Below, piece by piece: positions 1 through 54,509 of a stretch of DNA of 54,509 nucleotides (positions within the stretch are counted from its first letter, which is position 1; each line of letters starts with the position of its first letter). The DNA is taken from positions 1-54,509 of IMG/VR virus record IMGVR_UViG_3300025070_000043; one strand, given 5' to 3'. The position numbers and the translations under genes are program-made. Source of the DNA: a virus (taxonomy: Duplodnaviria; Caudoviricetes). Below the pieces are notes generated by a model. The model was not told where the DNA came from and searched no databases. It was given only the letters and a program-made list of their open reading frames with translations.

Positions 1-2
1 AG

Positions 3-362
3 CTTGGCAAGGTAAAGCTTGTTGATTGTCTTGTTGAATTATCCCGAATGGATGGGATAGGACTGGCAAAGGCTGGCTTCATAATGCAATTATGTATCGG
101 TGAAGTAGGCTGTATGGATACCCATAATCTGCAACGGTTCGGGCTGGATGCAAAAACTTTCAAATTTGGAAAGACTGCATCTGACAAGCTTAGAAGAATG
201 AAAGCAGAGTTATATATCCAAGCTTGCAATCAGCAGGGTGGTTGTGAGTACCTATGGGATAGCTGGTGCGAATTGATAGGCACTGAAAAATTCCCTGAGA
301 TTTACGGAACAGGCGAAGCGGTATCTAAGCTTCATTGTGAATGGTTAGGCATCAGAGCATAG
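3..362 (+). CDS. 5'-truncated helix-hairpin-helix (HhH-GPD-like) protein, possible DNA glycosylase
   Basis: Frame is open from base 3 (LGKVKLVDCLVELSRMDGIGLAKAGF...). GIGLAKA resembles an HhH motif, followed by GCMDTHNL like the VDTH of HhH-GPD enzymes. Confidence 0.5.
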   Translation, partial: LGKVKLVDCLVELSRMDGIGLAKAGFIMQLCIGEVGCMDTHNLQRFGLDAKTFKFGKTASDKLRRMKAELYIQACNQQGGCEYLWDSWCELIGTEKFPEIYGTGEAVSKLHCEWLGIRA

Positions 363-375
363 GAAAGGTAAGCAG

Positions 376-621
376 ATGCAAAATAAAATGGAAACAGAAA
401 CAGGCTGGCTGTTACGGTCTAAGGTAAAAGAAATAAATGATAAGTATCATACCGATTTTGAGGTAGTTATGACCGAAGGCGAAGGAAATCCTGAAGATTG
501 GTTGTATTGTCTAAAGGTAGGAAACCAATTCCTTGAAGAGGAATGGGACGGGCAGGAAATGTTCGCCTACCTTTGCGGAATGTATCATGGCGCAATGATA
601 GGAAAAAATCATGGCAGATAA
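376..621 (+). CDS. hypothetical early protein
   Basis: 81-aa ORF with AGGAAAGG upstream, co-directional with neighbours. Confidence 0.6.
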   Translation: MQNKMETETGWLLRSKVKEINDKYHTDFEVVMTEGEGNPEDWLYCLKVGNQFLEEEWDGQEMFAYLCGMYHGAMIGKNHGR

Positions 622-733
622 TAAAATCAAATTTAAAAAGATTTATCGTTCCAAAAACCATAAGGTGGAACGTAGAAGACAGGCTAGACAAAAACAAAAA
701 CTAGTCTGGACAACACTAACTGCAAAATCATAG
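611..733 (+). CDS. small basic hypothetical protein (40 aa, not in ORF track)
   Basis: Translated by hand: MADNKIKFKKIYRSKNHKVERRRQARQKQKLVWTTLTAKS; AGGA upstream; fills the gap between two genes. Confidence 0.5.
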   Translation: MADNKIKFKKIYRSKNHKVERRRQARQKQKLVWTTLTAKS

Positions 734-742
734 GAGAGAAAA

Positions 743-952
743 ATGCAGGTAGAAACTAAAATTTTGGTAGCTGACCCAAAACAAAATGTTAGCATCTTTG
801 CGAATGTATCTGTAGCAGATATGCAGGTACGCAGAATGGATAAGAAAAACCGCCATGGTAAGAATGGCACGTTCCATAATAACAAGGGCTATATCGTAGT
901 AGGACGTAGCCCTTACAATGGGCAGTTTGTCTCTATGAAAGAGACAGACTAA
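743..952 (+). CDS. hypothetical protein
   Basis: 69-aa ORF with strong SD AGGAGAG. Confidence 0.6.
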   Translation: MQVETKILVADPKQNVSIFANVSVADMQVRRMDKKNRHGKNGTFHNNKGYIVVGRSPYNGQFVSMKETD

Positions 953-957
953 TAGCC

Positions 958-995
958 TTGCAATAGGTGGGCGTATCTGATATGGTACGCCTACC
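958..995 (+). promoter_or_regulatory. sigma70-type promoter overlapped by an inverted repeat
   Basis: TTGCAA(958-963)-17 nt-TATGGT(981-986) with TG extension; inverted repeat GGTGGGCGTATC/GGTACGCCTACC at 966-995. Confidence 0.45.
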
Positions 996-1023
996 AACCT
1001 AATCAAATCTGGGAGATTTACAG

Positions 1024-1203
1024 ATGGACGAACAACACACATATTTATTTTCAGTAGGTGGCGTGGCCTTTTATGAGCATGGAAAATATGGCGATGAGCA
1101 TAGCCTAGTGGCTAAGGTAAATGGTAAATTTATAGACACCTATTTCTGGGATAAGCCAGATAGTTTTGAGGTGGCAGATTGGTTAGAAAGTGAGGTGGAA
1201 TAA
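1024..1203 (+). CDS. hypothetical protein (59 aa, not in ORF track)
   Basis: MDEQHTYLFSVGG...WLESEVE; GGGAG SD; stop overlaps next ATG (TAATG). Confidence 0.6.
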   Translation: MDEQHTYLFSVGGVAFYEHGKYGDEHSLVAKVNGKFIDTYFWDKPDSFEVADWLESEVE

Positions 1204-1430
1204 TGGCTAAACCATATGAAGGATATCCAAGCTGGAACAGCTGGAATGTAAGTTTGTGGATCAACAACGAATATAACCTATATATAACAGCCTATAATCT
1301 GGTACAGCGTGAAGGTATGCGAAGGGCTGTTGAGATACTGACCAACTGGTGGGGCGATAAGGTAACGCCAGATGGTGGAAGATTTAATAAACGGTCTATT
1401 GCATTGGCATTGGAAGGAATGGACGAATGA
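1203..1430 (+). CDS. conserved small phage protein
   Basis: YEGYPSWNSWNVSLWINNE resembles a common phage early-protein motif (YxGWxNxxTWNVxLW). Confidence 0.6.
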   Translation: MAKPYEGYPSWNSWNVSLWINNEYNLYITAYNLVQREGMRRAVEILTNWWGDKVTPDGGRFNKRSIALALEGMDE

Positions 1431-1564
1431 ATGAAGATTGCTATGAAGATTTAACATTTGAATTATCTACCTATACCGTAGATGGGGAGCACGTTTATCA
1501 TGTATCCACAATGGATGGCGAGGTAGTCGCAGTAATTGACAAACCAGAAGATTGGGAGATTTAG
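1427..1564 (+). CDS. small acidic hypothetical protein (45 aa, not in ORF track)
   Basis: ATGA overlap with the upstream gene; MNEDCYEDLTFELSTY...PEDWEI. Confidence 0.5.
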   Translation: MNEDCYEDLTFELSTYTVDGEHVYHVSTMDGEVVAVIDKPEDWEI

Positions 1565-1566
1565 TA

Positions 1567-1887
1567 ATGATAAAAGTACATCAACTTCTTATTCGTAATA
1601 GCAAAGGTGAATTGCTGTCTATCGTACAGGCGGATGGTGGTGAGGGTGGCATCATGGGCAATACCAATTCAGGTATGGTGGAAGCGGCTGGATTTAGCCC
1701 CTTGGCAGATGCCCCGGATGGATATCTAAATGCCAAGGATTTGGCTCATGTATTGTTACACTTTGAGGAGCATGGCACAAACCCTGCCCAGACTGAGTAC
1801 GAACAGGACATGAAGGAATTATATTATGATGGTGATGGCTGGACAGATGAAGATATTGACATCATGGAAAGGGAGATGTACAAATGA
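1567..1887 (+). CDS. acidic hypothetical protein
   Basis: ORF 1552..1887; ATG at 1567 follows GGGAG. Confidence 0.6.
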   Translation: MIKVHQLLIRNSKGELLSIVQADGGEGGIMGNTNSGMVEAAGFSPLADAPDGYLNAKDLAHVLLHFEEHGTNPAQTEYEQDMKELYYDGDGWTDEDIDIMEREMYK

Positions 1888-2060
1888 GCAATCTGGTAAA
1901 TGAAATGGCATTGGAAAGATGCTATGAAGAGGTCATGGTAATGACTGTTGATGACCTGTTATATAAGGTAAGAGATAAAGGCAATGACCATGATTATGAG
2001 GTGTTGCTAAAAATAGTTTCAGATATGTCAGAAGAACTGTTTGTAGAAAGGGCAGAATAA
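1884..2060 (+). CDS. hypothetical protein (58 aa, not in ORF track)
   Basis: ATGA overlap, GGGAG SD; MSNLVNEMALERCYEE...VERAE. Confidence 0.55.
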   Translation: MSNLVNEMALERCYEEVMVMTVDDLLYKVRDKGNDHDYEVLLKIVSDMSEELFVERAE

Positions 2061-2061
2061 A

Positions 2062-2328
2062 ATGGAACCACCAAAGATAAGAACCAATGAGATAAATGGC
2101 TGGAACTATTCCTGCTTTCCACATAGTGGAATACTTGGAGAGAAATATACTTTCCAAGAGTTATTCGATAGGATAAAGATACTCTTCCTAGATATCAAAG
2201 AAGGTATCGAAGTGGCAGATATACTGACCTATTACAATGACGGCATGGACTTCATGTCTAACACAAGAGCCAAGCCAGAGGAGCATGGCATAGAGGTAAA
2301 GTGGAGATATAAGAATGAGATACATTAA
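2062..2328 (+). CDS. hypothetical protein
   Basis: 88-aa ORF tightly packed in the operon. Confidence 0.55.
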   Translation: MEPPKIRTNEINGWNYSCFPHSGILGEKYTFQELFDRIKILFLDIKEGIEVADILTYYNDGMDFMSNTRAKPEEHGIEVKWRYKNEIH

Positions 2329-2614
2329 TTCTGAGACAGGTGAACTACACATACCAGAGTTTGCACATGGTTACTTGCTATGCTATTCACTGTATCATTT
2401 GAATGACATTCGTGAAGCAGGTGAGGATGATACATGGGAGCAAGTAATGGACGTGCCACTGATGGCAGGTGAACACTGTGATTATCAGACGTATGATTTG
2501 AACTTCTGGATTGACGATGAAGATGGCAAAATGTACTGCACCGCCTATGAGGTGTGGCATGATGAGGCAGGGTATGCTTATACAAAGACAGACGAACACA
2601 GGAGATTGTGGTAA
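2315..2614 (+). CDS. acidic hypothetical protein
   Basis: 99-aa ORF with GGAG SD. Confidence 0.6.
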   Translation: MRYINSETGELHIPEFAHGYLLCYSLYHLNDIREAGEDDTWEQVMDVPLMAGEHCDYQTYDLNFWIDDEDGKMYCTAYEVWHDEAGYAYTKTDEHRRLW

Positions 2615-3045
2615 TGCTGGCTGAAGCATTAGTATGTCTAGCACTTAACGTGTATCATGAAGCACGAGACCAGCCCTTCATTGGGCAGGTTGCAGTGGCA
2701 CAGGTAGTGATGAATAGGGTGCGTGATAACAGATATCCGAATGATGTATGCGAGGTAGTCAAACAAGGTGAGACATATTCATGGAAGCCTGACTTTCCTG
2801 TGCGTCATCGGTGTCAGTTTAGCTGGTACTGTGATGGTAAATCAGATAAAACGCCTGACAGTACAGCATGGGAGAAAGCCTTACTGATTTCACATGGTGT
2901 ATATCATGACAACTTAGATGATTTCGTTGAGGGTGCTACACATTATCACGCATCCTATGTTCTGCCTGAGTGGGCAGATACAAAAACAAAGGTTGTTCAA
3001 ATAGGTGAACACATATTTTATAGATGGGAGAATAACGATGCCTAA
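2614..3045 (+). CDS. SleB-type cell wall hydrolase (Hydrolase_2)
   Basis: CLALNVYHEAR, GQVAVAQVVMNRV, CQFSWYCDG, GATHYHA, IGEHIFY motifs. Confidence 0.9.
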   Translation: MLAEALVCLALNVYHEARDQPFIGQVAVAQVVMNRVRDNRYPNDVCEVVKQGETYSWKPDFPVRHRCQFSWYCDGKSDKTPDSTAWEKALLISHGVYHDNLDDFVEGATHYHASYVLPEWADTKTKVVQIGEHIFYRWENNDA

Positions 3046-3214
3046 GTATAAAGTAATAGCAACAGAATACATATTTAAGGATGCTCTTATAGAAGCAGAT
3101 AGTGAAGAAGAAGCAATTGCCAAAGCCGAAGAAGATGGTGTGGATTGGATAACAGTCGGTAGTGACTGGGAAATACATGAAGATATGACATTTGAGGAGA
3201 ATGAATATGCCTAA
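3038..3214 (+). CDS. small acidic protein, DpnD/PcfM-like
   Basis: KYKVIATE...IEADSEEEAIAKA pattern; paralog at 3491-3667. Confidence 0.55.
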   Translation: MPKYKVIATEYIFKDALIEADSEEEAIAKAEEDGVDWITVGSDWEIHEDMTFEENEYA

Positions 3215-3491
3215 TAATTTTGCAAAGACGAGAGATATTGAAAACCCATACGCAACATACCGGGTTGAAAATCCTAGCAATGGTATGTATTTTGAGTGGA
3301 GAGTATTAAAGGCATGGCAGACCAGAGCATCAGAAAAGAAGAAGCCCTATGGCAGATGGTTCTGTGCAGTAAAATCACCTATGACCTATGGCTCATGGGA
3401 AAGAGGTGATGTATATGCAAATGAAATACTTAAACTAAACCCTGAACTTATCCAATCAGAGCCTGAATGGAAAGAAAGAATGGAAAGCTAA
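3207..3491 (+). CDS. conserved hypothetical phage protein
   Basis: WRVLKAWQ...RWFCAVKSPMTYGSWERGDVY; GAGGAG SD. Confidence 0.6.
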   Translation: MPNNFAKTRDIENPYATYRVENPSNGMYFEWRVLKAWQTRASEKKKPYGRWFCAVKSPMTYGSWERGDVYANEILKLNPELIQSEPEWKERMES

Positions 3492-3667
3492 TGACAAATA
3501 AAAAGTTTGAAGTTATTGCACATGAGGTAGTAGAACACCTATATATAATAGAAGCAGAGGATATGGACGAGGCTATTGACTTAATACAAGAAGAGGATTA
3601 TGAACCTGTCCATAAAGAAAGTATTATGAAAATGATAGACGAAGTAAAGGAGATTAGTTATGTCTAA
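3491..3667 (+). CDS. small acidic protein, paralog of 3038-3214
   Basis: KKFEVIAHE...IEAEDMDEAIDLI; TAATG coupling. Confidence 0.55.
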   Translation: MTNKKFEVIAHEVVEHLYIIEAEDMDEAIDLIQEEDYEPVHKESIMKMIDEVKEISYV

Positions 3668-3857
3668 CAAAAAAGCAGCTTATGAAAAAAGAAATGTAAT
3701 GGTATCTGCATCAGACCTTTCAACCATTGTTGCCCACCACTGGGATTTAGCAGACAAGCTAGAGAATGATGGCTTTGAGTTTATTGCTGAGTCCATTCGT
3801 GATGTAGGCAAAAGATTTGAGGAGAAGCTGTACAAGTCTGGCTTCTGGGCGCAATGA
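3660..3857 (+). CDS. hypothetical protein
   Basis: 65-aa ORF with AAGGAG SD. Confidence 0.6.
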   Translation: MSNKKAAYEKRNVMVSASDLSTIVAHHWDLADKLENDGFEFIAESIRDVGKRFEEKLYKSGFWAQ

Positions 3858-4093
3858 TTATTAATATGGAGCTACTAATATACATAGTAGCTTTCATGTG
3901 TATCATAAAGTTTTGGCTGGACGGAGACAAGAGCTAATGACAGCAGAAATTTTTAATGTGTTCCTATTGATGTCTTACATAATAGGATGTATAATAATCT
4001 TATTAATATTATTATTAAAAGAGGATTAATATGTTAGAAACTATAATAACTATAGAACTAGTGATGTTAGTATTAGTTTTATTAAGTCACTAA
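3854..4093 (+). CDS. three tandem hydrophobic micro-ORFs (3854-3937, 3937-4029, 4031-4093)
   Basis: Translated by hand; 27, 30 and 20 aa; ATGA and TAATG coupling; GGAG and GAGG SDs for the second and third. Confidence 0.5.
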
Positions 4094-4109
4094 GAAAAGG
4101 AGTATTAAA

Positions 4110-4295
4110 ATGAGTGACAATCTTTGGAATAAAGACAGGAAGAAATTGTTTAGAGAATTATATCACCAGTATTTAGAAGAGGGATATGAAAACAAAGAAG
4201 CTAAAAAGCTTGCTAAAGAAGAGGCAGAAGAAATGATTGCTGAATCTGAGGAGTTTGCTATGAATGTAGCTTATGAGGAGTTTGGGGATGAATAA
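4110..4295 (+). CDS. charged hypothetical protein
   Basis: 61-aa ORF with AAGGAG SD. Confidence 0.6.
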   Translation: MSDNLWNKDRKKLFRELYHQYLEEGYENKEAKKLAKEEAEEMIAESEEFAMNVAYEEFGDE

Positions 4296-4464
4296 GATTG
4301 ATGTAATTGGTTGGTTGTTTGCACTTTGTGCAAGCATGATAGGTGTCTTGGTTTCGATGTACGAAATGTTAGGCTATGTTCCTGACTTGGTTATGGCTTT
4401 GTATACTATTAGTCTACCCATATTTTTATATAGTATTTCAATAGTTTACAACAGGATGAAATAA
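4288..4464 (+). CDS. small membrane protein (2 TM)
   Basis: Two hydrophobic stretches; GAGGAG upstream. Confidence 0.5.
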   Translation: MNKIDVIGWLFALCASMIGVLVSMYEMLGYVPDLVMALYTISLPIFLYSISIVYNRMK

Positions 4465-4465
4465 A

Positions 4466-4681
4466 ATGAGTAGTTTTTTGATAGAAGAATTGGTTGGAGA
4501 CAACGGCAGAGAAGCCACCATCCATGAGTTTAAAGAAAGCTATGAGGTAATACTAGCAAAGGATGGTAAGATAGAACATAAAACATTTTTTCCACTGAAT
4601 GAATTTGGTTTAGAACTTTCAAGAGATTGGGCTAATCGTTGGATAAAAGGAGTAAACTATAATGACAATAACACTGAATGA
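4466..4681 (+). CDS. hypothetical protein
   Basis: 71-aa ORF in the operon. Confidence 0.55.
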   Translation: MSSFLIEELVGDNGREATIHEFKESYEVILAKDGKIEHKTFFPLNEFGLELSRDWANRWIKGVNYNDNNTE

Positions 4682-4997
4682 GTACCAAGAACTAGCAATG
4701 AAGACTGCAATCTTTCCAGAGAGTGCTAAGTATTCTTACCCTGCTTTGGGTCTGGCTGGTGAAGCTGGAGAGGTAGCTAACAAAGCAAAGAAACTGATTC
4801 GGGATGGCGCAACGCCAGAAGAATTAGAAGAGAAATTGCTAGACATTGCAGATGAATTGGGTGATGTCTTATGGTACATTGCAGCAATGGCAGATGCTTG
4901 TGGTGTCTCACTTGAACATATTGCAAAAGCTAATCTACACAAGCTGGCTGACAGGGCGGTGCGTGGTAAACTTGGTGGAGATGGAGATAAGAGATGA
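4662..4997 (+). CDS. mazG: MazG-like nucleoside triphosphate pyrophosphohydrolase
   Basis: LNEYQ, LGLAGEAGEVANKAKK, DELGDVLWY, NLHKLADR...GDGDKR. Confidence 0.9.
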   Translation: MTITLNEYQELAMKTAIFPESAKYSYPALGLAGEAGEVANKAKKLIRDGATPEELEEKLLDIADELGDVLWYIAAMADACGVSLEHIAKANLHKLADRAVRGKLGGDGDKR

Positions 4998-5275
4998 AAA
5001 ATTTATATAATTTAATTATGAATTGTGAACTTAACCCTCTGTCTAATATCCCGGACACTAATACAAGACACATGATTATGCAGATACTTGCTTGGATGTG
5101 GTGTATTATATTCAGTATGTCTATAGGTAGTGTTATCGTATTTGGTATCAGTCTTTTTATTCATGCAGTAATTTTAGCAGGGATATTTATTACAGTTGGT
5201 ACATTTGAAACAGCAAAGCGTAATCCACAATACTTTGGTGGGCTTGGCAGAGGTAATGGAGGTGAGCATGAGTGA
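4994..5275 (+). CDS. membrane protein
   Basis: Two TM segments; NPLSNIPD and GRGNGGEHE tail. Confidence 0.6.
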   Translation: MKNLYNLIMNCELNPLSNIPDTNTRHMIMQILAWMWCIIFSMSIGSVIVFGISLFIHAVILAGIFITVGTFETAKRNPQYFGGLGRGNGGEHE

Positions 5276-5549
5276 AGACATTATGAAAATGACACATGAA
5301 GAACGTGTAAAGTATTGGGAAAAGGAAGCAGAAAAACAAAGAAAAGAAAGACAGAAATCTATAGATGGCTTGTCTTCTGAACAGTTGGAAGCAGTAAAGA
5401 TGGTACGAAAGTATGCATCCTCAATATGTGAAGAAGCTTTGCATGGTGCAGGTGTACGATATATTTATTGTGACCAGTTTAGTGAACTTGAAGAAGCTTT
5501 AGGTAAATTAAATAATCAATTCAATCTGATAGGAGAATCTTATGATTGA
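5268..5549 (+). CDS. hypothetical protein
   Basis: ORF 5196..5549; ATG at 5268 follows GGAGGTGA. Confidence 0.55.
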   Translation: MSEDIMKMTHEERVKYWEKEAEKQRKERQKSIDGLSSEQLEAVKMVRKYASSICEEALHGAGVRYIYCDQFSELEEALGKLNNQFNLIGESYD

Positions 5550-5736
5550 TGTCTATATCACAACGGGTTTTGATGACAAGGTGGTGACCAGCATACCTTA
5601 CCATGATTTAGAAGAGTGGTTGATAAACAGAGAAACATTGTGTAAGGCTATGGGGTATACAACCAAACGAACAAATCGTTTGCTTCATGTGCTTGACAAT
5701 GGCAGATTAGATACAGTATACTTCACCAGAAACTAA
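5542..5736 (+). CDS. hypothetical protein
   Basis: 64-aa ORF with AGGAG SD. Confidence 0.55.
   Translation: MIDVYITTGFDDKVVTSIPYHDLEEWLINRETLCKAMGYTTKRTNRLLHVLDNGRLDTVYFTRN
5693..5722 (+). promoter_or_regulatory. sigma70-type promoter for primase-helicase/polymerase
   Basis: TTGACA(5693-5698)-18 nt-TATACT(5717-5722). Confidence 0.5.
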
Positions 5737-5748
5737 ACAGGAGAAGAG

Positions 5749-7407
5749 ATGGAACACACAGATTCAAAAGAAGTTTCCAGAGGAAGTTGCGAAGCTTGTG
5801 GCTCGTCAGACGCAAATATATCCTACTCAGATGGACACACTTATTGTTTCTCATGCACAGCATATACGAAAGGGGATACAGACGATATGCAGTACACAAA
5901 GCCAGCACCTATTCAAGGTGTATATCACAATCAGTTTACAGATGGTCAGGTAACAGGACTTTCAGACAGAAAGATTAGCCAACAGACTTGTCAATTCTTT
6001 GGCGTAAAGACTGTCTCTTCTGGTGACCAGATTGTAAAACATATCTATCCATACTTTGACGAATCAGGTGCTCATGTAGCCAACAAGGTTCGTCAGGTAC
6101 AGAACAAGGGCTTCATGTCAGAAGGTCAGTTACCAAAGGCAAAGCTATTTGGTCAGCAGAAGTTTGGACAAAGAGGTAAGTTTATTACCATCTGTGAGGG
6201 TGAGCTGGATGCCATGTCTGCTTACGAACTAATGGGTTCTAAGTGGCCTGTTGTGTCCATCAAGAATGGTGCTCAGTCTGCACTAAAAGATGTGAAACAA
6301 AGTTACGATTACCTCAATCAATTTGAAACAATTGTTGTCTGCTTTGACAATGACGAACAAGGTAAGCTGGCTGCAGGTAAAGTTGCTCAATTGTTTGAGC
6401 CTAACAAGTGTAAGATTATGGATATGCAGTACAAGGATGCTAACGAGTATCTCAAACTAAACAAACGTGAAGAGTTTACTCGTGCATGGTGGGATGCAAA
6501 ACAATACACACCTGCTGGCATCCATAACCTTGCAGACATATCAGACAGGCTCTATCAAGAGGAAGATGTAGAGACTTGTCTTTATCCTTATCAGGGTCTA
6601 AATGAGAAGCTGTTTGGTATTCGTACTGGTGAACTGGTAACAGTTACTGCAGGTACAGGCGCAGGGAAATCCAGCATGATGCGTGAGTTGATGCATCACC
6701 TGCTTATGAATACAAAACATAATGTAGGTGTATTCTCTCTGGAAGAGAACATCAAACAGACTGCTTTCCATCTGATGTCTGTTGAAGCAAGTGACCGTAT
6801 CTATATCAAAGAGGTTCGGGAAAAGTACAGTCTAGAACAGCTAAAGGAACTAGAACGTAAGACCATTGGCACACGTAGGTTCTATGCCTTTGACCACTTT
6901 GGTTCTATTACTACAGATGAAATACTCAGCCGGGTACGTTATATGGTCAAGGCTCTTGACTGTAAGTTTATTATCATTGACCACCTGTCCATCCTTGTAT
7001 CAGGCTTGGAAGGTGAAGATGAACGCAGAAACATTGACCAGCTTATGACTAAGCTTAGGTCACTGGTAGAAGAAACCAGATGTGCAATGCTTCTTGTTTC
7101 TCACTTGCGTAGGGCAACAGGCGATAAGGGTCAGGAACAGGGCAAGGAAATATCTCTGTCCATGTTACGTGGCTCACATTCTATTGCTCAGATTAGTGAC
7201 GCAGTGATTGCGTTGGAACGTGACCAGCAAGCACAAGACCCTGTACAGGCAAACACAACCGCAGTCAGGGTATTGAAGAATCGTTATGCAGGTGAGACAG
7301 GTGTAGCCACCTACCTTCTGTATGATAAGGACACTGGCAGAATGTCAGAGATTGAGAACCCGTTTGAGGCAGACTCTAACGCAGATGATATAGGAGATTT
7401 TCTATGA
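5749..7407 (+). CDS. T7 gp4-like primase-helicase
   Basis: Zn finger CEACGSSD...YCFSC, TOPRIM ICEGELDAMS and FDNDEQG, Walker A AGTGAGKS, IIIDHL, LRGSHSIAQISD, LKNRYAG. Confidence 0.95.
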   Translation: MEHTDSKEVSRGSCEACGSSDANISYSDGHTYCFSCTAYTKGDTDDMQYTKPAPIQGVYHNQFTDGQVTGLSDRKISQQTCQFFGVKTVSSGDQIVKHIYPYFDESGAHVANKVRQVQNKGFMSEGQLPKAKLFGQQKFGQRGKFITICEGELDAMSAYELMGSKWPVVSIKNGAQSALKDVKQSYDYLNQFETIVVCFDNDEQGKLAAGKVAQLFEPNKCKIMDMQYKDANEYLKLNKREEFTRAWWDAKQYTPAGIHNLADISDRLYQEEDVETCLYPYQGLNEKLFGIRTGELVTVTAGTGAGKSSMMRELMHHLLMNTKHNVGVFSLEENIKQTAFHLMSVEASDRIYIKEVREKYSLEQLKELERKTIGTRRFYAFDHFGSITTDEILSRVRYMVKALDCKFIIIDHLSILVSGLEGEDERRNIDQLMTKLRSLVEETRCAMLLVSHLRRATGDKGQEQGKEISLSMLRGSHSIAQISDAVIALERDQQAQDPVQANTTAVRVLKNRYAGETGVATYLLYDKDTGRMSEIENPFEADSNADDIGDFL

Positions 7408-7874
7408 AGGTAGCAAAGATTGATGGGGCATATAACAGACGCTTCAGCCGACAGAGTTACGAGGAGAATGATGCAAAGGCTAGAGAAGCAATCATGTCCT
7501 ACTTACAAAACAATGGACATGAAATACTTGATAGCACAGAGAACTTTTCATTTGACATCAAGAGCAAAAAAGGAGATAATACGTACTTCTCAGAGGCAGA
7601 GATGAAGAACCAATGGAAAGGTGATTGGCCTGATACATGGAAAGAAATCAGGATACCCTACCGAAAACATAAGCTTATCAATAGGATGGCAGAATTAGGA
7701 GCAGACAATCATTTCTTTAACTTCTATGTCATTCGTAATGATTGCAAAGCAGCATGGCGAATCAAAGACTTTGTTGTTGCCGAATCAGAAGTTAAGAAGT
7801 TATTTAGTTATCGTGTAAAAGGTGAAAGCTTTTTCCACATACCCTATCAGAAAGCGGAGCTAGTAGAACTATGA
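7404..7874 (+). CDS. putative PD-(D/E)XK nuclease-like protein
   Basis: FSFDI...SEAEMK pattern. Confidence 0.45.
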   Translation: MKVAKIDGAYNRRFSRQSYEENDAKAREAIMSYLQNNGHEILDSTENFSFDIKSKKGDNTYFSEAEMKNQWKGDWPDTWKEIRIPYRKHKLINRMAELGADNHFFNFYVIRNDCKAAWRIKDFVVAESEVKKLFSYRVKGESFFHIPYQKAELVEL

Positions 7875-9520
7875 AAAGAGTAGTGCTTGATATCGAGACA
7901 GATGACCTAAATGCAACTGTAGTACACTGCATTGTGGCACAGGACTTAGATACAGGCGCAGTGGACACATGGTATGGGGAGTCCATCAAGGACTTCCCTG
8001 CATGGTCAGAGAGTGTAGATGTCTTTGTCATGCATAACGGTGTGTCCTTTGATGCGCCTGTTGTAAATCGTTTGACAGGCAGTAAAATACCTTTGAAGAA
8101 GGTAAGGGATACACTGATTATGTCTCAGCTTTATGACCCTTCCCTTGAGGGTGGTCATTCATTAGGGGCATGGGGTGAAAGGCTTGGCTACCCAAAGATA
8201 GAATTTAATGACTTCTCTGTATTTACACAAGAGATGTTAAAATATTGTAAACAGGACGTGGTTGTTACTGTAAAGCTATACGAACATCTACTTCCTCATA
8301 TGAAAAAGTATTCTGGTAAATCTATTCAGCTTGAGCATGAGGTGAGAGCAATTGTTGACAAGCAAGAAGAGAATGGATTTACTCTTAATATCCCGGAAGC
8401 TTCATGCCTTGTTGCAAGGCTCTCAGAAGAGGCTACAGAGATTGAACAGGAGATGCAAGGTATATTTCCCCCTATCGTAACAGAACGCCACTCAGAGAAG
8501 ACAGGAAAGCGTTTAAAAGATAAGGTAGAAATATTCAATCCTGCATCAAGACAGCAGATAGGTAAACGACTTATGGATAAGGGATGGAAACCTAATAAGT
8601 TTACCCCTACAGGCCAGCCAATTGTGGATGAAGGTACATTAAAAGATGTGGACATCCCAGAGGCACAGAAGATTGCACAATATCTGTTGTTGCAAAAGAG
8701 AGTTTCACAGGTCAAGTCTTGGCTTGATGTTGTGGAAGACGATGGTAAGGTTCATGGTAGAGTTATTACCTTGAAAGCCATCAGTGGACGCATGGCACAC
8801 AACTCCCCAAACATGGCACAAGTACCTGCCGTTTACTCTCCCTACGGCAAAGAGTGCAGACAAGTTTGGAAAACAAGCAGTGACAAATACAAACTGCTGG
8901 GATGTGATGCTAGTTCACTTGAACTTAGATGCTTGGCACACTATATGGGTGACAAGAAATTTACTGATGAGGTAGTGGGTGGTGACATCCACACTGCAAA
9001 TCAGAAAGCCGCAGGACTTCCTACCAGAGATTCAGCAAAGACATTTATCTATGCTCTAATTTATGGTGCAGGTCCAGCTAAGATTGGTAGTATCGTTGGT
9101 GGTGGTGCTAGAGAAGGACAAATCATTATGAAAAAGTTTATGTCCAATATGCCAGCCTTAAAAACCTTGCGTGATAAGGTAGATAAGGCAGCAAATACAG
9201 GATATATTCGTGGTCTTGATGGTAGGCTTTTAAAGGTACGTCAGCAACACGCTGCCATGAACCTCTTACTACAGGGGGCAGGTGCTATCATTTGTAAAGA
9301 ATGGTTGCGGCAAATAACTATCATGGCGCAACGAGATTATGAATACAATCTTGTTGCGTCTATACATGACGAGTATCAGTTTGAGATTCGTGCTGACCAA
9401 GCAGAACGCTTTGGTGAACTCACACAAAAGGCAATGAAGCAAGTACAGGAAACCCTGTCTGTTGTTTGTCCTTTAGATAGTGAGTATAAAATTGGAAACA
9501 ATTGGGCAGAAACTCATTAA
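7871..9520 (+). CDS. family A DNA polymerase with 3'-5' exonuclease
   Basis: LDIETD, HNGVSFD, YCKQDV, DASSLELR, RDSAKTFIYALIYG, IHDEYQ. Confidence 0.95.
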   Translation: MKRVVLDIETDDLNATVVHCIVAQDLDTGAVDTWYGESIKDFPAWSESVDVFVMHNGVSFDAPVVNRLTGSKIPLKKVRDTLIMSQLYDPSLEGGHSLGAWGERLGYPKIEFNDFSVFTQEMLKYCKQDVVVTVKLYEHLLPHMKKYSGKSIQLEHEVRAIVDKQEENGFTLNIPEASCLVARLSEEATEIEQEMQGIFPPIVTERHSEKTGKRLKDKVEIFNPASRQQIGKRLMDKGWKPNKFTPTGQPIVDEGTLKDVDIPEAQKIAQYLLLQKRVSQVKSWLDVVEDDGKVHGRVITLKAISGRMAHNSPNMAQVPAVYSPYGKECRQVWKTSSDKYKLLGCDASSLELRCLAHYMGDKKFTDEVVGGDIHTANQKAAGLPTRDSAKTFIYALIYGAGPAKIGSIVGGGAREGQIIMKKFMSNMPALKTLRDKVDKAANTGYIRGLDGRLLKVRQQHAAMNLLLQGAGAIICKEWLRQITIMAQRDYEYNLVASIHDEYQFEIRADQAERFGELTQKAMKQVQETLSVVCPLDSEYKIGNNWAETH

Positions 9521-9526
9521 TAGGTG

Positions 9527-9555
9527 TTGACATACTATTATGTATGTTATATACT
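9527..9555 (+). promoter_or_regulatory. sigma70 promoter
   Basis: TTGACA(9527-9532)-17 nt-TATACT(9550-9555), intergenic, upstream of SSB. Confidence 0.8.
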
Positions 9556-9612
9556 TTCAAAATCAGAAGTGGCTAAGACCACACAGTAAACTAATATAGG
9601 AGATACAAAACT

Positions 9613-10086
9613 ATGCCAGTATTATCAGGAAAGTCCCATTGGGCATCTATCACTTCACCAAACAAAACATTTGAACCACATAAATGGATGATTGATTTGT
9701 CTTTGGAAGGTGAAGAACTTGAGAAAGCTAAGAAGATTGGTCTATCTATTAAGAACAAAGGTGATGAAAGAGGAGACTTTGTTTCCATTTCTCGTAAGGT
9801 CTATCGTAAAGATGGTGGTGAGAACAGCTCACCGGGCTTGGTAGATAGTCAAAAACGTCCTATGGAAAATACTCTTATTGGTAACGGCTCAGATGTAAAT
9901 GTTTTGTTTAAAACATATGAGTGGGAGTATGCAGGAAAAGCAGGTGTAGGCTCTGACCTTCAAAAGGTTCAGGTTGTAAACCTAATTTCATACGGAGATG
10001 ATGATGATTTTGATGTTGTGTCTGGTGGACATAGTGCAGTAGATACCTTAGACGATGATATCCCCTTTGGAAACACTGGTAGCTAA
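9613..10086 (+). CDS. single-stranded DNA-binding protein (T7 gp2.5-like)
   Basis: IGNGSDVNV, LQKVQVVNL, acidic tail ending DDDIPF; position after pol. Confidence 0.75.
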   Translation: MPVLSGKSHWASITSPNKTFEPHKWMIDLSLEGEELEKAKKIGLSIKNKGDERGDFVSISRKVYRKDGGENSSPGLVDSQKRPMENTLIGNGSDVNVLFKTYEWEYAGKAGVGSDLQKVQVVNLISYGDDDDFDVVSGGHSAVDTLDDDIPFGNTGS

Positions 10087-10178
10087 AACATAACATCAAC
10101 AAGGGTGCTACACATATCTGGAATATGGTAGTGAGTTGGCTAGTGTAGGGTGGGTACGCCAATTATTAAGGAGTTATT

Positions 10179-10373
10179 ATGTTAGACAAAGAATATAAGA
10201 TTACTATGTCTGCTGAATATTTAGACTTTGGAAATAAAACCACAGTGGAAGGATATGTAACTGACCTAAATGATATATCAGATATTGTATTAGATTTCCT
10301 ACGTGCAATGGGATATACATATATAGAAGATGTAACTTTCCATAAAGAGTTTGAGGATTTATTAAATGACTGA
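10179..10373 (+). CDS. hypothetical protein
   Basis: 64-aa ORF with AAGGAG SD; DFLRAMGY motif. Confidence 0.6.
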   Translation: MLDKEYKITMSAEYLDFGNKTTVEGYVTDLNDISDIVLDFLRAMGYTYIEDVTFHKEFEDLLND

Positions 10374-10581
10374 CTATGTAAATAAACCACCTCATTATCA
10401 GACAGGTGAGGTAGAATGTATTCAAGCAATTGAATCTGCCCTATCTCCAGAAGAGTTTAGAGGATACTGCAAAGGTAATGTAATAAAGTATACTTGGCGA
10501 GAACAATACAAAGGTCAAGACCAAGACTTAGCTAAAGCAGTGTGGTATCTAAATAGATACTTAGAAAAGGAAACAGAATGA
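10366..10581 (+). CDS. DUF3310 / T7 gp1.7-like nucleotide kinase domain protein
   Basis: DYVNKPPHY, ECIQAI, GNVIKYTWR, QDLAKAVWYL. Confidence 0.85.
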   Translation: MTDYVNKPPHYQTGEVECIQAIESALSPEEFRGYCKGNVIKYTWREQYKGQDQDLAKAVWYLNRYLEKETE

Positions 10582-11438
10582 AAAGTATAGATACTCTAAT
10601 AGAAGATATATACAAGACATTAGAAGAAGGTATTAATACTGCATCTGTACAGAACAGAGATGCTATTCATACTTGTTCTACTGAAATTGCCAGAGCACTA
10701 TCACGTCAGCTTGGAGAAGGTAAACGTAGTAAGCAAACTACCTTACGTATGTCTCAAATAGGTAAGCCAGACAGACAGCTTTGGTATGACTTAAAAAGTA
10801 CAGCAGAGCCAGAACCGATTAACGGTCAAACTAAAATGAAGTTTATTATGGGAGACATCCTAGAGGCTGTGTTGATACTGCTTACAGAAGTATCTGGACA
10901 CGAGGTGACAGAGCAGCAGAAGGAAGTAGAAGTAGAAGGTGTTAAGGGACACAAGGACTGTCGCATTGATGGTACTCTTGTAGATATTAAGACTGCTTCT
11001 TCTTATGCCTTTAAGAAGTTCAAAGAAGGTACACTACATAGTGATGACCCCTTTGGTTACATTGCTCAATTGTCTGGCTATGCAGAGGCAGGTAATGACC
11101 AAGAAGCAGCCTTCTTTGCTATTGATAAATCATCCAGTGAAATGGCTCTAATGAAGATAGAACCTATCCATATGATAAATGCAAAGCAAAGAATTGGGAA
11201 GGTTAAAACATTCTTGTCTTCTGACTTACCGCCTGATAGATGTTATCCAGATGAAGAGGATGGTAAGTCTGGTAATCGTAAGCTTGCCATTGGTTGTGTA
11301 TATTGTCCTTACAAAGATGATTGTTGGAAAGATGCCAATGGTGGTCAAGGGCTACGTAAATTTAAATACTCTAATGGTATTAGATATCTTACTCAGGTAG
11401 GAAAAGTACCTGATGTACAAGAGGTAACTAATGGCTAA
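10578..11438 (+). CDS. Cas4-like PD-(D/E)XK exonuclease
   Basis: LRMSQIG, GHKDCRIDG...DIKT, YIAQLSGY, C-terminal CVYCPYKDDC. Confidence 0.8.
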   Translation: MKSIDTLIEDIYKTLEEGINTASVQNRDAIHTCSTEIARALSRQLGEGKRSKQTTLRMSQIGKPDRQLWYDLKSTAEPEPINGQTKMKFIMGDILEAVLILLTEVSGHEVTEQQKEVEVEGVKGHKDCRIDGTLVDIKTASSYAFKKFKEGTLHSDDPFGYIAQLSGYAEAGNDQEAAFFAIDKSSSEMALMKIEPIHMINAKQRIGKVKTFLSSDLPPDRCYPDEEDGKSGNRKLAIGCVYCPYKDDCWKDANGGQGLRKFKYSNGIRYLTQVGKVPDVQEVTNG

Positions 11439-11862
11439 GAAAAAAACAAGAGATAAGAACGAGCACAATTACCGTTCTAATTCAGAATTTAATTGTGCTT
11501 GTTTCTTGAATAAGAATAAGGTTGAGTTTGAATATGAAACATTTAACATACCCTATTTATGGCAAGAAGATAAAAAATACATACCTGATTTTATTCTTCC
11601 TAACGGCATCATATTAGAAGTCAAAGGAAGGTTTATGTTAGAAGACAGAAAGAAGCACTTGTTTATTCGTGACCAGCATCCTGAATATGATATTAGATTT
11701 GTCTTTGATAACTTTAATAGGAAGCTATACAAGGGTGGTAAGATGACCTATGGTGATTGGTGTGACAAGCATGGCTTTCTTTACTGCAAAGGTGGAGAAG
11801 GGATACCAAAAGCATGGTTAAGAACAGATGCAAATAAAAGACATAATACTAGCAGAGGATGA
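11431..11862 (+). CDS. T7 endonuclease I-like Holliday junction resolvase
   Basis: YRSNSE, YIPDFILPNGIILEVKG, DRKKH, DIRFVF, TYGDWCDKHGF. Confidence 0.9.
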   Translation: MAKKKTRDKNEHNYRSNSEFNCACFLNKNKVEFEYETFNIPYLWQEDKKYIPDFILPNGIILEVKGRFMLEDRKKHLFIRDQHPEYDIRFVFDNFNRKLYKGGKMTYGDWCDKHGFLYCKGGEGIPKAWLRTDANKRHNTSRG

Positions 11863-12160
11863 ACAAGTAGAACTTAGGACATCAGAAAAGACTTTGTTTC
11901 TTACTGTAATCCTACAAGCTCTTCTTGACGCAACCAAGCCCCGATATGATGGTGAGCCTACTAACTCTATTATCGAAAGAGAAAGAGCAATAGCATGGTT
12001 CTTTGCATCAGTCGGGGTAACTGCTGAAGACTTTCATTCTGTCTGTGACTATGCAGGAGTTAATCCTGTATACATGAGAGAGTTTGCTTTCAAGGTACTC
12101 AAATCAGGTGAAGTTGAGTATGTTAGAAAAAGAATTAATGCTGTTTTGGGACATGAATAG
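11828..12160 (+). CDS. conserved hypothetical phage protein
   Basis: LFLTVILQALLDA...AIAWF...DFHSVCDYAG pattern. Confidence 0.65.
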   Translation: MQIKDIILAEDEQVELRTSEKTLFLTVILQALLDATKPRYDGEPTNSIIERERAIAWFFASVGVTAEDFHSVCDYAGVNPVYMREFAFKVLKSGEVEYVRKRINAVLGHE

Positions 12161-12162
12161 TA

Positions 12163-12191
12163 TTGTACTTTTAACCTAGTTGTGATACAAT
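12163..12191 (+). promoter_or_regulatory. sigma70-type promoter for RNR
   Basis: TTGTAC(12163-12168)-17 nt-TACAAT(12186-12191) with TG extension. Confidence 0.6.
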
Positions 12192-12226
12192 TTTAAGTTC
12201 CAACCCAGTTCAGGAAAGGGATATCA

Positions 12227-14188
12227 ATGAACAATTTTTTACCAACAGACTATCAAAATTTTATTGCCTTGTCACGTTATGCACGTTGGAAAGACGATGA
12301 GCAAAGACGTGAGACATGGCCTGAAACAGTTAGCAGATACTTTGATTATATGTCAGACCATCTTAGTAAGAACCATAGTTATAATCTAAAGGATGGTTTA
12401 CGCAAACAGTTAGAAGAAGCAGTACTTACACAACAAATTATGCCATCAATGAGAGCACTTATGACATCGGGTCCTGCCTTGGATAGATGTCATGTAGGTG
12501 GATATAACTGTTCCTACATTCCAGTAGACAGTCCTCGTTCTTTTGACGAGTGTATGTATATTCTTATGTGTGGTACAGGTGTAGGCTTCTCAGTGGAACG
12601 TAATAATATTGACAAACTTCCAATTGTAAATGAAACATTCCATGAAACAGATACAGTTATCAAGGTAGGTGACAGCCGCCCCGGTTGGGCTAAGTCTCTA
12701 CGTGAACTAATTGCCATGCTATATGCTGGACAGATTCCTAAGTGGGATGTATCAGAGGTACGTCCTGCAGGTGCAAGGCTAAAGACATTTGGTGGACGTG
12801 CATCAGGACCTGCTCCTCTCATTGACCTTTTCAACTTCTGTATTGATAAGTTCAAAGGTGCAGCAGGGCGTAGGCTCTATCCTATTGAGTGTCACGATTT
12901 GATGTGCAAGATTGGGGAAGTTGTGGTTGTAGGTGGTGTACGAAGGTCAGCACTTATTAGCCTGTCTAATCTGAATGATGATCAGATGCGTCATGCGAAA
13001 ACAGGTGAATGGTGGGATGAGCCAGACAAGAACATTAAGCGTGAAGGACAACGTGCTCTAGCCAATAACTCTGTAGCCTACAAAGAGAAGCCTCAGATGG
13101 GTACATTCATGCGTGAGTGGTTGTCTCTGTACGAATCACATTCAGGAGAACGTGGTATCTTCAATCGTGAATCTGCAAAGAAACAAGCAGCAAGTAATGG
13201 CAGACGTGACCCTGACCATAACTTTGGTTGTAATCCATGCTCAGAAATTATTCTACGTCCTTATCAGTTCTGTAATTTATCAGAGGTGGTTGTACGTGCT
13301 TCAGATAATGTAGAAACACTAAAAGAAAAGGTGCGTTTGGCTACCATTCTTGGTACATTCCAAGCCACACTGACAGACTTTAAATACATTCGTAAAGTCT
13401 GGAAGGACAACACAGAAGAGGAAAGGTTACTTGGCGTATCTCTTACAGGGATTATGGATAACCAGTTGATGTCAGGTAGAGGACCTATGCATGGTATGAA
13501 TATTAAAACTATTCTTACTGAGTTAAAAGACCAAGCAGTTGAAACAAACGAACACCTTTCAAAAAGTTTGGGTATTCCACAGGCTGCAGCTATTACTTGT
13601 GTTAAACCTTCTGGTACAGTATCTCAGTTGGTAGATAGTGCATCAGGTATCCATTCACGTCACAATCCTTACTACATTCGTACTGTACGTGGTGATAACA
13701 AAGACCCTATAACACAGTTTATGATTGCACAGGGTGTTCCTAGTGAGCCTGATATTGGTAAGCCTGATAGCACTACAGTCTTCAGCTTTCCCATGTCTTC
13801 ACCATTAGGGGCAGTATGTCGCACAGAAATGACAGCCATTGAACAGCTTGAGTTGTGGTTATTATATCAAAGGCATTGGTGTGAACATAAACCTTCTGTT
13901 ACTATCTCAGTCAAAGAACATGAATGGCTTGAGGTTGGTCAGTGGGTATACAAAAACTTTGACGAAGTCTCTGGTATTAGTTTCCTTCCTTTCAGTGAGC
14001 ATACTTATCAACAAGCACCTTATCAGGATATTACTAGCGAAGAATATGATAAGGCAATGGAAAATATGCCAGCTAAGATTGATTGGTCTTTACTCTCAGA
14101 GTTTGAGAAAGAAGACACAACATCAGGTGGGCGTGAGTTAGCTTGTACAGCAGGTGTATGTGAAGTAGTGGATTTGACTGCAGCATGA
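12227..14188 (+). CDS. nrdJ: class II (adenosylcobalamin-dependent, monomeric RTPR-type) ribonucleotide reductase
   Basis: YNCSY, GTGVGF, GGVRRSA, NPCSEI, FCNLSE, TCVKPSGT, C-terminal ACTAGVC; no beta subunit in window. Confidence 0.9.
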   Translation: MNNFLPTDYQNFIALSRYARWKDDEQRRETWPETVSRYFDYMSDHLSKNHSYNLKDGLRKQLEEAVLTQQIMPSMRALMTSGPALDRCHVGGYNCSYIPVDSPRSFDECMYILMCGTGVGFSVERNNIDKLPIVNETFHETDTVIKVGDSRPGWAKSLRELIAMLYAGQIPKWDVSEVRPAGARLKTFGGRASGPAPLIDLFNFCIDKFKGAAGRRLYPIECHDLMCKIGEVVVVGGVRRSALISLSNLNDDQMRHAKTGEWWDEPDKNIKREGQRALANNSVAYKEKPQMGTFMREWLSLYESHSGERGIFNRESAKKQAASNGRRDPDHNFGCNPCSEIILRPYQFCNLSEVVVRASDNVETLKEKVRLATILGTFQATLTDFKYIRKVWKDNTEEERLLGVSLTGIMDNQLMSGRGPMHGMNIKTILTELKDQAVETNEHLSKSLGIPQAAAITCVKPSGTVSQLVDSASGIHSRHNPYYIRTVRGDNKDPITQFMIAQGVPSEPDIGKPDSTTVFSFPMSSPLGAVCRTEMTAIEQLELWLLYQRHWCEHKPSVTISVKEHEWLEVGQWVYKNFDEVSGISFLPFSEHTYQQAPYQDITSEEYDKAMENMPAKIDWSLLSEFEKEDTTSGGRELACTAGVCEVVDLTAA

Positions 14189-14346
14189 TGTGGGAATACT
14201 GGTGTAAAGCAATGGGCAGCAAGGCATATGACGATAATGCCAAAGCAAACAAAGTAGCAATACTTAGAACTGCTTGGGTTGTTCTTCATGTCCTTGCCTG
14301 TCTAGCAATTATATTTCATAACACACAAAAGATGGGATGGTGGTAA
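14185..14346 (+). CDS. small membrane protein (53 aa, not in ORF track)
   Basis: MMWEYWCKAMGSKAYDDNAKANKVAILRTAWVV...; ATGA and TAATG coupling. Confidence 0.6.
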   Translation: MMWEYWCKAMGSKAYDDNAKANKVAILRTAWVVLHVLACLAIIFHNTQKMGWW

Positions 14347-14993
14347 TGAGTAACATAGTAAACATACCCCCTACTAAAGTATGGGTAAGAAAAGAATATC
14401 TAACAGACCATCAGTCTGGACATGGTGAATTTGTAGAGGGATACTGGGTAACGGCAAAGTCGTTGCCCGGTAGAACCTTTTACTTTGAAACATATCTTCC
14501 TAGCTATGCAGCTATGTATGATAAACTTCCTATCTCTGCCTTTGTTTCAGAGCCTAAGTTACCAGACCCTGACCTTCCTCTGGACGAGCTACAGTTCTGG
14601 AACTGCATGGACTATGGTGTAACCGCCATTGAGAAACAGTTCATAGGCTCTATGGGCTTTCAAGCTCGAACAAAGAGGCATGGAATGATAGGTGGTAAGT
14701 ATCTTTTCACATTAGACAATCTGCATGAGAACATTCAGCAAGTAGATTGTAATGTTAGTGAAGTACCTCAAGAGCATAAGTCATTTAATTGTCTTGAGCT
14801 TGAGAATGGACAGTACTGTTTATATCCTAACAATAGAATGAGAATATATGATGTGTCCTTATCACCTAAAGAAGTGAAGACACCTGACTTCAAAGTATCT
14901 ACAGAATATTATGAAGTAGAAAATCCTTTCTCAGATTGGGGAACATTGGGAGACAGTGAAGATTACTTTTGGAAAACTGAGAGTGAGAAATAA
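14346..14993 (+). CDS. conserved hypothetical phage protein
   Basis: VWVRKEYLTDHQSGHGEF, MYDKLPISAF, LQFWNCMDY, EHKSFN, YPNNR; function unknown. Confidence 0.7.
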   Translation: MSNIVNIPPTKVWVRKEYLTDHQSGHGEFVEGYWVTAKSLPGRTFYFETYLPSYAAMYDKLPISAFVSEPKLPDPDLPLDELQFWNCMDYGVTAIEKQFIGSMGFQARTKRHGMIGGKYLFTLDNLHENIQQVDCNVSEVPQEHKSFNCLELENGQYCLYPNNRMRIYDVSLSPKEVKTPDFKVSTEYYEVENPFSDWGTLGDSEDYFWKTESEK

Positions 14994-14996
14994 TAA

Positions 14997-15122
14997 ATGA
15001 TTGATGACACAGGACAGTTTGCATTACTGTGGTGGCAATGGTGGCTGCTTGCAATGGTTACAATTAACACTGTTTTAAATACTGTTGTATTTTTTAGACA
15101 TAGGTTTAGAAAAAAAGATTGA
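14997..15122 (+). CDS. Trp-rich single-TM peptide (41 aa, not in ORF track)
   Basis: MIDDTGQFALLWWQWWLLAMVTINTVLNTVVFFRHRFRKKD. Confidence 0.5.
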   Translation: MIDDTGQFALLWWQWWLLAMVTINTVLNTVVFFRHRFRKKD

Positions 15123-15147
15123 CAACTATAAATTGTTTAAGTATAAT
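15119..15147 (+). promoter_or_regulatory. perfect-consensus sigma70 promoter for the glycosyltransferase cassette
   Basis: TTGACA(15119-15124)-17 nt-TATAAT(15142-15147). Confidence 0.85.
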
Positions 15148-15180
15148 TATAGTAGTTATAATTGAAAGGTGTGTATTATT

Positions 15181-15957
15181 ATGTTTACAGAGAAAAGACC
15201 AGTAATTTATATTGGATATGATGCAAGGGAGCATGAGGCTTATGAAGTACTACGTAAATCAATTCTTCAGTACAATGAAAAGTTTGACATTATCCCTCTC
15301 GTACAACCTGCATTACGTAGAGCAGGTCTGTATAGGCGTACTATTCGTTTCGATAGTAATGCTGAATCACCTGTTCGTATAGATGAATGTGATGGCAGAC
15401 CTTTCAGTTCTGACTTTACCTTTACACGTTTCTTAGTTCCTGCCCTTAATCAGTATGACGGTCTTGCATTGTTTATGGATGCAGATATGTTTGTACGTTG
15501 GGATATTGAAGAACTATTTAATACCTATGGTAAACGTGAAGAGTTTGCTGTTCAAGTAGTCAAACATAACTACAGACCTAACGAAGGTCTAAAGATGGAT
15601 GGACAAGTACAACAGAATTATAATCGTAAGAACTGGTCTAGCTTTGTTCTTTGGAATTGTTCTCACCCATCTAATCTTAACCTAACTGTAGATGACGTAA
15701 ACACAAAGACAGGTAGCTGGTTGCATGGCTTCTCTTGGTTGTCTGACAATGAAATAGGTTCTATTGAACCAGAGTGGAATTGGTTGGACGGATGGTCACC
15801 AGAAAATATCTTACCTAAGAACGTACACTTTACTACAGGTGGTCCTTGGTTTGATGATTGGAAAGGTAAACGCAAATCAGACACTGAATATGCTGGTGAA
15901 TGGCAAGCATTTAAAAGCAAAGTGTTTATGGATAAACTAGTAGGAGAAGTAATCTAA
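15181..15957 (+). CDS. GT-A fold glycosyltransferase (GT8-like)
   Basis: IYIGYD, FTFTRFLVP, DxD in LFMDADM, RKNWSS, EWNWL, VHFTTGGPWF. Confidence 0.85.
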   Translation: MFTEKRPVIYIGYDAREHEAYEVLRKSILQYNEKFDIIPLVQPALRRAGLYRRTIRFDSNAESPVRIDECDGRPFSSDFTFTRFLVPALNQYDGLALFMDADMFVRWDIEELFNTYGKREEFAVQVVKHNYRPNEGLKMDGQVQQNYNRKNWSSFVLWNCSHPSNLNLTVDDVNTKTGSWLHGFSWLSDNEIGSIEPEWNWLDGWSPENILPKNVHFTTGGPWFDDWKGKRKSDTEYAGEWQAFKSKVFMDKLVGEVI

Positions 15958-18254
15958 TGTATATATTTGTAACCTCATTTAGTGAAAGCGGATACCATGA
16001 ATATGCTAAGAAAATGTTGGAAAGTGTTACAGAAAAATGGAATCCAAAACACTTTCAATTATATGCCTATTACCATGACTTTGACATTAAAGATGTCGAT
16101 GCTCCTGTGGCTGATAATATTCATTATCGCAATCTTAACGACATAACAGAAATGGTTCAGTATCGTGAACGTATGAAGACATATGACGGTACGCATGGTG
16201 GAACACAGCCATATAATTGGAGGCTAGATGCAATTAAGTGGTGTCACAAAGTTTATGCTCTATCAGACCTTGCATTTGAAATGATGGAAGAAGAAGTACA
16301 TGACGAAAGTAACTGGATGATTTGGTTAGATGCAGATACAGTAACAACTAAAAGGTTAGATGTAAAACAATTTCCTAAGTGGCTTCCAGATAAAGCAGAC
16401 TTAGTACATCTTGGAAGAAAGGATGCAGACTATAGTGAAACAAGTTTTCTTGGGTTTAACCTATCTTCTCACAATACTTGCAGCATCATTGCTGATTTTA
16501 GAGGTGCTTACACTATTGGAGAAACCATTGCATATAGAGAGTGGCATGATGGATTCATTTTTGAACGACTCCTCAACATCTACAAAGCCCACGGAATGGT
16601 CACAAGAAATTTATCTGAACACGCCAAAGGACTAGCAGCCTTTGCTCAGTCACCTTTGTCTGAATACTTTGACCACTATAAAGGTAATCTAAAAAAGAAA
16701 CTTAGTAGTACAGAAGTTGCACCAGATGTTACTGGTCCTAAAAGATACAAGCAACTTGCAGATATAGTACGCTTTTATAAACCTAGTACTATTGTAGAAA
16801 CAGGTACATGGAATGGTGGACGTGCTATTGAAATGGCTCTGGCTGCTTTTGAAAACACAGACAAAGTGCATTATATTGGTTTTGATTTGTTTCAGGATGC
16901 GACAGAACAGTCAGATGAATATGAAATGAACAGCAAGGCGCACAACATGGTAGAAGCTGTTGAAAGACGGTTGGATGATTTCTCTTATAGAATGTCACGC
17001 ACAGAAAAAAAGTTTACCTATGAGTTACACAAAGGAGATAGTAAGAAAACTGTTCCTGCTTGTGCCAAACTTAAAGAAGCAGACTTTGCTTACATAGATG
17101 GTGGACATTCTTATGAAACGGTAAAAGCAGATTGGGAAAACATAAAGGAACACGTTCCTGTTGTTGTCTTTGATGATTACTTTTCAGAAGATAAGAATGG
17201 TAACCTTCCTAAAGAGGAACATCTAGGTGTTAACAAGTTAATGAAAGAGGTAGAAGCTTATGGAAAAGTGGTATTGCCTAGTTCTGACGGGGTTCTTGGT
17301 GGTGGCATTACACATCTTTGTTTTGTAGCTAACAAGAAGGGACTTCCTAAACTACCAGACGAACTAACTCGTGTACCTATTTTGGTTACACCTAAAGATT
17401 CAAGACCTAAAGAAGAAATTATTAATAATGTAAAAGAAAATAGAAAGTTAATAAAAGATTTTGATTGGATTAAAACAAGTAAAGTAAATAATGAAACAGC
17501 AATTATTGTATCTGGTGGTAACATTAATTTTGATAAACTAAAAGAACGTATTGCTACAACAAACAATAAGGTATTCTGTGTCAAGCATAGCTATCCACGT
17601 TTGATTGAGAATGGTATTCAACCATTTGCTTGTGTGATACTTGACCCTAGACCTATTGATGGTGTTAGTACACATGGTGTAAAACGTAAAGATTTATTTA
17701 AGAAGGTAGACCAAGAAACTATTTTCCTTGTTGCTTCTATGACTGACCCTTCTGTTACTAAGCATCTTATAAAAAAGAAAGCTAATGTAAAAGGATGGCA
17801 AGCATACTCAGATGCTTTACGTGATATGGAAGTAAAAGATAAGATTGTAGTAGACAAGGCTACAGGTATTGACGAGGGTTCTACTCTCATTACAGGTGGG
17901 ACTTGTGCAGCCATGAGAACACTTGCCATTGGACATACTCTTGGCTTCCGTAACTTTGAACTGTTTGGTTTTGATTGTTCTATAGATGAAGTAACAGAAG
18001 AAATGAAAAAAGAAACTACAGATACAGAACAGAGTAAACCTAAATACATGAAGGTAGAACTAAACAACAATCACTTCTGGACTACTGGTGAGCTACTTGC
18101 TATGGCACAAGACTGTGAAAAACTTTTTGACCAAATGGAAATTGACATGGGTGTAGTCTTTCATGGTGAAGGAACATTGTGCTCAGAAGTTTGGAAATCT
18201 TCTAAGAGGGGTCAAGAAAAACATTACTCTGAGTTACTAAATGTCGCAGCTTAA
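15957..18254 (+). CDS. three-domain protein: GT-A-like + class I SAM methyltransferase + Maf/DUF115-like transferase
   Basis: N: FVTSF, WCHKVYA, IWLDADT, EWHDG. Middle: IVETGTWNG, IGFDLF, YIDGGHSYETVKAD, VVFDDY. C: AIIVSGG, VILDPR, GGTCAAMR, LGFRNFELFGFDCS. Confidence 0.75.
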   Translation: MYIFVTSFSESGYHEYAKKMLESVTEKWNPKHFQLYAYYHDFDIKDVDAPVADNIHYRNLNDITEMVQYRERMKTYDGTHGGTQPYNWRLDAIKWCHKVYALSDLAFEMMEEEVHDESNWMIWLDADTVTTKRLDVKQFPKWLPDKADLVHLGRKDADYSETSFLGFNLSSHNTCSIIADFRGAYTIGETIAYREWHDGFIFERLLNIYKAHGMVTRNLSEHAKGLAAFAQSPLSEYFDHYKGNLKKKLSSTEVAPDVTGPKRYKQLADIVRFYKPSTIVETGTWNGGRAIEMALAAFENTDKVHYIGFDLFQDATEQSDEYEMNSKAHNMVEAVERRLDDFSYRMSRTEKKFTYELHKGDSKKTVPACAKLKEADFAYIDGGHSYETVKADWENIKEHVPVVVFDDYFSEDKNGNLPKEEHLGVNKLMKEVEAYGKVVLPSSDGVLGGGITHLCFVANKKGLPKLPDELTRVPILVTPKDSRPKEEIINNVKENRKLIKDFDWIKTSKVNNETAIIVSGGNINFDKLKERIATTNNKVFCVKHSYPRLIENGIQPFACVILDPRPIDGVSTHGVKRKDLFKKVDQETIFLVASMTDPSVTKHLIKKKANVKGWQAYSDALRDMEVKDKIVVDKATGIDEGSTLITGGTCAAMRTLAIGHTLGFRNFELFGFDCSIDEVTEEMKKETTDTEQSKPKYMKVELNNNHFWTTGELLAMAQDCEKLFDQMEIDMGVVFHGEGTLCSEVWKSSKRGQEKHYSELLNVAA

Positions 18255-18753
18255 TGATAAACAAGAGCAGTTTTGCCAGAACTATGTCCTCAGTCGAAAT
18301 GCTACAAAGGCGGCAAAGGCTGCAGGATATAGTGAATCATCTGCTTATAATCAAGGGCATAGACTTTTACAAGAAGAACGTATCCAAGAAAGATTAAAAG
18401 AACTTACAAATGAAATGGTGACCAATGTAGATGTGGTCAGTGAGATTGAGAAGCAATATGAAGTAGCTCGTAATGGTGGGCATGGAACAACAGCTTTAAA
18501 AGCCTTAGAACTATTGTCTCGTGTTCGTGGTAATAATACAGATGTAGATGATCAGACAACAGAAAGTTTGGAAGAAGACATCAAAGGTATTATGCAAGCA
18601 CTAGGCTTTGACCAATGCTTTCTTCTTTTTGCAGAGGCTTTTCCAGATGAGTTTAATGATGGAGAAGAAGAACAAGAAGAAGAGTTACTTCTTACCGAAG
18701 AACTTAGTAGCACTACGGACACCGAAGCTGGCAGCGACAATGATGCCGAGTGA
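18241..18753 (+). CDS. terS: terminase small subunit
   Basis: LNDKQEQFCQNY...NATKAAKAAGYS...AYNQGHRLL HTH signature; LKALELL. Confidence 0.8.
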   Translation: MSQLNDKQEQFCQNYVLSRNATKAAKAAGYSESSAYNQGHRLLQEERIQERLKELTNEMVTNVDVVSEIEKQYEVARNGGHGTTALKALELLSRVRGNNTDVDDQTTESLEEDIKGIMQALGFDQCFLLFAEAFPDEFNDGEEEQEEELLLTEELSSTTDTEAGSDNDAE

Positions 18754-19068
18754 GTATTGATACCACTCAGGCATTGCTTCTAGTTGAGCAAATCCATTAG
18801 CTACTAAGTCTTCCATACCCGGAATGAAAGCAAGAATCAATGGGATTGAAAACAGAATAGTAAGCCATTCGTCTTTCCATGACGTGTGGCTTCCCTTTGC
18901 CATTTCCAAATCCCAGTCGATTTCTCCAGTGGCTTTTTTTTCCATGATGGTAGCTTCAGCTTTTGCTTTGGCTACCTTTGCTTCTGCATTTGCTTTTGTC
19001 TTTTCTACCGAACCTTGCAGCCAAGTACCTGCTAATTCTGCAATTGGTCCTACGAGAAGGTTTAACAT
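18685..19068 (-). CDS. putative holin (3TM-holin-like)
   Basis: SWKDEWLTILFSIPLILAF, PEWYQ...ASFGVRS, basic C-terminus; near endolysin. Confidence 0.6.
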   Translation of the reverse strand: MLNLLVGPIAELAGTWLQGSVEKTKANAEAKVAKAKAEATIMEKKATGEIDWDLEMAKGSHTSWKDEWLTILFSIPLILAFIPGMEDLVANGFAQLEAMPEWYQYSLGIIVAASFGVRSATKFFGKK

Positions 19069-19104
19069 AATAGTCTCCTGATATTTCTAAAACTTTACCT
19101 AACA

Positions 19105-19896
19105 TTACTGAGGTGGTATTATATTCTTAATATAAAGTATGTCCAAACCTGCACTAATAGCAATATTTGCACCTGCACTATCACCTATTGCTCTAAATTC
19201 TAAATCTGTTTTTTCTTCAAACTTTAAAGGAAAAGCATACACTTGAGTATGCCCACCTTCCGACTTTACAAATTTATCCTTTACTTGAAAAACCTCTTCA
19301 AAGGGACGTGCCACAAAATGAATTTCTGCATACTTATTATTTTGTGTGGTAGCTACAGTTATATCTGTTTGGTATACATATGCAGTATATCCTGCAGGTA
19401 CAGTCCATAAAGCCATTAGTGTTTGACCATCTCCTGCTCCGACAGTTGCATATTTATTTACCGGAACACCAGCAGTTACTGCTCCTGTACCTGCATAAAT
19501 AACACCTGCATTAGTACCGCCACTTCCTGCACTACGTACAACCATACGATTAATACGTAAGTATTCTTTTGTTGTATCAACAGCAGTTTGTCCATCAAGA
19601 ATTATTACTTCATTAATCTGATTATAATCAGCATCTAAACCGTAAATCTGTACCGTCTCTGCACCAGTACTTCCTTCGTCATCAGCAGCACTAGAGCTAG
19701 AAACTTTTAGTATTGAAGCAGCAGACAAGTAAGAGTATAGTCCACCTTCTGCCCATACAGTTTCAAGACTGTCATCTATATCAGGATTAAATCCAAATTT
19801 AAAAATATTTTTATGAAAAGCAATTTGACCTCTTGCAACCTGAAGTTTAAAAGGCTCATGTTTACCTGTTCTTGATATTGAGCTTGGAGTACCCAT
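19105..19896 (-). CDS. hypothetical protein, possibly virion-associated
   Basis: 263-aa beta-rich ORF coupled to upstream gene. Confidence 0.6.
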   Translation of the reverse strand: MGTPSSISRTGKHEPFKLQVARGQIAFHKNIFKFGFNPDIDDSLETVWAEGGLYSYLSAASILKVSSSSAADDEGSTGAETVQIYGLDADYNQINEVIILDGQTAVDTTKEYLRINRMVVRSAGSGGTNAGVIYAGTGAVTAGVPVNKYATVGAGDGQTLMALWTVPAGYTAYVYQTDITVATTQNNKYAEIHFVARPFEEVFQVKDKFVKSEGGHTQVYAFPLKFEEKTDLEFRAIGDSAGANIAISAGLDILYIKNIIPPQ

Positions 19897-20216
19897 TAGT
19901 ATAATCTATTATGTCCTGATTGTTTCTTACCTTTTTTACTACCTATGCTACCACCAGATTTAAAACTAAAACCAAACAAAGTAGACTTAGGTTTTTTAGT
20001 AACATACTGTCTTTTAGGTTTTACAAAAGGTTTTGATACTTTTTTATACACCTTCAAAGGTCTTTTAAGAACTTTTTTAGGCTTTGGGCTAGGGTCAACA
20101 ATTACCCTTCCTTTAGAATCTTTTTTTACTTTAGGTTTTATTTCCATACCTAAAGGCTTTAGTATTCTATTAAGTTGTGTTAAATTACTTTCTCTTTGTA
20201 CTAAAGGCTTAGTCAT
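19896..20216 (-). CDS. Lys-rich basic protein with C-terminal HNRLY
   Basis: Coupled at both ends; ends FKSGGSIGSKKGKKQSGHNRLY. Confidence 0.7.
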   Translation of the reverse strand: MTKPLVQRESNLTQLNRILKPLGMEIKPKVKKDSKGRVIVDPSPKPKKVLKRPLKVYKKVSKPFVKPKRQYVTKKPKSTLFGFSFKSGGSIGSKKGKKQSGHNRLY

Positions 20217-20701
20217 TAAAATTCTCCTGCTTTCATAGCTTCGCTTAGTTTTTTAGCACGTTGTCCTACCTGTCTCGCCCATCTGGAATCTAACATTTCC
20301 CTTGATGAGGCTTCCCAGTTTTTTTCATGTATAGCATTCCACATTTTTTTAAATTTACATAACCTTGGAACACCCATATTAAAAGCCATGTCCATTAGTA
20401 TTAATTGTCTTACACCATCTAGGTCTTCTACACATTTATGTACTGCACATAGTTCACGTTCTACAATTTTAATATCATTCATTGCTAGGTAACGTGCATC
20501 TGCTTCTGTAATACCATGTTCATAAACAGCATCTATACTAGGATAGTCCATGTAGTCAAGCTCTTCTTTACTTATTCCACGGTCTTTTAAATTTCTTCCT
20601 ATTCCTACTGTGTCTATGCCAAGGGTATCCTTGTAGACAGTAAGAACCATTCCCTCATGTTCAATAAGCTTATCTAAAAAATGTGATTCACTATACTTCA
20701 T
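20216..20701 (-). CDS. endolysin, GH24 (T4 lysozyme-like)
   Basis: HEG...YKDTLGIDTVGIGRNL (E-8x-D-5x-T triad), MAFNMG, SRWARQVGQRA. Confidence 0.9.
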   Translation of the reverse strand: MKYSESHFLDKLIEHEGMVLTVYKDTLGIDTVGIGRNLKDRGISKEELDYMDYPSIDAVYEHGITEADARYLAMNDIKIVERELCAVHKCVEDLDGVRQLILMDMAFNMGVPRLCKFKKMWNAIHEKNWEASSREMLDSRWARQVGQRAKKLSEAMKAGEF

Positions 20702-20907
20702 TTTTTACTAAACCCAAAATAAGATGCGACTAGTGCCGATAGGCTTCCATACATCATCATCAGTATTGCTTCGGCACTTGCAAACCTTTCCGGGCTTACA
20801 AGTACAGCTATCGTTGCTACAAGCATCATTGCAAGAGCAGACCAAGCCATGTACCGTCTGTTTTTTTGATAAGTTTTCTTGTCTGTTATTAATGACTGAC
20901 TCTCCAT
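20698..20907 (-). CDS. small 2-TM protein, holin/antiholin candidate
   Basis: RRYMAW then two TM segments; directly upstream of endolysin. Confidence 0.55.
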   Translation of the reverse strand: MESQSLITDKKTYQKNRRYMAWSALAMMLVATIAVLVSPERFASAEAILMMMYGSLSALVASYFGFSKK

Positions 20908-22145
20908 TATTTTCTCTTGAATATATCTAATCCTGATACTTTTCTTTGACCACCATCTGGCATAGAATATGTAGCTGTTAAAGGATTAAATGAACCACCT
21001 ATTGGACTAGACGTACCACCAATAAGATTTTGTAAATATAATCTACGTTGTACAGGGTCAGACAAGTCAATGGTCTGTGTACCTACACCTTTCTGATAAT
21101 AAGCATTGGGTGTAACCGCAGGGGGAGCTTTGGGTATTGGCGCACCAGATGTGCTAGGTTTTGGACTACTATTATCTTTACTATCAGAAGTATCAAAAGT
21201 TGGTTTTTCACCTACCTTACTACCATCAGGCATTTCCACATGAGAAATATTACCTGCACTATCATATTTAACAATACCCCCAGCTTGTACACCTGTTTGC
21301 ATTTGACCAATTCTACCTGCAGCAAGCCCTGATTTAGTTCTTGTAATACTAGGAACATCTCCAATAGTTCTAGCTAACATAGCTAAAGGAGAAAACTTTT
21401 CTGCTTTTTGAATTGCTTTTGTAACAGGACCTTGAAAGTATTCAGCAGCTTTTTCACCAAGAACATTTAAATCTTGTCTTCCTTGTTCACTTAAAAAATC
21501 ACCACCCTTACCTGTATTTGGGTCATAGCTACGAATAGTTATAGCAGAAGTTTGCTCTTCATCATCTCTACTTGGGTCATATCCACCAAACTTTGCACGA
21601 GAAGGTCTACCTGTATCTACACTTCTACCTCTAGTAGCAACATCTTGATTAAACATTTCTGCAAGTTCTGCATCTGCATCATCATCGTCATATGCCCCAC
21701 CATCATCTGAGCTAGAACTAGAAGAAGAACTACTGCTGCTTCCTCCACCACCACCTGAACTACCAGATGAAGAAGCTTGACTAGTATTACTAGCACCTGC
21801 GTCTTTAGCTTCTTGTTCACCACCACCTTGTAATGACATCAAACCACCCGGACCACTATTAGGTTTACCTTTAAGAGAACCATACAAGTTAGCTTCAAGA
21901 AGTATCTTTTGTTCAGCAGGTGTAATATAAGCAAGCTCTGCAACTACATGGTCAGGAGAAGACAACCACTGTTTAGGCACAGTAACTGTTTCTGTATCAC
22001 CTAAATAGTTAACAATACCACTTACTTTTTTAGGTTTAACCTTTTTATTAAGACGAATATCTTCACCTGAATTAGAGTTAGAACCATAAACAGGAATACC
22101 TGCTAAACCTTTTGTGCTTGTCTTTTTCTTTTTCTTGTTTGCCAT
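20907..22145 (-). CDS. putative internal virion/ejection protein
   Basis: Basic N-terminus, LAYITPAE motif, Ser/Gly linker; in the ejection gene block. Confidence 0.55.
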   Translation of the reverse strand: MANKKKKKTSTKGLAGIPVYGSNSNSGEDIRLNKKVKPKKVSGIVNYLGDTETVTVPKQWLSSPDHVVAELAYITPAEQKILLEANLYGSLKGKPNSGPGGLMSLQGGGEQEAKDAGASNTSQASSSGSSGGGGGSSSSSSSSSSSDDGGAYDDDDADAELAEMFNQDVATRGRSVDTGRPSRAKFGGYDPSRDDEEQTSAITIRSYDPNTGKGGDFLSEQGRQDLNVLGEKAAEYFQGPVTKAIQKAEKFSPLAMLARTIGDVPSITRTKSGLAAGRIGQMQTGVQAGGIVKYDSAGNISHVEMPDGSKVGEKPTFDTSDSKDNSSPKPSTSGAPIPKAPPAVTPNAYYQKGVGTQTIDLSDPVQRRLYLQNLIGGTSSPIGGSFNPLTATYSMPDGGQRKVSGLDIFKRK

Positions 22146-25100
22146 TATTCTGCTACCTTTCTTAGTGGCTGTCCTGTTAGAGCACCCTCTAATCTTTTAA
22201 GTCCTTGAATTAACTCTGGTGGAAACTTTCTTTCTACCAACATATTTTTAATTTGACCTGAGTTTATACTATCAGGTATAAATACTCCTTGACCTTTATC
22301 ACCTTGAGCTAGTCCATATATTAAGTTAGGGTTAATTTTATATTTACCTTTACCTGTAGAAGCTTTAACTATACCATCAATACCATACTTTGTTTTATAT
22401 ATTTTACCATCTTTTCCCTTTTCATAAAACTCTACATTTCTAAAAACATTAACTTTATCTGACATACGAGCCATAGCTTCTTTTTTAGCCATTTGTGTTT
22501 CTACATATTTTTCAAGTATATCATCAACATCTTGTTGTGTAAGTTGTTTATCAGCAACAGTTTTTAAATAAGCAGAAAATTCTTTTGAGGCATTATTTAT
22601 TTCTTGAGAGTCTTGATAAAGACTATAGCTAACAGACTTATCTAAGTTCATAGTATTATTTCTTATACCTGTTGAAAAGAAAGTTGCTGCATCTTCTTTA
22701 CGCATAGGAAACCCTGCAGCAGTTTGACCACGACCTTCTCCACGTAACATTTCAGACTGTTTAGCATTAAGATATTTTTGACCTGCTTTAATACTTCCCG
22801 GAATACCTACAGACAAAAGACCCTTTACTCTTTCTTCAGTACTAAGCTCATTACCTTCTGCATCTACACCACGATAAGCATTAATAACTGCTTCAGTTAA
22901 AAACTTTTCTGATACAAAAGGTGAGTACAATTCAGCTATTGCATCAGGCAAAGCATCATCTAATTCTCTTTGTGTAATGTCTTCTCCTGCAAGTATACGA
23001 GCAATAATTGCACGAGTAGGTCCTTTAATATATTGCATAGAATCTAATGTACCAGAATCAATAAACCTTGTCATAATTTCACCTGTAACAGGGTCTTTGT
23101 AAAAAGGTTGAGTAAATACTTTTTCTGTATTTTTTTGATAGTCAGGCACAGTTAAATTAACGGCACGGATTTCATTTTCAGATATGCCATTTTGACTGTT
23201 GTTGTTTCTAATTGCATACTCAATACCTGCAGTTGTTGCTCCTAAACCTGCAAGCCTACGCATACCAATTTTTATTAACTCAGGATTATTTGTTCGTTTA
23301 CCTTCTGCAATATCTCTTGCTCCCTGCATAAGAATATTCTTAGTTGTTCGTACCATTTCTGCAGGAAATGTTGCATATGTACCAAAGGGTAAACGAGCTA
23401 ATGCACGTACTACAGGAGCAGCAGTAGTATAAGAAGGCATAGTATTACGAACTGTTTCAGTTGCTTTATTAAATATCTCTTCGTCTGCTAAATTTGGAAA
23501 TGCTTTTTTATATGCATTATATTCTGCTTGAAAAGCAACAATCTTTCCGTAGTCATCTACTCCGCCATACACTGCAGACATTCCTCTGAAGGGAGCTTTA
23601 ATTGCTTTAGTAATAGCACCTTCTACACCTTCTGCACCATCACCAAATCTATCAATATTCTTTTTAATATTTTCTGCAACAACACTAGAATCAATAATAC
23701 CTCTATTTTTTAATGCTTGTAAAAATTTAAGAGTTTCTTCATCTCCTTTTGCAGCTTTTTCATACATAGCTTTAGCAGAATTAATAGCTTCTTTAACAAC
23801 TCTTGGGCGATATAATACACCATTCATAGCTAACTGTTGTACCATACCATATGTATTAACTAAGTGAGCAGTATGGTCAAACACTGTTTCCATAGCCTGA
23901 CCAACAGCAGCAGGTTTAGCAAAGATATTTAACCATCCCTTACCTACTGGGTTGTCTACACCAAAAGTATCAATACCTTTTTCAAGCATATCACTAAATT
24001 GTTTTGTTGTGACAAACTTGTTTAGCCCTACGGCTTCTCCACCTGCACCAAAAGCACCCAATTCTTTTTGAGCAAGAGATTCTAAAGACTCTCTTACATC
24101 TAAACCAGAAGGAGTTATTTCTGCTTTACGTAAAAATGTTGCAGTTTCTTCAGGTAAAAAAGGTAATAGACCTTTTATTTTAACATCTTTGCCTACATTC
24201 TGTTCAGCAAAGTTTTTAATATCTTTAATATAATTTGCTTTAGCAATTAGTTTGTTTTGGTTAGTCATGGTTTCTGTAAAGTTTCTTACAGGGTCTTTAA
24301 CCTCACCAAGTAATTCTAGTATAGGTCTATCAAGGTCTTTTCTACCACGAAGAATTTTAGCTGCAGGACCGCCAGTACCATTAGAAATTAACTCAGACAA
24401 TACATTAAAAGACGTGTCCTTTTTACCTCGGTCTACCAAGTTCATAATTAATCCATTAATTTGTTCAGAAGACAAACTAGGATTGTTTTTTGCTAAATGT
24501 ATTTGTGCATTACGAACAGCAGACAACACATCAGCATTGTGCGGTGTATCTGATAGTTCATTTTTAATTGCTTTAGCTATATTTTTAGACCATTTAGGAT
24601 TTGTAGAAAATTCAAATGTTCTGGTAAGATATGCACCACCTGTGTCAGGGTCTATTACTGCACGAAGTTTATTATCATCTGGTAAATTTAATGCATCTAA
24701 AATTCTTCTTGAATTATTATCAATCTTAGTACGCATACGCATTACTTGCTTTATTATATTTTCAGGTATCTGTGCCATTTCCTGTGCAGATAATGTTTCT
24801 CCTGTAAGAAGACGATTAACAAGCTGCTTATCTACATCAGAATTTTTTAATGCTTTTTCTAAAGCTCTAGCTTCTTTTTGTATAAGAGCAGAAGAAGCTT
24901 GAACAAACTGATTTTTTCTTATTACAGAATCAAATATAGGTTTAGGCAAACCTGCAGTAGAAGTTAAGGCTCTACCTAACTTAGTATTAATCTTAGCTAC
25001 TGCTTGACTAATTTGACCACGTTGATTAAATATACCGGGAGATGTCTCTTCTACAGTTGCTCTTGTGGCAGTAGCTGTAGGTGTACGTGTAATAGGAGTA

Positions 25101-25903
25101 GTAATGCCTTCATTACGTACAGCATTAAACTTACCTAATAATCTTCTACTTCCACCTTTTAATAACTTAAAAGCAATTGCAGCAGGTATAGCAATAATAC
25201 CACCAGCAATTGCAGAGTCTACTATTTGTTTTAGTCTACGTTCTGCTACACCGTCATCAGGGTCAATAGCTAATTGCTGTAAAACTTCTTCGCTTTCTGG
25301 AACAAGTGCAGCAAACTCTGTTACAAATGTTTCGTCTTCTCCACGAGACAATACATCTGCACCTATACCAATACCTGTACCTTTTGCTAACCTACCTGCT
25401 CTTGTTTTAGGTTTAATAAACTTTGTAGCCTTTGTTAGACCAGCAGCAGGAACAGCATAAGAACCTATCTCAGCAGCTACATCTTCACCTAAATTTACAC
25501 GAGGGTCAAATGTTTCTTTAGCTGCATAAGTTATTTCTGTAGGTAGTGTTTCGTCAAGAAAGTTTGCTGCATCTTGGAAAGCTCCTTCTACAGTTTTTCT
25601 TGTTTCCTTACCACCAATAAATTCTATTACATCACCACCTACTTGACCTACATCTTCTGCTGCTTTACCAACCGCAGAGCCTACAATTTTACCAAGGTCA
25701 AATGTGGTATCTTCTGTAAGAGTACCTTCTTTCTTTCTACGTTCATACTCTTTGTCTACAGACATAAACTGATTAAAGTTAATACCCTGTGCTTCCAAAA
25801 GCTCTTTCAATTGAGCTTTGGTTTTAATATTACCAGCAGTTATTTCTGATTCTACACTTTGTTTTAAGTTATAAAACTCTTGTGTATTAGGAGCAATAGC
25901 CAT
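22145..25903 (-). CDS. large internal virion (ejection) protein
   Basis: 1252 aa, helical composition, position typical of podovirus core proteins. Confidence 0.6.
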   Translation of the reverse strand: MAIAPNTQEFYNLKQSVESEITAGNIKTKAQLKELLEAQGINFNQFMSVDKEYERRKKEGTLTEDTTFDLGKIVGSAVGKAAEDVGQVGGDVIEFIGGKETRKTVEGAFQDAANFLDETLPTEITYAAKETFDPRVNLGEDVAAEIGSYAVPAAGLTKATKFIKPKTRAGRLAKGTGIGIGADVLSRGEDETFVTEFAALVPESEEVLQQLAIDPDDGVAERRLKQIVDSAIAGGIIAIPAAIAFKLLKGGSRRLLGKFNAVRNEGITTPITRTPTATATRATVEETSPGIFNQRGQISQAVAKINTKLGRALTSTAGLPKPIFDSVIRKNQFVQASSALIQKEARALEKALKNSDVDKQLVNRLLTGETLSAQEMAQIPENIIKQVMRMRTKIDNNSRRILDALNLPDDNKLRAVIDPDTGGAYLTRTFEFSTNPKWSKNIAKAIKNELSDTPHNADVLSAVRNAQIHLAKNNPSLSSEQINGLIMNLVDRGKKDTSFNVLSELISNGTGGPAAKILRGRKDLDRPILELLGEVKDPVRNFTETMTNQNKLIAKANYIKDIKNFAEQNVGKDVKIKGLLPFLPEETATFLRKAEITPSGLDVRESLESLAQKELGAFGAGGEAVGLNKFVTTKQFSDMLEKGIDTFGVDNPVGKGWLNIFAKPAAVGQAMETVFDHTAHLVNTYGMVQQLAMNGVLYRPRVVKEAINSAKAMYEKAAKGDEETLKFLQALKNRGIIDSSVVAENIKKNIDRFGDGAEGVEGAITKAIKAPFRGMSAVYGGVDDYGKIVAFQAEYNAYKKAFPNLADEEIFNKATETVRNTMPSYTTAAPVVRALARLPFGTYATFPAEMVRTTKNILMQGARDIAEGKRTNNPELIKIGMRRLAGLGATTAGIEYAIRNNNSQNGISENEIRAVNLTVPDYQKNTEKVFTQPFYKDPVTGEIMTRFIDSGTLDSMQYIKGPTRAIIARILAGEDITQRELDDALPDAIAELYSPFVSEKFLTEAVINAYRGVDAEGNELSTEERVKGLLSVGIPGSIKAGQKYLNAKQSEMLRGEGRGQTAAGFPMRKEDAATFFSTGIRNNTMNLDKSVSYSLYQDSQEINNASKEFSAYLKTVADKQLTQQDVDDILEKYVETQMAKKEAMARMSDKVNVFRNVEFYEKGKDGKIYKTKYGIDGIVKASTGKGKYKINPNLIYGLAQGDKGQGVFIPDSINSGQIKNMLVERKFPPELIQGLKRLEGALTGQPLRKVAE

Positions 25904-25906
25904 TTA

Positions 25907-27547
25907 TTATTCTAATCCTTGAATTAACTCGTCAGCTTTTTTACCTGTTTCAGTTTCTGTTACATCATTGCTTTCAGATGCACCAGCACCACCACCTATA
26001 TCAGAAACTTTAGGTCCAATTGTAATTGTTCTTTGAGCACCTTTAAAGCCGCCTGTTTCAAATGCAGACAAAGCATCTTCTAAAAGTTGTGCAGCTTCTT
26101 GTGCTTGAGCAGCACTACCTTCATAAGATTGTGTTTGTTCATTCCATGTTACACCTGCTCTTGCAGCAGACTGACGTGCTAAAGCATTATATGTTGTAGC
26201 ATCTATCGTGTTTGCACCCGTAGCTTCAATAATATCTCCAAGAGAAGATGCTTGAAGTTGTTGTAACTTAATAGCTGCTTCTGCTTGAGTTAGTTTTCCA
26301 GAAGCTAAATCTGCTTCAATCTGATCTAATGCACCTTGTACTGCTTGCTTTTGCTCACCTGCATACATTGCAGCTTCAGCAATCTGACCAGCCATTCCTT
26401 TTTCAGGGTCTGCTGAAGCATACCCCAATAGTAAATCAGATATATATTTAGCAGGTCCTGCTTGTTTTTCTAACCTAGCTTTTTTTTCTTCTGCTAAACG
26501 CTGCTGTTCTTGTGAAGTTTCTTCTAATTGTTTTTGATAATCAGACAAACCTGTTTGCATTTTTAATAAAGATTCTAATAAAGCAGCTTTAGGACTTGCT
26601 ACCTGTTGAGTTGTATCTTCTTCAGAACCTACAGTTGCACCTTCAGATAGTCTATTTACCATTCCTGATAAACCGCCTTGTGAACGGAAAGCCACATGAC
26701 CACCTTCTTTAAATACACCAAAGCCACTTGGACCTAAAATGCTACCTGCTGCACCCAAAACACCTGCAAGGTTTTGTGCAGAAGAAGGTTTAGCTACAGG
26801 TTGATATCTTGAAAAGCCTTGTAGAGGCATTTGATATACAGTAGATTGATATTGACCAAGAGCTTCATATGGGAAGTTTAACTGTCTTTCATATTCTTGT
26901 CTTGCAATATCAAGTCCTGCTTGTGACATACCACGCTGTGCTTCACCTACACCTGCAAGAGCAGATAGTTCAGTCATAGCTTGTTGCGGTACTGCCTGAC
27001 CTAATTGCATTAATCCGCTTGCTGCCCCTCTTTCTCTACCTATCTGTTCACCAAAAGCTTTTTGAGCTTGTTCAAATGCACGTTGTGAACCACGAGTTTG
27101 AATATCACCTAACTGTTGTGATTGATTACGTAATGTTTCAGCTTCAAGGATTGCTTGGCGTGAACCACCATAACCACCTGCACCTGCAGCTTGAGCACCA
27201 ATTTGTTGCATTTGTTGTGGGAAGTAACGAGAAGCTTCACGTTTTTCAACGTCTACTACTGCTTGCTGATAAGGAGACATATAAGTAGCAGCTTCAGTAG
27301 GAGTAAATTGTCGTGCTGCACCCATTGTTAAAGCAGTAGCAGGATTAAAGTATTGCTGACCTGTACCTACAAGTCCTGCAATGCCACGCATGGCTGCTTG
27401 TTCTTCGGGAGCAAACCCTGCAATCTGAGGACCTTGATAAGTCTGATACCCTGCAGCTTTCTGCTGCTGGTATATTTTACCTGCTTCTCCTAGAATTTCT
27501 TTTAGGCCAGATTTATAATCCTCTGGTGGTGTGTATTGTGCAACCAT
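25907..27547 (-). CDS. DNA ejection/pilot-like internal protein
   Basis: Gln/Ala/Gly-rich; YMSPYQQAVVD, AGGYGGSRQAI. Confidence 0.6.
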   Translation of the reverse strand: MVAQYTPPEDYKSGLKEILGEAGKIYQQQKAAGYQTYQGPQIAGFAPEEQAAMRGIAGLVGTGQQYFNPATALTMGAARQFTPTEAATYMSPYQQAVVDVEKREASRYFPQQMQQIGAQAAGAGGYGGSRQAILEAETLRNQSQQLGDIQTRGSQRAFEQAQKAFGEQIGRERGAASGLMQLGQAVPQQAMTELSALAGVGEAQRGMSQAGLDIARQEYERQLNFPYEALGQYQSTVYQMPLQGFSRYQPVAKPSSAQNLAGVLGAAGSILGPSGFGVFKEGGHVAFRSQGGLSGMVNRLSEGATVGSEEDTTQQVASPKAALLESLLKMQTGLSDYQKQLEETSQEQQRLAEEKKARLEKQAGPAKYISDLLLGYASADPEKGMAGQIAEAAMYAGEQKQAVQGALDQIEADLASGKLTQAEAAIKLQQLQASSLGDIIEATGANTIDATTYNALARQSAARAGVTWNEQTQSYEGSAAQAQEAAQLLEDALSAFETGGFKGAQRTITIGPKVSDIGGGAGASESNDVTETETGKKADELIQGLE

Positions 27548-28281
27548 TAGGCTAACTCCCTTAACATTTTGTCTCCGTCAATTTCTTTAATTTGTTTGCG
27601 TGTTCCTGTTGACTCTTCACGAACATCACCTAAAAACTTATCTAACTTTTCTGCACCTGAATCAGATGAACCATTACCAAGATTAGATACTACATCAGCA
27701 GGTATTACATATTCATCTCTGCTAAGAAGTGCTTTATCAATAACTGGGTCACCCTTAACTTTAAATAAAATATCATCAGACATGCCGTCCATAGAACCAC
27801 CACCACGTTTTACGTCTAACATTCCTTCAAATGGACGTTTACCCCCTGCAAGTGCTGCAATTCCACTAGGTTGTTGAAAATTTCCTTCGTTTAAAGGTTG
27901 CTGAGTAGGCATCTGCATAGGCTCATTAGGAATCATACCCGGCATAGGCACTTGTGGCTGTACGGGCATTGTAGGCTCAGGAATAGGTGGTTCGTTATAT
28001 TCGGATATTTTATTACGTCCAAAGTTTATTAATTCCTGCATTGCCTCTTTACCAGATATATCTTGATTAATAAGTCCTGCTAAACCACTCATTGCTTCTT
28101 CTAAATTAAAAGCTTCAGGCAATCCTGTCATAGGGTTAGATGTAAGTTTACCCATTGACCGCAACATATTTATTTCTGGCTTAGACATATGTATTAGTTC
28201 TGTATCACCCATACGTCCTTTCATGGCAAGTAAGTTTGCTATGCCACTTTGAGGTGCTTGTCTATTTGTAAAATATGCCAT
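27547..28281 (-). CDS. internal virion protein
   Basis: GRMGDTELIHM...NPMTGLPEA and DGMSDDI...LSRDEYVIPADVV motifs. Confidence 0.6.
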   Translation of the reverse strand: MAYFTNRQAPQSGIANLLAMKGRMGDTELIHMSKPEINMLRSMGKLTSNPMTGLPEAFNLEEAMSGLAGLINQDISGKEAMQELINFGRNKISEYNEPPIPEPTMPVQPQVPMPGMIPNEPMQMPTQQPLNEGNFQQPSGIAALAGGKRPFEGMLDVKRGGGSMDGMSDDILFKVKGDPVIDKALLSRDEYVIPADVVSNLGNGSSDSGAEKLDKFLGDVREESTGTRKQIKEIDGDKMLRELA

Positions 28282-28496
28282 TATGTGTTTACCTTATTTG
28301 GTGTCATATAGTTTGATTGTGCTTTTGTCATATCTGCTTGGAAGTTACTGCTTTTATTATACAACGAACCAAGGTTATATGCCATACCTTGTACAGTTTT
28401 TGTACCAAAATAGTCAGTTGTTATAGTAGTTCCACTATTAACATTACTAATATATGTACTATTATTAATTAAATTAAAATATTCTTGTTTATTCAT
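28281..28496 (-). CDS. hypothetical protein
   Basis: ORF 28281..28514; likely start MNKQE coupled to upstream stop. Confidence 0.5.
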   Translation of the reverse strand: MNKQEYFNLINNSTYISNVNSGTTITTDYFGTKTVQGMAYNLGSLYNKSSNFQADMTKAQSNYMTPNKVNT

Positions 28497-28768
28497 CAGT
28501 TTAAATTTACCCACCCTGTGCTACTTACATATCCTTTAAATTTTTCTTCACCTAAAGAAAAAGCAATATCTCCCGGAGAAGGTCTACCTATTTCAGTAAC
28601 AGTAACTACACTGTATATTTTATTTGTAGGTCTACTATTTATTTCTTCATCTCTAACATCAAGTTCAAAAGTTAATGTATCTGTGTATTGTTGTAACTCA
28701 GTATAAATTTGCACAGCATCCATAGTTTTTGCCGTAGAATAATTAGGAAGTTTAGGATAATTAGGCAT
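28496..28768 (-). CDS. small tail-associated protein
   Basis: Follows nozzle gene; GDIAF...FKGY...GWVNL. Confidence 0.55.
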   Translation of the reverse strand: MPNYPKLPNYSTAKTMDAVQIYTELQQYTDTLTFELDVRDEEINSRPTNKIYSVVTVTEIGRPSPGDIAFSLGEEKFKGYVSSTGWVNLN

Positions 28769-30603
28769 TACCGTTCACCATCTGGTTGTACATTAGCTCT
28801 TACCTTACCCCAACGCCACGAACTATCTGAACTGGCAGACACAATAATCTCTGCTTGTCTTCCTCTACCCCTTAAATCAATTTTCTTTGTAGAACTATTA
28901 ATCGTAAAAGGACCTTTTGTAGTTACTGTTCCATTAGGATATTCTTGGAAGTTAATAGAAAATTGAATATTACCATTATTAGTAAATTTATAATCAGGTA
29001 TAATTCGGTCTACAAATAATATTTTATCTCCATCTTCAATATCAAAAGATGCAGATTCAATAAAAGAAGAAAGTATTTTACCGTCACCTGTATATACATT
29101 ATCAGGTTCATTGTTCCAAACATAATTATCTGCTGTAGCAGAAACTTTACCAGTTGCTATGGTATTATCAAAAATACTACGGTCAGCAAATGTACTATAG
29201 AAAGATGTACCAAACACCCATGTATTTTCTGCAACATTATATATTACATATGAATCTGGTTCTTGAGAAGTTGCAGAAGGATATAACCAAATAATTTCTC
29301 TAAACTCAGAGTTCACTCCTGCAAATACTTTATCTTTATTTACCATATTAAAACTATCAAAAAGATACCTACGTACAGTACAATCTAGTTCTCTTACTCT
29401 ACCATCAAAAGCATAGAAGTTATTATCACCCATCCAGAAAGACACACCATCTACATCTATAGCTGCATGAGGGCCAATTAAACCACAGTTAGTACCTACA
29501 TTTTGAAAATTAAAGATAAAAGGTGGACCTGAAAAAGACTGAACAAACATTGCATTGTCTGTCCAAATATGAATACCATTACGAGAACGAACTGCTCCCA
29601 TAATTTTAGTACCACCAGTAAGTACAACTTCACCTGATGTGCTAGAAATAGAAGGTGTCCAGTTATTATAATTTTCTTGGTCTGACCAACGAACAAGCAT
29701 AGGATTGTATTCACCAGTTCCAAATTCATTGCAACCAAAAGAAATAAGATGTCTATCATTAGGCGAAACTTTAATATAATTATTAACAGAAGGAGAAGCA
29801 GACACAACTACTGCACGTTCTGGTGTTACAGAAGCATCTACATCAAGATGATATATTCTACCACCACGTCTACAAGCTACTAAGTCTTCACCCCAATTAT
29901 CTAAAGTCCATTGAGAATTGAGAAAAGTAATAGCACCTGCAGAAGCAGGTCTATTCCATGCTCTACCCCCAGTGGTAGATGTTCCAGCATTATATACACC
30001 TGCTCCATAACCAGTTCCCTGTACAGGAACAGTTCCTTCTACATTAAGAATAAATTCTAAATCTGCAGTTCCACCGTCTGTATAGGTAGCTGCTGCAGAA
30101 GTTGTAGCAGAAATAGTAAAAGCATTAAGTCCTGCTACTGCTACTACAGAATACTCACCAGATAAAATAATACCACTGTTACCAATAGAAGTAGCAGAGG
30201 TAATAAATATTCTATCATTAACAGATACACCATGATTAGTAATACTAATACTAACAAGTGGTGAATTTATTTGTGTACTCATTACACTTGTTAAAGCCAT
30301 TGCAGAAACAAAAGGAGTTACATCAAATAATTCTGAAGATTGTACAGCATAAAGAAATTTTTCTGTACCAAAAGACATAAGTTTTTTAGTGTCATTATCT
30401 GACCAAGTTAGCAAATCACGAGCAATACCAGTATAACTATCTGATATTGCCTTTGTGTAACCTCTTAAATTTTCTGGCTTACCTTCTCTAAAACGTACTC
30501 TATTTCCATCAAACCACTTACCTCTTTCAGAGTATTGAGTAGATTCTCTATGGAAACCGGGTTCAAAATTAAGAGTAGTAAGTCTTCCTGCTGTAGAAGC
30601 CAT
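28768..30603 (-). CDS. tail nozzle / DNA stabilization protein (P22 gp10-like)
   Basis: PGFHREST...WFDGNRVRFR, VRWSDQE, CGLIGP, FNSEF-like VNSEFREIIWLYP, C-terminal QPDGER. Confidence 0.7.
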   Translation of the reverse strand: MASTAGRLTTLNFEPGFHRESTQYSERGKWFDGNRVRFREGKPENLRGYTKAISDSYTGIARDLLTWSDNDTKKLMSFGTEKFLYAVQSSELFDVTPFVSAMALTSVMSTQINSPLVSISITNHGVSVNDRIFITSATSIGNSGIILSGEYSVVAVAGLNAFTISATTSAAATYTDGGTADLEFILNVEGTVPVQGTGYGAGVYNAGTSTTGGRAWNRPASAGAITFLNSQWTLDNWGEDLVACRRGGRIYHLDVDASVTPERAVVVSASPSVNNYIKVSPNDRHLISFGCNEFGTGEYNPMLVRWSDQENYNNWTPSISSTSGEVVLTGGTKIMGAVRSRNGIHIWTDNAMFVQSFSGPPFIFNFQNVGTNCGLIGPHAAIDVDGVSFWMGDNNFYAFDGRVRELDCTVRRYLFDSFNMVNKDKVFAGVNSEFREIIWLYPSATSQEPDSYVIYNVAENTWVFGTSFYSTFADRSIFDNTIATGKVSATADNYVWNNEPDNVYTGDGKILSSFIESASFDIEDGDKILFVDRIIPDYKFTNNGNIQFSINFQEYPNGTVTTKGPFTINSSTKKIDLRGRGRQAEIIVSASSDSSWRWGKVRANVQPDGER

Positions 30604-30606
30604 AAC

Positions 30607-31668
30607 CTACCTTTTCATGTCTTGAATTGCTACCATGTCAATAAATGCAGATGTAACACTGGCAGATACTTCTACACTACGTACAGAGTATGCAAGTAAG
30701 TCTACTGCACTAATAGATGTTGTAATTGTTGGAACTGTACCATTATTAAATTTAAAATCATTAGCAAATGAAAGTGTTTTGCTACCAGCAGTTCCATCTT
30801 GAATTACATAAATAATACCTTGTTGCCCTACGTTAATATTGTCTGGTTGTCTTAATGTACTATCTGCACTTACTTGGAATACAAAGTTATTACCTGCTTG
30901 CATATTAATTGCAAAAATACTTGTATCCGAAACCGCAATAGTTACAAGAGGTGAAAAGGCATAACCTGCACTTACTTTAATTTGACTATTAAATTCGTTA
31001 TCTGCACCAATAGTATTTAAATAACCAATACTTGTATTTACATAACGAATATCAGTAGTTGATAAAGCTATTAATTTAGGGTCAACCGTAGTTGTATTTG
31101 CAATAAAGGTTAAATTACCTGTTGCAGTTACAGAAGTAATAGGGTCAACAGTAGTTGTTTGTATTTCACCTATACTTGTAAGTACATCTCTATCTACTGA
31201 ATCTCCAAAACCTAAACCCTTTGCATCAAGACCACGTACATTAACACCATCAGACATAATAACAAAAGTAGATGTACCTGATATTGAAGTAGGTACAGTA
31301 AATCCTGTGGCGGTTGCTCCTGAATTAATAATACGTAAAGTGCCTGTTGCAGAAGAGTTAACTACTTCATTTTGAATAATATAAAATTTAGATTGAGCAG
31401 GAATAACAATGTTTGCAGCAGAAGCACTAACAACATATCCTTGAAGTTCCAATACTGCAGAACGAGCTTCATCTGCATTACCATTATTTGTTGTAAGAGG
31501 ATTGTCATTAACAAGCTGAACACCTGCTGTACCAATAGTGGTATATGCGCCAATTGCGTCATCAAGCAAGTCAATGACGTTTTGGTTAAGGATATCACCC
31601 CAAGAGTTAGGGTTTTCACCGTCTGCTTGTTTTTCTAAACGTATTCTACTGGTATATGAAGATGCCAT
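30607..31668 (-). CDS. tail fibre base/adaptor protein
   Basis: MASSYT...LEKQADGENPNSWG N-terminus; C-terminal IQDGTAGSKTLSF domain. Confidence 0.65.
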   Translation of the reverse strand: MASSYTSRIRLEKQADGENPNSWGDILNQNVIDLLDDAIGAYTTIGTAGVQLVNDNPLTTNNGNADEARSAVLELQGYVVSASAANIVIPAQSKFYIIQNEVVNSSATGTLRIINSGATATGFTVPTSISGTSTFVIMSDGVNVRGLDAKGLGFGDSVDRDVLTSIGEIQTTTVDPITSVTATGNLTFIANTTTVDPKLIALSTTDIRYVNTSIGYLNTIGADNEFNSQIKVSAGYAFSPLVTIAVSDTSIFAINMQAGNNFVFQVSADSTLRQPDNINVGQQGIIYVIQDGTAGSKTLSFANDFKFNNGTVPTITTSISAVDLLAYSVRSVEVSASVTSAFIDMVAIQDMKR

Positions 31669-31698
31669 CTTATTTCCTTATAAATTTATATTATGTTA

Positions 31699-31727
31699 AT
31701 TATATAATAAAATTACCTATTAGACAA
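31699..31727 (-). promoter_or_regulatory. sigma70-type promoter
   Basis: TTGTCT-17 nt-TATAAT on the minus strand. Confidence 0.65.
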
Positions 31728-31937
31728 GATTTTGTCTAACTTATCCTCTACTCTATGTAAGGCTTCCATAACCCTGTCCATATCGTATTTTAATTCATTA
31801 CGAGTTGCATAGTCTTCTCTTGTTCTGTTTAGTAATATTTCTAATCTTTTAGTTTCTGTTGAAATATTATTAGCCCACCATGCACCACCTGCAACAATAA
31901 TGCCTAAAAGAATATCTATAAGGTTTGCCATTTCCAT
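31713..31937 (-). CDS. small TM + coiled-coil protein
   Basis: TM segment then ILLNRTREDYAT...RVEDKLD. Confidence 0.6.
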   Translation of the reverse strand: MEMANLIDILLGIIVAGGAWWANNISTETKRLEILLNRTREDYATRNELKYDMDRVMEALHRVEDKLDKILSNR

Positions 31938-31938
31938 T

Positions 31939-32484
31939 TTATATCTCTTCAGGCCAATCATTAATAGGTGCAACTATTTGATTACCTTCTGCATCTTCTG
32001 TATATTGATGCAATGCTAAAAAGGCATTATGGTCTGTAACAGAATCTATAGCTGCTTCAATATCATTAGATGCAGTACGTACAGCAGCACGATATGTTAG
32101 GATATTAGAAGGTACACTATAGCTAGAAACCTCTGCCGCCTTCACTACCATCCAATCAGTCGGGGCTAGTAAGTTGCCAGCACGTTCTTTAGTTATTGCT
32201 TTCCACTGGCTTTTAAGCCCCAGAGTTACTAGCTGGTTACCATTAATGCCTAGGATAGGATTACCATCCTCGTCCACTTCATTAACATCGTTAATGTTTT
32301 TAGGCGTGTTAGCATCCCACCAAAACCTATTATCGTAAGGTGCTGGGTCTGCTTCCCATACTAATCCTTTAGATGCTTTTTCTTCATCTGACCAAATACC
32401 CCAGTTAGTAGGATGTTGAATACCATTATTATCAACCCATGCTCTACCAAGTTTAATAGTTTTATGTCCGTATTTCCATGTCAT
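31939..32484 (-). CDS. tail fibre assembly chaperone-like protein
   Basis: LLAPTDWMV...YRAAVR...WPE; directly downstream of the fibre. Confidence 0.65.
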   Translation of the reverse strand: MTWKYGHKTIKLGRAWVDNNGIQHPTNWGIWSDEEKASKGLVWEADPAPYDNRFWWDANTPKNINDVNEVDEDGNPILGINGNQLVTLGLKSQWKAITKERAGNLLAPTDWMVVKAAEVSSYSVPSNILTYRAAVRTASNDIEAAIDSVTDHNAFLALHQYTEDAEGNQIVAPINDWPEEI

Positions 32485-32497
32485 GTTTTATTATCTC

Positions 32498-35400
32498 CTA
32501 TCGGGCGTTGGCTGATTTGAATGGTGACTCTGCAAAGGCGAGGAATATAAAGGTTTGCCCAGAGCCATTTGCAACAGCGGATGAGGTCCTTAACTTAAAG
32601 CCGTTAGATGTAAAGTCTAAAATGTTGGACGTTCCCTCTGCACTACTAAGGTTTGCATATAGTTGGTCATTGTCCACATTGTAGCCCTCACGTTTATTGT
32701 CAAACATCCACCAGTGTTGAACCGCACCAGTAGCCGCTTTCAGCATAACCCATGCTGGCCTAAACCCACAGTGTACAAACGTGCCGTCTGACGAGCCATT
32801 GCCCGTGTATGAGCCTACCTTGCTGTAGCCCTCAACCTCTGAGAAAAGATACGCTACATAATCAGACCCAGACCCGTTTACAGTTGAGTTAGCCCCTACG
32901 TCAAAAGTAGTCGTGCTGGACTGAGTTGTTGTATTTGTACTGTCCCAAGCTGGAACAACAGAAGGACCACTCAAGGCATTAGTCAAATCAAGAAACATAT
33001 ATTTGCCGTTGCCGCTTGTAACAGACCTGTGCCAGACAAGCCAGTTTCCAGTTGTAGACCTTTTCTTTACGATAATCATGTCAGGAGCAGCACCAAGCCC
33101 ATGCCCTATTGTTTGGTCAGTAGTTCCATTGCCAGTGTAAGTCACCACACTAAACCCTGCATCCTGCTTTGCGCTGACTTGGCTATTGATATCCCCGTCT
33201 GTATTACTAACCGCAGTACCGCCAGCCAGCCAGTTCCATGCAACATAGTTAAACCCGCCATTAACTGTAGCTGAGTTTCCTAATGTAAATCCATCACTAT
33301 CAAAGCTAGTAACCCTGTCAGTGTTAGTTGTCTCTGCGGATGTTCCAGTGCTGTCTAAGTATTTTGTAACACCCCGAACAGAATCAACAAGCCTGTGACC
33401 AGAAGCACCGTTGCGAAGTTTAATCCATGTCCAATCGCTTTGAAAATTTACACCAGTTATTGCGTGGCCTGTTGTATTGTTGCCAGCATACAGCACAGTA
33501 TTGAAATATTCGTCTGGCAAAGTAATGGTAGCGGCTGGCAGATTGCTAGTTGACAACGCAAGGAAACCTGAAGGTGGTGCATAGTAGAAGTCACCTACAC
33601 CATTATCGTCTGTATTGCCTTGCGGTGCTTCATTGCCAGCAAAGGAACTGTCCTGACCGAAGTTGGCTATAGAACCACTTGTCCACAAACTTTCTGCAGG
33701 AGCGTATGTCCCAGAAATTCCTGTAAACGCTACACCCTGACTTACATTGTTTTTATAAAACTCTATAGTTCCAGCATCTAAATCCAATGCTACCCCTATA
33801 ATATCTCCAGCCGCCCACTGGTCACCATAACTGGTAGCTACATTATTATTGTATTTAAACCCAGCAGACCCACTTGATGCCCAATTATAATAACTGTAAC
33901 TATCTGCTGTACTACCTACAAAGTTTGTATAAGTCCCGAAACTATCAGCAACAATGCCTACCATGTGATAGTCATTATCTGTATTTCTAGTTTCCCAATA
34001 CCACTTTCCACTTGAAACATAGAAAGTTGCTGATGTAGTACGCCAAGCGGCTGAACTATAAACCGCTTTTAAGTTCCCCTCACTTAGCACTAATGCTGTA
34101 TTTAAAACGCTGTTATATGTAGCAAAGTTACCGCCACTCACAGGGGCATCCAGCACTACATCAGTATTGGTCAAGGCATAGGGTGTCCAATCGTTGTTGT
34201 TGCCAGAAGTATCACCAAAAAAAGTGGCGTTACGAGTTTCGGCAAAGGCCATGTAAATCCATGTTGATCCGCTATTGTTATAGCTACCATCTGCAAAAGA
34301 AAACCCTGTACTGCTAAACCTCAACCCATCAACAGTGCTTTCAACGGCACTAGAGTTAGGACGCAACCGACTATCTTTAGCGGTGTCAACGTCACGGGTA
34401 TTATCAAGTATAGCCCAATCAGAAGTATCGTCAATACGTTTCACCATTACAAATGCTGGCTCGAAACCTGTCGTTACAGCATTGCCAGCAGAGCCTGTAC
34501 CGCTATAAGTGCCGAATGACGAGTAGCCTGAGACTGAGTGGAAACAGTACATAATCATGTCATCGTTAGAGCCGTTGGTATAACCAGACGTTCCTAGTGT
34601 GAGCAAGCTGGATGTCGGGGCGGTATCATTCCAAGGTGTATTTGAATCAGATACTGCGCTAGTCAGGTTAAGAAATATTCGCTTTTGCTCTGGATTAGAT
34701 GCGTCTAAATCTTTGTGATAAACAAGCCAGTTATTAGCATCATCCCTATTTTTTGAGATTATCATTTCTGGTGTGCTGGTGAGGCCATGCCCTACTGTAG
34801 CCCCAGCAGTCGCATTTCCAACAAAGGATGTTATGCTGAAGCCCTTTGCGGTATTCGCTTTAACACGGCTGGTAATAGTGCCATCAGTGTTTACTGGTGA
34901 TATCAAGTCCTGACCGCCAGCAAAGGCCATATAGATATATGTACCGCCAGAGGCGTTAAAACCATTATCTGATGTTTTAAGCTGAAAATCTGAAGCATTA
35001 AAGTCAATATCATTTCCTGTTAGTTCTTGACCAGAATCATTTGGAAATAAACCTTTATCCGCAGGGTTAAAAGGACTACGGGTAGTGTCATAAATAATCC
35101 AATTATCTGCAGTATCAGTACGTTTAATCATGACGAAAGCAGGTCTAAATCCTGTTGATACTACAGGGCCAGTTGTAGAACCATTACCTGTATAAGACCC
35201 GAAGGACGAGTAGCCTGAGACTGAATGGAACGAGTAAGCGACATGATCACGAGCAGAGCCATTGACACCACCACCACCTGTCACTGTAAAGGTAGTGCTA
35301 CTAACAGCCTTAACTCTGTCATCTGCTGTTTCTGCGAAATTGGCATCAAGATACAAGGTGTTTGAGGCGTAACTAATATCCTTGTGCATCACTCGCCAAG

Positions 35401-36871
35401 ACGCAGAGTTTGTTCTGTCTTTGACAATGACCATATCTGGAGATTGTGACAGCCCATGCCCAATAGTTGCGCCATCCGTAGCATTGCCTGTATAGGTGGC
35501 TATAGAAAAACCCTGTGTGGTATTCGCCTTGACCGAGCTAGTAATACTGCCATTAGTATTGCTTGCGGCAGAACTAGAGCCAGCATCCCAGCACCATGCG
35601 ACATAGTCGTTACCATTTGTGAAATTTACATCCGGCCCTGCATCATTGTTAGCTCCTAAAGTAAATCCATTAGAATCAAAAGAAGTAAGACTATCTGTTT
35701 GTGTTTGTTCAACGGCAGAATCATCGGATTTTAAAGATTTTCCAGCACCTCTTACAGAATCAAAAAGACCATGATTTGAGGTGGCATCTCTTTCCTTTAT
35801 CCACACGAAATCCGGCTCAAAGCCCAAACCATTAATGGACTGTGTAGCGCCATTGCCAAGATAGTTTACAGCAGCAAATCCTGTAGAAGCTAAGTTATCA
35901 CCAGCATCCCAGCACCATCCAACCATAGTGTCATTATTGCCACCAACCCTGTCATTTGTGCCTTTAGTAAATCCACTGGAATTGAACGATACTAAATCAT
36001 CAGCAGAATTTGTCTCAGCGTCAGTAGAATCTGACTTTAGGGTTTTTCCAGTTCCACGAACAGAATCAGTTAACACATGACTATCTGCTTCATTTCTACC
36101 TTTTAGCCATACAAAATCTGGTTCAAAGCCTACGCCATCAATAGCCTGTATAGCGCCATTGCCAGTATAGGTTACAGCCGAAAACCCTTCAGCCTCAGTG
36201 GTCTGTTTAAACGGAAGGTAGAACCCGTTTGTCCCGAATGTTAATGACTGTATAACTGTGTCAGCTTTAGGTTTCCACAGTGTATCAGAATACTCACCAA
36301 AGCTAGTTGGGTCTAGGGCTTGCCCATCAATAAAAGTTACGTTGGCAAAGTAACCATCAAAGTAATCTCTGCTATCACCAAACCATGCGCCATAGTTTTT
36401 GCCAAAGTAGCCAGTTACTCCAGACGTATTCCATGCAATAGTGTCGTTCAGAGTCACAGCATTTGTGGAGGTTGTCTGACGCACTCCATTTACATAAGTA
36501 ATAAACCTATCATCTGCAGTTGCGTTTGCAGAGTCAAATACTTGCACGATGTGATACCAAGCTGACGGGTCACGGAACACAGCGTTTGTGACGTGGTTTC
36601 TGCCACTTGATATGTATGCTTCAATATCATCAGGATAAAATGCTACAAAGAATGTCTCACCACCACCGTTTGCCGCCCCATAGATAGCATGTTCTCTGCC
36701 TATCTCACCACGCTTGCACCAGAAACTCATAGTCCACTTTATTTGATTAGTGGGTGTACCAAATTCAAATGAAAAATATGGACTATCATCATCCTCAAAA
36801 CGAATGGATTGGCCTGTAACATCTCCTATTACACCTTGTGCAAGAAAAAATGGACTACTAACTAATGACAT
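32498..36871 (-). CDS. large receptor-binding/tail fibre protein with LamG/ConA-like, SPRY-like and repeated beta modules
   Basis: FRDPSAWYHIV, SSGKWYWE...GDIIGVALDLD, repeated YTGNG...GFEPDFVWxK...DSVRG units. Confidence 0.75.
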   Translation of the reverse strand: MSLVSSPFFLAQGVIGDVTGQSIRFEDDDSPYFSFEFGTPTNQIKWTMSFWCKRGEIGREHAIYGAANGGGETFFVAFYPDDIEAYISSGRNHVTNAVFRDPSAWYHIVQVFDSANATADDRFITYVNGVRQTTSTNAVTLNDTIAWNTSGVTGYFGKNYGAWFGDSRDYFDGYFANVTFIDGQALDPTSFGEYSDTLWKPKADTVIQSLTFGTNGFYLPFKQTTEAEGFSAVTYTGNGAIQAIDGVGFEPDFVWLKGRNEADSHVLTDSVRGTGKTLKSDSTDAETNSADDLVSFNSSGFTKGTNDRVGGNNDTMVGWCWDAGDNLASTGFAAVNYLGNGATQSINGLGFEPDFVWIKERDATSNHGLFDSVRGAGKSLKSDDSAVEQTQTDSLTSFDSNGFTLGANNDAGPDVNFTNGNDYVAWCWDAGSSSAASNTNGSITSSVKANTTQGFSIATYTGNATDGATIGHGLSQSPDMVIVKDRTNSASWRVMHKDISYASNTLYLDANFAETADDRVKAVSSTTFTVTGGGGVNGSARDHVAYSFHSVSGYSSFGSYTGNGSTTGPVVSTGFRPAFVMIKRTDTADNWIIYDTTRSPFNPADKGLFPNDSGQELTGNDIDFNASDFQLKTSDNGFNASGGTYIYMAFAGGQDLISPVNTDGTITSRVKANTAKGFSITSFVGNATAGATVGHGLTSTPEMIISKNRDDANNWLVYHKDLDASNPEQKRIFLNLTSAVSDSNTPWNDTAPTSSLLTLGTSGYTNGSNDDMIMYCFHSVSGYSSFGTYSGTGSAGNAVTTGFEPAFVMVKRIDDTSDWAILDNTRDVDTAKDSRLRPNSSAVESTVDGLRFSSTGFSFADGSYNNSGSTWIYMAFAETRNATFFGDTSGNNNDWTPYALTNTDVVLDAPVSGGNFATYNSVLNTALVLSEGNLKAVYSSAAWRTTSATFYVSSGKWYWETRNTDNDYHMVGIVADSFGTYTNFVGSTADSYSYYNWASSGSAGFKYNNNVATSYGDQWAAGDIIGVALDLDAGTIEFYKNNVSQGVAFTGISGTYAPAESLWTSGSIANFGQDSSFAGNEAPQGNTDDNGVGDFYYAPPSGFLALSTSNLPAATITLPDEYFNTVLYAGNNTTGHAITGVNFQSDWTWIKLRNGASGHRLVDSVRGVTKYLDSTGTSAETTNTDRVTSFDSDGFTLGNSATVNGGFNYVAWNWLAGGTAVSNTDGDINSQVSAKQDAGFSVVTYTGNGTTDQTIGHGLGAAPDMIIVKKRSTTGNWLVWHRSVTSGNGKYMFLDLTNALSGPSVVPAWDSTNTTTQSSTTTFDVGANSTVNGSGSDYVAYLFSEVEGYSKVGSYTGNGSSDGTFVHCGFRPAWVMLKAATGAVQHWWMFDNKREGYNVDNDQLYANLSSAEGTSNILDFTSNGFKLRTSSAVANGSGQTFIFLAFAESPFKSANAR

Positions 36872-36891
36872 ATTTTATAACTCCAAATTAA

Positions 36892-38787
36892 TTAAGATAA
36901 GGCTAGAGAAGGTGAGCCAAGAAGAACTGTACCTGTTACTTGTACAAAATAAGGTACAACATCTACTGAACCTGCTGCTGTTGAAAGTGTAATACTTCCG
37001 CCTACTGTTTTATATTCACTACCTACTGATAATGTTCTAGTACCTGTGCTGTCTTGTATAAATACAAATGTACCCCCCATACCTCCTGCTTCTGTTGTAG
37101 GATTACCTAATGTTAAATTGCCATCTAACGTCCAAACAAAATTAGTATATGAACCAAAGTCAGGAGTAGTTGTTGCATTTGCAGATACAGTTTGTGTAGC
37201 TGCAATTACTCCACCAGTTAAAGTTCCACCTGCTAAAGGAAGATGATTACCAATACTTGTTGCCATAGTAGCTGATAAGTTTGTTATAACTGTATTAATA
37301 GATGTAATAGCTAAAGTTCTATTATTAATACTTGTTGCTACTGTTGCAGATAAATTATCTACTACAGTATTAATAGATGTTATTGCATTTATATTGGTTG
37401 TAATATTAGTATTACTATTATTTATACTTGTTGCTAATGTAGAAGATAAATTTGCAATAACAGTATTAATAGATGTAATAGCAGAAGAATTATCTGCATT
37501 AGCAATTGATGTAGCTAATGTTGCAGATAAATTTGTAATATAAGTATTAATAGAAGTTATAGCTGTTGTTCTATTATTAATAGATGTAGCCATAGTTGCA
37601 GATAAATTACCTACTACAGTATTAATAGATGTAATAGCATTAGTATTTGTTGTAATATTAGTATTACTATTGTTAATGCTAGTTGCCATAGTTGCAGATA
37701 AATTACCTACTACAGTATTAATAGATGTTATTGCGGCTGCATTGACTGATGTAAGAGCACTTACTCCTGCAACAACACTATTAATAGAAGTAATAGCATT
37801 AGTGTTTGTTGTAATATTTGTATTAGAATTATTAATAGAAGTTGCCATAGTTGCAGAAAGACTTGCAACTGTAGCAGACATTGCAACATTATCACCGCCT
37901 ATAACAAATGATGTCGCACTAACAACACCAAATGTTTGATTTGTATTAAGAGCAACTGTACCTGAACCAGTAATATTAGTTGTTGTTACATTATTTTCTG
38001 TTAAATGTATTCCAGTTCCTGCCTTAACTGCAGTCATAGTACCTGCACCTGCAAGACCAGTAATGTTAGAGCCATCTCCATATAAGAATGTTGCACTAAC
38101 AATACTTGTTGTAATGTTGTCTACAGTAAGGTTACCTGAAATACTTGTTGAACCCGATACACCAAAGTTACCACCTACTTGTAAATTACCACCTATGGAT
38201 GTATTTCCTGCAATAGAAACTGTACCAGAAATATTAGTATTACCAGCAATTGCCATAGTACCTGAAACAGATACATTATTTTCTACATAAAGAGAAGAAC
38301 CAGAAAGAGTGCCACCAATAAAAGCATTAGCAGAAATAGTTGTAGTAGCTGTAACATCTGTAATACGACCTTGTGCATCCACAGTGATTGTATTCATAGG
38401 TCCATATGAACCTGCAGAAACAGAAGTATCTGCTATAGCAAATGTAGGATTACCTGCAGTACCGTCTGCATTAGTAATTGTTACACCTGTAGAAGCAGTT
38501 AATGTTCTACCAAATTTTGTACTACCATCTTCTGCAACAATACCATTTACTAAAGAAGAACCTGCGGCTGCTGCATTAAGACCAGAAACATTAGTAGTAA
38601 GTGTTACACCATTATATTGAAAGCTACCATTAATATTAACAGTATTTTGAGAAAGCTGTAAAGGTGTAGAATTGCCATTACCATCACGTACAGTAATAGG
38701 TGTACCTGTTGGAACACCTGCATTATTGTTATTCATTTGAAGCAAATCAAGATATGAATTTGCTATTTGTTTTCCTGTTAAACTCAT
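36892..38787 (-). CDS. fibre/stalk protein with Thr/Ser/Asn tandem repeats
   Basis: Repeated ITSINTV..NLSAT.ATSINN; C-terminal IQDSTGTRTL domain; start MSLTG coupled to upstream stop. Confidence 0.7.
   Translation of the reverse strand: MSLTGKQIANSYLDLLQMNNNNAGVPTGTPITVRDGNGNSTPLQLSQNTVNINGSFQYNGVTLTTNVSGLNAAAAGSSLVNGIVAEDGSTKFGRTLTASTGVTITNADGTAGNPTFAIADTSVSAGSYGPMNTITVDAQGRITDVTATTTISANAFIGGTLSGSSLYVENNVSVSGTMAIAGNTNISGTVSIAGNTSIGGNLQVGGNFGVSGSTSISGNLTVDNITTSIVSATFLYGDGSNITGLAGAGTMTAVKAGTGIHLTENNVTTTNITGSGTVALNTNQTFGVVSATSFVIGGDNVAMSATVASLSATMATSINNSNTNITTNTNAITSINSVVAGVSALTSVNAAAITSINTVVGNLSATMATSINNSNTNITTNTNAITSINTVVGNLSATMATSINNRTTAITSINTYITNLSATLATSIANADNSSAITSINTVIANLSSTLATSINNSNTNITTNINAITSINTVVDNLSATVATSINNRTLAITSINTVITNLSATMATSIGNHLPLAGGTLTGGVIAATQTVSANATTTPDFGSYTNFVWTLDGNLTLGNPTTEAGGMGGTFVFIQDSTGTRTLSVGSEYKTVGGSITLSTAAGSVDVVPYFVQVTGTVLLGSPSLALS
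37250..37870 (-). repeat. degenerate tandem coding repeat
   Basis: About six copies of ATTAATAGATGT.ATAGC / GTTGCAGATAAATT, encoding ITSINTVxxNLSATxATSI. Confidence 0.8.
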
Positions 38788-39071
38788 TATATCAAATTCC
38801 AATACTTTAAGTTAGCGTTCCATTGCGAAGTAGCTTGTTGCCACTGTAAGTTTATTCCACCATCACCTTCAGGTCTTGCATCACGAATAAAGTATCTTTC
38901 CTCAATTCTTGGTGATTTATTTTGAGGATGGCTTTTTAAATCATACGAACCATCATAATCTTTAGGGCATTGCATCATACCCATACTATTCTTTTTCAAT
39001 TGGTTTAGTTTATATCTAAAACCACAAGTATCGCAGATAGCTAATACATTTTTTCTTCCTGATGTAGACAT
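38787..39071 (-). CDS. small Cys-containing morphogenesis protein
   Basis: AICDTCGFRY...QCPKD...HPQ...DARP. Confidence 0.65.
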   Translation of the reverse strand: MSTSGRKNVLAICDTCGFRYKLNQLKKNSMGMMQCPKDYDGSYDLKSHPQNKSPRIEERYFIRDARPEGDGGINLQWQQATSQWNANLKYWNLI

Positions 39072-39742
39072 TATACCATAACCCTTGGCTTTAAGAAAAT
39101 ACTAACTCGTTCTCTATCTTCATCCATAGCACGTTGTAGTCTTTCTTCATACTCTTGTTTAATCATAGTAATACGTCCTGCTTCTACATTAGGACGTTTC
39201 ATTGACATATAGTAAGCTAAACCTGCAGTTAAGCACGGAAGAAATCTACGAGATATATCTGCATTTTGAATAGCAGATTTATCTACATCTTCCATATAAG
39301 ATACTAGTTCTAATTTAATTTCGTCAGTAGAGTTTTCGGGAATGGGCCACAGATGTACAACAGGATTACCACGTTGATGTCTAACTGCATATTGTGTAGT
39401 ACGTCCTGTTTGGCTTTTATTAGGTATTTTAAGATATTCTTGCATAGATATACGTTCAAGCTGTATGTCTCTATCGTCACGATTATGTACAGCTTCTAAT
39501 ACATCAATCGTTGCAGAAGATAAACTAAAAGTAGTTACACTTGTAGCAAGTGTTACAGTAGAAGTATCAGCAGTCCAAAGCATTACACCACGGTTCTGCC
39601 AATCTTGCAGCAATAAATTAATAGACCTACGAGCAGACTTAGGCTCATGCCCAAGAGTTTGTTCACCGCCAATCATTTCTGTTGCTTCTTGGATAACTTC
39701 GTCTATATCCATATTGAAGTTATATGTACCTGAAGTAGCCAT
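39071..39742 (-). CDS. head-tail adaptor protein
   Basis: MATSGT, ARRSINLLLQDWQNRG, LWPIP, RFLPCLTAGLAYY, RAMDED. Confidence 0.7.
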   Translation of the reverse strand: MATSGTYNFNMDIDEVIQEATEMIGGEQTLGHEPKSARRSINLLLQDWQNRGVMLWTADTSTVTLATSVTTFSLSSATIDVLEAVHNRDDRDIQLERISMQEYLKIPNKSQTGRTTQYAVRHQRGNPVVHLWPIPENSTDEIKLELVSYMEDVDKSAIQNADISRRFLPCLTAGLAYYMSMKRPNVEAGRITMIKQEYEERLQRAMDEDRERVSIFLKPRVMV

Positions 39743-39990
39743 TATGATTTACCTCTTCTTCCTAAATCTTTTTTCTTGCCTTTATATTTTCCAGAAGTTC
39801 TTGCTACTAGGCCTCTCGCTTTTAATCGGGCTAAATTCGTTGCACCAATTCTCATGCCAGAACGATGTCTTTGTAACAGCTCTGTTATTTTTATTTTTGG
39901 CTTGGCGTTTGCGTTTTTCTTTTTCTTGGCCTGTTTCTTTTTTCCGGGCTTCATTATTTGTTGCCCAACGGATGAACGACTTATAGCCAT
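39742..39990 (-). CDS. very basic small protein
   Basis: 82 aa, Lys/Arg-rich, coupled to neighbours. Confidence 0.65.
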   Translation of the reverse strand: MAISRSSVGQQIMKPGKKKQAKKKKNANAKPKIKITELLQRHRSGMRIGATNLARLKARGLVARTSGKYKGKKKDLGRRGKS

Positions 39991-40295
39991 TAATAAAGCC
40001 TATTATGTGTACCAACTGAACCACCACTTTTTTTCTTGACAATTTTTTTCTTTTTCTTTACTGTAGTTTTACGTGGGTCATACATAGGACCTTCTTGTGG
40101 TTTTTTCTTACCCGGATAGTTAGCTCTACCTACAGACATACCTGCTGATTTTTTTACCATTCCTTGAGTATTAAATTGATGTACTGCATCAGCTAATGTA
40201 TCTTTATCTATTCCTTTAGTTGGAAAACTAATACCATTCTTTTTTAAAATAGCCTTTAATTGTGCAGCTGTCATTTTATCATACTTAGTAGCCAT
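39990..40295 (-). CDS. basic protein with C-terminal HNRLY
   Basis: N-terminal HeH/SAP-like MTAAQLKAILKKNGI...KDTL; ends KKSGGSVGTHNRLY. Confidence 0.65.
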   Translation of the reverse strand: MATKYDKMTAAQLKAILKKNGISFPTKGIDKDTLADAVHQFNTQGMVKKSAGMSVGRANYPGKKKPQEGPMYDPRKTTVKKKKKIVKKKSGGSVGTHNRLY

Positions 40296-40657
40296 TATGC
40301 TTTCCTTCCTAGTTTCTTATGCTTTTGAGTTTTTGGTGGGCTTTTCTTGCTCCCACTCTTACCAGCCCAAAGAACTTTATCAGCCCAGTAAGCAGCAGAT
40401 AGTTTACCTTTTTTAATATTCTGAGCATGGCGAGACTTAAATGACTTACGTGCCGTAGAAGAATAGTTATGACCATATCCTTTTTGTCCGAAGTGAATAA
40501 CTCTAACTGTATCTCCCTCTTTAGCAAGAACCATACCTTTCTTTTCTGGACGTGTTGACTTACGAGGTTTATTAAATCCTGCAAATGTTGTACCACGGTA
40601 TTCAATCCTTCCTGATGGTAATCTTTTAACTCCGGGATATTTACTTTTGGTAGTCAT
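40295..40657 (-). CDS. basic conserved viral protein
   Basis: VIHFGQKG, RKSFKSRH, SAAYWADKVLW. Confidence 0.7.
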   Translation of the reverse strand: MTTKSKYPGVKRLPSGRIEYRGTTFAGFNKPRKSTRPEKKGMVLAKEGDTVRVIHFGQKGYGHNYSSTARKSFKSRHAQNIKKGKLSAAYWADKVLWAGKSGSKKSPPKTQKHKKLGRKA

Positions 40658-40917
40658 TACTTTACCTTCCTATACTGTTTGACTTTCTTTGCGACAGTCT
40701 TAGGTTGTTTAACGAACTGCTTTCCCTTTGCTGTTCCTTTTCTTTTAGCTGCCGTAGTCTTAGCATATTCTTTTGCGGATAACGCCTTAATTGCCTTGCT
40801 GGGGAGATAGCGTTCACCTGTAGCCTTTGAACCTTGTGTAGAGGGTTTACCACTCTTGGTTCTCCACTTTTGTTTTGTCCAAGCCTTTAAGCTCCTTTGT
40901 GATTTTTTTAGTGCCAT
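40657..40917 (-). CDS. basic protein, C-terminal half of a DUF5872-like domain
   Basis: QRSLKAWTKQKWRT...ERYLP...KRKG...GKQFV. Confidence 0.65.
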   Translation of the reverse strand: MALKKSQRSLKAWTKQKWRTKSGKPSTQGSKATGERYLPSKAIKALSAKEYAKTTAAKRKGTAKGKQFVKQPKTVAKKVKQYRKVK

Positions 40918-40927
40918 GATAGTTCCT

Positions 40928-40956
40928 ATTATATCATTAAATGTTTATATTTACAA
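40928..40956 (-). promoter_or_regulatory. sigma70-type promoter
   Basis: TTGTAA-17 nt-TATAAT with TG extension, about 10 nt from the ATG at 40917. Confidence 0.65.
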
Positions 40957-41388
40957 TGACTTTAAATAAAAAGCCCACCAAACTAGTACAGCTAAACCAA
41001 ACAAACCTAAGATAATAAAAGTAGATATTAATATTGTTTGTATTAAATCTTCCATTCTTTTTTTTCTTTCTTGTTCTGCAAGCAGTCTTTGCTTTCTTGC
41101 TTGTGCTTGAAACCTAATCCAATCATGCCATAGTCCGGGTCTACCAGTATATATCATTAATTGTTTTAATTCTTCTTCTTGTTGTTTTAACTTTTCAAGA
41201 TGCATAAACTCTTCTAAATCTGCAGAGCCTGTACGTCTTTTCTTTTTATCTGCTTTCTTACGTAAGCTTTCGGTAGCATTAACATACTCACCTACTTTTC
41301 CTGCAACATCTGCAATCTCACGACCATTACTAATAGCCGTTTTAATTACTGCAAATGCAGCATTGGCTGCGGCTATCTCTGCTAACAT
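40951..41388 (-). CDS. C-terminal TM coiled-coil protein
   Basis: MLAEIAAANAAFAVIK...; hydrophobic C-terminus. Confidence 0.65.
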   Translation of the reverse strand: MLAEIAAANAAFAVIKTAISNGREIADVAGKVGEYVNATESLRKKADKKKRRTGSADLEEFMHLEKLKQQEEELKQLMIYTGRPGLWHDWIRFQAQARKQRLLAEQERKKRMEDLIQTILISTFIILGLFGLAVLVWWAFYLKSL

Positions 41389-41391
41389 TTG

Positions 41392-41610
41392 CTACTCCAC
41401 AATCTTTACGATGTAATTTTTTCCATCTGGACCTTTATTTATTTCAACTGTTTTATTTTCACAAGAGTATCTTACTGTTCCTGTATCTTTATATAAATTT
41501 CTTTCAATAGTACGTTTAGCTTTTAAACATTTAGATAGCTTTTCAAAAGCAGTATGCTCTGCTATACTACCAGAAAGATATAGTATTAATGTAATTGTCT
41601 CAGTCACCAT
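41392..41610 (-). CDS. small Cys-pair protein
   Basis: LSKCLKAKR...YSCE. Confidence 0.55.
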   Translation of the reverse strand: MVTETITLILYLSGSIAEHTAFEKLSKCLKAKRTIERNLYKDTGTVRYSCENKTVEINKGPDGKNYIVKIVE

Positions 41611-42001
41611 CTTTTCCGTTTCTCATTATCTCTAGTCTAGCTTCTATTGCACTAATACGTTTCTCATAAAATTCCAATGTTAGTTTCTGTTGCTGGTCAT
41701 GTGGTGCTCTACCTTCATCTATCTGTGTTGTTAGTTCGTCTAGCTGGTCAGAAAGATGTTCAATCAACATAAACTGTTCGCTGTCAGCAGGTAAACTGCC
41801 CATCTCGCCACGAGGCCATTTAATACGAAACTCTGTGTTTTGCTCTAAGTCAGACTCCATCATAGTAATGTTAGTTTCTATCTGGTTAAGTCGTTCTATT
41901 ATACCAAAGTATGCCCATGTTGCCAAGGAAGCTGCAGCAACCATACTTATAATATTACGTAAAGGTAATGCTACCTCAGTGTTTTCACTTATACGTGCCA
42001 T
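41600..42001 (-). CDS. N-terminal TM coiled-coil protein
   Basis: ISENTEVALPLRNII + TM, LPADSEQFML. Confidence 0.65.
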   Translation of the reverse strand: MARISENTEVALPLRNIISMVAAASLATWAYFGIIERLNQIETNITMMESDLEQNTEFRIKWPRGEMGSLPADSEQFMLIEHLSDQLDELTTQIDEGRAPHDQQQKLTLEFYEKRISAIEARLEIMRNGKDGD

Positions 42002-42315
42002 TAATTTTTATAGCCGCCACCTGCTTTTTTGTAAGCAGAAGCTAGCATTTGAGCTTTTCGAGCACTCCACTGACCCGGAGCACCGCCCTTTCCACCTGCT
42101 TTAATACGTTCAAATAATCTCTTACGCATAGTAGGTTTAGTATAATTACCTGCTTTGTTTACTGTAGACTTAGGTTTACCACCAGAGGCTAAAGCCCTTA
42201 CACTTTTTCTAGTGTAAGAGCCTTTTCCTTTTTTAGGTTTTACTACCTTTGGTTGATATAATCTATTAGCTAAAGACTTAGCTACAGGATTACGAGACTT
42301 AATAGGTTTTTTCAT
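42001..42315 (-). CDS. ArfA-like N-terminal module fused to DUF5872-like N-half
   Basis: NPVAKSL...KKGKGSYTRK, then YTKPTMR...GGKGGAPGQWSARKAQML...GGGY. Confidence 0.6.
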   Translation of the reverse strand: MKKPIKSRNPVAKSLANRLYQPKVVKPKKGKGSYTRKSVRALASGGKPKSTVNKAGNYTKPTMRKRLFERIKAGGKGGAPGQWSARKAQMLASAYKKAGGGYKN

Positions 42316-42329
42316 TTACCTGCCCCTTT

Positions 42330-43337
42330 TTATTTTTTAGGTCTACGTGCTGCTCCAAAACCTTTTACTTGACGTGCAGCCCCAGATTTAATTGAACCAC
42401 CACCTTTATATTTAGAAGCAAGATTAGGACTTATTCTTTTTTGTACACTTTCTGGTAACTTAGAAAATCCTTTATACTTAGAAGGTGGAGTTTTCTTTGA
42501 CTTTGGTTTTGTTTTAGGCATAGGCATTTTTTCAAGTGTAGGGTTACCACCCTTTTTCTTTTTAACAGTACCAGTCAAAAGACTTTTAGCTTGCTTGGTT
42601 GTCATACCCTTTGGAATTTCATAGGTAGATTTTTTACCATCGACAGTAATACTCACAAGCTTTTGTGTCTTTGAGTTATAACCACCATCAAACTTTTTAG
42701 GCATAATCATTTTACCCGGAGTAGCTTTAATTTGATTACCCCGTGGGTCTACACCCTCAGAAGGTTTAGCAAACTTACGACCCGGACCACCCTCTTTAGT
42801 TTTAGGACGTGGTTTAGGTCCAGTAACTGCACCAGATTTCTTTTGTCCTTTATTACCAAATAATGCTCCTAATGTTATAGCAGTAGTTGCGCCACCTATT
42901 CTAGCTGCTCTTCCCCGAGTCATAGGCTTTGTACTCTTCTTAGGAGGCTGTGTAGTAATTTTAGTACGTGGTTTAGCCGCAGATGCACTTGGCTTAGATG
43001 CAGCTACACTAGGTTTTACAACTCTAGGTTTAGGCTTCATTGAAGGACTAGGCTTAGATAGTTTAACAGTTTGTCCACCCATGTCAGACAAAGCACTTCT
43101 TTGTTGAGAAGTTACACCAGACTTAGGTTTAACAACTTTAGTTGAAGGTCTTAAAGTAGACCTACCCTTAGATTTAATTTGATTTACATTAGTAATTGTT
43201 GAAGGATTTTTATTAATCCTATCTGCTGTAACTTTATTTACAGGTTTAGCTCCTTTTTGGGTAAGAAACTTTTTAATATACGGAGATGTTGCTTTATAAA
43301 TTTCACCCCCTAATTTAAATAGTGTTGATGCTGCCAT
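42330..43337 (-). CDS. Lys/Pro-rich basic low-complexity protein
   Basis: 335 aa; ends YKGGGSI...GFGAARRPKK. Confidence 0.65.
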   Translation of the reverse strand: MAASTLFKLGGEIYKATSPYIKKFLTQKGAKPVNKVTADRINKNPSTITNVNQIKSKGRSTLRPSTKVVKPKSGVTSQQRSALSDMGGQTVKLSKPSPSMKPKPRVVKPSVAASKPSASAAKPRTKITTQPPKKSTKPMTRGRAARIGGATTAITLGALFGNKGQKKSGAVTGPKPRPKTKEGGPGRKFAKPSEGVDPRGNQIKATPGKMIMPKKFDGGYNSKTQKLVSITVDGKKSTYEIPKGMTTKQAKSLLTGTVKKKKGGNPTLEKMPMPKTKPKSKKTPPSKYKGFSKLPESVQKRISPNLASKYKGGGSIKSGAARQVKGFGAARRPKK

Positions 43338-43348
43338 TGTTTTACTCC

Positions 43349-43561
43349 TTAATATAATCTATTGTGGCCTGACTGTATAGTTTTCTTTTTAGCTTTAGAA
43401 ACCTTACCGCCTTTTTTCATACCACCTAATTTAACACCCATTTCAACAAGGTCTGCTATATCCATAATACCTGCAGGACTTGCTCCGTATAAGGCCATTC
43501 CTTTTTCAACTATGCCACGAACCTTACCTTTTTTCTTTGTTTTATTCTTGTTACCAAACAT
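43349..43561 (-). CDS. basic protein with C-terminal HNRLY
   Basis: Ends MKKGGKVSKAKKKTIQSGHNRLY. Confidence 0.65.
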   Translation of the reverse strand: MFGNKNKTKKKGKVRGIVEKGMALYGASPAGIMDIADLVEMGVKLGGMKKGGKVSKAKKKTIQSGHNRLY

Positions 43562-44667
43562 TATTTCATAGCCTTTCCATAACCACGTAATGCTTTACCA
43601 CAACCACGAGGTCCTTTAGATTTAATTTGTTTACCTGATTTATACATACCTACTTTACCACCTGCTTTTCTACCTACAGATGTATTAGCTACACTATACG
43701 TATCTGGTTTGCCAGTACCAAAAGACTTCATAATGTCATCAAAAGATTTTTTATCAAACCCTCTTTCTCTTTGAGTCTTAAAAGGATAACCTTGATTCTT
43801 AGCAGTCTTCATTCGTTGAATGATGGATGCTCTAGCTTTCTTTTGTTTAGCTGTTTTAGGCTTATACATAATATCGGCTAGTTGAGAATTTGTATAACCT
43901 CGTGCAAACTGTTTACGAATAAACTCTAGCTTTTCACCTTTAGACATAGATTGGTAAGCTTTACGTTTTATTTCACTAGCTTCTTTACCTGTTTTACCTT
44001 TAGTGTCTATACCGCCACCTTTTGCTGGTAAAGTTTCATTTGCACCTTCATATAGGTATTTATTTTTCTTTGTGCCAGTAGGACCAGACTCAGCAATAAT
44101 TGTATCAATACCGCCTTTTTGTTTAATAACACGTTCTCCTTCAGGAGTAAGTGAAAGAGTACGTGAAGAAACAACAGTTTTAGTTTTACCTTCATTTTTC
44201 ATTTCTTTTAGTTTTTGAGAAATAAGGTTTTTACGTTCTTTCATTTGCTCTTCAGACAAGCCAGAAAGAAGTCCTTTACGTTTCATTCTTGCAGTATCTT
44301 TTCTTGCCATAGACATAACTTTTTGTATTTTAGTTTTACCACTAGCTTGAGCTTTAGTAACTGCTTCTGCAGCAGTAAGTTTACCTTTACTATCTTCTAG
44401 TATCTTAATAGCTAATGTTTTTGTAGAACCATCAATATCTTTACTACGAATAGTCTGTGACTTACGTTCAATTGCACGTTCTTGAACAAGGGAAGCTTTA
44501 GAAGTTCCTGCTTTTTCTGCAGCTTCTGTTTGCTTTGCTTGGTATGTCTTTTGACGTGCAGCAGATTGTGCTTTACGTTTACCTTTTGTTTTTCGCTTAT
44601 CTACCTTTGGCCTTCCTTTTTTCTTTGCCAAAGACTTTGCTGCAACTTTAAGTGCTTTACTAATCAT
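43561..44667 (-). CDS. Lys-rich basic protein
   Basis: 368 aa; ends KAGGKV...RGCGKALRGYGKAMK. Confidence 0.65.
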   Translation of the reverse strand: MISKALKVAAKSLAKKKGRPKVDKRKTKGKRKAQSAARQKTYQAKQTEAAEKAGTSKASLVQERAIERKSQTIRSKDIDGSTKTLAIKILEDSKGKLTAAEAVTKAQASGKTKIQKVMSMARKDTARMKRKGLLSGLSEEQMKERKNLISQKLKEMKNEGKTKTVVSSRTLSLTPEGERVIKQKGGIDTIIAESGPTGTKKNKYLYEGANETLPAKGGGIDTKGKTGKEASEIKRKAYQSMSKGEKLEFIRKQFARGYTNSQLADIMYKPKTAKQKKARASIIQRMKTAKNQGYPFKTQRERGFDKKSFDDIMKSFGTGKPDTYSVANTSVGRKAGGKVGMYKSGKQIKSKGPRGCGKALRGYGKAMK

Positions 44668-45323
44668 TAGTTACTCCCTGCTATAACTGGATTATCTGCA
44701 CCTGCTTTGCTTGCAGGAGTTTGCATATCATCCCGTCTTGTTCTACGTGCTTGATTTTGTAAGGTTGCTACGGCTTGCATATATCTTTGCTCAAAAAGAT
44801 TAGATGCATTATAATCTTTTTGGAATATCATTGCCTCTACCATACTAGCATTAAATAAAGCATCATAACAAAAATCTGAAAAATAGTTGTTAGGTGCTGC
44901 TGCTGCTAAAGTAGTAGGTCTAGATATATGTACTATCTCTCCATTGAATGTAGAAACAGGAGTAGGTGCAATGAGGACCGTTGTATTGTTTCTACGTGCA
45001 TAATATTCAGGAGTGCCTGTACTTGCTGATACAGGCCAGTAATCACGTATATATTCATCGGTTCTAGGCAACAAATTAATTCGTGTTGAGTTAGCAATTA
45101 TATTAAAGTTTTTTAATATTCTTGTTCCTGATGGAAGGGTAACTTGATTAATACCTAAAGGAATTGCAACAGAAGTATAGGATACTAGCCCGTAATCATC
45201 AAGGTCACGAGTTAGTCTTTCTTCTGCACGATTAATCATTTTAGGAATATAGTTAGCAAACTCTGTTCCATCATTCTCTGCAGCTTGAGTAATATCGTCT
45301 ACAAGATAAGAATAATTAGCCAT
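44667..45323 (-). CDS. head completion/adaptor protein
   Basis: AEERLTRDL, GTPEYYA, APTP, YDALFNASMVEA. Confidence 0.6.
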   Translation of the reverse strand: MANYSYLVDDITQAAENDGTEFANYIPKMINRAEERLTRDLDDYGLVSYTSVAIPLGINQVTLPSGTRILKNFNIIANSTRINLLPRTDEYIRDYWPVSASTGTPEYYARRNNTTVLIAPTPVSTFNGEIVHISRPTTLAAAAPNNYFSDFCYDALFNASMVEAMIFQKDYNASNLFEQRYMQAVATLQNQARRTRRDDMQTPASKAGADNPVIAGSN

Positions 45324-45621
45324 AATAAATTGCTACTGTTGCTGCTGATGTAGGAGCAGAAACTTTAACTGGACCTACCATTCTTACACCAAAATCAGGA
45401 ATATATATGTCACCTGCATCTACATTAGTTGTACCTACAAATTTAATATTACCACCCCTTAGATTACCATAATCATCTGTTTGAGAACCAGTAATAGTAA
45501 AAGTACCCACGCCAGAATAAGTAACACTTTTAATTCGAGTGTCTGAAATAGTAGTGCTAGTTAAGCTATCAAGCAAAGCACCAGAGCCTGTAACGAATGC
45601 GTTACGTATATTTGAAGCCAT
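45316..45621 (-). CDS. small structural protein
   Basis: DIYIPDFGV motif; immediately after the capsid terminator. Confidence 0.55.
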   Translation of the reverse strand: MASNIRNAFVTGSGALLDSLTSTTISDTRIKSVTYSGVGTFTITGSQTDDYGNLRGGNIKFVGTTNVDAGDIYIPDFGVRMVGPVKVSAPTSAATVAIYYG

Positions 45622-45680
45622 AGAATTTCTCCGATTATTGTTAATTAGTTAATTGTTATTCTATTTATTATATTATACAC

Positions 45681-45728
45681 AAAAAAAGAGGGATATGAAA
45701 TACCCCTCTTCTCTTTTTTATTTTTTTA
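45681..45728. terminator. intrinsic terminator after the major capsid gene, likely bidirectional
   Basis: AAGAGGGATAT-GAA-ATACCCCTCTT stem with an A-tract on one side and T-tracts on the other. Confidence 0.7.
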
Positions 45729-45740
45729 AGTTTTTCAGTA

Positions 45741-46679
45741 CTAGCCTGAAGAACCGTAATAACTACGCCAGTCTGAGAAACCAAAGCTATAACGCTCACG
45801 AGCTTTAAAGCGAAGGTTACCAGTGTCGAAATCCGGTTCCATCTTTGTCTGCAGAGGAGCACGTACAAACATCTTTGCACCATTAGGACAATCTGTCTTA
45901 ATGAACCAAGCATCTGTATCTGTGAAACGTCTGTTGACATAGAAGCCACCCGGAATCAAACCTTGATTACGGATTGAGTTAATGTCATTAACATTTGTTG
46001 CACCGTTAGCTGCAGTTGTTGGGTTTACGCCAATAGTGGTTGACATCTGACTGTTCAAAATTTGGTCAGCAGTGAATGCCAAATCTGATGGGACGTGCAA
46101 AGACTTAGCTTGCAGACCAATCAAGATACCACGATCATCTTTTGCTTTTGAAATCTGAATAAGAGCAGACTCAAGAGCAGCTTCTGACAAGTCAGTAGCA
46201 CCAAAAGTGTTTGACTGATTACCAGCAGACATCGTTGGATGTGATGCTGAGAAAAATGGTTGACCATCACCACCTGCAAAGGCAGTGTTGAAACCGTTGT
46301 TAAATACATCAGCAGCTTTAACCTGCTTAGTATTAGCCATTGCACGGGCTAGACCACGAGCACGAAGCTTGGAGAAGGTATCATAAAGATTATCTTCCAT
46401 TGCTTCTTCTGTTACGGCAAATGCCAATGCAACAGTTTCGTGTGTATAACGTGCTGTGTAGCTTTCTTGTGCATCATCATAAGTAACCGCAGCACCTTCA
46501 CCTTTAGTAGGTGCAGTACCGAAGCCTGTGAATAGCACTTCTTCTTCGAATGCACGGTCTGAGTTTTCAGTCTCAAACAATGGTGCGTGTTCGTCTGCTA
46601 CTTCCCCATACTCCATACCGAATACGGCATTAAGACCGGGGAGAAGCTCTTTTGCAATACTTGCTCTATTAATAGCCAT
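45741..46679 (-). CDS. major capsid protein
   Basis: MAINRASIAKELLPGLNAVFG, SDRAFEEE, ITEEA-like VTEEAMEDNLY, DFDTGNLRFKARERYSFG. Confidence 0.85.
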   Translation of the reverse strand: MAINRASIAKELLPGLNAVFGMEYGEVADEHAPLFETENSDRAFEEEVLFTGFGTAPTKGEGAAVTYDDAQESYTARYTHETVALAFAVTEEAMEDNLYDTFSKLRARGLARAMANTKQVKAADVFNNGFNTAFAGGDGQPFFSASHPTMSAGNQSNTFGATDLSEAALESALIQISKAKDDRGILIGLQAKSLHVPSDLAFTADQILNSQMSTTIGVNPTTAANGATNVNDINSIRNQGLIPGGFYVNRRFTDTDAWFIKTDCPNGAKMFVRAPLQTKMEPDFDTGNLRFKARERYSFGFSDWRSYYGSSG

Positions 46680-46692
46680 AATTTAATCTCCC

Positions 46693-47307
46693 TTAACCTA
46701 ATAGGTACGCAGTAATGGTTGCAGGTGCAGTTACAGCAGCAGTCAAGAAGTTATCTGTGTGTTGAATGAGTTGTACATTCAATTTCAAATAAGCATTCTC
46801 AGCGGCTACATCTACATCGTTCCCCGGCTCATCAACTGAATCCAGAGCACGGCACATAGCAATACCAGATGTACGAGTTGCTGCTTCAACACCATGACCA
46901 GACATACCTGTAAAGGTTGAGCCTGAACCTAATGTTACAGCAAAGTTTTGTGAACCGTAAAGATCACCAGCAGTTACAGATGCATCTGCTTGTACTTCAA
47001 ATACGGTACGTGAATCATCAGCTACAAGTGCCACTGCATCAGTTGCAGATGTACCTGAAGGCCAATATTTACTAAATTTTTGTTCGCCATCTGCAACATA
47101 GTGACAGCCCATGAAAACACCTTGGACTACTTCAGTTACAGTGGTGATAACTTCCAAATTCCCTGCATTAATACGGACTAAATCGCCAGTAAAAATGTTA
47201 GAAGCATAACCTGAAGCAATAGGGTACTCACTTTGACCCTGATTGTTTGGGTTATTACCACGTTTACGGGAAGGACGGAAGCCAGACAACGCTAATGTTG
47301 AAGTCAT
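46693..47307 (-). CDS. capsid-associated (cement/decoration) protein
   Basis: GFRP...YPIASG..NIFTGDLV; directly upstream of MCP. Confidence 0.6.
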   Translation of the reverse strand: MTSTLALSGFRPSRKRGNNPNNQGQSEYPIASGYASNIFTGDLVRINAGNLEVITTVTEVVQGVFMGCHYVADGEQKFSKYWPSGTSATDAVALVADDSRTVFEVQADASVTAGDLYGSQNFAVTLGSGSTFTGMSGHGVEAATRTSGIAMCRALDSVDEPGNDVDVAAENAYLKLNVQLIQHTDNFLTAAVTAPATITAYLLG

Positions 47308-47349
47308 TTTTAGTCTCCCTTTTAAAAAGCACTACTAAATTCAGTATAC

Positions 47350-47844
47350 TTAATCTTGAAAATTAGGTGTACGTCCCTTAGTAACATTTGATTTACTACT
47401 ATTTTTAATTGGCATACGAGAATTATTCTGTCCCATAAGCTGTTGATTAACTGCATCAACCATCTCACGGCTTTGATTTTCAAAATATGCCTGACGATTT
47501 TGTGCTTTTTGCAGAGGCATTTTTGCCAAAGCTAAGTCCCCACGACAGACTGCACCCTTATATCGTCCTTCATCCCTCACGAAGGAATTATGTTGTAACT
47601 CAGGAACTTCATCTACAGTTACAAACTGCCAACCCTCTTGAACCTTTTTGCCTACATTTTTGTAATCATCTTGGTTTCGGGTCATTACTCGTATCCAACG
47701 AAGTGTAAGGCCTTGATTTAAAAACCGTTCAGATACTGAGTCAGGAATATCTAATAAGCTAGGCTCACGATATTCCATATCTTGTTCCCTTGTATTGAGT
47801 TCACGAGCCTCAACATTACGTGTTGTATTTGTATTACGTGCCAT
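47350..47844 (-). CDS. conserved head-module protein
   Basis: RWIR...EGWQFV...GDLALAKMP...RQAYF. Confidence 0.6.
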   Translation of the reverse strand: MARNTNTTRNVEARELNTREQDMEYREPSLLDIPDSVSERFLNQGLTLRWIRVMTRNQDDYKNVGKKVQEGWQFVTVDEVPELQHNSFVRDEGRYKGAVCRGDLALAKMPLQKAQNRQAYFENQSREMVDAVNQQLMGQNNSRMPIKNSSKSNVTKGRTPNFQD

Positions 47845-47863
47845 TTAATTTTCCTCCACGCTA

Positions 47864-48865
47864 TTAGTAAACTGAAGTGTACTCACCGTCTGCTGAATCT
47901 ACTTTCAACTTTTCGGCTGCGTACTGTTCCAAAGGTATACCCCATTTTTCTGCAAGTCGTACATCTTCTTTAGTAAGACGTACTTTCTTACCAGATGAGG
48001 CTGATGAAGTGCGTGATGCTCCACCGACCACTTGGGCAGGAGTTGACGTTTCCTGCTGACGTTCTTCTTGAACTTCTCCACCAAAACGCTGCGGATATCT
48101 GCTGCGTAGGCGAGAATCAATTTCTTGGTAGAAATCTACATCTGTAGAATCATAACCCTCTGTTTTTAATTCATGGTCAATCTCAAGTGCTAATGTTGTC
48201 ATTACATTGTCTTGACCAAACCAAGGATTACGTCCTGCCCATTCAACTGCTAATCTATCATATTCTGCTGATTGTTGTTGCTGCTGTTGTTGTGGAGCAG
48301 GTTGTGCTACCTGTTGTTCTTCAATTTCTGGTCTATATTGATTACGTGTTAGATTAAGAGTTGTAGCATCACTTTGAGCCTTATTAAGGTTTTTCTGTGC
48401 TTGTACAATTCTATCTGTATCACCTGACTCAAGAGCCTGTTTATAAGAATCTTCAGCTAATTCAATACGACTATTAATTTGTGCTTCTGCGGATTCAAAA
48501 TTCTTTTCCAAAGAAGTTTTGATTTCCTGCTGTTGAGCTTTTAATTTTTCTTCTAACTCTTGTTGACGAGTTATCAGAGTTTCAATTTGTTCTTCACGTT
48601 CTTTCTTTTGACGAACTAATTGTCTTATCCGCTTTTGTGCTCCTGATTGAGGCTCTTCAGATGCATCTCCTTTACTCTCTGAGCTAACGTCTTGTTTTTC
48701 ATCATGTTGCCCAGTATGCTGTGTATCTGCATCTTGTTGTTGTTTCGTTTGTACGGCTTCCTCTTGGGAAGTATCTTCGGATATTTCACTCTCAATTTCA
48801 AACTCAACTTTCTCTTCCTTATTTTCGGCATTGGAAGTATCAACCGTAGTCCATTCTTCAGACAT
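47864..48865 (-). CDS. capsid scaffolding protein
   Basis: Acidic coiled coil, QKRIRQL, WAGRNPWFG, C-terminal KVRLT...GIPLEQYA. Confidence 0.7.
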   Translation of the reverse strand: MSEEWTTVDTSNAENKEEKVEFEIESEISEDTSQEEAVQTKQQQDADTQHTGQHDEKQDVSSESKGDASEEPQSGAQKRIRQLVRQKKEREEQIETLITRQQELEEKLKAQQQEIKTSLEKNFESAEAQINSRIELAEDSYKQALESGDTDRIVQAQKNLNKAQSDATTLNLTRNQYRPEIEEQQVAQPAPQQQQQQQSAEYDRLAVEWAGRNPWFGQDNVMTTLALEIDHELKTEGYDSTDVDFYQEIDSRLRSRYPQRFGGEVQEERQQETSTPAQVVGGASRTSSASSGKKVRLTKEDVRLAEKWGIPLEQYAAEKLKVDSADGEYTSVY

Positions 48866-48920
48866 ATATTTCTCCTTTTACGTCAGTTGCGACACTATGA
48901 CGAGTTACGCATTTGATATT

Positions 48921-48949
48921 ATATTACAACAAGTAATATAATTATACAA
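48921..48949 (-). promoter_or_regulatory. possible sigma70-type promoter for scaffold/capsid
   Basis: TTGTAT-17 nt-TAATAT with an overlapping TATAAT; region is AT-rich so evidence is weaker. Confidence 0.4.
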
Positions 48950-48964
48950 TACCCTTATATTAAA

Positions 48965-49387
48965 TTAATTAGATAAATTAAAGGTAGGGTCTAATTCTTT
49001 AGGGTCTTCTACAATCATTGAAATCTGGTCATCAAGAAGTAATAGTAACTTGATACCTTTGTAGAAAAACTTTTGACCAGAATGTTTACCATAACATACA
49101 TAGTCACCTTCTTTACACCAAGCACCATTAGGATATCTTGTTGTATCTTTATAAGCATCTTTACCTATTGCGAGAACTTTACCCACAGTTGTAAGATATG
49201 CAATATCTTCTTTTGTAGAATCTGGAAGTATAATACCACCTTTTGTTTCTTGTTTAACAGAAACAGGCCGTATAAGAAGATGATAGCCCGGAACTACTGG
49301 TAGTACTTCTGGGTCTGGCATTTCTTCATTAGTATTCCATGCATCATTAAGAATAGATTTTTCCATTGCCACTGCTCTCATAATCAC
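48965..49387 (-). CDS. groES: GroES-like co-chaperonin
   Basis: PGYHLLIRP, ETKGGIILPD, GKVLAIG, EGDYVCYGKHSG, LLLDDQI. Confidence 0.85.
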   Translation of the reverse strand: MIMRAVAMEKSILNDAWNTNEEMPDPEVLPVVPGYHLLIRPVSVKQETKGGIILPDSTKEDIAYLTTVGKVLAIGKDAYKDTTRYPNGAWCKEGDYVCYGKHSGQKFFYKGIKLLLLLDDQISMIVEDPKELDPTFNLSN

Positions 49388-49575
49388 TCCTCATCGTCTT
49401 CATACATTACTTTGTTTACCATATTTTTAACTTCTGCTCTGGCCCACTCCAATCCTGAAATGCGACCTACAGAGTTCATATACGTATGATAATCCGAAGC
49501 TGCTCCTGATGCAAGCGAATTTTTTACTAATTCAATTTCTCTATGTAATAATTTATCTATTTCTTCTATAAGCAT
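49384..49575 (-). CDS. conserved small head-module protein
   Basis: LASG..DYHTY...VGRISGL between portal and GroES. Confidence 0.6.
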   Translation of the reverse strand: MLIEEIDKLLHREIELVKNSLASGAASDYHTYMNSVGRISGLEWARAEVKNMVNKVMYEDDEE

Positions 49576-52073
49576 TATTTATTCTTTGTGCCTGAAATCA
49601 TTTTACTAATAACATCAATTGCTTTAGCAGCTTCTGAGCTTTCAAGATTGTCTTCATGCTTTACCATATCTGCAAGAAGTTCTACTGCCTTAATAGCTGC
49701 TTTGGCATTTCTGTCTTTTTCTTTCTCGTCAGCCTTGAGTGTACCCTCTGCACCAATCTTATATGCGTCAAGTGCCAGCTTCTGTTCTTTCAAGTCAAGG
49801 TCACGGTTCTTCAAAGCACCTTCACTTGCTTCTTTAGCAAGTTGTGCCTGTACCTTTTCTTGTTCAATACTAAGTCTTTGTGCTTCCATCTGAACCATTG
49901 CTTGTTCAGGTGATGGACCTCTTTGTGCTGCAGCTTGATTAGCTTGCATTACCTGCTGTGCAGCTGCCATCATTACCTGTTCAATAACTTGTGGGTTCTG
50001 AGCATTAGGGTCACCTTGTGGTGCTTGTGCCATCATTTGACGTGTTAAACCATTAATCTGCTCTTCATACTTCATTACTACGTGTTCTTGTATGTTAGCT
50101 TGTAGAATAGGAACTACACGTTGCATAATTGGGTTGGCACCATTAGCAGGGTCTTGCATAAACATAGTTTTAATTTGAATATGTGCATCATGATTTTGTC
50201 CTGCAAATGCTTTAATAGGAAGACCTTTAGTTGCTGCTTCAATGTCTGTTACAGGGTCAAGAGCTTGTGCCTCTGGCTTTTGTGGAAGTATCCTGTCTAA
50301 GTTAGGAATGTTTGCCGCATTAAGAAGTGTGCGGTTTAGTTCTTCCATATTAAACATACCGGGTGGTGATTGCTGTGCTTGCTGCATAACCATCTGTGCC
50401 ATCATCAACCTGTGGGCAGACGAAGGAATATTAGGGTCAGATACAGGAAGTACATCAACACGACCATCAAAGTCACGTTTAAAAATTGTTTCACTTACAC
50501 CGGGAACATCATAAGGATATTTAGCAGGTAAACTTTCATAGTTAATACGTGCAAGAATTTTAAACTCATCCCGTTGTGATTTATGTAATCGTTTATGAAT
50601 TGCACTAAAGAACTTACTAGAAGCCTCAAGCAATGCCATAGTTGTACCTACAGGACCATAGTTAGAACCTTCTGTAATAACTTGCTCTGTAGTATCAGCA
50701 AACTTTTGACCTGCTCCTGAGACAAACTGAAGCATTTGGAATAATGTGCCTGATGGTTCTTTATAAGGCAAAGGTACAATTGAACGAGACAAGTCCATAC
50801 CTGTTGCTTCTACTTCTTTAAACTCACCCGGAGCAATAGGGTCATTGTCTCCTACAATGCGAACACCTTTTGCTTTAAAGCCACCGGGCAAGTTAGCAAA
50901 CTGTCCTGCATCAATAAGGTTACGCATAGCTGCAGTGGCAGACATTGTAAGGTTACCAAGGAAGTGAATAAGACCAAGACCATAGAAACCAAATCCCGGA
51001 ACAAAACGATAATGAGTAAAGAACATTTTCTTTTCTTTATTTTTATCTTCTTCATTCCAGTTTCTACGAATAGACAGTACTTTACGTGTTGTTTCTTCAA
51101 TAGTTACAATGTAAGGACATTCATAACCATGACCTTCAATATCAAGATAACAGTGCTGTTCAAGAAGAACATACTGCATATCTGTATCGGAAGAAGGAGA
51201 CAAACCAAGTACTGTGTCCATTTTTTGTGTTAGGTCTGATTGTTCTGGGATATATGCATCAGGTAGTTCTACTTCTGCATACATACCTGAGTACATTGCG
51301 TTTGCAATCTCACGAGGGCTGCGATATAGAACATGAGTATACCTATCAGCCCGTCTTAGGTCTGTGGCATAGTAAGATACATAGAACTGGTCAATAGGAA
51401 CAAACTCACTAACAGGACGCTCTACTGAACCATCATAATAAATCTTTTTAAATGAACTACCAATTAATGGTAAATGAAACAACATACGCTCAAACTCATC
51501 GAAGTATTCTGGCATCTTATCAGTCAACTGATAGTTCATAAAGTTTTGAACACGATTTGCTTGTTGTTGTTTTTCAACCGATACATCACCAAGAACTTGA
51601 GCTTTAACTGGGCCACTGGAAGGAAATAGTTCTTGGGATGCACGGCTCTGGAATTTAACCGCAGACTCTATGAGTAGTGGATGTACAGCAGTTGCTGCAC
51701 CTTCAAAAGGTTCTGTAGTTTCTTCCAGTTTCAAACCAAGCAGGTCAAAGCCTCGTTCAAACATGGATTCCCATTCTGCCCGTGACTCTTTATCTGCTTC
51801 GTATTTTTCGTAAACTTCTTCACCGATACTAATAAGTTCGTCTTCTTCTATTTGCTCGGCAAGGTTAGAATAAAATTCGTCTTCAATATTAAAATCTACA
51901 ATATTGTCTATATCTTGTAAATCCATTTCTGGCATAAACTCTACTTCTAGTTCGCCTGTTTCTGAATCTACTTCAAAATTTACATTTGGAAAATCTTCTT
52001 CGTTTTGTTCAATATTTAATTGAATAACATTTTCTTTACCAATAGGGTCATTAGGATTTTTTTCAATAGCCAT
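49575..52073 (-). CDS. portal protein
   Basis: 832 aa after TerL; HPLLIES, LPLIGSSFKKIYY, YGLGL, Gln-rich C-terminal coiled coil. Confidence 0.85.
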   Translation of the reverse strand: MAIEKNPNDPIGKENVIQLNIEQNEEDFPNVNFEVDSETGELEVEFMPEMDLQDIDNIVDFNIEDEFYSNLAEQIEEDELISIGEEVYEKYEADKESRAEWESMFERGFDLLGLKLEETTEPFEGAATAVHPLLIESAVKFQSRASQELFPSSGPVKAQVLGDVSVEKQQQANRVQNFMNYQLTDKMPEYFDEFERMLFHLPLIGSSFKKIYYDGSVERPVSEFVPIDQFYVSYYATDLRRADRYTHVLYRSPREIANAMYSGMYAEVELPDAYIPEQSDLTQKMDTVLGLSPSSDTDMQYVLLEQHCYLDIEGHGYECPYIVTIEETTRKVLSIRRNWNEEDKNKEKKMFFTHYRFVPGFGFYGLGLIHFLGNLTMSATAAMRNLIDAGQFANLPGGFKAKGVRIVGDNDPIAPGEFKEVEATGMDLSRSIVPLPYKEPSGTLFQMLQFVSGAGQKFADTTEQVITEGSNYGPVGTTMALLEASSKFFSAIHKRLHKSQRDEFKILARINYESLPAKYPYDVPGVSETIFKRDFDGRVDVLPVSDPNIPSSAHRLMMAQMVMQQAQQSPPGMFNMEELNRTLLNAANIPNLDRILPQKPEAQALDPVTDIEAATKGLPIKAFAGQNHDAHIQIKTMFMQDPANGANPIMQRVVPILQANIQEHVVMKYEEQINGLTRQMMAQAPQGDPNAQNPQVIEQVMMAAAQQVMQANQAAAQRGPSPEQAMVQMEAQRLSIEQEKVQAQLAKEASEGALKNRDLDLKEQKLALDAYKIGAEGTLKADEKEKDRNAKAAIKAVELLADMVKHEDNLESSEAAKAIDVISKMISGTKNK

Positions 52074-52108
52074 TTTACTTCCTTCTTAATTGAGTCCAGT
52101 TAATTGTT

Positions 52109-52137
52109 ATTATATACTTATGTTCTCCAATATGCAA
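52109..52137 (-). promoter_or_regulatory. sigma70-type promoter for portal
   Basis: TTGCAT-17 nt-TATAAT. Confidence 0.65.
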
Positions 52138-53683
52138 CCCTTCTTTTTGTTCTTGGGCTATCTTCCCATTCCGGGTCTTCTGGATGTATTAAGTTCCAAC
52201 TGTCCTTCATATAATGAATTGCCATTGTCATACAATCTACCTGATCATCGTGTGAACCTGCAGGAAAAGACATACATTCAGCAAACAAATCGTCTGACCA
52301 TGTTTTGTCTTTTGGTATCCATACACGACCTGCTTCCATCAAAGGAGTAGAAGCATAGACACGAGCAACCTTATCTCTATCTGGAAGATAGTCTAATACA
52401 GGAAGACCTGCTCTTCTCATGTCCTGAATAAGAGACTGACCAGAAGCTTTCTTTTCTATTATACATACATCTGGTTTATATTGTGCATATACTTCTTGTG
52501 CTTTACGTCTTAGTTCTGGATATTCAAATCTACCTCTTATATTACCTAATAGTATTAAGTTAGAAGTTATTTGTTCTGTTCCATATTCATCTTCTTCATA
52601 TGACCTAAATATTCCCCATGTTTGTATTACACTATAGTCAGCAGTACGTGCAGTACTAAAAGCAGTATCATATGTCTGTATTATAAAGTCACATGGTGGA
52701 GGCTCATCATCATCCCACCAACTTATCCATTTCTTTTTAATAATACCACCATCATCAGGTGATGGGTCTTGCATATATAAAGAGTTCCAGTATCTACTAC
52801 CATTAGAACTTCTAATCTCCATCTCATCTATCTTTAATAGCTCGTCTGGTTTCCATTCAGGAAAGTAAGAAGAACCTTCTGGTAAGTCAAGAAGCTCTGC
52901 TGCTTCTTCATTAAGCCACGCAGGTATACTAATTACTTCCCAAGGGTTTGGCGTTTCTTCTGCGTTCTGTTCTTGCTTTAACAGCCAACCACACAAATCG
53001 TCATAGTGATATCTTGTATTAATAATAATGATTGCACCATTAGGCATAATACGAGTACGTAGACCTGCAGGATACCATTCCTTAATATAACGTCTACCTG
53101 CTTCACTGAAGCTGTCTTCTTCAGACATAACATCATCTAGTAATGCTACGTGAGCACCTCGACCCGCAACCTGACTTCTTACACCTGCTGCATAATAAGA
53201 CCCGTTTTTATTTGTCTTCCATTTACCTGCTGCCTTCACATCACTTCTAAGAGACACACCACGGAATATCTTTTGAAACCTGTCTGTGTTTACAATGTCT
53301 CGTACAGTTCTACCAAAGTCACTTGCAAGCTGGTCACTGTGTGAGACAGACATAATCTCATGGTGACCAAAGTTACCAATGTACCACGCAGGAAATAGTT
53401 TACTACATATTACTGACTTAGAAGAACGGGGTGGTAAGAATACCATAAGTCTTTTTGTACTACCATCTAACACACCCTGTAGCTTTTCACATAGTAGTTC
53501 TATGTGTCTTCCCATCTTAAAGTCAGAAACAATGGTAGGAGCAAATATCTTTACAAAGGTAAGGAAGTCATCCTTTGCCTTTATGTTTGCATAGTGATGC
53601 ATCTTTTCTCTTAGGTCCAGAAATAGAGTTACATTGTGTATTTCTTCTGGTGTTCTATTTTCATCTACTTCTAAATCTAACAT
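52118..53683 (-). CDS. terL: terminase large subunit
   Basis: Walker A PPRSSKS, Walker B ALLDD, TRYHYDDL, YDTAF, IEKKASG, HDDQVD. Confidence 0.95.
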   Translation of the reverse strand: MLDLEVDENRTPEEIHNVTLFLDLREKMHHYANIKAKDDFLTFVKIFAPTIVSDFKMGRHIELLCEKLQGVLDGSTKRLMVFLPPRSSKSVICSKLFPAWYIGNFGHHEIMSVSHSDQLASDFGRTVRDIVNTDRFQKIFRGVSLRSDVKAAGKWKTNKNGSYYAAGVRSQVAGRGAHVALLDDVMSEEDSFSEAGRRYIKEWYPAGLRTRIMPNGAIIIINTRYHYDDLCGWLLKQEQNAEETPNPWEVISIPAWLNEEAAELLDLPEGSSYFPEWKPDELLKIDEMEIRSSNGSRYWNSLYMQDPSPDDGGIIKKKWISWWDDDEPPPCDFIIQTYDTAFSTARTADYSVIQTWGIFRSYEEDEYGTEQITSNLILLGNIRGRFEYPELRRKAQEVYAQYKPDVCIIEKKASGQSLIQDMRRAGLPVLDYLPDRDKVARVYASTPLMEAGRVWIPKDKTWSDDLFAECMSFPAGSHDDQVDCMTMAIHYMKDSWNLIHPEDPEWEDSPRTKRRVAYWRT

Positions 53684-53896
53684 TTAAGTAAGCTCTCCAT
53701 CTACAGAGAGACAACCAATTTGCTTTATTTCAAAAGGCATATTATATTCTTTCCATATTCCTTTTAAATCATGCTGCATTTTCCCTACTCTAGCTAGACA
53801 CTCTTCTTGTCTTCTATACGGACCGTATGTATCCGATACTTCCATACAGTTATCTGGACTGCCTATTACACAGGCAACAATCATTGCTTTAAACAT
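53684..53896 (-). CDS. small Cys-rich protein, first gene of the late arm
   Basis: MFKAMIVAC...C...GPY...EC; GGAAGGA SD before ATG at 53896. Confidence 0.6.
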   Translation of the reverse strand: MFKAMIVACVIGSPDNCMEVSDTYGPYRRQEECLARVGKMQHDLKGIWKEYNMPFEIKQIGCLSVDGELT

Positions 53897-53917
53897 TTTA
53901 ATTTTCCTTCCATATAA

Positions 53918-54414
53918 GTGTTGCAAAAATGCCACACCTTATTAAAAAAATAAAATACCCCTATTGCGAAATCTGTAAAGATATGTTATTTTCTATTTAG
54001 ACCCACCGGGGTAAATATATACCCCCGAAGACATCCCGACACACCTACCAATACTATTCATTTACTATTATATTCATAATCTAATTTAACTATATTATAT
54101 ATTATTATACTTCTTTTGTCAAATATTTTATATATACTAATTAGCCCCCGGCCTACTATGAAAGACCCTTTAATTTTTGAAAATATATGGCAGGGGTATA
54201 TTATATATATAAATAGACAGACAGTTTTTGGGTGGGGGTTCTATGTATACTTGCTAGGATTGCACAAAAATTAGGCATAACATCCTTTTTCTACCAAAGA
54301 TTGTACAACCATAAGTAGTGTTGCAAAAATGTCACACCAAAATCTAGCAGGATTGCTGAGTTTTTGCACAATTCTTAGGCAGAAAGTGTGTATAGTGTTG
54401 CATTAATACCACAC
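53918..54414. repeat. three copies of imperfect palindrome GTGTTGCA-N4-TRYCACAC
   Basis: TGT-N12-ACA cores at 53919-53936, 54319-54336 and 54396-54413. Confidence 0.8.
54094..54122 (-). promoter_or_regulatory. perfect-consensus sigma70 promoter driving the structural arm
   Basis: TTGACA(54122-54117)-17 nt-TATAAT(54099-54094). Confidence 0.8.
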
Positions 54415-54509
54415 CCCCCTTCCCATGTCTTTACATCAATAGGTTGTATTCATTAGATATTATCAAGCTTTCCCCTAATTTTATTACAATTTCCCCCTGT
54501 CTTTTGTTT

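Follow-up and report, generated by a model that had tools for sequence, protein, structure and literature searches.

The question raised by this locus is whether a small late gene of a phage encodes a working member of the ArfA family of ribosome-rescue factors. The window analyzed here is the whole virus record of 54,509 bases, which is near-complete (CheckV completeness 98) and has a G+C content of 38%; 24 sequencing runs match it, as contigs, and one RNA run holds 0.05 of its words. No Rfam family was found in the window, and ARAGORN detected neither tRNA nor tmRNA in it. The open reading frame in question (42001..42315, minus strand, with the stop codon at 42001-42003) starts with ATG and encodes a predicted protein of 104 aa, composed of an ArfA-like module, a Gly-rich linker and a two-helix C-terminal domain. 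A Shine-Dalgarno-like AAGGGG (42322..42328, minus strand), read directly, is located 7-12 nt upstream of the ATG, and the stop codon overlaps the ATG of the next ORF in the sequence TAATG.

All of the neighboring features described here are on the minus strand. The gene for the large terminase (52118-53683) is followed by those for the portal (49575-52073) and the major head protein (45741-46679), the latter with a clear intrinsic terminator directly after it (45674-45725), and then by that for a virion structural protein (44667-45323). Between this gene and the ArfA fusion lie three Lys-rich ORFs that belong to no known family and encode 368, 70 and 335 aa; after the fusion come two ORFs with a hydrophobic membrane-spanning stretch (identified by eye), then small basic ORFs and, at the end of the same gene run, large structural or tail-fibre genes. 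By its position the fusion fits a late gene among structural genes, and the late-strand gene order agrees with the location proposed in the initial annotation of this DNA. The capsid gene is 67-69% identical in DNA to those of pelagiphages HTVC023P and HTVC027P; from this resemblance we infer that SAR11 is the likely host. The phage is likely a pelagiphage-like podovirus.

An ArfA-family module in a phage protein

The initial annotation had placed an ArfA-like peptide at 42205-42315, coordinates that correspond to residues 1-37 of the protein; the peptide that it quoted, IKSRNPVAKSLANRLYQPKVVKPKKGKGSYTRK, is exactly residues 5-37. The module as delimited here comprises residues 9-38 (NPVAKSLANRLYQPKVVKPKKGKGSYTRKS; 42202..42291, minus strand), on the basis of Pfam, a PDB profile, hhalign, invariant columns and an AF2 helix. 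It is laid out as a short helix followed by an aromatic residue and a beta-strand, and then by the KKGKGSY.RK channel-probe motif. A Pfam search of the 104-aa protein, which the initial annotation had suggested as a check, matched PF03889 (ArfA) with 33.5 bits (E 2.9e-8), above the gathering cut-off of 25.5; the match sets residues 16-38 on profile positions 19-41 of 44, and a six-frame Pfam search of the record found PF03889 again at 33.6 bits.

An accidental likeness of a Lys/Gly-rich, low-complexity stretch to ArfA is very improbable. It could be argued for from the KKGKGSY.RK motif, which supplies most of the score, from an NCBIfam search of the 104-aa protein, which returned no family at E up to 1, and from a phmmer search with the single sequence against 177,635 distinct PDB sequences, in which the six matches, all of them ArfA, were only borderline (E ~0.045). 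However, when a profile of 52 sequences was used instead (the window module and 51 short relatives from an exhaustive search of 1.84 billion representatives), the same six ArfA entries and no others were retrieved from the PDB, at E values of 1.5e-10 to 4.1e-10. An hhalign comparison of the module profile with E. coli ArfA (P0194, its sequence taken from the K-12 record) gave a probability of 97.1% and an E of 6e-11 over 39 columns, with K6-S44 on I11-G49. The Pfam score above the cut-off and the conserved non-basic positions N9, P10, A12, L15, Y20, P22 and Y34, which line up with ArfA, likewise argue against chance. So do the short relatives, which grade from bacterial-type forms that carry KH motifs and hydrophobic tails into the phage forms. 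At 50% identity and E up to 1e-3, the relatives among the 1.84 billion representatives form 74 clusters, most of them of proteins of 33-66 aa. A protein of 1235 aa with seven 'stretches' (P0124) was judged by eye to be a chance repeat match.

Among 40 aligned full-length homologues L15, P27, K28, K29, G30, K31, G32, Y34, R36 and K37 are invariant, and N9, P10, A12, K13, P22 and K26 are conserved in at least 90%. The codons beneath the conserved residues vary synonymously (R36, for instance, is AGA, CGT or CGC), which indicates that the module is under purifying selection. On these profile comparisons the module is a true ArfA-family homologue and not a Lys/Gly bias; as far as sequence statistics go (Pfam, PDB profile, hhalign), chance low-complexity likeness is ruled out, and the outcome that the initial annotation had named as fatal to its proposal, a match of Lys/Gly bias only, was not observed: the Pfam match exceeds the cut-off, and the PDB profile and hhalign comparisons point to ArfA alone.

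Functional parts of ArfA and the SAR11 mini-ArfA

The accessible text of PMC8012679 assigns the parts of ArfA as follows: its C-terminal part occupies the empty mRNA entry channel, with a Lys-His motif sitting in a channel pocket; a short helix, residues 15-24, is located at the decoding centre; the docking on RF2 takes place through F25 and the beta-strand Q27-E30; and the N-terminal 14 residues become ordered with the RF2 switch loop, activation being blocked by A18T. In the hhalign alignment K28-K37 of the window protein (KKGKGSYTRK) lies on ArfA K33-K42, which bears out the likeness of motif and spacing recorded initially, and the stretch KPKKGKGSYTRK is kept in the module; its counterpart in E. 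coli ArfA is the segment in the empty 30S mRNA entry channel. The helix N9-L19 aligns with N14-L24, and Y20 and P22-K23-V24-V25, as putative RF2-docking elements, with F25 and Q27-E30, respectively. Family members have Y, F or L (some have K) at position 20 and [IV][IV] at positions 24-25. The AF2 model has a helix at residues 10-15 and is poor (mean pLDDT 65, pTM 0.36); a predicted complex of residues 1-46 with the Caulobacter RF2 (RF2_CAUVC), run without controls, scored 0.28 against a mark of 0.32 and is given no weight either way.

By the profile tests the window module thus belongs to the same family as E. coli ArfA (YhdL; PF03889; PDB 5MGP, 5MDV, 5U4I, 5H5U, 7OJ0), with which it has in common the KKGKGSY.RK motif, the aromatic and beta-strand elements and the preceding short helix; the two genes also share an in-ORF hairpin, downstream of the motif or at it. 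E. coli ArfA is a stand-alone protein of 72 aa (55 active), whereas the window protein is phage-borne and carries a conserved folded domain in place of the hydrophobic C-terminal tail. The size of stand-alone ArfA (about 55-72 aa) is not matched by a 104-aa fusion; stand-alone relatives of 33-66 aa exist.

Two differences count against ArfA function. The position of A18 is occupied by K13 in the window (hhalign), and K or R is conserved there in at least 90% of the homologues; in many homologues, moreover, other whole modules replace the stretch before NPVAK, which makes the ArfA part internal. In the window protein only eight residues precede the helix, the stretch before N9 is unconserved, and the 13-residue N-terminal arm of E. 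coli ArfA is missing, with nothing equivalent to the ordered residues 1-14. The Lys-His motif is also absent after the KGKGS stretch, where the window protein has RKSVRAL; some short relatives (P0125, P0153, P0175) possess it.

The weight of these differences depends on the nearest cellular relatives of the phage module, which, as judged by sequence, are unannotated putative genes for a mini-ArfA in SAR11 chromosomes. A scan with the 48-aa module of one genome per prokaryote species yielded 159 confirmed relatives. All of the best 80 of these have an ORF with the motif (78 distinct products), and 79 of them are titled Pelagibacter, Pelagibacteraceae or Pelagibacterales, the remaining one (L207) being another alphaproteobacterium; the isolates HIMB1611, HIMB058 and HIMB1420 are among them. 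The SAR11 ORFs encode 34-40 aa, are 50-64% identical to window residues 5-43, and share with the window the core N[PF].AK.L...Y.P+[IV]VKPKKGKGS[FY].RK. They end 3-6 residues after RK with an ordinary stop, mostly read GSF where the window has GSY, and differ from the phage gene in having no strong hairpin, no C-domain and a cellular locus. In two isolates the mini-ArfA scores 28.3 and 27.5 bits with Pfam, above the cut-off, and its locus is conserved, chromosomal and cellular, with a Trans_reg_C regulator on one side and, on the other, PfkB and HhH-GPD genes that are convergent to it. PF03889 was found in 79 of 121 sampled Pelagibacteraceae genomes, many of which are incomplete, with 58 above the cut-off, and in 8 of 301 sampled genomes of the class, three of the eight being the same SAR11 genomes. 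A strong hairpin (-15 kcal/mol or lower) is present in one of the 80 chromosomal genes, that of L207, which is not SAR11. All three SAR11 isolates possess two PCRF release factors (RF1/RF2), SmpB and RNase III.

In the SAR11 form, too, the position equivalent to A18 is K, and an N-terminal arm is almost absent. Since the host form has both traits, they can be regarded as traits of a subfamily, and as such they weigh less against function in the phage protein. In a survey of 15,259 genomes, arfA was recorded in none of 2,376 Alphaproteobacteria (Table 1 in the available part of PMC11633108), and among papers naming both ArfA and Pelagibacter, as judged by titles and abstract openings and mainly outside subscription journals, none dealt with a SAR11 gene.

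Fusion architecture and a conserved hairpin in the message

The fusion itself, through a Gly-rich ALASGG linker to a second basic domain, had been recognized in the initial annotation and is supported by a whole-profile match to phrog_17747 (E 1.7e-33, residues 47-103 on profile positions 7-63 of 63). The linker (residues 39-52, VRALASGGKPKSTV; 42160..42201, minus strand) is variable; the codons with which it opens serve as the 3' arm of the hairpin described below, and extra modules are inserted at this place in homologues. The C-terminal domain (residues 53-104, NKAGNYTKP...GGAPGQWSARKAQ...GGGYKN; 42004..42159, minus strand) contains two helices in the AF2 model (61-73 and 85-97, pLDDT about 70-79), joined by the Gly-rich loop GGKGGAPGQW. 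It is a separate, basic phage module that has been shuffled among proteins. It is encoded by 584 viral stretches, and among the best 80 of these it stands mostly alone or after unrelated N-terminal modules, the ArfA motif being present in a single one (L003). By tblastn it was found in 17 cultured marine phage records, including HMO-2011, whose gene 63 carries the domain with a different N-terminus. The Atlas gave viral clusters without names, with DUF5872 assigned at 0.88 to 25% of one of them; this is no more than a lead, and DUF5872 had no match in the Pfam search of the 104-aa protein.

The marine homologue family is very large, with at least 8,000 candidates in a word-seeded search of 5.8 billion proteins. 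The best 120 of these all have a precomputed PF03889 hit, and many of them bear the JGI name 'stalled ribosome alternative rescue factor ArfA'. The homologues are built like beads on a string, from optional N-terminal modules (one of them Pfam DUF6496, precomputed label PF20106), the ArfA-like module, a variable linker and the C-domain; the borders of the modules are marked by S/K-G-G, and multi-module proteins in which the ArfA part is internal reach 416 aa. When viral loci were retrieved with the module, the motif was present in 79 of 80, in 49 distinct ORF products: 15 of at most 48 aa that end just past the motif (one, L112, cut by the locus end), and 34 of 91-258 aa. On this distribution the module is a mobile unit of marine phages, which occurs either alone (about 33-48 aa) or joined to other small basic modules by Gly-Gly linkers. 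A tblastn search of cultured phages with the 48-aa module gave no match, probably as a result of the low-complexity filter; HTVC027P is the one cultured carrier that was found.

The message carries a hairpin over the end of the module (42186..42229, core stem 42191-42224, minus strand), which extends from codons K29/G30 to S44 and has its loop on the R36-K37 codons. It is composed of a 14-bp stem with a 3-bp extension, with a dG of -23.5 kcal/mol by mRNA folding. As few as 6 of 2000 synonymous resamples, in which the peptide and the window's codon usage are kept, fold as well (mean -10.0, sd 3.6); on the minus strand of the window 31 single hairpins reach -17 kcal/mol, and just one of them beats the hairpin of the ArfA ORF. 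When 26 distinct fused genes were each set against their own resamples, 21 were in the 5% tail or further out (mean z -3.11), as compared to 4 (mean z -0.70) when a site in the C-domain of these genes served as control; five are outside the tail at a fixed 60-nt window, and their best hairpins are a few to 39 nt away.

The pairing itself is conserved. In 14 same-register sequences 86.1% of 266 cells of the stem can pair, versus 34-54% for slid partners, and 6 of 19 pairs are changed on both sides; columns 24/49, for example, occur as C-G, A-U and U-A. The covariation score, computed from raw counts in these 14 related sequences and uncorrected for relatedness, is 0.263 versus 0.177 for shuffles (none of 500 reaches 0.263) and at most 0.115 for slid controls. 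RNAalifold predicts the same stem. In the compensatory changes, synonymous third positions in the G-K-G-S-Y-T codons are matched by first positions in the codons for residues 38-44, so that RNA pairing in part determines the sequence of the 'variable' linker. In 12 of the 14 sequences the sense strand exceeds the antisense strand in stability, and G-U pairs are common, both of which argue that the hairpin is a feature of the RNA. Other sublineages have different stems at the same place. The hairpin over the module end is under selection, stronger than the peptide and the codon usage predict.

Two possible functions of the hairpin were rejected. There is no T-run or U-run at the hairpin, and an intrinsic terminator was therefore discarded. 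The -1 frameshifting at the A-run preceding the hairpin was rejected as well, since a classical slippery heptamer would require another register of the A-run. On inspection by eye, the -1 frame of the window stops after six codons, and it is unconserved in a second homologous gene (L092); two others (L100, L113) have no A-run.

A precedent is provided by arfA itself, the in-ORF hairpin of which is, according to the accessible parts of PMC8012679 and PMC8327144, cut by RNase III in E. coli and a site of termination before the stop codon in Neisseria; the protein is made from the stop-less mRNA and is held down by trans-translation. In brfA a terminator is located inside the ORF (PMC8012679, in the same accessible part). 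Among 18 stand-alone phage genes, a hairpin lies within the ORF or spans the stop codon in 8 and is lacking in 10; one of the 8 (L137) has a GC stem and a U-run inside the ORF before the stop, which is the arfA/brfA arrangement. When E. coli arfA was folded, its stem was found at about nt 154-197 (codons 52-66), with the motif at codons 34-42. The phage hairpin, at codons of about 30-44, overlaps the motif and is 12-20 codons nearer to it, and since it overlaps, a cut inside the phage stem would remove part of the motif. The in-frame conservation of the C-domain leaves no doubt that the full-length protein is produced.

Proposed ribosome rescue by the phage protein and its alternatives

We estimate the probability that this ORF encodes a genuine SAR11-type ArfA-family module that works as ArfA at about one half. 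In such a case the module would, during infection, bind those 70S ribosomes of the host that have stalled at the 3' end of a truncated message and recruit the host RF2, and the ensuing release of the peptide would return the ribosomes to the synthesis of phage proteins; the Gly-rich linker and the two-helix basic domain would sit outside the channel entrance. Judging by the stand-alone forms and the module clusters, the module behaves as an independent functional unit. That the host lineage already owns a mini-ArfA was counted against a benefit of the module to the phage.

A role for the hairpin in this scheme is possible, and we propose it tentatively: as in arfA and brfA, it may give rise to cut or prematurely ended transcripts with no stop codon, from which a peptide of about 41-44 aa only, the size of the host mini-ArfA, would be made. 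The yield of the short peptide would then depend on the load on trans-translation, and an uncut message would yield the full fusion. The absence of a U-run, a stem too near the motif, the SAR11 genes, which have no strong hairpin, and the 10 of 18 stand-alone phage genes with none in the ORF all speak against such arfA-like control.

A more elaborate scenario, which we consider improbable, assigns separate tasks to the two products of the one gene. The stop-less message would give mini-ArfA only when trans-translation is saturated by the RNA wreckage of the infection, a self-tuning salvage switch borrowed from SAR11. The intact message would give a fusion that is sent to the capsid by its C-domain, injected with the DNA, and active on ribosomes before phage expression.

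One possible explanation other than rescue, which we hold to be rather unlikely, is that the module plugs the vacant mRNA channel with no activation of RF2. Such a ribosome binder might be a competitor of tmRNA-SmpB, of ArfB or of the host mini-ArfA; it might also park or mark ribosomes, or simply tether the C-domain or neighboring modules to the 30S subunit. The best-conserved part of the module is indeed the channel probe (P27-K37), and the K/R at the A18-equivalent position, the lack of a conserved N-terminal arm and of the KH motif, and the internal location of the module in multi-module proteins all fit such a role. The accessible part of PMC11066056 reports that pelagiphage infection yields ribosome-deprived cells, including 'zombie' cells with no detectable ribosomes, which makes manipulation of ribosomes by pelagiphages plausible and is in line with a binder. 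Against this explanation, however, the RF2-docking elements are as conserved as the probe, the host's chromosomal version, presumably a working factor, has the same traits, and the stand-alone phage forms match the host protein in size.

An additional scenario, of similarly low probability and not exclusive of a working ArfA, is that the protein is virion cargo, one of several small, very basic, modular late-operon proteins that are packaged with the DNA for charge neutralization or ejected. The ArfA-like peptide might then be merely nucleic-acid-binding, or be delivered at injection, and the Gly-Gly junctions may be protease sites. The gene's location, on the late strand between the head genes and the tail or large structural genes, suits this scenario, as do its Lys-rich neighbors without known families, the ORF at 40295-40657, which matches phrog_220 ('minor head protein and DNA pilot'), and the S/K-G-G sequences at the module borders. 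The C-domain, moreover, joins many N-terminal modules, and it occurs also in 461 longer proteins, one of which is named 'phage gp16-like' by JGI. On the other hand, no virion proteome of this phage type was found in the literature searched; the HMO-2011 C-domain gene lies near an auxiliary metabolic gene and a lysozyme gene, away from core structural genes; the gene for the stand-alone form of HTVC027P adjoins that for the small terminase, and its expression has an early phase too (available text of PMC12753301); and plain DNA binding would leave the precise conservation of the RF2-docking residues unexplained.

The working-ArfA reading can be compared with several known systems. Phage-encoded ArfA has been named before, in the accessible parts of two papers and in automatic names of JGI and NCBI: gp30 of HTVC027P was reported as ArfA, expressed at 3 hpi and at 12-15 hpi (PMC12753301), and g10 of the Citromicrobium phage RXM was given the same name (PMC8953757). 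Both are phage-encoded PF03889 proteins like that of the window, RXM g10 by description only. The HTVC027P protein is a 58-aa stand-alone form with an NPVAK...IIKPKKGRGSF core, encoded beside terS (the small terminase gene), and it differs from the window protein in having another N-terminal stretch, no C-domain and no in-ORF hairpin. Mechanism, fusion and mRNA structure are not treated in the accessible parts of either paper. B. subtilis BrfA and Francisella ArfT are likewise small and basic; they probe the empty mRNA channel and bring in a release factor, which for ArfT can also be RF1. No sequence relationship of the module to either was detected, and they were absent from the matches of the PDB searches. 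The ArfT-like helices occur in arrays of 1-8 repeats (PMC6514570), which parallel the beads-on-a-string forms of the phage module.

In the literature searched, mostly outside subscription journals, we found no treatment of the way in which the fusion is built, of the conserved hairpin or of the chromosomal gene of SAR11. The ArfA naming by JGI and in print, the mini-ArfA of the host lineage, the conserved hairpin in the message and the shuffled C-domain are additions to the initial annotation.

The prevailing view of ArfA is that of a back-up factor with a narrow distribution, in beta- and gammaproteobacteria; SAR11 are the most abundant marine bacteria. The family is placed here in two new locations, in SAR11 chromosomes as unannotated genes of 34-40 aa and in many SAR11 phages, alone or fused; these occurrences indicate that the ArfA family is wider, and its minimal functional core smaller, than thought. 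A phage rescue factor would also be relevant to those conflicts between phage and defence in which non-stop ribosomes are involved; a rise of ArfA was reported in DRT2-defended, infected cells (PMC11100668). With the covarying hairpin, the possible re-use of an arfA-type control element within a fusion gene can be tested directly. Taken together, these comparisons suggest that the marine phages with such a gene may tend the stalled ribosomes of their hosts, and a phage-borne rescue factor would bear on pelagiphage translation while host RNA and ribosomes decay.

RNA signals and basic modular proteins of the late region

A textbook intrinsic terminator (GC stem followed by a U-run, -19.5 kcal/mol; window 45674-45725, minus strand) lies immediately 3' of the major head protein gene, so that transcription of the late genes downstream of it, the ArfA fusion (ArfA-like module, Gly-rich linker and C-domain) included, depends either on read-through of this terminator or on a different promoter. 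The strongest single hairpin of the window's minus strand (-25.2 kcal/mol; 46596-46647) is found within the major head protein gene itself.

Lys/Gly-rich modular proteins are encoded throughout positions 40295-44667 of the window. Two small basic ORFs of 120 and 86 aa (40295-40917, minus strand; phrog_7595/phrog_220 and phrog_14910) look like free-standing forms of modules that are fused to the C-domain in other phages, as exemplified by the protein P0298, in which PF19846 is located C-terminal to that domain. Two Lys-rich ORFs of 335 aa (42330-43337) and 368 aa (43561-44667), both on the minus strand, matched no family in Pfam or PHROG; their Gly/Arg-rich C-terminal tails are alike (…VKGFGAARRPKK and …GCGKALRGYGKAMK).

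ArfA-like genes with a hairpin in the ORF

In a stand-alone viral ArfA-like gene (L137:3067-3141, plus strand), a GC-rich stem and U-run lie within the ORF, upstream of the stop, and this region encodes a hydrophobic tail (…KRLFYWFLI); the arrangement is that of arfA/brfA. The 46-aa ArfA-like ORF of a non-SAR11 alphaproteobacterial MAG (L207:3001-3140, plus strand) carries the Lys-His motif and an internal GC hairpin of -27 kcal/mol.

Mini-ArfA genes on SAR11 chromosomes

Among the best 80 of 159 genome relatives of the module (L165-L244), every one of which has a motif ORF, the 79 from SAR11 (Pelagibacteraceae) chromosomes encode an ArfA-family ORF of 34-40 aa (e.g., L198:2968-3117 and L242:3001-3120, both plus strand); the remaining one is L207. 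Its neighborhood is conserved in two isolates: a Trans_reg_C regulator, the mini-ArfA, then a convergent PfkB kinase and HhH-GPD. PF03889 was present in 79 of 121 sampled Pelagibacteraceae genomes, versus only 8 of 301 sampled from the class. Table 1 of a published survey (PMC11633108) reports no arfA in Alphaproteobacteria.

At several SAR11 loci (e.g., L173, L167 and L174; -9 to +111 nt of the motif), the G-K-G codons (GGCAAGGG) pair weakly, at about -10 kcal/mol, with CUUGCC just 3' of the stop. The topology is that of the strong phage hairpin, the conserved mRNA stem of the fusion gene, of which this weak pairing may be the precursor.
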